Shown: positions 1-30,155 of the stretch, in pieces | Layout: the number at the start of each line of letters is the position of its first letter | Position numbering within the stretch: the first letter of the stretch is position 1 | Source of the DNA: a virus | Lineage: Duplodnaviria; Caudoviricetes | Reading direction: 5' to 3' (one strand) | DNA length: 30,155 nt | IMG/VR virus record: IMGVR_UViG_3300012665_000215 | Coordinates: 1-30,155 of that record | Notes under the pieces: model-generated | What the model was told of the DNA's origin: nothing | The model's input: the letters and a program-made list of their open reading frames with translations, nothing else | Databases searched by the model: none | Made by a program: the position numbers and the translations under genes

Positions 1-55
1 AAGCCGCGGCGCTGGTAGTTAAATAAGTGCTATTGTCGTAGCTTATTGTCGTTCC
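1..55. repeat. Terminal direct repeat (identical to 30101-30155); circular-assembly overlap
   Basis: aagccgcggc...gttcc at 1-55 is identical to 30101-30155, and the tail fibre reading frame is continuous across the join. Confidence 0.97.
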
Positions 56-1183
56 ACTTGCCTTTACAAAACCTGTACCGTTTAATTGAGCTTGTGGTGT
101 ATAACCTAATACGGTTGCAATGCTTTTATTCTTCCATAAATCAGTTGAGGATTCATAAAATAAACCTTGATTATTAGCTTCTGAAGTTATCGAAACATCG
201 TGTAGCTCATAAAGCTCGTATCCGTTTTGAATATTAACTTCAATCTGTCCTTGAGTTGGATGCGCTCTAGTTACAACACCAATATAAACTAAATGATTAG
301 GAGCTAATTGCTTAGTTGTTGTATAAGTTCCAGCCGTTGTAGAAGAAAGATATAATTGATTCCCTTCTGTAAAAGCTGAAGTATCTAAGCCAGTTAAATC
401 TCCTACACAAACTACATAACCATTTGAGTTATTTGCGATGTTAGCTTGGCACATTCCAAACGTTTGAGCTGAAGTAGCATCGCCAGTCGCAATAGCTTTT
501 GAAACGGTTGGCTTATTGCCAGTCGCTCCGCTAATATAAACGATTGTGCCTTTTGTTAATGTTGCTCCTGTTGTATTGCGAACTTCACGAACTAAAGTGC
601 CAGCTTGTCCAGCGATAGGAAAAGTAATTAATGAGCCATCTCCCGCAATGTATTGAGTCGTGTCTCCTGTCGGGTCATCAAACTTTGCATTTAATGCATT
701 TTGTAAATCAGTTTGAGAGCTTAACGTTCCTGTTATTGCACCCCATACCGCAGTAGAATCGGCAATCTCAATATAAGTTGAGCCAGACCAACGATAGATT
801 TTATTATTATCTAATGTAATATATATCTTACCTGTTTCGCCTGTCGCTGGTAACGCTGCAAAATTAGCCACCTCAACTACATCATCAACGTATGAAGGCA
901 ATTCTGATGCAGGAACTTTGCCCCCAACTAAATTAGCCTTTAAAGCTAAAGCGTTATTTAAGTCAGTTTGGTTAGATAACGTTCCTGTTATTTGCCCCCA
1001 AGAAACACCAAAATTGCTTGTTAAAGAATTGATATTAATTTCGACAACCGTAGGAGTTACGTTTAATACTATATCCTCTCTATTGTCAATTATATTGACA
1101 TCAATAATTTCATCATTCGGTTGAGCCGTGATTTCAATTGTATTGGTAGTTTCGGTAACTATGATGTCTATAATATCTTCCAT
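1..1183 (-). CDS. Tail fibre, N-terminal part (continues across the junction into 30100..28131; ~1050 aa total)
   Basis: Missing from the ORF track. ATG at 1183 (MEDIIDIIVTETTNTIEITAQPND...) is open to base 1 and in frame with the 28131..30026 ORF. Contains WG(Q/A)ITGTLS(N/S)QTDL twice and a VPASELPSYVDDV...LPATGETGKIY motif typical of fibre N-termini. Confidence 0.9.
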   Translation of the reverse strand, partial: MEDIIDIIVTETTNTIEITAQPNDEIIDVNIIDNREDIVLNVTPTVVEININSLTSNFGVSWGQITGTLSNQTDLNNALALKANLVGGKVPASELPSYVDDVVEVANFAALPATGETGKIYITLDNNKIYRWSGSTYIEIADSTAVWGAITGTLSSQTDLQNALNAKFDDPTGDTTQYIAGDGSLITFPIAGQAGTLVREVRNTTGATLTKGTIVYISGATGNKPTVSKAIATGDATSAQTFGMCQANIANNSNGYVVCVGDLTGLDTSAFTEGNQLYLSSTTAGTYTTTKQLAPNHLVYIGVVTRAHPTQGQIEVNIQNGYELYELHDVSITSEANNQGLFYESSTDLWKNKSIATVLGYTPQAQLNGTGFVKASGTTISYDNSTYLTTSAAA

Positions 1184-1184
1184 T

Positions 1185-1523
1185 CTAGCGTGTTACTTCT
1201 GGTGTTACATTAAATCCTCCTTTTACGTATGTTTTTACTTCGCCACTAGCTAAAGTAAATTGTATGTCGTAAACGTAATTAAAAACTTCAATGTTAATAA
1301 TTTGAGCGTTAATTTTAAATAATCCGCTTGCTGCGTTTGTAATTGTGATACCAGCCGAAGCAGCAGAAGTAAGAGATAAAACTGCACTTACATCTTCGTA
1401 TTGTTTACGTAATTGCATTCTAATAGTTGCACCAGTTAGATTTATTGCCGTTCCGTTCTTTTTGACTTCAAAAGCTACTTCGTTAAATGTATCGCCTTTT
1501 GTATGCGTGAAATTAAGAGCCAT
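1185..1523 (-). CDS. Small beta-rich virion protein (BppU N-terminal-like, fibre attachment)
   Basis: KGDTF...INLTGATIRMQLR...YVYDIQFT...TYVKG pattern; lies immediately upstream of the fibre gene. Confidence 0.6.
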   Translation of the reverse strand: MALNFTHTKGDTFNEVAFEVKKNGTAINLTGATIRMQLRKQYEDVSAVLSLTSAASAGITITNAASGLFKINAQIINIEVFNYVYDIQFTLASGEVKTYVKGGFNVTPEVTR

Positions 1524-1593
1524 TTTCTATTTTGTTTAAATAAACCTTTAGTTTTTTAACGTTGGATTTTTTAGGCTTATAAGTACCAGCCAC
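1513..1593 (-). CDS. Possible basic micro-protein (26 aa, (M)AGTYKPKKSNVKKLKVYLNKIENGS)
   Basis: GTG-started ORF that fills the gap and overlaps both neighbours. Start codon uncertain. Confidence 0.3.
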   Translation of the reverse strand: MAGTYKPKKSNVKKLKVYLNKIENGS

Positions 1594-2077
1594 CGAAGTC
1601 CGACTTTTTATCGGGGAACATATCTGCATTGCTATTTGTGTTATATTCTGGAAATTGTGACTGATTAAAAGACATATAATCAATAAATCTACGAGTGTAG
1701 TGTTCAGCTATTGAGCGTTCTTTTTCTACCAAATAATCTACCTCATCTTTATCTACGTTTATGCTATTTTCGCTATTGTGTTTAAAAACACCTTTGTTAG
1801 CAATTGTATACGCTGCAAAAGGTAAAAACTCAACCATAGACCAATGAATAACCATAGGCTTAATATAAACGTTTAAAAGCATCGTATAAGGGCTTGTTAA
1901 ATTAGCCGCTACAATACCATCATTTATTTTATTAAATAGCTTCGTTCCTAGATAGCCTTGAATGTGCGTATCTTGAGCAACTTTAACCCATTGAATAAAT
2001 TTATCAACATCTAGATTACCACTAATTGCAGTAAATTTAACGATGTCATCACGACTTATAAATAATGCTTGTGCCAT
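1577..2077 (-). CDS. Head-tail adaptor/connector-like protein
   Basis: Helical 166-aa protein directly after the portal; N-terminal ALFISRDDIVKFT resembles adaptor proteins. Confidence 0.6.
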   Translation of the reverse strand: MAQALFISRDDIVKFTAISGNLDVDKFIQWVKVAQDTHIQGYLGTKLFNKINDGIVAANLTSPYTMLLNVYIKPMVIHWSMVEFLPFAAYTIANKGVFKHNSENSINVDKDEVDYLVEKERSIAEHYTRRFIDYMSFNQSQFPEYNTNSNADMFPDKKSDFGGWYL

Positions 2078-2080
2078 TTC

Positions 2081-3850
2081 TTATTTTGGTAAAAATCCTT
2101 TATTGGGCATATTAATTGGAGCAGTATAAACTAATCTGTTATCCTTTTTGTAGTCTTTGCCATCTTCTTTATCAAATGGAGTTGGTAAAATTTCTCCCTC
2201 ATTTCTAGCTTGTGCTGGTGTTATTTGTTCTGCACCTCTTCTACGTGGGTCTATAAAACGTTTATAAGTTTCACGAGTCCAATAATGGTGGCAAGCTCCG
2301 CCTCCTTTGTAAAGGAATATGTCGTATGTATTAGTTCCTCTCGGCCCCCATCCCGGATTAGTATTAGCCTTCTCGCTCATTTGCATAATATCTTCTTTGC
2401 GATATAGCTTATTTGCTTTAGTCATCTTTTTGCAAAACTCTCTAGAAACATCCGTAGTTTCTCCGCTATATCTGTAACGAGATGCGTAAAGTTTACCATC
2501 TTGAGAGCTTCCAATATTTGGTCTAGCTACTCCTGTTGTTACAAATTCCCATGCTTTAGATAACAAAGATTTTTCTGGGTTGTTTAAGGCATCTAGCTCT
2601 GCATCTAAGCGTTCTTCGTCTTCGTATGATACTGGTCTGCTATCTATTAATTCCCACTCGTTAGGGTCAAGCTCTTCGCCAAATTCTTCAAGCTCTAATT
2701 CATCTAAATGTGAAGATAATTTTACACCTGTTTCTTCTTCCATTGTAGCCGAATCCATTACTGGGTTTTGGTCAATAAATTCCAAAGGTTGTAAAGTCTT
2801 AAAGTAAAGATTTAAGCTAATTTGATTGTAAGCTAAAATTTTATCAATAGCATCTAAAACCGTACCTTGTTTAGGTCGGATAGTCATATTATCAAATAAA
2901 ATAGAAGCATTCTTTAATTCGTCCGCATTTGAGCTAAAGCCATTGCTAGAAGGAATACCAAAAAGCAAACCGCTAGTAATAGAATGACCTAAAAGAATTT
3001 TACCTCTAGCTTCTTCGCTTAAATATTGATAATGAGCTGGAGCATCGTTTAAAGGAACGTTATCAATTGTAGTTTTCTTAGTCTCATCGCTATTGAATGA
3101 AACAACAATCTTAGCACCGCTTGCGCCTGTTAATTTACGTTTAACATCCGCAGCTTGTAAAGACATTTTCTCTTCGTCTGGAACTCCGTTATTAAAGTTA
3201 ATAACTGAAGTAGGAGAGAATCCGTTTTGTACATCATTAATTAAATAGTCCGCAATTTCTTCTTCTAATTGAGTATAAGGCAAAGCACCGATATAATCTA
3301 CATTAGAATAGTATTTTTGTCCTACGCTATAATCACGAACACAAAGAATCTCTAGCGTTTTATCGCCATAACCAAAAGCCCCAATACGTTGAGGAACAAA
3401 CTTCTTAACATCGTTCCAGTTATCGGAATAATAATACCCAGTAATTTCGCCTTTCTCATTGCATTTTTCGGCTCTTATTAATTGCGCTGGTGCGTGTTCG
3501 ATTCTTACAATAGCATCCTTTGCCTTGTTATAAATTACTTGAAAATACCCTTGGCCTAAAAGCTTATAGTCCGTAATTACGCACTTTAATACCTCTGGTC
3601 TAAAAAGCATTTTCATTTGAGCGTACTCGTTTGGCTTCTTATTTGAATCGGTTGCATCTAAACCACGACCATAGATTAATTTAACAATAGAGTTAATAAC
3701 CGAATTGTTAGTAGTCGAATTATTATATCTATCAATTAAATACTGAAAATAGTCGTTATCGTCTCCAAACTCAACCCAGTTATCTCTTTTGGATTCTGTG
3801 CTTGTTGGTGGCTTATGAGATTCAAAATTAAAAACGTGAACGTTACTCAT
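2081..3850 (-). CDS. Portal protein with C-terminal extension
   Basis: WVEFGDDNDY...NGFSPTSVINFNNG...KLTGASGAK...GFSSNADEL portal-like core, followed by an acidic linker and a Cys/His domain (SREFC...KGGGACHHYW). Confidence 0.85.
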   Translation of the reverse strand: MSNVHVFNFESHKPPTSTESKRDNWVEFGDDNDYFQYLIDRYNNSTTNNSVINSIVKLIYGRGLDATDSNKKPNEYAQMKMLFRPEVLKCVITDYKLLGQGYFQVIYNKAKDAIVRIEHAPAQLIRAEKCNEKGEITGYYYSDNWNDVKKFVPQRIGAFGYGDKTLEILCVRDYSVGQKYYSNVDYIGALPYTQLEEEIADYLINDVQNGFSPTSVINFNNGVPDEEKMSLQAADVKRKLTGASGAKIVVSFNSDETKKTTIDNVPLNDAPAHYQYLSEEARGKILLGHSITSGLLFGIPSSNGFSSNADELKNASILFDNMTIRPKQGTVLDAIDKILAYNQISLNLYFKTLQPLEFIDQNPVMDSATMEEETGVKLSSHLDELELEEFGEELDPNEWELIDSRPVSYEDEERLDAELDALNNPEKSLLSKAWEFVTTGVARPNIGSSQDGKLYASRYRYSGETTDVSREFCKKMTKANKLYRKEDIMQMSEKANTNPGWGPRGTNTYDIFLYKGGGACHHYWTRETYKRFIDPRRRGAEQITPAQARNEGEILPTPFDKEDGKDYKKDNRLVYTAPINMPNKGFLPK

Positions 3851-4169
3851 AGAATATTATGTTTTGTTCGTTTTGTACGTATTCGTCTTTATTTACGCTA
3901 TACGTTCCGATTGTTTGATTAGTGCAAAAAACCTTATCACGATAAATTAATTCATCGTTTTGTTGAATTACCATCGTGTAAAAATGCCCTTCTTTTAAAG
4001 CTAAAATTTTTGAAAAAGTAAGGTAGTATGAAACTTGGGTACAAGTAATTGAATACTCGGTAGTAACGTTAGTTGTTTCGTTAGTCAAAAATAGCCTATT
4101 GCCCGCATTTCTACGAGTAGGTACAAATCGTACCGTTTGAGCCGTACCAATTTCTTTTAAAACTATCAT
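3843..4169 (-). CDS. Hypothetical virion protein
   Basis: 108-aa ORF overlapping the portal start and preceded by the late promoter motif. Confidence 0.7.
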   Translation of the reverse strand: MIVLKEIGTAQTVRFVPTRRNAGNRLFLTNETTNVTTEYSITCTQVSYYLTFSKILALKEGHFYTMVIQQNDELIYRDKVFCTNQTIGTYSVNKDEYVQNEQNIIFYE

Positions 4170-4174
4170 TATTG

Positions 4175-4205
4175 TATAAACGTTTTTTAATATGTTTTGT
4201 TTCTA
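4175..4205 (-). promoter_or_regulatory. Putative late (phage sigma) promoter
   Basis: TAGAAACAAAA-N12-CGTTTATA, 5 nt before the ATG at 4169. Motif shared by four intergenic sites. Confidence 0.7.
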
Positions 4206-4210
4206 AAACG

Positions 4211-4236
4211 AAAAAGGGTGGGACATCAGCCCACCC
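4211..4236 (-). terminator. Intrinsic terminator after the tail tube gene
   Basis: GGGTGGG-CTGATGT-CCCACCC followed by TTTTT. Confidence 0.85.
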
Positions 4237-4265
4237 AGTTTCAAACCTCAAACAACAAAAACTAA

Positions 4266-4790
4266 TTAAGTACCAGAAGTTACGGTAAAGCCCGCAGCAG
4301 TTAAGGTAGTAGTTAAGAAATTAGCTGGTACTGGCTCTTGTCCTGTAAGAACTAAAGTGTAACCGCTTAAATCTCCCATTGCTGCACCTGTAACGATAGT
4401 ACCGCCAGATACCTCCATACCGTGCTTAACACCGCAATAGAATAAGTTTCCATTGTTATCTTCTACGATAACTTGAGGACGGCCGTAAGACAAAAGCTTT
4501 ATTTGTCTATGGTCAACAATTGACAATTTTTTTAAAGTCAAGTTTATTGTTTGCTCAAAAAATGTAGTTCCGTTTTCACGGCTAGAGTTAATAGTTTGCT
4601 CGAAAGAACTATTACCCTTTAAGTCGTACTTAAATGCAATTGGAGTACCAGCTACCGCAGAGATAGCATCAGTATTTGTCGCATCATAAGTATAACCAGT
4701 AGCGTCACCCCAGTTAACAAAGTAAACGGCTTTTAATCCACCGTTACTCGTTTTGCAAGGCTCAATTCTCCCTAAAGAAATATCGCACAT
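4266..4790 (-). CDS. Major tail (tube) protein
   Basis: Start moved to ATG 4790 (MCDISLGRIEPCKTSNGGLKAVYF), because the track's upstream GTG lies inside a terminator. SRENGTTFFEQT and GDLSGYTL beta-sandwich pattern, directly after the capsid gene. Confidence 0.75.
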   Translation of the reverse strand: MCDISLGRIEPCKTSNGGLKAVYFVNWGDATGYTYDATNTDAISAVAGTPIAFKYDLKGNSSFEQTINSSRENGTTFFEQTINLTLKKLSIVDHRQIKLLSYGRPQVIVEDNNGNLFYCGVKHGMEVSGGTIVTGAAMGDLSGYTLVLTGQEPVPANFLTTTLTAAGFTVTSGT

Positions 4791-4811
4791 AATGATTAAT
4801 TTACAATGTTG

Positions 4812-4842
4812 AAAAATAAGCACCCCGAATTAACGAGGTGCT
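4812..4842 (-). terminator. Terminator/attenuating hairpin after the major capsid gene
   Basis: AGCACCTCG-TTAATT-CGGGGTGCT (one G-U pair) followed by TATTTTT. Confidence 0.75.
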
Positions 4843-4853
4843 ATTGAAGCTAA

Positions 4854-5807
4854 TTAGTTAGCCGAGTTAGTGATACCGTAAGTAACGATGTCTTGAACAA
4901 CTCCGTACTGAACACCAGCAGATAGACGCATAATTACGCGAACGTTCTGGCTGCCGTCGATGTCTGCTAAATCAATAACCTTAACCTCTGTGTGGTCTGA
5001 CAATAAAGAAGTACCGAAATACAAGTTATCTTTAGTAGTAGCGATTGCTTTGTTAGCACCCATTCCGTTTGCTACAAAGATTTTAACACCATCAAAAGAT
5101 AAAGACCCATTGTTATACCATTGAGTTCCTAAAGAGTTAGTACCGTTAGCACCTAAACCTGAAGCACCAAATCCACCAAGAGCACGAACGTAAGCGCGAG
5201 CCATGTTCTGAGAAACGTAAAGATATAAATCTTCGTTTCCATAAAGAGCAGCTGGGATAGCATCTACGATTTTACCCATTTCAGCAACTACGTTAGCAGC
5301 AGTTACAGTTGTTCCAGCAACTTCTTGAGCCGAAGGTAAAGAAGCATCGGCAGCTAATAAAGTAGCGAAACCATCAAACTCGCCAGCGTTAGCGTTAACA
5401 CCTGACCAGATGTTTGTCTCGTTCTTTGCAGCAACTTTAGCAGCTACGTGAGCAACTAAGAAATCTTGGAAAGAAGTAGGTAATACATCAAAAGAAGAAA
5501 AACCTTGTTGTGCAGAAAGGTAATCCGAGTGAAAATCTTTCTTGCAAAGTTGTAAATTAACTTGGAATTCTTCTGGAGTGATGATACGCTCAGTTAAAGT
5601 AACCGTAGAAGTAGCATCAAAATCACAAGTAGCGTTCTTTAAAATATCGTCTGTTGATAAACGCTTAATAACTTCTTTGTACTTAATGTTTGGTTTAATA
5701 GTGATACCACCAGCTTCGATAGTTGGAGCTGATAATAATGCAGCGGCGATAATTTGGTCTTTAAATTCCCCGCTGTAAGTTGTAGTGATACTTGTAGTAG
5801 TAGCCAT
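4854..5807 (-). CDS. Major capsid protein
   Basis: 317 aa; follows protease and scaffold; strongly biased high-expression codons; followed by a terminator. Confidence 0.85.
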   Translation of the reverse strand: MATTTSITTTYSGEFKDQIIAAALLSAPTIEAGGITIKPNIKYKEVIKRLSTDDILKNATCDFDATSTVTLTERIITPEEFQVNLQLCKKDFHSDYLSAQQGFSSFDVLPTSFQDFLVAHVAAKVAAKNETNIWSGVNANAGEFDGFATLLAADASLPSAQEVAGTTVTAANVVAEMGKIVDAIPAALYGNEDLYLYVSQNMARAYVRALGGFGASGLGANGTNSLGTQWYNNGSLSFDGVKIFVANGMGANKAIATTKDNLYFGTSLLSDHTEVKVIDLADIDGSQNVRVIMRLSAGVQYGVVQDIVTYGITNSAN

Positions 5808-5827
5808 TTTTTAAATTTGTTTGTTAA

Positions 5828-6430
5828 TTATTTTGAAAAGATTTTATTATATACTGAATCTTGAATTGAAGATACTTTGTTTTTTGAAATTTTAAATTGC
5901 TTTGCAGCTACTCCTGATTCTGGATTGTGAGCAATTGGCTCAGCACCTTCTTCGATAGAAGCCATTTCAACTTTTAAAGATTCGTTTTCCGCTTTTAAAG
6001 CTTGGTTTTCTTCTTTAATAGATGAGAACTCTTGGCGCAATTTCTCAATTTCAGCAAAGAACGTTTCCTTAGAAACTGATTCTACAATACGCTTTGCTTT
6101 AGGTGCTTCTTCAGCTAACTCAGGAGCTACAACCTCTTCTGGTGCAACTTCAACCTCAATTTCAACTTCTGCTTCAGCTTCCGCTTCTGCTTCTTTAATT
6201 TCAGCAATAATACCTTCAACGGCTACTACTAAAACCATTCCATCTTCTAGCATGTACTCGCCTACTGGCATAGGTACAACACCATCAGCCGTAACAATTC
6301 CCACAGAGAAATCAGGCGCAAACTCTTCAGCTTCGATAACGGTAATACCGTCTTCTAACTTCATTTGTGCAAGCTTTACTTCTAAGGAAAGAACGGCCTT
6401 AATCTTGTTTAATTTGTTCTTGTATTCCAT
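5828..6430 (-). CDS. Capsid scaffolding protein
   Basis: Very acidic and coiled-coil, with a PVGEYMLEDG motif; sits between protease and capsid. Confidence 0.7.
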   Translation of the reverse strand: MEYKNKLNKIKAVLSLEVKLAQMKLEDGITVIEAEEFAPDFSVGIVTADGVVPMPVGEYMLEDGMVLVVAVEGIIAEIKEAEAEAEAEVEIEVEVAPEEVVAPELAEEAPKAKRIVESVSKETFFAEIEKLRQEFSSIKEENQALKAENESLKVEMASIEEGAEPIAHNPESGVAAKQFKISKNKVSSIQDSVYNKIFSK

Positions 6431-6449
6431 TTTTTATTTATTTGATTAA

Positions 6450-6632
6450 TTAACTTACTCTTACAATAACTCTTGGCTGGTTTGTATTTACAACCGTAGA
6501 AGTAACCTGTGAAACCAAAGCCCCGATACCTTGATTAAGCAATTCCCCATTGCAACAATCTTTTGAATAAGTACCATTTTTACAAAGGCAACCACGAGAT
6601 GAATCTTGTGGACTATTATTTTTATTTGCCAT
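6450..6632 (-). CDS. Small Cys-rich protein
   Basis: RGCLCKNGTYSKDCCNG; overlaps the protease stop. Confidence 0.65.
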   Translation of the reverse strand: MANKNNSPQDSSRGCLCKNGTYSKDCCNGELLNQGIGALVSQVTSTVVNTNQPRVIVRVS

Positions 6633-7512
6633 CTTTAATAATTTGGATAATTTGATTAATTACTTTCTCTTCTTCTAAAGTCAAAAGATTTAATTCTTTT
6701 AGCTTATTTCTTGAATAGCTTAAAGCAGACTTACCGCCCCATAATAAATAACTAATATAACCGCAATCGTTTTGCGAATCTGCATTATCATAATACGTTT
6801 CCGCTCTTGATAAATACGAATACATACGCTTAATAGTTTCAACCGAAACTGGCTCTCCGTTGGCTAATTGTTGCGCTCTTACTTTACCAGTTTGAGTAGC
6901 ACATTTATTTCCGTTACGCTCGTTTAATTCAATACCCTTTTGAGCGTTGTTTTTAATATCGTTACCATAATCTGAATAAGATTCTAAAGCAACCTCTTGA
7001 GCCATTTCTAACTTATCAGCAAAATAACCTTCAATAGAAAAACCTTTGTATTTTCCTTCTTTAACTTCTTGCCAAACTTTATCGTCTTCTATTTTCATAG
7101 AAATCATCCAAGTGCCTTTTGGTAAATCAAAACCGTAGGCTTTAGACTTGTCCATTTCTGGGTTATCTATAATCCAAGATTCTACAACCGTTGCCCCATC
7201 AAATTTGGCCTTATGCTCTAAAGTAGCGTTAGACTGGTTTCCATTCTTTAAGAATAACTCGCTCGCTTGTTTAACGGTAGCTTCGCTAAAAAATACGTAA
7301 AACTCGTCTTCTTTATACTTTCTGTAAATTTGCTTATTAGGAATAAGAGCCGCACCCATTAGAATACGTTTCTCAGAATCTACTTCAGCAAATTGTACTT
7401 TATATTCTTTATTTAAAGCAATAAAATTTTCTTCGATAGCTGGAGAATCCACCAAGCTTACCGCATCAATTCCATCTAAATCCTTTTCGATTATTAATTC
7501 GACAATTCTCAT
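6622..7512 (-). CDS. Prohead protease (XkdF-like serine protease) with an extra C-terminal domain
   Basis: AVSLVDSPAIE...GAALIPNKQIYR...TLEH...KGFSIEG, followed by a KVRAQQLA...YLLWGG domain. Confidence 0.8.
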   Translation of the reverse strand: MRIVELIIEKDLDGIDAVSLVDSPAIEENFIALNKEYKVQFAEVDSEKRILMGAALIPNKQIYRKYKEDEFYVFFSEATVKQASELFLKNGNQSNATLEHKAKFDGATVVESWIIDNPEMDKSKAYGFDLPKGTWMISMKIEDDKVWQEVKEGKYKGFSIEGYFADKLEMAQEVALESYSDYGNDIKNNAQKGIELNERNGNKCATQTGKVRAQQLANGEPVSVETIKRMYSYLSRAETYYDNADSQNDCGYISYLLWGGKSALSYSRNKLKELNLLTLEEEKVINQIIQIIKDGK

Positions 7513-7516
7513 AGCC

Positions 7517-7546
7517 TATAAACGTTTATATTTTATTTTGTTATAT
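7517..7546 (-). promoter_or_regulatory. Putative late promoter
   Basis: ATATAACAAAA-N11-CGTTTATA, 4 nt before the ATG at 7512. Includes the perfect palindrome TATAAACGTTTATA (7517-7530). Confidence 0.65.
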
Positions 7547-7553
7547 TTTCAAA

Positions 7554-9161
7554 TTATCCTAGACTAGAAGTCTTAACTATATTTCTGTTAAGAGCTTGCT
7601 GGGTTGTTACATCGCTTGCAACTACATAGGCTTTTAAAGGCTTTTGTGATTGCGATAAATTAGCTATCTGATTAGCATTTGCTCCAGCAGTTCCGACTAC
7701 ATTAAAATTAGGTGCTTGTGGTGCGCCACCGCTAGGAACACCACCTCCACCGCCTCCACCATTTGGAGTTTGTACCGCTAGAATCTTTTGAACATTTGCA
7801 AGACCAGAAGCTACCGCAATACCCGCCGCAAGAGCCGCTCTAAAAGGAGCATCTGGAGTAGGTATTGCCATTTGTGAAGCATAAGCAGATTGTGCAGCTA
7901 AATAAGTTGAAATAGTGGTAGAAGCAATTGCAGCTGCTTTACCTTCATCTGTTGATTCTCCTAATAAGTTAGATGCCACAGCTAAAGCTTGCGCTCCAAG
8001 TTGTAATAATTCTTGTTTTGCTCTTGCCTCTAAATCAGCTATTTTTTTACGTTTATCGGATTGTTCTTGCTCATATTTTGTTCTAGCATCTTCGCCTTCT
8101 TGTCTAATTTTAAGTAAGTCATCCTCTTTCTTTTTTTCTATTTCAGCTTGCTTTATTGCACGCTGACTATTAAGTAAAGCTATTAAATTAGTTTTATCAG
8201 TTTCATTTTTGCTTATCGCATTAATTTCTTCAAGCCTTCTTTTATACCATAAATCAAGTTTTTTCTGCTCTGTGTTTGCCTCTAAATCTTCAAGCTCTGT
8301 ATTATATTGTTTTTCTAAATCTGCAATTTGTTTAAGGTAATTTTCATACTCGCCTTGAAATTCACGGAGCTTTAGAAGTTCTGCATCAATTATTTCATCT
8401 TTTTGTTTCTTCTCAACTTTTCTATTTACAACTCTTTCTTTAGAATTTGCCTTTTCAGTTTTAGTTTGCTCTTTAGTTCCTTCAGCAAATCTTTTATTAG
8501 TTGCCTCAAAATCTTTAACGGCTGCGCCCCAGCTTCCTGTTAATTGAGCGTATCCTTCTTTAATTGAATCAAAGTCTAAAGTGAAAATACCTTTTAAAAT
8601 ATTTCCAGCTCCGATACCTACATTTTTTAACAAAGTAAATAAAGCAAATATACCAGAATAGAAACCTCCGATACCCTTTGTAATATATGGTAAAGCCCTT
8701 AAAGCAAGGTCAATAAAAGCATCTAACAATGGCTCAAAAACCTTCATTATTCCACCTAGAATTTTCTCCAACCCAATAAATAATGGCTGGAGTTTCTTCA
8801 TAGCGGTTTCGGATTCAGTAAACGCAGCAACTAATCCGCCAACTGCAAGAACGATAAGCCCTATACCAGTTGCTTTTAAAGCAGAGCCAAAAGATTGCGT
8901 AGCTACCTTAGCTTTATTTAAAGCTCCACCAAGCATACCTACTGGGCCGCCCGCTGATTCTAAGGTATCTATCCAATCACTAGAAACGTTTTTAGCTGAC
9001 TTAATTTTATCTTCTAAGTCATCTATCTGGTTAAATAAATTCTTAAACTCTTCAGTACCTACGGCAGTATTCTTTAACTCTCTTTTTAAAGCTTTTAATT
9101 GAGCGATAGAGCCTTCGACATTATTGTTTACATTAATATCTACTTCTATTGACTTTGCCAT
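7554..9161 (-). CDS. Tape measure protein
   Basis: Helical Ala/Gly-rich hydrophobic segments (ATGIGLIVLAVGGLV), a long coiled coil, and a C-terminal KAYVVASDVT motif. Confidence 0.8.
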   Translation of the reverse strand: MAKSIEVDINVNNNVEGSIAQLKALKRELKNTAVGTEEFKNLFNQIDDLEDKIKSAKNVSSDWIDTLESAGGPVGMLGGALNKAKVATQSFGSALKATGIGLIVLAVGGLVAAFTESETAMKKLQPLFIGLEKILGGIMKVFEPLLDAFIDLALRALPYITKGIGGFYSGIFALFTLLKNVGIGAGNILKGIFTLDFDSIKEGYAQLTGSWGAAVKDFEATNKRFAEGTKEQTKTEKANSKERVVNRKVEKKQKDEIIDAELLKLREFQGEYENYLKQIADLEKQYNTELEDLEANTEQKKLDLWYKRRLEEINAISKNETDKTNLIALLNSQRAIKQAEIEKKKEDDLLKIRQEGEDARTKYEQEQSDKRKKIADLEARAKQELLQLGAQALAVASNLLGESTDEGKAAAIASTTISTYLAAQSAYASQMAIPTPDAPFRAALAAGIAVASGLANVQKILAVQTPNGGGGGGGVPSGGAPQAPNFNVVGTAGANANQIANLSQSQKPLKAYVVASDVTTQQALNRNIVKTSSLG

Positions 9162-9298
9162 TTGTAGTTGCGTTTAATTTGTTTAAGCCCTTTAATTAAT
9201 GTATTTGGTATTTCATATTTGCCTTTAGCAATTTCTATTACCTCGCTTTTGCTATAATGGTCTAAAGCTCCTAGCATTTGCATTATATTCTTTATCAT
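9146..9298 (-). CDS. Small hypothetical protein (50 aa, MIKNIMQMLGALDHYSKSEVIEIAKGKYEIP...)
   Basis: Not in the ORF track. ATGA overlap with the upstream stop; fills the gap. Confidence 0.7.
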   Translation of the reverse strand: MIKNIMQMLGALDHYSKSEVIEIAKGKYEIPNTLIKGLKQIKRNYKWQSQ

Positions 9299-11295
9299 AT
9301 CGTTCTAAAATCTGTTAGTAATTCAAAATCCACTTCGCCAGTTGTAAGGTTAGTTGTAAATTGATTAATTGTATAACGTTTATCTCTAATAATTACTCTA
9401 TCGTTTACTTTTAAATTAGTCAAAAGGCTAATTGGTAAAACTGCTTTTAGTTTAAATATCCTAGACTTAATACCAAATATATTGTTAAGGTAATTAGCAT
9501 AGTAGTTATTAAATAAAGATTGTGTTTCAATTGCATTTGTGTAAGTAGATTGTTCAGCTCCAAAATTTAGCGTATAATCTACTCCGCTAATTAAAGTATC
9601 TTGGCCAAATATATTAGCTGAAGTAACGCTAGTTGTAGAAGTACCATCGTTAAACTTGTAAGCTGAAGTAGTTTGCGTTGTGCCATAATCATAAAGTATA
9701 ACAGGTTTTGGTATATATGGTATTAAATCTGGTTTTAAAGCAAAACCTACTTGTAAATTTGTTCCTGTATATTTTGTATGTAAGAGCGTTTCAAATGGAA
9801 GCTCTACATTGTATTCTTCGCCATCGTTATCTAGCTCATAATACAAATCTCCATAAGGAACTTTATTACGTGACATAAATTCCACGTTTAAAAAAGATTC
9901 AGCTGGCTGGTATTTAAAGTTTACTTTTTTGTAAGCCTTACTACGCTCTATGTCAAATACATCGTTTACAATATATTCTGTTATGTCTCTAGTCGTTCCG
10001 CTTGCATACCATCCCTCTAATTGTTCTATTTTAAAAACTCCGCTAACATCTGAATAGCAAGTAAGATTAAACATTTTTAAAATTCCGCTAAAGAACTCTT
10101 CAATTGTCATCTCTGGCATATATTGATTTAAAGCAATTGTAGTGGTAGTAGTCTGCGTAGTGCTTTGAGTTACGGTAAGGTCGGTAGATTTTGTATAAGT
10201 GCCTCCGCTTTGTACTCCAGTTTCATAGTAATAAACGGAAGTAAAAGATATCGCTGCGGTTGATGCAATATAAAAAGTGTAAGCTCCCGATTCCTCTAAA
10301 GGTACTTCTAAGTACATCGGAGTAATTTGCGTTAAATAGCTTTGCGTATTTATTACAACTCCATCACGATAAACGTAAAAATAAAATCTTTGAGCATCTT
10401 GCCCTATACTAGGAACGCTAAAGGTAATAGTTATATTAGATTGCTTTTGAAATTCTGGTGCAGTAGGCTTTATGTAATTAAGCGTATCGCTAAATACGTT
10501 AAATATGCCTTGAGTTCCAGTTGTAGAAGTATTGGTTTGAAAGTTAAGTTTATTTGGAGTTGTTTTTAATTCAAATAAATTGCTATTCTTTAACCATAAA
10601 AAAGCTCTAGTAAATCTTGTATCGCTTAAAAATGCACCTTCAAATGTTATGCCTAATAAAGATGCTATTGCATCAAATACTTTGCTAACTCTAATCGCTG
10701 GGAATAAATCCGTGTGATAAATAGGTGTAGCCGTTTGTGATATATCCCAGTTGTCGTAAGTTGTACCGCTACCTCCATATCTCCAAGCATTTTTAGAAGA
10801 TATTAAAGGAAATAAAACATCAGTACCAGCTAAAGCAGTAACACGATTCTTAACTACGTTACCTGTATAAGTAAAGTTGTATGCGCTTAAATCTAAATCT
10901 CTTAAAAACTTGCCACCAAAGGCATCTTTTAAAGAAACTAAACCACCAAAAAATGTAATTTGATAGTTATCTATTTTACCATCTTTATAGCTTGCTTTTT
11001 CTAATTGTATTGTTCCCTTTCTAAACGAAGCATAATTTAATTCTATAAATGCACTTTTTCTCGTTCTAGCATCATAGCCAGAATCTACAGAGTTTTCGTA
11101 CCAATGTTTAAAAATCTGATTGTTATGTGGTGTAGCTGGTACGGTAAAAGACTGACTAAAGTCTGTAAAAACCTTAGATATATCGTTTACGTTTTGAATG
11201 TTGCTAGTAACGCTTATTGTTTCATCGTTAAATAGCTCTATTCTTAACGGCTCTCCGCTTGCATCGTCATAAATATAAAGTAGAACGTTAATCAT
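9295..11295 (-). CDS. Tail tip/hub protein
   Basis: 666 aa, beta-rich; N-terminal IELFNDETIS...FSQSFTVPAT motif; located in the tail cluster. Confidence 0.7.
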   Translation of the reverse strand: MINVLLYIYDDASGEPLRIELFNDETISVTSNIQNVNDISKVFTDFSQSFTVPATPHNNQIFKHWYENSVDSGYDARTRKSAFIELNYASFRKGTIQLEKASYKDGKIDNYQITFFGGLVSLKDAFGGKFLRDLDLSAYNFTYTGNVVKNRVTALAGTDVLFPLISSKNAWRYGGSGTTYDNWDISQTATPIYHTDLFPAIRVSKVFDAIASLLGITFEGAFLSDTRFTRAFLWLKNSNLFELKTTPNKLNFQTNTSTTGTQGIFNVFSDTLNYIKPTAPEFQKQSNITITFSVPSIGQDAQRFYFYVYRDGVVINTQSYLTQITPMYLEVPLEESGAYTFYIASTAAISFTSVYYYETGVQSGGTYTKSTDLTVTQSTTQTTTTTIALNQYMPEMTIEEFFSGILKMFNLTCYSDVSGVFKIEQLEGWYASGTTRDITEYIVNDVFDIERSKAYKKVNFKYQPAESFLNVEFMSRNKVPYGDLYYELDNDGEEYNVELPFETLLHTKYTGTNLQVGFALKPDLIPYIPKPVILYDYGTTQTTSAYKFNDGTSTTSVTSANIFGQDTLISGVDYTLNFGAEQSTYTNAIETQSLFNNYYANYLNNIFGIKSRIFKLKAVLPISLLTNLKVNDRVIIRDKRYTINQFTTNLTTGEVDFELLTDFRTI

Positions 11296-12368
11296 TAAAC
11301 TACATCGTTAATAAGTGAGAAAGCGTAATCAAATTGAATCTCGTAATTAATGTTTTTATCCCTTAGGCTAGTCTTTAAATCGGTAGCGGTTGTCTTTACT
11401 TCTACTGGCACTCCATCTAAAAGAATCGTCTCAGCTAGAAGCAAATCTTGGATAAGCTCATTATAGTTTTCGGGAATCCAACCAGTATTTAATGTTACGC
11501 TTTGAGAGCCATTAATGTTAAATGATTTTGTTTGCGCTCTTGCTACATTATAATTTACCGCATCTGGTAATAGCTTAAACGTAGTACCCATAGTTTGGAT
11601 ATTATTAGTTTGCGCTTTAAAGAAAGTTAAGAATTGCCAGCCACCATAACGGTTAATAAACTGGCATTGAATCGGATTATACTTAGGCTCGCAAATTGGT
11701 GTTACTAAAATGGTCGCTATATCGTCTGTGTATTCCCCTGTTGGTCTCCATTTTATTGTGCAAGTATTACCCTTATCGTATTTAACGCTAGTAGTTCTTA
11801 AAGGTATCTTGTAAAGCTTTGCGCCATCTCTAGCAATGGTAACTACAACTTCGTTTCGGCCTCTTAAATCTTTGTAAGAAACTTGCAAAGAAGCAGGGCT
11901 AACATTGTTAGCCCAAACATTGATATATGGGTAATTAGCCTCCGCAATGCCTTCTTCGTAAAAATACTCAAGGCTTGTATTAACAAGAGGCAAAATAGTA
12001 TCAGTTGAGCCAGATTGATTATAACCTCCAGAATAATTTGTGTATCCACCAGTAGCATAGTTAGTAGTTGTGTCTAATAAAGTATAAACCCCTAATGTAG
12101 CTTCTTTAAATCTTTTTACCTCATAAATCGCCATCATAGAATTAGTATTATCGGCTGGCTTAATAGCTTCAATAAACTCTTGAATGTATGGGGCTATATT
12201 ATAAACGTTTTTTCTATTTGTTACAGAAGCAATAGTCTTTGTAAAAGTATAGGTTGCCGTGCTTGGTCTTGAGTTTGGATTATTCCAAATTCTAAGCTCT
12301 ACTCTTGAGCCTAACTGAGCGGTTTCGTTAATTTCAATAAAGTAAGGACTACGTGCGTAAATTATCAT
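11295..12368 (-). CDS. Distal tail/minor tail protein
   Basis: FINRYGGWQ...LNTGW C-terminal domain; tail cluster. Confidence 0.6.
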   Translation of the reverse strand: MIIYARSPYFIEINETAQLGSRVELRIWNNPNSRPSTATYTFTKTIASVTNRKNVYNIAPYIQEFIEAIKPADNTNSMMAIYEVKRFKEATLGVYTLLDTTTNYATGGYTNYSGGYNQSGSTDTILPLVNTSLEYFYEEGIAEANYPYINVWANNVSPASLQVSYKDLRGRNEVVVTIARDGAKLYKIPLRTTSVKYDKGNTCTIKWRPTGEYTDDIATILVTPICEPKYNPIQCQFINRYGGWQFLTFFKAQTNNIQTMGTTFKLLPDAVNYNVARAQTKSFNINGSQSVTLNTGWIPENYNELIQDLLLAETILLDGVPVEVKTTATDLKTSLRDKNINYEIQFDYAFSLINDVV

Positions 12369-12370
12369 TT

Positions 12371-12907
12371 TTATTTAAGATTAAAATCTATTATTCTGTC
12401 AACATCTATTGCTACTTGCGTTGGCATTTGTTCTACTATATATTTTTTAAATCCAGCCTCGTATGGTTTAGTAAAAAACAAAGTAGGCTTTATACCTTGT
12501 GCGTAAATACTTCTAGCAATTATAAATCCTATAGTTTTGTAACTACCTTTTTTAAACTTACCGTTTTCATCTCTTAAACGGATTCCTCTTTTCTTTGCCC
12601 ATTCTGCAATCGGCCCAGACGGTGGTCTTTTGTTAGTAAACATAAACCGAGAGTTTGGGGCTTTCTGCTTTCCGTTTTTAACTAAATTTGGGAATGCACC
12701 CTTAACTCCTTCGTCTAAGAATTGCCCATATAGCTCCATTCTAAACCCGACAATCGCATAACCTTTATCGGTTACTACTTCGCCCTTCAAACTATTATAA
12801 AGAGTCTTAGATACGTTGTTTCGGCCTTTAGAAAGATTAGCTCTTGCTTGCTGAATAACGTAATTCTTATATTTCTCTAAGATTTTTTCGCTTTGCTTTA
12901 ATTCCAT
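12371..12907 (-). CDS. Neck/tail-completion protein (HK97 gp10-like)
   Basis: Basic; LYNSL...YGQFLDEGVKG...IARSIYAQGIKPTLFF. Confidence 0.65.
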   Translation of the reverse strand: MELKQSEKILEKYKNYVIQQARANLSKGRNNVSKTLYNSLKGEVVTDKGYAIVGFRMELYGQFLDEGVKGAFPNLVKNGKQKAPNSRFMFTNKRPPSGPIAEWAKKRGIRLRDENGKFKKGSYKTIGFIIARSIYAQGIKPTLFFTKPYEAGFKKYIVEQMPTQVAIDVDRIIDFNLK

Positions 12908-13363
12908 TTAGCAAATTGTCATATCGTTTGGAATCATAACGTCAAACGTTAGTGTCCATCCCGCTACTTTGTTTTCAAATCTATCTGTAAATGGCTCGGC
13001 ATTAGGTGCAGTTATTACCTGTACTAAGCTGGTAAATAATGTACCACGCATTAAAGCACTACTTAAGCGTGATGCTAAAGCTAGTTGCGTATTTAATACA
13101 TCTTGCTCATTATCATTGCCATCCCAAATATCTGTTATTTCTGCTTTGCTATCATCAACCAAATCCATAAACAAAATTGAAATATTTAAGGAAGTTGTAT
13201 TTTCTTCTAGCGTTACGTTGTTAACTATAATATGGCTTAAAGGAAATATAGTTTGCTTAGTTAAATCAACTGCAAATATATCGCCAATAGTAACCGTGTT
13301 AACTAGGCTAGTCGCTTTTAAATAATCCTTTAAGGTGTTTACTAAGTAATAGTATCCGTTCAT
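12908..13363 (-). CDS. Tail terminator/completion protein
   Basis: Acidic 151 aa, with FPLSHI and EPFTDRFENKVAGW; position in the tail cluster. Confidence 0.6.
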   Translation of the reverse strand: MNGYYYLVNTLKDYLKATSLVNTVTIGDIFAVDLTKQTIFPLSHIIVNNVTLEENTTSLNISILFMDLVDDSKAEITDIWDGNDNEQDVLNTQLALASRLSSALMRGTLFTSLVQVITAPNAEPFTDRFENKVAGWTLTFDVMIPNDMTIC

Positions 13364-13617
13364 TTGTTTTGGTTTTTAATCATTTCCATTTCTAATTCGT
13401 TCTTTTGCTTTTCAAATGTTAAAAACATCAGACATTGATTAAACGGAAGCTTGGAAATTTCATCAAATCTACGGACATCTCCTTGAGCAAGTGCGTAAAT
13501 TGATGAGTACCAGCCCCATCGTTTTCCAAATTGGGCTTGTTTAGAATATTCATTACCGCTGGATTCTGTTCCAAATAGGTCAAAGTACTTTTCAATAACT
13601 CGTTCCCTAAATGATAA
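13360..13617 (-). CDS. -1 frameshift extension of the tail assembly chaperone (G-T-type product, ~248 aa)
   Basis: After the T9 run the -1 frame is open for 85 codons (LSFRERVIEKYFDLF...FGKRWGWYSSIYALAQGDVRRFDEISKLPFNQCLMFLTFEKQKNE...). It ends in a TGA overlapping the next ATG. Confidence 0.8.
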   Translation of the reverse strand, partial: LSFRERVIEKYFDLFGTESSGNEYSKQAQFGKRWGWYSSIYALAQGDVRRFDEISKLPFNQCLMFLTFEKQKNELEMEMIKNQNK

Positions 13618-14105
13618 AAAAAAACCCTTGCAGATAAAACAACATCTAAAGGAGCTTTAAGCATTTTTTCAGAATAAACATACGAGCCGATATAAGGCTC
13701 AATTGTATATTTATCTTTTAGTTTATTTGTAATGGGTCTAAACATTATAGCCATTGCCTTATTAATCTGCTTACTATCAAATATATAATTATCCAAATCC
13801 ATATATTCGCCTTGTGTCATATCATCAAGGTTTGGAATAAATCCGTATTCTATGCCATCTAAAATAAACTTGTTTTTAAATGGTGGTATATTCTCAAATA
13901 AGTTATTAACTATATTTACAATCTCTACTATTTGCTTTCTTTTAATCTGCGCTATGTATTTTAAATCTACATTGCAAAATATCTGGACTAATTTATCTTG
14001 TAAAAAATCCGATTCTTCATTTTGTTCCACTATTGAAAGAAACTTCATATACTGACCAAGTGTTATTTCACTTAAATCAGTTGGAATTGTTAGCTCTAGC
14101 TTCAT
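13428..14105 (-). CDS. Tail assembly chaperone (0-frame product)
   Basis: LSEITLGQY...YGFIPNLDDMTQGEYMDLD; slippery GTT TTT TTT T at 13616-13625. Confidence 0.7.
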   Translation of the reverse strand: MKLELTIPTDLSEITLGQYMKFLSIVEQNEESDFLQDKLVQIFCNVDLKYIAQIKRKQIVEIVNIVNNLFENIPPFKNKFILDGIEYGFIPNLDDMTQGEYMDLDNYIFDSKQINKAMAIMFRPITNKLKDKYTIEPYIGSYVYSEKMLKAPLDVVLSARVFFYHLGNELLKSTLTYLEQNPAVMNILNKPNLENDGAGTHQFTHLLKEMSVDLMKFPSFRLINV

Positions 14106-14109
14106 ATTG

Positions 14110-14140
14110 TATAAACGTTATTTGTTGTTTTTTGTATTAG
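14110..14140 (-). promoter_or_regulatory. Putative late promoter
   Basis: CTAATACAAAA-N12-CGTTTATA, 4 nt before the ATG at 14105. Confidence 0.65.
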
Positions 14141-15348
14141 TACACGAAATACTTGCCACTATTGGGATTAGATAGCTGGTAGAATACGTTGTAACGTATG
14201 GCATCAATTGCGTGGTTAAAGTTATCGACCACAAGCCCAGATTTTTTATCTGAGTAAATGTAATTGTTGAGTTCTTTTCCAATGTTTTGTGAGTTTGATT
14301 CTATAACAAGTTCAAAGTCTTGCATTAAAGCAAGCCCAGCCGTAATGCTTCCAGCTCCTTTAGCCGTCGCAATTATGTTACATCCTTGCGACTGAAGCTC
14401 GGCAATTAGTCTAGGCTCTGCGCTATCTGCTACAATTAAGCTCTTTGCGCAAACACGCTTGTTTATAACTGCTATTTCGCTTGTAGTAAGCTTCGGTTTA
14501 TAAAGATGCTCCTTAACATATATCTTTCTCTTGGTTTTATCTATCGCTACTTCAACTAGCGTTGTCGGGTCTATCGAAAATCCAAAATCTTGACCAAATG
14601 AAGTTTGTAAGTTGTCTGGGTTAAATGCTCCAAAGCTCCAGTTAGTAAATACAACTCCTTCAGCTTTGTCTAACCAGCCTCCTAGAATCGTATGCTCGTA
14701 TTTACGCTTGTTGTTACGTTCTAAGGCTTCGATTTGATTTAAGAAGGATTCGCTTAGATACTCAATATTATCCTTGTAGGTCGTATGTATGTAAGTCGTA
14801 TCGCCTTTAGATATAGAGCTACCTTCTTGTACTCCTTTCTCTTCAAAGAATCGATTGTAAATAAAATGCTCTTTTGTTGTTGGGTTTAAAATAAGAATAA
14901 CCCTGTTTTGTCTTTGGCTATTACGAATCGAAAAGTCAATCTTATCAAATACATCCTCGTCTACTAATTCTTCTGCCTCGTCAAGCACGAACGTAGTCAC
15001 TCCCGATAAAGATTTTAAGTTAGCGGTTTGAGTTCCGCTAGAGGTCTTAATTCCCTTAAATAAAATCTTTGAATTTGTGCGAGTGTTAATAATCTCGTCT
15101 TTAGTAATGTAGAAGTCTGATTCTAGCCCTGCCATCTCTATCTTCTCTACAAACTCTGGAATAATTGAGACGTGAGCCGAGACTAAGGTATAACGAGTAA
15201 ATAGTATTACGTGTCCAACTTCGTACGTTAGAAGCAAAAGGAAGGAGTTTAAAGCAAACGATTTGCCTGAGCCCCTTCCTCCTGTAATTACAAAGTACCT
15301 ACTATCGCTTTCAAATAGCGGAACGTATTTACTATTTAGTTCTATCAC
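14137..15348 (-). CDS. terL: Terminase large subunit (PBSX/Terminase_3 type)
   Basis: Walker A GGRGSGKS, Walker B FVLDEAEE, coupling motif LNP, nuclease motifs GQDFGF, ADSAEP and NHAIDAIRY. Confidence 0.96.
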   Translation of the reverse strand: MIELNSKYVPLFESDSRYFVITGGRGSGKSFALNSFLLLLTYEVGHVILFTRYTLVSAHVSIIPEFVEKIEMAGLESDFYITKDEIINTRTNSKILFKGIKTSSGTQTANLKSLSGVTTFVLDEAEELVDEDVFDKIDFSIRNSQRQNRVILILNPTTKEHFIYNRFFEEKGVQEGSSISKGDTTYIHTTYKDNIEYLSESFLNQIEALERNNKRKYEHTILGGWLDKAEGVVFTNWSFGAFNPDNLQTSFGQDFGFSIDPTTLVEVAIDKTKRKIYVKEHLYKPKLTTSEIAVINKRVCAKSLIVADSAEPRLIAELQSQGCNIIATAKGAGSITAGLALMQDFELVIESNSQNIGKELNNYIYSDKKSGLVVDNFNHAIDAIRYNVFYQLSNPNSGKYFVY

Positions 15349-15608
15349 TTGAATTTAACAATATCCTTTATATCGAAGTCGTTAATCGTGTGCGTATTAT
15401 TTTGGTCTACCACTTGTTTAGGCATACCGTATTGGTATTGAAAGAATAGCTTAACCGCCCAGTCTTTGTGGTCTTCTAGTGCTTGTGCTAATACCGCAAA
15501 GGCTTTAGGCTCTAATGGAGTTAGTTTCTCTACTAGGCTTCGCTCTTCAGCTTTAGACTTACGACCTGCGCCTTCTCTAGCCCCTCCTCTTTTATCAATC
15601 TTATCCAT
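15345..15608 (-). CDS. Terminase small subunit (probable)
   Basis: Start moved to ATG 15608 (MDKIDKRGGAREGAGRK). GGAR-GAGRK motif; overlaps the terL start. Confidence 0.7.
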   Translation of the reverse strand: MDKIDKRGGAREGAGRKSKAEERSLVEKLTPLEPKAFAVLAQALEDHKDWAVKLFFQYQYGMPKQVVDQNNTHTINDFDIKDIVKFK

Positions 15609-16032
15609 TGTTCTCTTCTTCAAATACGTTGTAAACTTGTCTAATTTGACCAATGTAATCTCGCCAACAAGATGCACAAGATGACTGCTCTAGACGGATG
15701 TTAAAGATTCTATAATAGATATCTGTTAAATCCCATTGCACTTTCGGTACTATTTCGTTTTGTGGCTTAGAGAAAAACTCTTTTAAGTATTCGTAGTCCT
15801 CTTGTACTAAGCAATTAGGCTTACGATACGACCATAATTTATTTAGCTTCTCTTTGCGTTCATCACAACCGCAATCCCAGTCTAGGGCTTTAGAAAGTAA
15901 CTCTACTCCTTTCTTAATTCCTGTAACTGTTGTAAATGCTTCGATAGTATCGCCCAACCCTTGAGCGTTCTCGAATGTAGCAACCTCTTTAGGCTCTACA
16001 ATAATTTTTCTTTTAATTGGTCTTTTTGCCAT
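15601..16032 (-). CDS. Hypothetical protein with Cys motifs
   Basis: GLGDTIE...DCGCDERKEKLN...CASC; possible Zn binding. Confidence 0.75.
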   Translation of the reverse strand: MAKRPIKRKIIVEPKEVATFENAQGLGDTIEAFTTVTGIKKGVELLSKALDWDCGCDERKEKLNKLWSYRKPNCLVQEDYEYLKEFFSKPQNEIVPKVQWDLTDIYYRIFNIRLEQSSCASCWRDYIGQIRQVYNVFEEENNG

Positions 16033-16457
16033 TCCTTTAATCGTTGTTTACATTTCTTAATTGTATTATAAACGCTCATAAATCCTATGTTCGTTTCTCT
16101 AGATAGCTTACGAATTGAGATGCGATTGTTAACCCATAGCATAAATAGCTTTTTGTCATACCAGTCCCATGTATCAATAAACTCTATGTAAGGTTGAGCT
16201 AACTCTTCAGCTAACTCATTACTCTCATCTTCTCTTAGTGAATACTCTACCTCTTTTGTTATTTCTGTTTTGATAACCTTCTTAGAATGTAAGTCCATCG
16301 TAAGGCTTCTAAGCGTATAATAAAAATAAGCTTCGTTAATATCTTTGCCATAAACTTTTATATAAGCCTCTTGTACCACATCTTCTGCATAATTAACCTC
16401 CCCAAATTTCTTTACAATTGAAACCCAATGCTTATGCCTTGAATAGATATGCTCCAT
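15996..16457 (-). CDS. ECF-like RNA polymerase sigma factor (late gene activator)
   Basis: Region-2 motif AEDVVQEAYIK and region-4 HTH SIRKLSRETNIGFMSVYNTIKKCKQRLK; sits just before the packaging genes. Confidence 0.8.
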   Translation of the reverse strand: MEHIYSRHKHWVSIVKKFGEVNYAEDVVQEAYIKVYGKDINEAYFYYTLRSLTMDLHSKKVIKTEITKEVEYSLREDESNELAEELAQPYIEFIDTWDWYDKKLFMLWVNNRISIRKLSRETNIGFMSVYNTIKKCKQRLKEWQKDQLKEKLL

Positions 16458-16633
16458 TAGAGTAGATAAATGTTTTCAGCCACTAGCTTCCAATAAATCT
16501 TATCGTCTATTTTATTGCAGTACTCGCCAAATAGTTCGCATAACCAAAGCGAAAGCTCTTTAGCTAGATTCTTATTACCAGTAAAGTAATATGCATTATT
16601 TAAAATCGATTTAGCTCTTTCGTCTGGCTTCAT
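16457..16633 (-). CDS. Small hypothetical protein (MTPKEKA-like family)
   Basis: MKPDERAKSI...AKELSL...YWKLV; TAATG coupling at both ends. Confidence 0.7.
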   Translation of the reverse strand: MKPDERAKSILNNAYYFTGNKNLAKELSLWLCELFGEYCNKIDDKIYWKLVAENIYLL

Positions 16634-16758
16634 TAATCCATCCATTTACCGTGCTTAAATAAATGCCAAGTACGATGCTTTAAAACTTCAATTATTAATT
16701 GCCATAAGGTATCAGCCTTATAGACTCCAGCTCCCTTTACGATTAATTTTAATTTCAT
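16633..16758 (-). CDS. Small hypothetical protein (41 aa, MKLKLIVKGAGVYKADTLWQLIIEVLKHRTWHLFKHGKWMD)
   Basis: Not in the ORF track. ATGA and TAATG overlaps with both neighbours. Confidence 0.7.
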   Translation of the reverse strand: MKLKLIVKGAGVYKADTLWQLIIEVLKHRTWHLFKHGKWMD

Positions 16759-17012
16759 CCTTTAAATTTGTTTAGCTCATTGTTTAAGTACCAAATAGCT
16801 TTTTCTAAGTCTTGCTTTTTATTGCCTTTCTTATCAGCTCTTAAAATGTACTTGATTGAGTTGCCTAGTGAAAAGTTTAAATCGAATGCTTCAATAATAT
16901 CTATTACTTCGATTCCTTTGCCTTGATAGTGAAGGGGAGAATTAACATATTCTAACTCTTCTTTATGCGCATCCCTAGTTGTTGGCTTGGGTACGTATCC
17001 GTAAATTGTCAT
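16755..17012 (-). CDS. DUF3310 (SaV / T7 gp1.7-like) protein
   Basis: VNSPLHY...IEVIDII...GNSIKYILRA..K...QDLEKAIWYL; start moved to ATG 17012. Confidence 0.88.
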   Translation of the reverse strand: MTIYGYVPKPTTRDAHKEELEYVNSPLHYQGKGIEVIDIIEAFDLNFSLGNSIKYILRADKKGNKKQDLEKAIWYLNNELNKFKG

Positions 17013-17032
17013 AAATGTTAGTTTGAGTTTCG

Positions 17033-17064
17033 CAAAGTTTAATGAAAAAAAATGATTATTCAAA
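17033..17064 (-). promoter_or_regulatory. Bacteroidota-type host promoter for the DUF3310/sigma operon
   Basis: TTTG-N20-AAACTTTG (one mismatch to TAnnTTTG), intergenic. Confidence 0.55.
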
Positions 17065-17068
17065 ATTT

Positions 17069-17416
17069 TTAAACATTTATTTTATAGGATTTTAGCAAAA
17101 TATTCATCTGAGTATTCAAAGTTTCTCGCTTAGTATCATCAAGCCTTGCCATTTGAATCCCAATCTTATAAAAGTATAGCATTGCCTCCGCTGCATCTAC
17201 GAATTGCTCGGTAGCCCTCATTCCTTCTTCACTATGTTCCCCTCTTGGTAAAAGAATCTCTACTACTTTCTCAAGCTCTACGAGTTGCTGATTTGTAATA
17301 GACTTAACCCTTTGCTTATTAGCTGGGTTTCCCCTCCAGTCATCTTCAATAATATGAATTAACGCTTGGCACATTGTAAAATAGGTTAGTGCTTTGTCTT
17401 TGTCTTCTTGTGTCAT
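17069..17416 (-). CDS. Hypothetical protein
   Basis: 115-aa ORF with ATGA coupling. Confidence 0.75.
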   Translation of the reverse strand: MTQEDKDKALTYFTMCQALIHIIEDDWRGNPANKQRVKSITNQQLVELEKVVEILLPRGEHSEEGMRATEQFVDAAEAMLYFYKIGIQMARLDDTKRETLNTQMNILLKSYKINV

Positions 17417-17634
17417 TTGTATTTTTGGTTTAGATATTCTTTTATTTCTCGTACTCTTAAAAATGCTAATCTTCTTAGCGGGTCTATTCCAAATATAATC
17501 CTTTCCTTTTGCGTTTTAAGGCACGAATGTAAGTCGTTAATATAAATCCCTTCTTTAAGCATAAATCGTTCGTTAGGTTTAAGCAATTGAGCCTCTATCC
17601 ATTCGATAGCTCTAGTTTCGTTTGTCGTTAGCAT
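17413..17634 (-). CDS. Hypothetical protein
   Basis: 73-aa ORF overlapping both neighbours. Confidence 0.7.
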   Translation of the reverse strand: MLTTNETRAIEWIEAQLLKPNERFMLKEGIYINDLHSCLKTQKERIIFGIDPLRRLAFLRVREIKEYLNQKYK

Positions 17635-17990
17635 ATTAAATCGTTTAGTTTACATAAAATACCCCTACTTGTGTTATTGTCTCCGCCTTTTACATCCATT
17701 CTAGCTTTGCCTTGTTCTATCAATTGCTTTAGTCGTTTCTTTAGTTGCTCGGTAGATATAATAAAAGCGGTATCTTCTGCTATTTTATAAACGTAGTAGT
17801 CGGCTTGTGTTGTTGATATTCCGCTGGGCTTACCTCTTGACCAGTACTCAATATAAACATTACCTGTTTCTTGCGTTCTTCTATCGCTTTTAACTTCAAC
17901 TTTCTTGTTACTTACTAGCTCGTGAAACCAAGTTTCGCCATCTAATACACCAAACTCTAAATCAAATTTAAAATCGTTGTTGTGTATCAT
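17628..17990 (-). CDS. PD-(D/E)XK-like nuclease-fold protein
   Basis: VEVKSD...TGNVYIEY.SRGKPSGISTTQADYY. Confidence 0.65.
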   Translation of the reverse strand: MIHNNDFKFDLEFGVLDGETWFHELVSNKKVEVKSDRRTQETGNVYIEYWSRGKPSGISTTQADYYVYKIAEDTAFIISTEQLKKRLKQLIEQGKARMDVKGGDNNTSRGILCKLNDLIC

Positions 17991-18334
17991 AGCGCAGTTA
18001 TGTCAAATTCGATTCTAGGGTTTTCTTTGTCAATAAATTTAAACATATGTAGCTCGTGACATAGTCTATCGTTTTCTATTACTCCGCTGGTTTGTAGGCA
18101 ATCTAATATAATCTTTGCAGCATTATCTAAATCGCTCCTGTTAGACTGAAAATAAACGTTAATCTTAATGATAAATGCTTGTTTTAAAGGCTCGCTCGGT
18201 TTGCCTTTAGCCAAAGCCAATAACCAAGTAAATCGCTTTTCGTATTCTGTTAACTCTTTAGATTTGTAAAGCCTGTTGTTTCCAATCTTGTATCCGTTTG
18301 ATTTGCTAGGTACTTGACCTAATATAGTTATCAT
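17987..18334 (-). CDS. rusA: RusA-like Holliday junction resolvase
   Basis: VPSKSN...SDLDNAAKIILDCLQ...IENDR...NPRIE. Confidence 0.85.
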   Translation of the reverse strand: MITILGQVPSKSNGYKIGNNRLYKSKELTEYEKRFTWLLALAKGKPSEPLKQAFIIKINVYFQSNRSDLDNAAKIILDCLQTSGVIENDRLCHELHMFKFIDKENPRIEFDITAL

Positions 18335-19158
18335 TTTTTATTTTTTGGGTCTAAGATACATGGAGCAGTATTATTCCATTTAATAGAATGATGTAGTCTT
18401 GTATGGTTAGTGTTCATCATTGAAACCTTAACTCCACTTGGGTGCATAAGCACCGAGTGAAATGATTTTACATAAGTTCCGCTTAAAGCGTATTCGTCCG
18501 TCATACCTCCTTTATTGCTTTGCGTATCCTTTTGGTCTAATTGGATATTTGTAAACGTAAAGAATATGTCTCCTCTATTTCCTAGAGTCGTATAAGTATT
18601 AACGTCTTCATTAATCGAGCCTACAAATTGAAATTCTCTATCGGTAGAGCAAATAAAAGAATTCATACACTTACGCTTTAACTTAATTCCGCTAAATCCT
18701 CCGATATGGTCTCCTCCTTGTGAGAATGCAATCGACTTAATATTTACGCTCTTGTAAAAATCTAGCATTTTTTCAAATACTACATCTAGATTAGTGATTA
18801 TTTTAGCTCCGGTTTCGTAACGGTATCCAAAATAATAATAATCGTCATCTAATTGCATAAAGTATTTAACTGCTATTTCTTTCGCTATTTTAAAGCAAGC
18901 GTTACGAGCGTGAATGATAACTTTACGATTATCAAAGTTATTGCCTTCGTCTACCGAATCCGCCATAGCTTTTTTATCAAAGACTTTTACGTTTTCTTCT
19001 CCGTAATTTGCTACGTATTTATTTATCGTTTTGTCTTCGTTATCGACAATGAAATAAATTTTACCCGTATAACCGCATTTTTTTAGAGTCGAATAAGTCT
19101 TAACGTTATCCGGTCTTCCGTGAGTTAGTATAAATACCGCAAAATTATTATTCTCCAT
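18331..19158 (-). CDS. GT-A fold glycosyltransferase (TET-associated/GREB1-like type)
   Basis: VFILTHGRP, ARN, FMQLDDD (DxD), KCMNSF, INEDV and QSNKGG motifs. Confidence 0.78.
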   Translation of the reverse strand: MENNNFAVFILTHGRPDNVKTYSTLKKCGYTGKIYFIVDNEDKTINKYVANYGEENVKVFDKKAMADSVDEGNNFDNRKVIIHARNACFKIAKEIAVKYFMQLDDDYYYFGYRYETGAKIITNLDVVFEKMLDFYKSVNIKSIAFSQGGDHIGGFSGIKLKRKCMNSFICSTDREFQFVGSINEDVNTYTTLGNRGDIFFTFTNIQLDQKDTQSNKGGMTDEYALSGTYVKSFHSVLMHPSGVKVSMMNTNHTRLHHSIKWNNTAPCILDPKNKK

Positions 19159-19546
19159 ATTCTTCTAGGTATTGCTTTTTAATCTCATCGCATAATTTTA
19201 CGTATCCATATTGAATTGCTTTCTCAAAATCAATAATAACTAAACCGCTTTTCTCCATTAGGTTTTGCATCTCTTTTGATGAGTGAGCGTAATAATCGGC
19301 TATCTTTTCGTAGTTAAAAACATTGTGTCTACGAGCCGAATCCATTAAAAACATTTTCTCATCGTATGGTAGTGATGATGCTTCTATTTCTTTTAATAGC
19401 CTATGAGTTTTTGTCTTATCGCATAGCTCCATAATATGAGGCTTTATATTTTTGGGCTCATAAATTGGAGACTCTATTTTACTTGAATATTTATTTTCGC
19501 TTTTGTTGGGTGCATATTCTTGCCCAAATAGATTTGTTTGTTTCAT
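19148..19546 (-). CDS. Glycosyltransferase-associated protein
   Basis: KYSSKIESPIYEP...ARRHNVFNYEKIADYYAH...LVIIDFEKAI. Start at 19546 by TAATG coupling; overlaps the GT start. Confidence 0.65.
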   Translation of the reverse strand: MKQTNLFGQEYAPNKSENKYSSKIESPIYEPKNIKPHIMELCDKTKTHRLLKEIEASSLPYDEKMFLMDSARRHNVFNYEKIADYYAHSSKEMQNLMEKSGLVIIDFEKAIQYGYVKLCDEIKKQYLEEYGE

Positions 19547-20307
19547 TATTCGCAAGGTTTAATTTGTCCGTTTTCATCTAGGTAAGCTTTAAAATCTGCT
19601 AAGTTTTCTATAAACTCTCTGTAACATTGAGCTTTGCAAGCCATTACAAGCTCGTCTTTGTCTTGGTATTTAGCTAAATTACTTGCGTAAATCCTTTGTT
19701 TATCTTCTAAACTAGCTTCGTATATTCCAAATTTTACAATATAATCGTATAAAACGTGGAGGCCACCAGCTATCCAGTTCATTTTAATGTTGCGTTCGTG
19801 GCATCTAATCATTTCTTGAGAATACATATTAGCCGAATTTATCGCTGCCATTTTTAAATCTGCATCGCTTGGTATTTCTTTAGGGGCTTCTATTTCTTTT
19901 ACTACAGTTAAAGTAGATTGTCTTGAGTAATCAATATAAGCCTTTGCAATACGACCAAAGTATTCACAAGAAAAGTTTTCGTAGCATTTAGCATCAATTC
20001 CTAGCTTGCCAGAAACTGCCCACTCAAAGGCTAATTTTATTTCTTCTGGGGTTAAGTTTCCAAAGTTTGTTTTAATAAAATTAATAAGTACAAACTTCTC
20101 TTCTTCAGTAGGCATATTATTGCCTCTAAGCCCTACTAAAACCATTGAATAGCGCAATACTTGTTTAAGGTCTTCTTCGTGCCTTACACGCAAAGTTTGG
20201 GTACTCTGTGCTTGTAATATGATATCAGCTTCAGCGTTACCAGTTTTTAATGGCTTCCATTCTTGCTGCGCTAGTTCCGAGTTTCTGTTCGTTGTTTGTA
20301 GCTCCAT
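19546..20307 (-). CDS. Replication-associated hypothetical protein (position of a helicase loader)
   Basis: Overlaps the initiator 3' end; LTPEEIKLAFE helical motif. Function inferred from position only. Confidence 0.5.
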   Translation of the reverse strand: MELQTTNRNSELAQQEWKPLKTGNAEADIILQAQSTQTLRVRHEEDLKQVLRYSMVLVGLRGNNMPTEEEKFVLINFIKTNFGNLTPEEIKLAFEWAVSGKLGIDAKCYENFSCEYFGRIAKAYIDYSRQSTLTVVKEIEAPKEIPSDADLKMAAINSANMYSQEMIRCHERNIKMNWIAGGLHVLYDYIVKFGIYEASLEDKQRIYASNLAKYQDKDELVMACKAQCYREFIENLADFKAYLDENGQIKPCE

Positions 20308-20923
20308 TGTTTTTAAATTTAGAATTGTTGTTCATCCAAGTTTTTACTCTTCTGCTAATATCAAAAAATTTCTCGCATTCCCATCGCTCTTTACCTTTGT
20401 TATTTTTTTCTGTCCAATAGGAATAAAAATTACCATATTCGTTTTCAAGTTCTAAAATATATGGCGAAAGCATTTCGCTAAAAGATACTTTACTTTCTTT
20501 TTCTTTTATTTCATTTACTTTACTTTCCTTTACTTTACTTTGTTGAACGGTCGTTGAACGGTCGTTGGACAACCGCTTATCGGCTGATGCTTTACCCGCT
20601 AATTTGCGTTGTTCCTTCATTTTAAAGTAAGGCTCTAAGTAAACTAGCATCTTAGGAGAAAAGAATTTTTGTTCTTCATCTAAATCAAACAACTGGTAAT
20701 TACATATTGTTGTTCTAATCTTTGGCTCTGAAACACCAAATTCTTCTGCTAGTAAGTCAATATCTTCAAGAGGATACATTAGGTCTTGTTGCTCCCTTAA
20801 AGTCTCTAATAACATAAAATAAATACCGTAACCCTCTACTCCTAATTCTTTGCGCAACCTTCTAATTTTGCGGTCATGCCTTGCATTACAAAAATGCGGG
20901 AAATAAAATGCTTCTTTTTCCAT
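20237..20923 (-). CDS. Replication initiator-like protein (DUF4373/Lin1244-type N-terminus)
   Basis: MEKEAFYFPH...ARHDRKIRRLRKELGVEGYGIYFMLLE; repetitive linker; C-terminal FYSYWTEKN..GKERWE. Start moved to ATG 20923. Confidence 0.78.
   Translation of the reverse strand: MEKEAFYFPHFCNARHDRKIRRLRKELGVEGYGIYFMLLETLREQQDLMYPLEDIDLLAEEFGVSEPKIRTTICNYQLFDLDEEQKFFSPKMLVYLEPYFKMKEQRKLAGKASADKRLSNDRSTTVQQSKVKESKVNEIKEKESKVSFSEMLSPYILELENEYGNFYSYWTEKNNKGKERWECEKFFDISRRVKTWMNNNSKFKNNGATNNEQKLGTSAARMEAIKNW
20487..20574. repeat. Iteron-like repeats / putative replication origin
   Basis: gttgaacggtc x2 (20542-20563) plus degenerate gttggacaacc, next to strand-biased tactt/tacttt repeats. Confidence 0.6.
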
Positions 20924-20932
20924 TTTGAAAAT

Positions 20933-21022
20933 AAAAAAAAGCCAGTCTGCGTAGGAGTGCAAAGCTGGCTTCGGTTTTTTAACCTTTAAATAACCCAAGA
21001 ACTCCTACCCTCTTGGCTTATT
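20933..21022 (-). promoter_or_regulatory. Structured 5' leader: two hairpins with complementary loops, the second a terminator
   Basis: Loop GUAGGAGU (21001-21008) is the exact complement of loop ACUCCUAC (20951-20958). Hairpin 2 is followed by U8. Confidence 0.75.
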
Positions 21023-21027
21023 GTTTT

Positions 21028-21059
21028 GCAATTTAAAGCTAAGATTTAGATAGTGCAAA
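21028..21059 (-). promoter_or_regulatory. Bacteroidota-type promoter for the replication operon
   Basis: TTTG-N20-TAAATTGC immediately before the leader hairpins. Confidence 0.6.
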
Positions 21060-21173
21060 CTTTACACTTTCTTTTTTCTTTGAATACTTAGCCGAATAGT
21101 AAAGCTTTTTGTAGTCCTTACTTAGCTCTTTAGCTATGTGTTCTTGCCATTGATTAAACTTCTGTTTCTCCAT
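21039..21173 (-). CDS. Small basic protein (44 aa, MEKQKFNQWQEHIAKELSKDYKKLYYSAK...)
   Basis: Not in the ORF track. ATG is 1 nt after the upstream stop. Confidence 0.55.
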   Translation of the reverse strand: MEKQKFNQWQEHIAKELSKDYKKLYYSAKYSKKKESVKFALSKS

Positions 21174-21174
21174 T

Positions 21175-21363
21175 TTAGTTAGTGTTTATTAGTGCCTCTT
21201 GCACCTCTTCCCAGTAATCTATGTTTTCTCCTAATGTTTCACGTACAAGTAAATCAATATGCAGTATAGCGGAGGCTATTGCTTCCTCTTTGCTTTTCTT
21301 TGTTCTTACTTGAGCATTCATAAAATGCTTAATTAGCTCGGTAGATTTTTGCTTCGGTGTCAT
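21175..21363 (-). CDS. Small hypothetical protein (MTPKEKA-like family)
   Basis: MTPKQKSTELI...AILHID...YWEEV. Confidence 0.8.
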   Translation of the reverse strand: MTPKQKSTELIKHFMNAQVRTKKSKEEAIASAILHIDLLVRETLGENIDYWEEVQEALINTN

Positions 21364-21366
21364 GGC

Positions 21367-21597
21367 TTATGAGTCTAAGTTAAATCTATCAGCTCTTGCC
21401 TCGTGGTTGCCTGTGCGCATATAAGCTAACTCCATTCGTACTTCTTGCCAGTAAGAGCAATCTAGCTCAGCATCTATCCTATTTTGAATTATCTCATATA
21501 CGCAAATCAATGCGGCCTCTCTGCTTAAATCAAAATCCATTGTAAAATCTAGCGTGTACCTTCTTATTAGCTGGTCTGCTTTTTCTTTCGGTGTCAT
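21367..21597 (-). CDS. Small hypothetical protein (MTPKEKA-like family)
   Basis: MTPKEKADQLI...ALICVYEI...YWQEV. Confidence 0.8.
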   Translation of the reverse strand: MTPKEKADQLIRRYTLDFTMDFDLSREAALICVYEIIQNRIDAELDCSYWQEVRMELAYMRTGNHEARADRFNLDS

Positions 21598-21602
21598 AGT
21601 CT

Positions 21603-21911
21603 TTATATTAAATTAGTTACATTTATAAACTTGCAAAAATCATTGTAAGTACCTACTCCAGCATTTCTTGCTTTAAAAAATTCATCTTTAGTAATATCAC
21701 ATAACATTACATCTTTAAAATTAAATTTTAAAATATTGTATAATCTTACAGATATTTCTGATAAATCTGAATAGTCCAATTCTTTAATTGTTTTTAAACT
21801 TCTATTTTTAACTTTAACTTCTGAATAATGGTTTTTTAATTGCTCTGTATATTGGTTTATGATTCTACAAGCATCTAAATATTCTTCTTCAGTTATCTTA
21901 TGATTTTTCAT
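21603..21911 (-). CDS. Protein with an RNA polymerase alpha-CTD-like C-terminus
   Basis: ISVRLYNILK...ITKDEFFKARNAGVGTYNDF resembles the alpha-CTD pattern LSVRxxNCLK...LLKxRNxGxKS. Very AT-rich. Confidence 0.6.
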   Translation of the reverse strand: MKNHKITEEEYLDACRIINQYTEQLKNHYSEVKVKNRSLKTIKELDYSDLSEISVRLYNILKFNFKDVMLCDITKDEFFKARNAGVGTYNDFCKFINVTNLI

Positions 21912-22086
21912 ATTCTTCCATTATAAGTTTAATTTCTTCCATTACTTCTGGGTAGTTTACTTTGCCATAAACCGTTTGTTGGATTATTGGTAAGCTCCAT
22001 TCCCTTGCGCTAAAGGGTTTTATCCCCTTAGCGTTTAAACGGTCAGCGCATAGCTGGTATAAATTCATTTTCTTTATACGTTCCAT
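21898..22086 (-). CDS. Small putative DNA-binding protein
   Basis: CADRLNAKGIKPFSAREWSLPIIQ resembles the IAxxLNxxG...W helix motif of the serine-recombinase recombinase domain. Confidence 0.5.
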   Translation of the reverse strand: MERIKKMNLYQLCADRLNAKGIKPFSAREWSLPIIQQTVYGKVNYPEVMEEIKLIMEEYEKS

Positions 22087-22550
22087 TACTTAATTACTTT
22101 TTTAATTGTGGTAGTTGAAGATTTAGAAGGGGGGTAAAAGTCTTGTAGCTCGCCAGTTTCTTCGTCTAGCATTTTAACTGAAGCTTTTAAAGCCTTGCAG
22201 AATGTCTCCACTTCTTTTTGCTTTTCTTTTAATCTGTCAATCTCGAACTGGATTTTGCACCAAGATTCTGTTTCTGAATAATCGTATTTTACACCGCCTT
22301 CCATCTCGCTGAAGTCAATACCATATGCAGTTGTTTTAGAGCCTTCAAACTTGCGTAAATCGCTAAACAAGTGCTCTTTGATATTCTTATCTATTTCTGA
22401 TGCTAGGTGCTGGAACTTTGCAGACTGGGCTGCTAGTTTAATTACGTTAATCGAATCAGCGTTAGACATCATTGCCTCCGCCATTTGTGTAATTTCTTTC
22501 TTGCTTAAATCTAAGATTTTGCCATCAACGGCTATTAAGTTAGTTTCCAT
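22086..22550 (-). CDS. Hypothetical protein of the recombination module
   Basis: 154 aa, coiled coil, GVKYDYS motif; follows ERF and SSB. Confidence 0.75.
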   Translation of the reverse strand: METNLIAVDGKILDLSKKEITQMAEAMMSNADSINVIKLAAQSAKFQHLASEIDKNIKEHLFSDLRKFEGSKTTAYGIDFSEMEGGVKYDYSETESWCKIQFEIDRLKEKQKEVETFCKALKASVKMLDEETGELQDFYPPSKSSTTTIKKVIK

Positions 22551-22552
22551 AA

Positions 22553-22831
22553 TTAAAAAGGTAGGTCGGTTGGAAGTTCTGGAGCGTTCTGGCGAGGCAT
22601 ATCTGAATCGTAAATAACCTTTCCATTACCAATATAAACTTTAGGTGTTTTAGCATCACGCTCCTCTTTGGTTTGTGATACCCAGATAGAGGCATTGTTG
22701 CCGTACTGGTCTGGTGTGTCGTTTAGCGATATAGTAATGTTTACCGATTCTTCGCCTGTGCGCTTGTTAGTGTAGTGAACTAAGCCTTGTAATTTAGACT
22801 TGTTGATTTGTGAGTTAATTAACTTTCCCAT
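22553..22831 (-). CDS. Single-stranded DNA-binding-like protein
   Basis: PDQYGN...SQTKEER...YIGNGK and a C-terminal DLPF tail; follows ERF. Confidence 0.7.
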   Translation of the reverse strand: MGKLINSQINKSKLQGLVHYTNKRTGEESVNITISLNDTPDQYGNNASIWVSQTKEERDAKTPKVYIGNGKVIYDSDMPRQNAPELPTDLPF

Positions 22832-22836
22832 TTTTT

Positions 22837-23358
22837 TTATTTGTTTAATTGTTGTTTACGAGTTTTGAATGCTTCTAAATCGCTTGGAGTTAGTGAGCTT
22901 TTAAATGTATTGTAAAGTAATGCTAGTTCGTCTTCGGTATGTACGTTAGGTAGCATATCTAAGCGGAACTTTGGGGCTTGTGCAACAGGCATAGAAGAGC
23001 CAGCTGCATCTGTGTCTTTGTCGGTCACTAAGCCAAGCATTGAGCTTAAAGCATAACGTCTAAAGTAAGTAACACCAGAGCCGTAACTTTGATATTCGTT
23101 CATTGCGCCTAGCTTTACAAGCGGAATAGTAGTAAAGCTTTCTAGTTGTTCTCCGCTCTCTACGTGGAAAAGAATAGTCTTAATCCCATTGTCTTGTAGT
23201 AGCTGGGTAAAGCAAAGCTTGTGCTTTTTAAGTAGCGGATTAATTACGCTAAAGATTTGAGGCAAATCTGCATACGTGTAGTTATGTCCCTTAGTATCCT
23301 TGTGGATAATAGGGCAATCGTTTTGAAAGTCGCTAAGAGCTTTTATTAAGTTTTTCAT
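22837..23358 (-). CDS. erf: ERF-family ssDNA-annealing recombinase
   Basis: YTYADL...QSYGSGVTYFRRYALSSMLGL...DTD. Confidence 0.92.
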   Translation of the reverse strand: MKNLIKALSDFQNDCPIIHKDTKGHNYTYADLPQIFSVINPLLKKHKLCFTQLLQDNGIKTILFHVESGEQLESFTTIPLVKLGAMNEYQSYGSGVTYFRRYALSSMLGLVTDKDTDAAGSSMPVAQAPKFRLDMLPNVHTEDELALLYNTFKSSLTPSDLEAFKTRKQQLNK

Positions 23359-23503
23359 TAGAGATAATGTTTACAAGTTTAGAATTAGATTTTTTTTGTT
23401 CGTGAGCTAGCAAATCTTTTGCTTGCCACAAGTCTGAATTATACGACCAAGTCATTGTATAGAATCCAGCTTTATCTTTGAACTGCGCTTTTAAGACTAG
23501 CAT
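23333..23503 (-). CDS. Small early protein (56 aa, MLVLKAQFKDKAGFYTMTWSYNSDLWQ...)
   Basis: Not in the ORF track. Overlaps both neighbours and fills the gap. Confidence 0.6.
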   Translation of the reverse strand: MLVLKAQFKDKAGFYTMTWSYNSDLWQAKDLLAHEQKKSNSKLVNIISNEKLNKSS

Positions 23504-23733
23504 AATACAACTTGGAATTCTGTTTCGTATTTAGTAAAAGTAAACTTGATAAAGCCAGTTTCTTCAAGCTTGCCTTCCGCTAATAGCGAAAGCGTTTTGG
23601 CTAATGCCGAATCGTAATATGCAAACATCGTTATGTTGTTTTGCGATATTCCAACGTGAATGCTCCAGAATTTTTTAGAGCTGATGCCAGTATCTGATAA
23701 TAGCATTTCGACTTTTTTGAATAAATCTTCCAT
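23497..23733 (-). CDS. Small early hypothetical protein
   Basis: 78-aa ORF with the TCTAAACC leader motif. Confidence 0.75.
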   Translation of the reverse strand: MEDLFKKVEMLLSDTGISSKKFWSIHVGISQNNITMFAYYDSALAKTLSLLAEGKLEETGFIKFTFTKYETEFQVVLC

Positions 23734-23737
23734 TGGT

Positions 23738-23848
23738 TTAGATGTTTTGGATAAAGTAAATAATGTAGTAGGTTAAGTAAACGACTGTAGAAATCATGAT
23801 AGCTCCAGCTATGTCGTTTTTGTCAAGATTTTTTAATGATTCTCTCAT
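23738..23848 (-). CDS. Small membrane peptide (36 aa, MRESLKNLDKNDIAGAIMISTVVYLTYYIIYFIQNI)
   Basis: Not in the ORF track. A-rich start context, one TM segment, preceded by a hairpin and AATTCTAAAC. Confidence 0.65.
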   Translation of the reverse strand: MRESLKNLDKNDIAGAIMISTVVYLTYYIIYFIQNI

Positions 23849-23867
23849 TTTATTATAGTTTAGAATT

Positions 23868-23885
23868 GCCGGGAATCCGCCCGGC
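23868..23885 (-). promoter_or_regulatory. GC-rich intergenic hairpin
   Basis: GCCGGG-CGGATT-CCCGGC with no U tract; probably a stabilising or processing hairpin. Confidence 0.6.
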
Positions 23886-23899
23886 TCGGTTTTTAATAT

Positions 23900-24073
23900 T
23901 TAAAATTTTGAAGTAATTAAGAATCCAGTTCTACCATCCGTTTCAACATTAAAGATATTCTTGTTTGAATACATAGTAGCTACATAATTTTTAGCTTCCT
24001 TAAAGGAATTAAAGAACGTATAAGTAAATTCTTCTGTGTAACTTTTAGCGTAGCCGATTGCGAAATTTGTCAT
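23900..24073 (-). CDS. Small early protein (57 aa, MTNFAIGYAKSYTEEFTYTFFNSFKEAKNYV...)
   Basis: Not in the ORF track. Directly behind promoter/leader copy 1. Confidence 0.7.
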   Translation of the reverse strand: MTNFAIGYAKSYTEEFTYTFFNSFKEAKNYVATMYSNKNIFNVETDGRTGFLITSKF

Positions 24074-24165
24074 TTTTTTGTTGGTTTAGAATAGCTCCGT
24101 TGCTATTATGAAACAAATATAGAGGATTGATTTGAAATAAAAAAATCTTTTTTAATCTTTTTTAT
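24071..24165 (-). promoter_or_regulatory. Early promoter/leader cassette, copy 1
   Basis: TATATTTG (-7 box, 24114-24121), then hairpin AATAGC-AACGGA-GCTATT, CTAAACCAAC, an A run and ATG. 24080-24109 is identical to 24373-24402. Confidence 0.8.
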
Positions 24166-24175
24166 TGAGTATATA

Positions 24176-24364
24176 TTAAAGCCACTTGCCTACAATTGGC
24201 TTACCGTAGGCTTTGTCGTATCCCTCGTTAATCAATTTATTTAATGTGATTAACGACAATGCTTTTAATTCTTTTTGTGTTTGCTTAATGCCATTTAGCT
24301 TGTTTAGCATATTTAGCTCTTTTTGTCTACTAAGCTTAGTTGCTTTTGATACGTCTATTTCCAT
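24176..24364 (-). CDS. Small basic early protein (62 aa)
   Basis: Start moved to ATG 24364 (MEIDVSKATK...), because the longer track ORF runs through the promoter. Confidence 0.7.
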   Translation of the reverse strand: MEIDVSKATKLSRQKELNMLNKLNGIKQTQKELKALSLITLNKLINEGYDKAYGKPIVGKWL

Positions 24365-24459
24365 TTTTTTGGGTTGGTTTAGAATAGCTCCGTTGCTATT
24401 ATAATTCAAAGATACAAAAAACATTTGGAATAAAAAAACTTTTTTAATCTTTTTTTTAT
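24362..24459 (-). promoter_or_regulatory. Early promoter/leader cassette, copy 2
   Basis: TATCTTTG (24407-24414), with the same hairpin and leader and the same upstream A/T tracts as copy 1. Confidence 0.8.
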
Positions 24460-24486
24460 CAAATAAGTTAATTATTTATCTAACGG

Positions 24487-24522
24487 TAACAAAAATGCCC
24501 CTAGACAATATCCAGAGGCATT
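24487..24522 (-). terminator. Intrinsic terminator (end of late transcript and of the candidate sRNA)
   Basis: AAUGCCUCUGGA-UAUUG-UCUAGGGGCAUU (12 bp, with G-U pairs that form only on the minus strand), then UUUGUU. Confidence 0.8.
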
Positions 24523-24555
24523 CAGTACACAATTCTAAACCTATTTATGAAAAAC
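24487..24555 (-). ncRNA. Candidate small antisense regulatory RNA (~68 nt)
   Basis: Begins just after TAGCTTTG. Its 5' segment GUUUUUCAUAAAUAGGUUUAGAAUUGUG is complementary to six start regions, and it ends in a terminator hairpin. Confidence 0.6.
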
Positions 24556-24558
24556 AAT

Positions 24559-24566
24559 CAAAGCTA
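24559..24566 (-). promoter_or_regulatory. TAnnTTTG -7 box overlapping the phosphoesterase stop codon
   Basis: TAGCTTTG; no clear -33 TTTG upstream. Confidence 0.5.
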
Positions 24567-25553
24567 CACAATTCTTCCGTCTTTTATCATAATGTTATTA
24601 ACATTTGTTTTACCATCTGTAATATCTACTATCGCATATCCATTGTTATGTTGCGCAAAAGGATAGTACTTAGGCGATAACTGGGTTAAGCAACCTGTGC
24701 TATACGTATGAAAGAACTGCTTAAATCCGTTCTTCTTTGTAGTACTAGTAGTTCTATGAACGTGACCAATAAGTGTATTACAAAAAGTCTTGTTAAATGT
24801 GCTTTGGCTTGGATTCATTCCACCAGCCATAAGCTCGTGTCCATGAAGTATAAGCAAATCAGCTAATTCTATCCCTTGCCAATCAGGCACATAAATCATA
24901 TTAAGCTTATCTAGCCTAAAAAATTGCTCGAACTGCATCTCGTGTAGTTGCGCAAACTCTTCAGCTTGCTCGTTTAAATACCTTTGCCACCTGTTTTCGT
25001 GGTTACCCATCTTATAATAGATAGGAATCAATGGAAATAAATCTCTAATCTTTTGCAAGAAGTTGCGCCCCATCTCTATTTCTCTTGGGAAGTCACGCAA
25101 ATCTTTCTCCTTTTCGTGTCGACTTATTGCGTAAAAATCCATTATATCCCCATTCAAAATAAGGCAATCTATATTAGATTCTCTTAGGTGCTTAATTGCG
25201 CATATAATTGCGCTCATTGAATGATAAGGTACATGGATGTCGGATAGTACTCCAACCTTTTTAAAGTCCTCTGTAATGCGAAGGCTAGTGTATTCTTTAC
25301 CTAAGCTATCTTCTATGCCGAAATTATCTAGCTCATCTACATCAAAAGATTCTATTATAGCTTGCGGTCTTGTTTTCTTAAAATGTTCGCTTCGTTTTAT
25401 GACACTAATGTCGTATTTAGACATTTGACCGTGAAATACTTTCTGAGATGAAAAGCCATATGTTTGCCAGTTTTCACGCTCAAAGTCTACTCTTGTTAAA
25501 TTAGTTGAGTAAAAATGCTCTTTGATTGCTTGCCACTTCTTATTTAATTGCAT
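24564..25553 (-). CDS. Calcineurin-like metallophosphoesterase
   Basis: SDIH, NGDIMD, GNHE, HGH and GHVH motifs. Confidence 0.92.
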   Translation of the reverse strand: MQLNKKWQAIKEHFYSTNLTRVDFERENWQTYGFSSQKVFHGQMSKYDISVIKRSEHFKKTRPQAIIESFDVDELDNFGIEDSLGKEYTSLRITEDFKKVGVLSDIHVPYHSMSAIICAIKHLRESNIDCLILNGDIMDFYAISRHEKEKDLRDFPREIEMGRNFLQKIRDLFPLIPIYYKMGNHENRWQRYLNEQAEEFAQLHEMQFEQFFRLDKLNMIYVPDWQGIELADLLILHGHELMAGGMNPSQSTFNKTFCNTLIGHVHRTTSTTKKNGFKQFFHTYSTGCLTQLSPKYYPFAQHNNGYAIVDITDGKTNVNNIMIKDGRIV

Positions 25554-25998
25554 TCAGTCCAAATTTAAGATATAAGTAAGCTACTAAGGCTACAAACTCT
25601 ATAAGCAAAATCCATACTACCCACATAGGAACTCTATATTTTATAACCTCTTTATCTCGGTATTCTATAATTCTACCAAGCGAAGACTTGTAATTATTCT
25701 CTATCTCGGTACGCATTGAATCTAAATCTATTTGGGCTTGTATATTGCCCCCTACCGAACGAATTACAACCTTGCCTTGTGGTAGTATCAATTTGCTATA
25801 AAAATTGCTTAAAACCCCGCTAGAGTCGCAAGGGTTTACGATAGTCATAGTATCGTGAATAGCTCTAAACTTTTCTACTATTTTCACGCTTTGTATAGTA
25901 TCTATTCTAAGCACTTCTTTATACTCAGTAATAGATTTACTAGGCTTGCACGAAAAGAACGCAACACAAGCCAAAAGAATCAGTAATTTTTGCATCAT
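25540..25998 (-). CDS. Probable unimolecular spanin
   Basis: Lipoprotein signal ending FFSC, plus a C-terminal TM (WVVWILLIEFVALVAYLYL); follows the endolysin. Confidence 0.7.
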   Translation of the reverse strand: MMQKLLILLACVAFFSCKPSKSITEYKEVLRIDTIQSVKIVEKFRAIHDTMTIVNPCDSSGVLSNFYSKLILPQGKVVIRSVGGNIQAQIDLDSMRTEIENNYKSSLGRIIEYRDKEVIKYRVPMWVVWILLIEFVALVAYLYLKFGLNAIK

Positions 25999-26453
25999 TA
26001 TGAGAAGTATAGTTTAGATTCAGCCTCTCGTCTACGAGTTAGACCAAGTAGCACCCTACCAGCTGCTTTATTCCACTTCATAAATTCGTCCGCTATTGTA
26101 ACATCTTTCGGATTAGCGTTTACCTTTTTGATTAAGGTAGATTTTTGCAAGTTTCCTACACCTACATTATAAGCGAAAGAAACCAAAGCATCGAATTGAT
26201 TTTGTGAGATGTCATCACGGCAAAAAGAATCAACCGCTTTTTCATAAGAGACAACTAAATGTTTTAATAGTTCTTCAGCTTCTTGTTTTGTAATAGCTGG
26301 GTCACTTAACTTAACTTTTTTACCGTTCGTATAATACGTGTTGCCGTATCCAATCGTATTTATACCCCCAGCGCAAACATAAGGAGTGAGCTTCAAGCCT
26401 TCAAACTGCTTTATTAGCTCTAACCCTTTTTGGCTTAACTTGGTTATTTTCAT
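25998..26453 (-). CDS. Endolysin, GH24 lysozyme
   Basis: FEG...C...TIGYG (E-8aa-C-5aa-T), FDALVSFAYNVG, GLTRRREAE. Confidence 0.93.
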   Translation of the reverse strand: MKITKLSQKGLELIKQFEGLKLTPYVCAGGINTIGYGNTYYTNGKKVKLSDPAITKQEAEELLKHLVVSYEKAVDSFCRDDISQNQFDALVSFAYNVGVGNLQKSTLIKKVNANPKDVTIADEFMKWNKAAGRVLLGLTRRREAESKLYFS

Positions 26454-26727
26454 CGAGTAAGTTGAGTTTTGATTTAAGCGTTGAGTTTTCGCTTTTAAGA
26501 CTATGTACTTCAGCGGTCAAGATGTCAATTTTATCGCTCAATTCTTTTACTTTATCACTCATATCTTGCGCTAGTTCTCTCCAGATTTTAACCGCTTCTT
26601 GTGTATTCGACAACTCCCCACCTTGTATGTCTACATTCTCTTTTTTGCGTGTGCTAAAATAAGTTGCAACTGATGCAATTAAAGCCGTAAGAATATTTGT
26701 AAACCAGTCGGGTAGGGAGTTAAGCAC
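26401..26727 (-). CDS. Holin-like membrane protein
   Basis: One N-terminal TM plus a coiled coil; overlaps the endolysin start. Confidence 0.55.
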   Translation of the reverse strand: MLNSLPDWFTNILTALIASVATYFSTRKKENVDIQGGELSNTQEAVKIWRELAQDMSDKVKELSDKIDILTAEVHSLKSENSTLKSKLNLLDENNQVKPKRVRANKAV

Positions 26728-26729
26728 CG

Positions 26730-26999
26730 TTAATCTTTTTTAAGTTTTTGTAAAATTTGAGCCTTTGCAATGATTGCGAAATTTTCGTTATCCTTTACAA
26801 AGTTTTTAAATGTTTCTTGGTCGCTAGAATCTAAGTCTAAGTTTTCCCCTTTGTTAAGAGCTAAAGCCCACTCCCAAAATTTAAGTGCATCGCCTTTAGA
26901 TTGTTGAACAAGTGAGTTAGCGACAAGCTTACCAGCGTTAGCATTCTCGATGGATTTACCATCTAAATCCAATAAGTTAAAGTTTAAATCTATTTTCAT
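26730..26999 (-). CDS. Hypothetical protein (first gene of the lysis transcript)
   Basis: 89-aa ORF behind a late promoter. Confidence 0.75.
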   Translation of the reverse strand: MKIDLNFNLLDLDGKSIENANAGKLVANSLVQQSKGDALKFWEWALALNKGENLDLDSSDQETFKNFVKDNENFAIIAKAQILQKLKKD

Positions 27000-27019
27000 T
27001 TTTTTGTTGTTTGTTTCAC

Positions 27020-27050
27020 TATAAACGCAATTAGATATTTTTTGTTTCTA
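27020..27050 (-). promoter_or_regulatory. Putative late promoter for the lysis cassette
   Basis: TAGAAACAAAA-N12-CGTTTATA. Confidence 0.7.
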
Positions 27051-27055
27051 ATTAG

Positions 27056-27778
27056 CTAAACACTATACTCCCATTTGTACCCTCCACTTGTTAAATATCT
27101 ACCTTTACAACATTGAGTTATAGCTGAAGGGTTTATTGAATTTTCTATACTAGCCAAACTAATTGAATCGTAAATTTTAATAGTTAAATTATCTAATGAT
27201 TTTTGTATAACCTTTTTTTTGATTTTACTATTTTGAGACATCTTTAATTTAGTTTCAACAGATGCTATTTTACCTAAATTATTTTGTCTATGCTTTTCTT
27301 TAGTAGACTCTAAATGAATACGGTTTTTATTAGCTTCTCCTATTTTTGATTTATGCTCTTCGCTAAACTTTTTACCTAATCCACTTAAGCTAATATTATC
27401 TCGCCATTGCTTAGATAACTTTTTACCTAAATTTGCTTTTTTAGTTTTACTTATTTGCCTAAGCTTTTGTCTAGTTTTTTCCGAAACAATTACCCCGCAA
27501 CCTCCATCTCCTCCATCTGTCAAGTTTACTAAAGAGCCTTGTTTTAAATTCCTTCTACCATAAATAGAAATAAATTCTATCTCCTTTAGTTTGGCTTGTT
27601 CTGGAGTTAATTCATCAAATAAAATTTCTATTTTATAATCAGTTTTATTAACTATTCTATTCCAGTATATATTTCTATTAGTTTTTACTTTAGCTCTTTG
27701 ATAATTACTTGAACTACCAATTCCAATATAAAAAACCTGATTTGTATCTAATCGAATATGTCTATAAACGTATGCCAT
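27056..27778 (-). CDS. Free-standing GIY-YIG-like homing endonuclease with NUMOD3/NUMOD1-type repeats
   Basis: YVYRH...FYIGIG...R...E...LVNLTDGGDG, then repeated (L/F)S.E.K.KIS/MS units and a C-terminal YDSISLAS...CCKG...GGYKWEY. AT-rich. Confidence 0.85.
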   Translation of the reverse strand: MAYVYRHIRLDTNQVFYIGIGSSSNYQRAKVKTNRNIYWNRIVNKTDYKIEILFDELTPEQAKLKEIEFISIYGRRNLKQGSLVNLTDGGDGGCGVIVSEKTRQKLRQISKTKKANLGKKLSKQWRDNISLSGLGKKFSEEHKSKIGEANKNRIHLESTKEKHRQNNLGKIASVETKLKMSQNSKIKKKVIQKSLDNLTIKIYDSISLASIENSINPSAITQCCKGRYLTSGGYKWEYSV

Positions 27779-27793
27779 ACGTAAATCTATATA

Positions 27794-28129
27794 CTATATT
27801 TTAGATTCCCAAGGTAAGTTATACGCAATTATTGGGGGATTAAGAAAGTTTTCAATTTGACTATCTAAGTTTGATTCAATAGCCACACAATCTAAAGAGG
27901 ATTCTAGCCAAGATATTACCATAGCTTCAGTAATTTCATTATATGGTGTAAAACTAGCCTCGTGAGGTGCTGCAAGACTTACTGCACCATACGTATCTGC
28001 CGTAAAGTGAATCACATCCTCTTCGTATTGCTTCTGCGCTCTGTAATGAATTACGCTAATTACTTTGTTCATCCCGTCTAAAGAAGGGATAGAGTCTAAT
28101 TGACTAATGAGCCATGTAAAGTTTGCCAT
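27794..28129 (-). CDS. Tail-fibre-associated small protein
   Basis: FTWLISQLD...FTPYNEITEAMVISWL...LPW; directly after the fibre gene. Confidence 0.65.
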   Translation of the reverse strand: MANFTWLISQLDSIPSLDGMNKVISVIHYRAQKQYEEDVIHFTADTYGAVSLAAPHEASFTPYNEITEAMVISWLESSLDCVAIESNLDSQIENFLNPPIIAYNLPWESKI

Positions 28130-28130
28130 A

Positions 28131-30100
28131 TTATTTATTTTTTAATGTATCTAATTCTGTTTTTAAATCCTTAATTGCTTGAACCATTACTGGAACAATT
28201 TTAGAATAATCTACTCCTTGCATTTGTGGCTTATTTTGAAACATACCATCTTTTTTCCCAGTTACAACATAAGGTAAAACTTCTTGTAATTCGTGAGCCA
28301 TAAATCCATAATTACGCTCTTGTTTTTCTTTCCACTTAAAGTCATAAACTTTTATATTTGAAATAAGAGAAAGTCCATTAAACTCTTTTAAATCTTCTTT
28401 TAATCGATAATCAGAACGAGTATTAAAAGCAGAAGCACCGATAGGATAATAACCATCATTATTCCCTAAAACAGACATTTCACTTAATCCATCATCGTGC
28501 TGAATTCTTCTTCTACCGCCTACAGAACCTATTGCAAGTCCACCAGCCGAAACAATATTAACAGTACCATTAACTTGTAATTTTCCAATTCCAGCATCCG
28601 TTGTCGTTCCTATTAATACATTCCCCCCACTAGTAATCCGCATACGTTCGGTATTGTTCGTTAGTAATGCAAAATCTTGTGTACTTGTTGAGCCTATTGA
28701 AACTAAAGATGCTGTTGTATTAAATGTGCCTTTTCTTGCTCCACTTGAAAATAAATCATAAAAACCTCCAGTTGTCCCATCTGTTGTTATGCCATTATAC
28801 CCACTAAATGAACTTGGTGCCGTCGTCCCGATGCCTACGTTGCCACCTGTAGTAATGACCATTCTGTCAGAACTATTTCTAAATACAAGTGAACCTGATA
28901 AATAATCTGATTGAGTACCAAATACCCAAGGTGTGCCTCCGCTACCTGACAATAATCTGTATTGAGCAAAACTTCCTGCTGCAGTTTCTACTAAAGAAAC
29001 TACATCTCCTGAGCCTGTAACGTGTAGCTTTTGGCTTGGCGAAGTCGTTCCTATGCCGACGTTGCCACCGTTTAAAAATGTAACTAAAGGGCTTCCACCG
29101 GTATTATTAATATTTATCGCTGCAGTAGATACACCATAAGAAATGCTCCTTGCGCCACCGCTTGCATTATTTAAAAAACTTAAAACTGAATCACTTCCAC
29201 CGCTAGATATTGTATAAGCGTTTGCCGTAACACTACTCGAAAACGTGGCGTTTTGCGTTCCGGTAGGAATTGTCATTACAGTTGCTCCATTGCCATTAGC
29301 TAAAAGAAAGTCTCTAACTGTTCCGGTTTTGGTAGTTAAAACAGTACCATCATCTGATACGTTATAAAGTCCAGAAACCCCAGCCTCATAACTACCAGCA
29401 CCCCATCTAATTTTTCCGCTAAACGTAGCACTTGTACCGCTTAAAGCTCCGGTAAGTGTGCCACCACTTAAAGGTAGGTAAGAAGCTAACTGAGACGTTA
29501 AGGCAAGCGTTCCAGTAGAAGAAGGCAAAGTAAACGATTGACCAGCTCCATTTGATAAGCCGGCTTGTGCAATAATTGTACTTGTCGCTTGGATAGTACC
29601 TATAACCGTAACGCTACCACTTGCATACAAGGCAGAATTACCCGTGGCAATTATTGAAACTGCGTGATAACTTCCATTTGTATGCGTAATTCTTAAAGCA
29701 TTTGAAGCCGTTGAATTATTTAAATCTATTGTTTGTGCATTTAAATTACCCGTAAGAGTTCCGCCACCTAAAGGTAAATAAGCCGTAGAATCTACAGAGC
29801 CGTCCGCTTTTAAGAATTGCGAAGACGTACCGCCTGAGCGAATGATTTGCCCTACTGTTAAGTTACCTCCAAAAGTTCCGTTTCCAGTTGTACCTATTGT
29901 AAATCTAGAAGTCGAATTTGTTACATCGTAAACGGTAAACGTTCCGTCTGTATTCGAAATAAAATAGTCTGGGTTATTATCTGAATCCGTAAAATATAAT
30001 CTAGGATTTGCTGAGCTAATAGTCAAATCCCCAGTAAATGTTGCACTGGTTCCGTTTAGCGCACCGGTTAAAGTTCCCCCAGCTAAAGCTAGGTAAGTCG
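28131..30100 (-). CDS. Tail fibre, C-terminal part, with Peptidase S74 intramolecular chaperone
   Basis: YLPLxGGTLTG x3, GNV(G/L)IGTT x3, and C-terminal SDYRLKED...YGFMAHELQEVLP...VDYSKIVP. Confidence 0.92.
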
Positions 30101-30155
30101 AAGCCGCGGCGCTGGTAGTTAAATAAGTGCTATTGTCGTAGCTTATTGTCGTTCC
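30101..30155. repeat. Terminal direct repeat (identical to 1-55)
   Basis: Exact 55-nt duplicate. Confidence 0.97.

What the first reader, a model, noticed from the sequence alone, without database searches (positions are those of the whole stretch)
20923..21059. Kissing-loop plus terminator RNA switch in the leader of the replication initiator
Seen: a promoter (TTTG-N20-TAAATTGC) is followed by hairpin 1, AAUAAGCCAAGA-GGGUAGGAGU-UCUUGGGUUAUU. Then comes hairpin 2, AAGCCAGCUUUGC-ACUCCUAC-GCAGACUGGCUU, running into a U8 tract that ends 9 nt before the initiator AUG. The two loops are perfectly complementary over 8 nt (GUAGGAGU/ACUCCUAC). Established: plasmid rep genes are controlled by attenuation (pT181, pIP501) or by long-range loop pseudoknots (ColIb-P9/IncB). 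Inference: loop-loop pairing competes with or stabilises the terminator, gating replication. This may be an undescribed cis-regulatory RNA class, possibly indicating copy-number control of a non-integrating phage.
Basis: partly seen in the sequence, partly recalled or inferred. Interest (0 to 1): 0.78.

Follow-up and report, generated by a model that had tools for sequence, protein, structure and literature searches.

The report
Barcoded kissing-loop leader of phage replication
In front of this uncultured phage's replication-initiator gene lies a 90-base leader whose two hairpin loops are exact complements, and related phages keep that match while changing the letters, so it is a conserved RNA element, absent from Rfam, that likely meters how much transcription passes a predicted terminator into the replication genes.

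Summary
Confirmed on the minus strand, and far from chance. All 80 loci fetched by the initiator protein carry such a leader, in two mirror architectures. In scans that left the central loop letters free, 115 of 119 and 79 of 121 hits pair perfectly, with 7 and 20 different codes. The conserved kiss is 7 bp, not 8. Loop geometry and box spacing are nearly fixed. The element heads several initiator families, HNH, Bro-N and helicase genes, also in SD-using phages.

Best reading (inferred): the kiss holds the terminator base open, as in the guanidine-IV riboswitch, but with no obvious ligand. The likeliest input is the leader RNA itself acting in trans; this is untested. Plasmid-style copy control is not supported: no conserved antisense promoter, ParA or integrase was found.

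No Rfam hit. It may be among anonymous candidates of Fremin 2023, whose alignments I could not read. This scan has reported what is probably the same family on other DNA (e1-6096066).

The parts
21039..21173 (-). 44-aa ORF ending 16 nt before hairpin 1; context only, since most relatives have an unrelated 88-91 aa gene here
21056..21059 (-). -33 box (TTTG) of a predicted Bacteroidota promoter
   Evidence: sequence; similar boxes in many but not all homologues, seen by eye
21028..21035 (-). -7 box TAAATTGC (TAnnTTGY type); puts the predicted +1 at about 21023, at the foot of hairpin 1
   Evidence: same offset as TATATTTG in relatives; strict box in 138 of 190 elements; SM5 box at -12 to -5 in PMC9723704
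20989..21022 (-). Hairpin 1: 12 pairs around a G.G mismatch; loop = 1 nt plus the 7-nt purine-rich box
   Evidence: 10 of 12 pairs show two-sided changes; -12.1 kcal/mol
21002..21008 (-). G-box GUAGGAG, first half of the kissing helix; central 3 nt are the variable code
20973..20984 (-). 4-bp linker hairpin inside a 17-nt linker
   Evidence: a linker hairpin is predicted in 119 of 131 type A elements
20939..20971 (-). Hairpin 2, predicted intrinsic terminator: G+C-rich lower stem, bulge, 5-bp upper stem; loop = 1 nt plus the 7-nt box
   Evidence: -15.2 kcal/mol, upper stem alone -2.9; upper pairs covary
20951..20957 (-). C-box CUCCUAC, second half of the kissing helix
20933..20940 (-). U8 tract, predicted termination zone; a terminated RNA would be about 91 nt
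   Evidence: at least 6 U in 8 nt in 130 of 131 type A and 56 of 64 type B elements
20237..20923 (-). Replication initiator, 228 aa; first gene of a same-strand run that continues into RusA, terminase and structural genes
   Evidence: PF14297 E 6e-15; phrog_2562 E 2e-20
20486..20563 (.). Candidate origin inside the initiator gene: two 11-nt tandem repeats plus A-rich repeats
   Evidence: likeness to lambda-O-type origins is recalled, not tested

Best explanation
The leader is a conserved two-hairpin RNA whose loops are complementary over 7 bases, and it likely works as a kissing-loop attenuator: the loop of hairpin 1 would catch the loop of the emerging terminator hairpin and hold its lower stem open, letting polymerase read on into the replication operon. 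When the kiss fails to form in time, the terminator would close and release a roughly 91-nt RNA. The likeliest input is that RNA itself: finished leaders would display both loops free and could occupy the loops of new transcripts with the same code. That would give dose-dependent shut-down of initiator (or nuclease, or Bro-N) synthesis as infection proceeds. Shown: both hairpins, the covarying kiss, fixed geometry, position. Inferred: start site, termination (about 0.8), kiss opposing termination (about 0.6), self-RNA input (about 0.3).
For: Covariation with the code left free: 31 of 120 against about 2 expected; 115 of 119 type A and 79 of 121 type B, none at 7 of 8. Loop layout is nearly fixed: 1 nt plus box in 110 and 120 of 131 type A loops; box plus 6 nt in 62 of 64 and 2 nt plus box in 64 of 64 type B loops. 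Box spacing has median 52 and 53 nt in the two mirror architectures, which points to a tethered cis contact. Kiss (-9.3 as a duplex) and lower terminator stem (about -10 to -12) are of similar strength. A straight stack of both full hairpins plus kiss spans about 87 A, more than the linker can reach in 45 of 64 type B elements; in type A (17-18 nt linker) it needs the linker hairpin to melt (helix dimensions recalled, rough). In SD-using phages the SD lies after the U tract, outside hairpin 2. The transcribed strand folds better in 171 of 196. Precedent: guanidine-IV, where the kiss blocks the terminator and stem growth strains the kiss (PMC11611296). For self-input: downstream genes are unrelated; no third site or antisense promoter; two type B pairs differ at 4 of 93 positions, all inside the boxes.
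Against: No expression or probing data support any step. Covariation cannot tell a switch from a static fold. A fully stretched type A linker does reach in 119 of 131 cases, and bulges could bend the stems, so steric exclusion is not proven. In type A, the window's own type, the code changes no faster than stem pairs (2 of 231 against 33 of 2149, p 0.57), and one clade of 13 rows keeps one code. The type B excess rests on about 3 independent switches (p 0.016). The energy comparison omits tether cost and Mg2+. Free leaders could pair with each other and so titrate themselves. The three Fremin candidates that may be this family are flagged 'no' for a terminator. The U-rich run also suits the Bacteroidota translation start (recalled).
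Confidence: 0.5

Rival explanations
1. Static fold, no switch: both hairpins stay closed and kiss, giving a compact leader that fixes a leaky termination ratio or protects the 5' end; the code drifts by neutral compensatory change.
For: Type A code evolves at the stem rate. The start site sits at the foot of hairpin 1. No external input was found.
Against: Rough geometry makes a kiss between two complete hairpins strained. Type B code switches occur on identical backbones.
Confidence: 0.2
2. Translational control: the kiss opens the lower stem and frees the U-rich entry site for the ribosome, as the repZ pseudoknot does in ColIb-P9.
For: The first ATG lies 12-19 nt after the start of the U tract in 136 of 191 elements. 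Bacteroidota initiate on unstructured A/U-rich leaders (recalled).
Against: In SD-using phages the SD is outside the hairpin. The U tract is kept even where the gene starts farther away.
Confidence: 0.12
3. Ligand- or protein-gated attenuator: a metabolite, ion, host elongation factor or phage protein stabilises the kiss, as guanidine does in guanidine-IV.
For: Invariant end pairs of the kiss; conserved unpaired loop letters in type B; G.G mismatch in 73 of 132 type A.
Against: The central pairs vary freely. Downstream genes are not metabolic. The upstream gene differs between lineages and its common form is absent from the window.
Confidence: 0.12
4. Plasmid-type copy control by a separate antisense RNA from the opposite strand (pT181, pIP501, Inc RNA).
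For: It heads initiator genes; the opposite strand would also fold (-26.0).
Against: Antisense -7 boxes are no commoner than in a control window and have no fixed position. No ParA, serine recombinase or tyrosine integrase.
Confidence: 0.04
5. DNA-level element or replication primer rather than a regulatory RNA.
For: It lies about 370 nt from candidate origin repeats.
Against: Strand asymmetry favours the transcript. It sits right behind a promoter box. It also heads non-replication cassettes.
Confidence: 0.02

Closest known systems
Guanidine-IV riboswitch (PMC11611296; passages and Discussion read)
   Same: Two hairpins, the second a terminator; a loop-loop contact competes with closure of the terminator stem.
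   Different: There the kiss depends on guanidine and controls mepA. Here the central pairs vary through many codes, polarity is reversed in type B, and the genes are phage initiators, nucleases and Bro-N proteins. No Rfam match.
ColIb-P9 repZ pseudoknot with Inc antisense RNA (PMC8383071, passages)
   Same: A hairpin loop pairs in cis with a downstream sequence to switch on a replication initiator; an RNA in trans can block that loop.
   Different: That control is translational and needs a separately promoted antisense RNA. Here the partner is a terminator loop and no antisense promoter is conserved.
pT181 / pIP501 antisense-driven attenuation (PMC8383071, passages)
   Same: Terminator between promoter and rep gene.
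   Different: No counter-transcript signal; read-through would rest on a kiss, not on an alternative long stem.
Phage P4 CI RNA with seqA and seqC (PMC4825925, passage)
   Same: An RNA derived from the leader itself causes premature termination ahead of replication genes; this is the precedent for the self-input idea.
   Different: P4 has three complementary segments and a processed RNA, and serves lysogeny. Here there are two boxes, no third site and no lysogeny genes found.
Anonymous candidates DNAVirus_187, _4859 and _704 of Fremin et al. 2023 (PMC10690425; passages and supplement rows)
   Same: Aquatic, mostly freshwater phage RNAs of 49, 106 and 69 nt within 25 nt of DUF4373, DUF1376 or HTH_36 genes; Bacteroidetes host listed for _187.
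   Different: Listed without interpretation and flagged as non-terminators. Their alignments could not be read, so identity with this family is likely but unverified.

Membership tests
Guanidine-IV riboswitch | Hairpin loop pairs with the loop of a downstream terminator hairpin | tested here: met
   (terminator function itself is predicted)
Guanidine-IV riboswitch | Lies before mepA-type exporter genes | tested here: not met
Guanidine-IV riboswitch | Matches a curated riboswitch model | tested here: not met
   no Rfam 15 hit; I did not check that Rfam holds a model for this class
Guanidine-IV riboswitch | Ligand-dependent read-through | not testable with these tools
   needs in vitro transcription
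Antisense-controlled plasmid rep leaders (pT181, pIP501, ColIb-P9) | Leader precedes a replication initiator | tested here: met
Antisense-controlled plasmid rep leaders (pT181, pIP501, ColIb-P9) | Conserved opposite-strand promoter for a counter-transcript | tested here: not met
   32 of 194 against 39 of 155 control windows; only Bacteroidota-type -7 boxes were scanned
Antisense-controlled plasmid rep leaders (pT181, pIP501, ColIb-P9) | Replicon kept as a plasmid (partition genes) | tested here: not met
   ParA 0 of 5; a weak ParB-like hit sits beside a glycosyltransferase gene
P4 CI / P1 C4 immunity RNAs | Further target sites complementary to the RNA elsewhere in the leader or genome | tested here: not met
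   in 9 genomes, 7 other copies of the box, all inside ORFs; none in 5 genomes
P4 CI / P1 C4 immunity RNAs | Leader-derived RNA acts in trans | not testable with these tools
   needs a trans-titration assay
Intrinsic terminator | G+C-rich stem followed by a U-rich tract | tested here: met
   the simple scan did not list hairpin 2 and listed the upper part of hairpin 1 instead
Intrinsic terminator | RNA 3' ends in the U tract | not testable with these tools
   no read data could be laid
Fremin 2023 DNAVirus_187/_4859/_704 | Sequence matches their covariance models | not testable with these tools
   zip files too large to search

The most novel reading that the evidence does not exclude
A self-sensing, barcoded attenuator: one 90-nt RNA is at once the antiterminator in cis and, once released, its own repressor in trans. 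A lytic phage would use it to count its own genomes or transcripts, shut off initiator synthesis on a timer and block kin carrying the same 7-8-nt code. The code would define interchangeable exclusion groups, invented twice with opposite loop polarity.
Probability: 0.25. Interest if true: 0.9.

Novelty: new variant of a known kind. Interest (0 to 1): 0.68.

Why it matters
It is a common, compact, protein-free regulatory RNA family of aquatic phages (196 distinct sequences from partial scans), with strong covariation and a ready set of natural compensatory variants. How apparently lytic phages with lambda-O-like initiators limit initiator synthesis without a repressor is poorly mapped (my own knowledge), and this makes the question testable with one short template. 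If the RNA acts on itself in trans, it is a new route to dosage sensing and superinfection exclusion, and a set of orthogonal attenuators for Bacteroidota engineering. If it is only a static leaky terminator, it is still a new Rfam-grade family.

Tried and rejected
Chance match: rejected. The loosest scan, hairpin 2 shape only, gave 5 of 122 with an upstream complement and 0 downstream; most hits were noise. 8-bp kiss: rejected. One search used a structure string off by one column and is superseded. Rfam: nothing at gathering score in the window or in 20 other loci apart from one tRNA; best E 0.82 at low threshold. Cultured phage: no DNA match; initiator matches only 27-34% identity. RNA evidence: no RNA holder listed. 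Antisense promoter and third target site: not found. SD/anti-SD or CsrA-type reading of the boxes: fits only some codes (motifs recalled). Code-specific upstream protein: the same upstream family goes with both types and many codes. Chromosomal or prophage copies: 1 real element in 120 genome hits, on a scaffold that reads by eye as a whole phage; none in 400 sampled genomes of that phylum by two patterns. Correlation of kiss and stem energy (rho 0.35 and 0.30) was not used, because relatedness inflates it. Literature searches returned nothing; the listings of 71, 82 and 100 showed no paper describing this element. No count was made of how many elements lead directly into an initiator gene.

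Full report
Context. The window is a complete 30,155-nt tailed-phage record with terminal repeats. Its long genes run on the minus strand. Terminase, portal, tape measure, endolysin, ERF and RusA are recognisable; no integrase or repressor turned up in the PHROG scans of its ORFs, nor ParA or a serine recombinase. A Bacteroidota host is inferred from TAnnTTTG-type promoters and SD-less starts. The ORF at 20923-20237 is a Lin1244_N replication initiator.

Observation. Both hairpins, the loop match, U8 and the 9-nt gap are as described. The promoter box TAAATTGC sits where relatives have TATATTTG. It fits motif SM5, TAnnTTGY at -12 to -5, in Flavobacterium (PMC9723704, passages), so +1 is predicted at about 21023. 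On its own the fold is unremarkable (z -1.99).

Homologues. The initiator fetched the best 80 of 105 related viral loci. All 80 carry an element within 1.5 kb upstream: 52 type A only, 26 type B only, 2 both (this search required complementarity). A code-blind fold found a loop match of at least 6 nt in 69 of 80, less in 4, and no candidate in 7. Type A is the window's layout: purine-rich box in hairpin 1, pyrimidine-rich box in the terminator loop. Type B is the mirror: pyrimidine-rich box in a short first hairpin, purine-rich box at the tip of a long terminator hairpin. In 46 type A sequences the 7-bp kiss is paired in 322 of 322 cells, with three covarying central pairs and four invariant end pairs; nine more divergent sequences of the 55 listed and one near-copy of the window were left out of that alignment. 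The eighth pair holds in 27 of 46. In 14 type B sequences an 8-bp kiss is paired in 112 of 112 cells, six pairs covarying.

Unbiased tests. With the three central letters free, 31 of 120 hits were fully complementary against about 2 expected. A tighter type A pattern gave 115 of 119 with 7 codes; the 4 misses do not look like the element by eye. A type B pattern with six free positions gave 79 of 121 at 8 of 8, none at 7 of 8, and 20 codes. Pooled, there are 196 distinct sequences, 132 A and 64 B; type A is skewed by one fixed-code scan.

Anatomy. Type A loops are 1 nt plus box in 110 and 120 of 131; type B loops are box plus 6 nt (62 of 64) and 2 nt plus box (64 of 64). Box spacing has median 52 (45-61) and 53 (52-57). 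At least 6 of 8 tail bases are U in 130 of 131 and 56 of 64. A strict -7 box lies within 24 nt of hairpin 1 in 138 of 190 (all). The transcribed strand folds better in 171 of 196.

Genes controlled. First genes include Lin1244_N, DUF6291, HTH_36, DUF1376-like and DnaD-like initiators, HNH nucleases, a methylase, helicases, Bro-N and many short unknown ORFs (40 and 31 of 100 representatives were scanned). Type A copies also occur in phages with sigma-70-like promoters and an SD after the U tract. In G011 the element heads a Bro-N gene before the portal; in G012 a short ORF and then ERF and exonuclease. A type A covariance model finds one element per type A genome, scores some of these distant copies at E about 1e-3 or better and others weakly, and does not hit the type B genomes. 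The element is viral: 1 of 120 genome-collection hits was real, on a phage-like scaffold; none in 400 sampled genomes of that phylum; no tyrosine integrase in 14 carrier genomes.

Mechanism. Hairpin 1 would fold first and present its box. The second box leaves polymerase just before the terminator base can close (footprint recalled). Kiss and lower stem have similar energies. A rough ruler says both full hairpins cannot kiss without strain: stack about 87 A; linker too short in 45 of 64 type B and 12 of 131 type A even when stretched, and 119 type A linkers carry their own hairpin. This is the logic reported for guanidine-IV (PMC11611296, passages and Discussion). I therefore read it as a kissing-loop attenuator (0.5). 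For the input, the downstream protein cannot be a common factor, no antisense promoter is conserved, and other copies of the box lie only in ORFs (9 of 11 genomes testable). The economical candidate is the leader RNA itself, with P4 CI as a loose precedent (PMC4825925, passage).

For and against a barcode. On a tree of 62 initiator N-termini the 12 codes need 26 changes (minimum 11, shuffled mean 33.5), so leaders are swapped often but not at random; general mosaicism could do the same. In type B, two pairs of 93-nt elements differ at 4 sites, all in the boxes, and the de-duplicated excess over stem pairs is p 0.016; these pairs were picked after the fact. In type A there is no excess (p 0.57). 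The barcode reading stays a minority hypothesis (0.25-0.3).

Prior knowledge. No Rfam family. Searches returned no paper; the listings of 71, 82 and 100 and passages of PMC5737381 describe nothing like it; the library omits most subscription papers. Fremin 2023 lists aquatic phage candidates before DUF4373-type genes that are probably pieces of this family; its alignment and model files could not be read, which bears on the novelty claim. It is not a guanidine-IV member nor a plasmid antisense system, though it likely works like the first. Earlier notes of this scan report similar leaders on other genomes, one probably this family; they are unchecked and are not counted as support.

Verdict. 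Real, strongly conserved, uncurated cis-regulatory RNA family; function inferred, not shown. New variant of a known kind; interest 0.68.

Noticed in passing
window 24073-24163 and 24366-24456: Two 91-nt blocks, 79% identical, each with a TAnnTTTG box and the same small leader hairpin before a short ORF; likely duplicated early promoters.
   Followed up: partly
window 20486-20563: Two 11-nt tandem repeats plus A-rich repeats inside the initiator gene; candidate replication origin.
   Followed up: partly
L021 398-661 and most of L001-L080: An 88-91 aa protein of unknown function sits just upstream of the element in most relatives. The Atlas clusters shown are mostly viral with no Pfam family; it is absent from the window.
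   Followed up: partly
L039 725-834 and 1393-1500 (also L042): An HNH cassette with its own type B element lies upstream of a type A element; the two use different codes.
   Followed up: partly
window 18331-19546: TET-associated glycosyltransferase gene next to a weakly ParB-like gene; possibly a DNA base-modification pair.
   Followed up: no
window 15996-16457: 153-aa ORF before the packaging genes that reads by eye like a sigma-type late activator; no PHROG hit at 1e-5 and no Pfam hit.
   Followed up: no
L818 19398-19499 and L821 about 5250-5350: Type A elements in phages with sigma-70-like promoters, heading a Bro-N cassette beside a tRNA gene and an ERF/exonuclease cassette.
   Followed up: partly
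L839-L840 (G015 scaffold, 37.7 kb): The only genome-collection carrier reads as a whole phage binned into a MAG titled Ekhidna; judged by eye from ORF starts.
   Followed up: partly

Follow-up and report, generated by a model that had tools for sequence, protein, structure and literature searches.

Between the metallophosphoesterase gene and the first small early genes of a lake phage of Bacteroidota lies a short segment whose minus strand reads as a promoter box, an open stretch complementary to start regions and a terminator hairpin. What does this segment do? A sequence-only reading had proposed that it encodes a trans-acting RNA with two seeds aimed at the start regions of early genes. The window (the whole stretch of DNA that was analysed) is a complete phage genome of 30,155 bases with direct terminal repeats, and all of its genes lie on the minus strand, in the order tail fibre, endolysin, lipoprotein-like gene, metallophosphoesterase, small early genes, erf, replication initiator, RusA, ECF-like sigma factor, terminase and structural genes (Table 1). 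By terminase, the closest cultured phages are Nonlabens phages P12024L/S (59%), whose hosts are Flavobacteriaceae; the RNA unit is absent at the equivalent place in P12024L/S, and no DNA match to a cultured phage spans it. The ECF-like sigma factor is likely the late-gene activator, and P12024L has a sigma-70 region 2 gene at the same position. A candidate late promoter motif, CGTTTATA, stands ahead of late gene blocks near 27027, 16074, 14117, 7524 and 4182, and P12024L has the late motif together with a sigma gene of the same kind; the motif CGTT(T/A)ATA lies ahead of 19/563 late versus 1/565 early starts. At 18331-19158 lies the gene of a TET-associated glycosyltransferase (PF20691), which suggests that DNA bases are modified, and at 27056-27778, within the tail region, that of a free-standing homing endonuclease.

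Table 1. Coordinates of the RNA unit, neighbouring genes and early target sites in the window
Feature	Positions	Strand	Basis or remark
Putative -7 promoter box, TAnnTTTG	24559..24566	minus	Sequence match
Predicted small RNA, about 65-69 nt, start 24555 or 24554	24487..24555	minus	Box spacing and fold
Seed 1, anti-AUG, complements start codon and first codons	24547..24555	minus	9/9 with erf start
Seed 2, constant core GGTTTA plus lineage-specific extension complementing early leaders	24530..24542	minus	Core conservation, covariation
Intrinsic terminator hairpin and U tract	24487..24523	minus	Paired changes in relatives
Metallophosphoesterase gene	24564..25553	minus	PF00149, phrog_221; last gene ahead of RNA
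ECF-like sigma factor	15996..16457	minus	TIGR02937 E 3e-5, under TIGR02937 cut-off
Early unit 1: -7 box 24414-24407, 5' hairpin about 24400-24383, target site 24385-24376 (10 nt), AUG 24364	24362..24414	minus	
Early unit 2: -7 box 24121-24114, 5' hairpin like that of unit 1, target site 24092-24083 (10 nt), AUG 24073	24071..24121	minus	
Hairpin, target site 23868-23858 (11 nt), AUG 23848 of 36-aa gene	23840..23885	minus	Orthologues give clearest matched changes
Target site 23742-23735 (8 nt), AUG 23733	23725..23742	minus	
erf (ssDNA annealing protein, PF04404): leader site 23386-23377 (10 nt) and start 23358-23350	23350..23386	minus	
Target site 20328-20318 (11 nt), AUG 20307, within replication-initiator gene	20300..20328	minus	Partly conserved

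The -7 box opens with TAG, which doubles as the stop codon of the phosphoesterase gene. In the available text of PMC9723704, the -7 box of Flavobacterium spans -12 to -5, and this spacing gives the mRNAs of early units 1 and 2 identical first bases. The predicted RNA has its first 32 bases unpaired and then a single hairpin, which folds at -18.8 kcal/mol (z -3.4; 0/200 shuffles as good), so the box followed by a terminator hairpin that had been read on the minus strand is indeed there. The terminator is also the predicted end of the lysis/phosphoesterase transcript; a consensus terminator scan did not have it among those listed. The -33 TTG was present in 0/80 units of relatives (6/80 for early promoters, with a T tract instead), and because this element is absent the RNA's own promoter may be weak. 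The window holds a single copy of the unit. A second exact -7 box at 25560-25567, directly ahead of the phosphoesterase start and kept in close relatives only, would yield a nearly leaderless phosphoesterase message. In 34/101 relatives the stretch from the terminator to the first early promoter contains a conserved motif that starts with CCGTTA (about 24465-24490 in the window); other relatives have palindromic repeats in its place.

The unit is conserved. Three scans of viral contigs returned 165 loci with the end of the phosphoesterase gene, 111 of them distinct, and 101 of the 111 have a hairpin and U tract directly behind that gene. Both seeds occur in 98 of these 101, in the order -7 box, anti-AUG seed, variable spacer, second seed, terminator; TTTCAT of seed 1 is found in 83/101 and the seed 2 core GGTTTA in 91/101. 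The -7 box is exact in 74/99 relatives and has at most one mismatch in 98/99, compared with 10/971 and 96/971 at other TAA/TAG stops, where the best position was chosen for the focal sites, 87 of them at the stop codon. In five loci the box is exact though shifted off the stop codon. The seeds are conserved while spacer and stem change: spacer length runs from 3 to 22 nt, and 10 of 14 terminator stem pairs show changes on both sides across 20 sequences, with pairing kept. A small GAAA-loop hairpin is inserted between the seeds in two loci (L028, L029/L092). We considered TTTCAT as a mere transcription-start motif and rejected it, as it stands at widely differing distances from the box and some RNAs have it in duplicate. 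The remaining ten loci comprise eight with an inserted NUMOD4/HNH gene, one with a different short unit and one distant relative, and the unit reappears behind the insert in seven of the eight, the eighth being too short. These inserts (L011, L092, L112, L165, L175, L176, L189 and L190) lie between the phosphoesterase stop and the RNA unit; the -7 box now precedes the inserted gene, whose conserved, structured leader, about 100 bases long, is its own. Class E/F phages (seed classes are defined below) have a second unit upstream of the phosphoesterase gene, consisting of -7 box, anti-AUG and AGGTTT seeds, internal hairpin and terminator (L138:9841-9954, L150:5664-5775 and six other loci), and their downstream unit has a changed seed order. 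A unit of the same type lies just ahead of a gene start in an unrelated phage contig without phosphoesterase (L095:3838-3909).

Which messages might such an RNA bind? The 8-mer ATTCTAAA occurs eight times on the coding strand of the window, five times directly upstream of AUGs listed in Table 1. All six upstream matches that had been proposed were found with the expected positions and lengths, as was the 9-nt anti-AUG match over the erf start at 23358. Among curated starts, a complement of at least 8 bases is present in 9/25 early/middle versus 0/27 late start regions (Fisher p 6e-4), and one of at least 10 bases in five versus none; the count of nine was equalled in 2/1000 shuffles. Four of the first six early genes have at least 10 complementary bases. 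Pairing energies were computed with ViennaRNA duplex and cofold. The first six early start regions pair with a mean duplex energy of -15.9, which none of 1,000 shuffled RNAs (-9.1 +/- 1.3) or 1,000 shuffled leaders (-11.0 +/- 1.0) reached, so the enrichment of early start regions held up against shuffled controls. Among all 50-base segments of the coding strand, the start regions of erf and 23848 are the top two, erf being best with a duplex of -20.2 kcal/mol, whereas targets 24364, 24073 and 23733 are just in the top 4-5%. When opening costs are included, erf (-17.9) and 20307 (-15.6) remain at the top and early exceeds late with p 0.015, but for three of the six targets the binding energy is just -10 to -11.5 kcal/mol, and a capsid gene region, pairing upstream with the unzipped terminator, ranks third. 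The 20307 site lies inside coding sequence, and at least 11 bases of it are retained in only 9/17 class-A relatives. Early unit 1 is a duplicate of early unit 2 (79% identical). Six-pair hairpins with a CGGA-containing loop stand directly 5' of three target sites (24383-24400, 24090-24107 and 23868-23885) and are possibly 5' stabilisers or a protein site; the hairpin at 23868-23885 also reads as a plus-strand terminator.

We next consider whether seeds and leaders have changed together among the relatives. Seed classes were assigned from the RNA sequence first and leaders were inspected afterwards; gene starts in the relatives were called by a simple script, some of them wrongly. Loci with fewer than 1800 bases downstream or fewer than six called genes were left out, as were L188, L200, L045, L193 and class J (L047, L048), in which the neighbouring genes have the opposite orientation. 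The class-A motif ATTCTAAA was found in 52/179 class-A early leaders versus 1/87 class-B early leaders, and in 0/184 class-A late leaders; conversely, CATCTAAA was found in 17/87 class-B versus 10/179 class-A early leaders. Class C leaders have ACTTAAAC in 12/110 cases and class G leaders AATAAACC in 5/32; class D has its own motif just once in 56 leaders. Across 80 usable phages, at least 8 complementary bases were present in 181/634 early versus 26/640 late leaders, with 79% for the first early gene, and early leaders paired better than late ones in 67/70 phages. In a 12 x 12 class matrix built from 37 of the 80 phages (up to four per class), own early leaders were best overall by three measures (0/100,000 permutations, p 1e-5) and own late leaders gave p 0.43-0.996, although own leaders ranked first in only 7/12 classes and seventh to eighth for C2 and B2. 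The clearest case is an orthologous small gene whose leader carries AATTCTAAAC in 20/22 class-A rows, AAACATCTAAAC in 3/3 class-B rows and AACAACAA in 6/6 class-E/F rows, each matching the resident RNA. In L059 there is a near-full-length match between the RNA and two of its own leaders. On the early strand, the density of 9-base sites is 13.7 times higher within start regions than outside them.

The seed classes track clades, with 17 label changes on a phosphoesterase tree obtained by a quick tree search, so that no more than about a dozen of the changes are independent and the permutation p makes the evidence look stronger than it is. Exceptions to the match between seed and leader are classes B2, C2 and D, the 20307 site and L146, which has a class-B RNA with a class-A erf leader. 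Should phages of different seed classes infect different genera, a host motif could shape the seed and the leaders separately, with no pairing between the two. With these reservations, the comparative evidence that the predicted RNA targets the phage's own early genes is unusually good. Starting from what is observed, namely the unit, its conservation, its homologues in bacterial chromosomes (below) and the matched changes of seed and leader, we consider it on balance probable that this phage gene, which is conserved and has multicopy homologues in the chromosome of the likely host, specifies an RNA of about 65 bases that pairs across the start codon and the A-rich leader of several of the phage's own early messages and so keeps them from being translated. 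The proposal of a trans-acting, two-seed RNA aimed at early start regions has thus been strengthened by conservation, by covariation with own early leaders, by a G-U bias and by the lack of a conserved opposite-strand frame.

The closest described relatives of the unit are bacterial. FopS, as described in the available text of PMC11697453, comprises 14 paralogous sRNAs of 65-70 nt in Bacteroides thetaiotaomicron, each with a canonical promoter, an open 5' seed and a terminator; FopS-10 blocks translation in vitro by start-region pairing, and the family represses exported glycan-uptake genes. The authors mention a phage copy and raise the idea that phages spread such RNAs (PMC11697453). A pattern made from the phage unit retrieved FopS-type copies in bacterial genomes, three of five tested passing the Rfam cut-off. 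FopS (RF04319, as far as described there) and the predicted phage RNA are alike in the -7 box, the following 4-5 bases, the open 5' stretch with anti-AUG and AGGTT motifs, the terminator and the length of 65-70 nt. The canonical -7 promoter box of FopS is present in the phage unit by sequence, with the -33 TTG absent. For the R1/R1' seed the comparison is mixed: both motifs are there, but spacer and extension differ. In the same source, FopS is multicopy in the chromosome, has one member of 3'-end type and pairs at start regions, whereas the phage RNA belongs to a lytic phage and has a lineage-variable seed that tracks its own leaders; it is present once in the window and twice in class E/F phages, and its chromosomal homologues are multicopy. 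RF04319 gave no match at the phage locus with E up to 10, and against its cut-off of 56 bits the best relative tested, L099, scored 25.9 and true FopS copies 59-74. A sequence model of 14 FopS-type copies matched L143, L095, L099 and L056 (E 1e-4 to 0.03), not the copy of the window. We regard the unit as a real, conserved gene for a predicted FopS-like sRNA and not as a formal FopS member. FopS RNAs are bound by RbpB, an RRM-1 protein, and repress translation of susC-type messages; an RRM-1 gene (RbpB-type, PF00076) was not found in five genomes of the likely host genus and was found in the B. thetaiotaomicron control. GibS of B. thetaiotaomicron (RF04182), for which the available text of PMC7366714 proposes ribosome exclusion at start regions, resembles the phage RNA in its long open 5' seed across start codons, its two seed regions and its setting in a phylum without Shine-Dalgarno sites; it differs in its length of 145 nt, non-canonical promoter, internal hairpins and two proven targets (PMC7366714).

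A closer family is found on bacterial contigs. In a metagenome scan it lay beside pth, metG, pyrB and other housekeeping genes in 44/62 loci, and a homologue is present in 61/64 genomes of one Cytophagales genus near Aquirufa; an exact 22-mer was found in 7/401 Cytophagales. On a model of the phage RNA these homologues score 50-64 bits, phage members outside the model 55-66 and FopS-type copies 21-36. The model had no match in five other Bacteroidota (150 candidates per genome scored) or in 151 phylum-wide genomes (29 per genome), a search of lower sensitivity with no positive control. The close homologue in the likely host's chromosome is new here. Box, seeds and terminator are as in the phage, and the first copy of a tandem pair also overlaps a stop codon. 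Compared with the phage unit, the chromosomal family (members L279-L340, and G296 with its genus) is arranged in tandem pairs or longer arrays, each locus holding two to six copies, and has a nearly invariant seed, with GGT rather than the phage extensions after the shared core. In the metagenome scan, GGT follows the core in 44/44 copies away from a phosphoesterase gene that have a terminator and this seed end, and ATT in 11/11 behind the phage gene. Identity with the chromosomal family in the core seeds reaches 21-23 bases in 8/101 phages and is 14 in the window. Some arrays hold six copies (L305:1453-2367) or four (L309:1453-2015), spaced about 95-270 bases apart, with a clear -7 box on the last only. 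At the 3' end of dnaK (G296:C10 about 431200-431300), the second seed of the chromosomal family is followed by a terminator without the anti-AUG part, and third copies in other genomes score similarly.

The Pth protein encoded beside one copy has Aquirufa and Sandaracinomonas as its nearest named relatives (70-73%). Because of this and the homologues in 61/64 genomes, a clade near Aquirufa is the likely host, so the phage likely infects Aquirufa or a genus close to it. A spacer-like match to a host was not identified. Weak DNA matches in 13/64 genus genomes, the best five at the tail-fibre end (65-69%), are too generic to prove the host. A search with the erf protein yielded no host name.

Alternatively, the RNA might be aimed mainly at the host, as an extra dose of the host sRNA that lowers exported sugar-uptake proteins and TonB-dependent receptors, for saving resources or for removing receptors against superinfection; the match to early leaders would then be a by-product of a copied host start motif. 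The shared core speaks for this reading, and FopS represses comparable genes (available text of PMC11697453). A bipartite target pattern is present in 64/64 genus genomes, at a few sites each besides the two sRNA copies and at far fewer in a reversed control. Starts with this two-part pattern mostly belong to exported glycan enzymes and transporters, plus one TonB receptor: 24 sampled sites include fucosidase, sialate esterase, hexosaminidase, 3-keto-disaccharide hydrolases, Gfo/Idh/MocA enzymes and a nucleoside permease, and the start of a TonB-dependent receptor in G450 matches at 27/29 bases. Several host starts, selected by the pattern, pair at -20 to -24 kcal/mol, equal to or better than the best phage target. 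Since such starts occur in every genome, some host repression is likely if the RNA is made. A conserved 32-codon frame whose start matches the target pattern lies at 1520-1615 in L404, L406, L417, L421 and L422 of the likely host genus, and is possibly a leader peptide or a frameshifted gene. Against a mainly host-directed role, the phage-specific extension is rare in host starts: among 543 called starts of G296 (680 kb), 19 have at least 8 complementary bases and just one at least 10, and ATTCTAAA occurs in 1/543, set against four of the first six early phage genes. Ten G296 starts pair at -17 or better with the RNA of the window, and four other Bacteroidota gave just 11/485 starts. Mean pairing of host starts (-10.3) lies between those of late (-9.5) and early (-12.4) phage starts, which argues against a global host shut-off. 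The lineage-matched changes on the orthologous phage gene would be left unexplained, and each phage's own seed beats the chromosomal copy on its own early leaders in 74/80 phages, with three ties. We therefore regard the host as an unlikely main target.

Less probable still is an RNA-only immunity repressor that keeps a lysogen or carrier state, the role that the sequence-only reading had suggested by comparison with P1 and P4. C4 and CI RNAs act by two-site pairing. A host-type promoter would work without phage proteins, and the targets are the first genes read after entry. The window has no HTH_3 repressor match, in line with the earlier remark that a CI repressor is not recognisable, and no antirepressor match. 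As a hint of an RNA repressor, though, this absence loses its force, since a missing CI is expected of a lytic phage, the record being complete with no match to a tyrosine integrase or HTH_3; with no lysogeny gene found, P1/P4-type immunity is unlikely. A weak ParB-like match at 19148-19546 (phrog_620 E 5e-6) would allow a plasmid-like carrier state. Further against immunity, an integrase was also not found in five relatives (four complete and one partial), no prophage relative was seen among 52 candidate stretches of bacterial genomes, and the phosphoesterase gene has no relative in bacterial genomes. A 62-aa gene at 21898-22086, present in nearly all relatives and with no family match, presumably has the pattern of a small helix-turn-helix protein and might instead serve as a protein regulator. 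An Rfam scan of the window gave nothing above cut-off, including no GibS and no C4 match. C4 of P1/P7 and the CI RNA of P4, according to the available text of PMC8201110 and PMC5499578, are RNase P-processed immunity factors of temperate elements that act on one operon; they share with the predicted phage RNA its small size and action in trans on phage transcripts, and differ from it in that here there are many start codons and a one-hairpin fold. FopS and GibS are thus the closer models, and the immunity role has been set aside with the comparison.

Could the segment be something other than a minus-strand RNA, such as the place where a gene on the other strand starts, a decoy made from the plus strand to titrate the host sRNA, or a protein-binding site on DNA? 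Read on the plus strand, the segment looks like a flawless early start, and a frame of 39 codons opens there in the window; since early phage leaders pair better with the host sRNA than late ones do (p 5e-5), a decoy would be useful. Among 98 relatives, however, the opposite frame runs from 3 to 48 codons in all three phases and so is no gene; box and U tract are oriented to the minus strand; and antisense sites of the early regions are at background (66 in 234,580 nt). Pairing from the minus strand also predicts the bias in the first mismatch beside the seed, which is G-U in 56 cases and C-A in 17, where composition expects 38 and 23.5 (p 0.005). A protein site fits poorly with the varying spacer and with the hairpin inserted between the seeds. 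We consider these readings very improbable. Least credible of all is a plain terminator with leftover captured sequence and chance matches, for although a terminator is required for the lysis transcript in any case, the unit is missing from the related isolate P12024L and Bacteroidota starts are A-rich with an upstream A-rich zone that tunes initiation (PMC6847099), the shuffle tests and window enrichment, the early-late contrast, the covariation in the class matrix and the conservation of the seeds largely refute it already.

Returning to an RNA that acts on the phage's own early genes, a possible course of events is as follows. Host polymerase would start 4-5 bases past the -7 box and make the RNA from its own promoter, and read-through from the phosphoesterase and lysis genes would add the same 3' end late in infection. 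The open U/G-rich part may clamp two sites, at about -28 to -10 and at the AUG, with the intervening bases looped out. By analogy with FopS-10 in vitro and with the proposal for GibS, seeds covering the AUG and the upstream A-rich zone would exclude the ribosome. As the RNA accumulates during infection, the first early genes and erf would be turned down jointly and with delay, and late start regions would escape. A handful of host messages for exported glycan-uptake proteins would also be repressed, since the phage RNA has its core seeds in common with the host family. The fuller evolutionary account is more tentative, the case for and against it being nearly balanced: a lytic lineage may have taken a FopS-like translation-blocking sRNA from its host and repeatedly re-aimed the seed at its own early leaders, giving an RNA-only off switch for early genes that also silences host uptake genes.

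To our knowledge, known phage regulatory RNAs mostly have one target or belong to temperate enterobacterial phages. Our literature search, whose coverage left out most subscription journals, found no paper on a Bacteroidota phage sRNA aimed at the phage's own genes, and the word 'Bacteroid' is absent from a 2025 review (PMC12197685). The homologues described here show FopS-like RNAs reaching beyond gut Bacteroides into an abundant lake genus, bear on the FopS authors' idea of spread by phages and give a host lead for an uncultured phage group. Natural compensatory variants are present in the genomes, so exchanging seeds and leaders would put the pairing claim to a direct test. If the account is true, the early programme of the phage would also be wired to the level of the host sRNA, because the host copies pair with the same leaders, and anti-start-codon sRNAs would be a phylum-wide device common to Bacteroidota and their phages.
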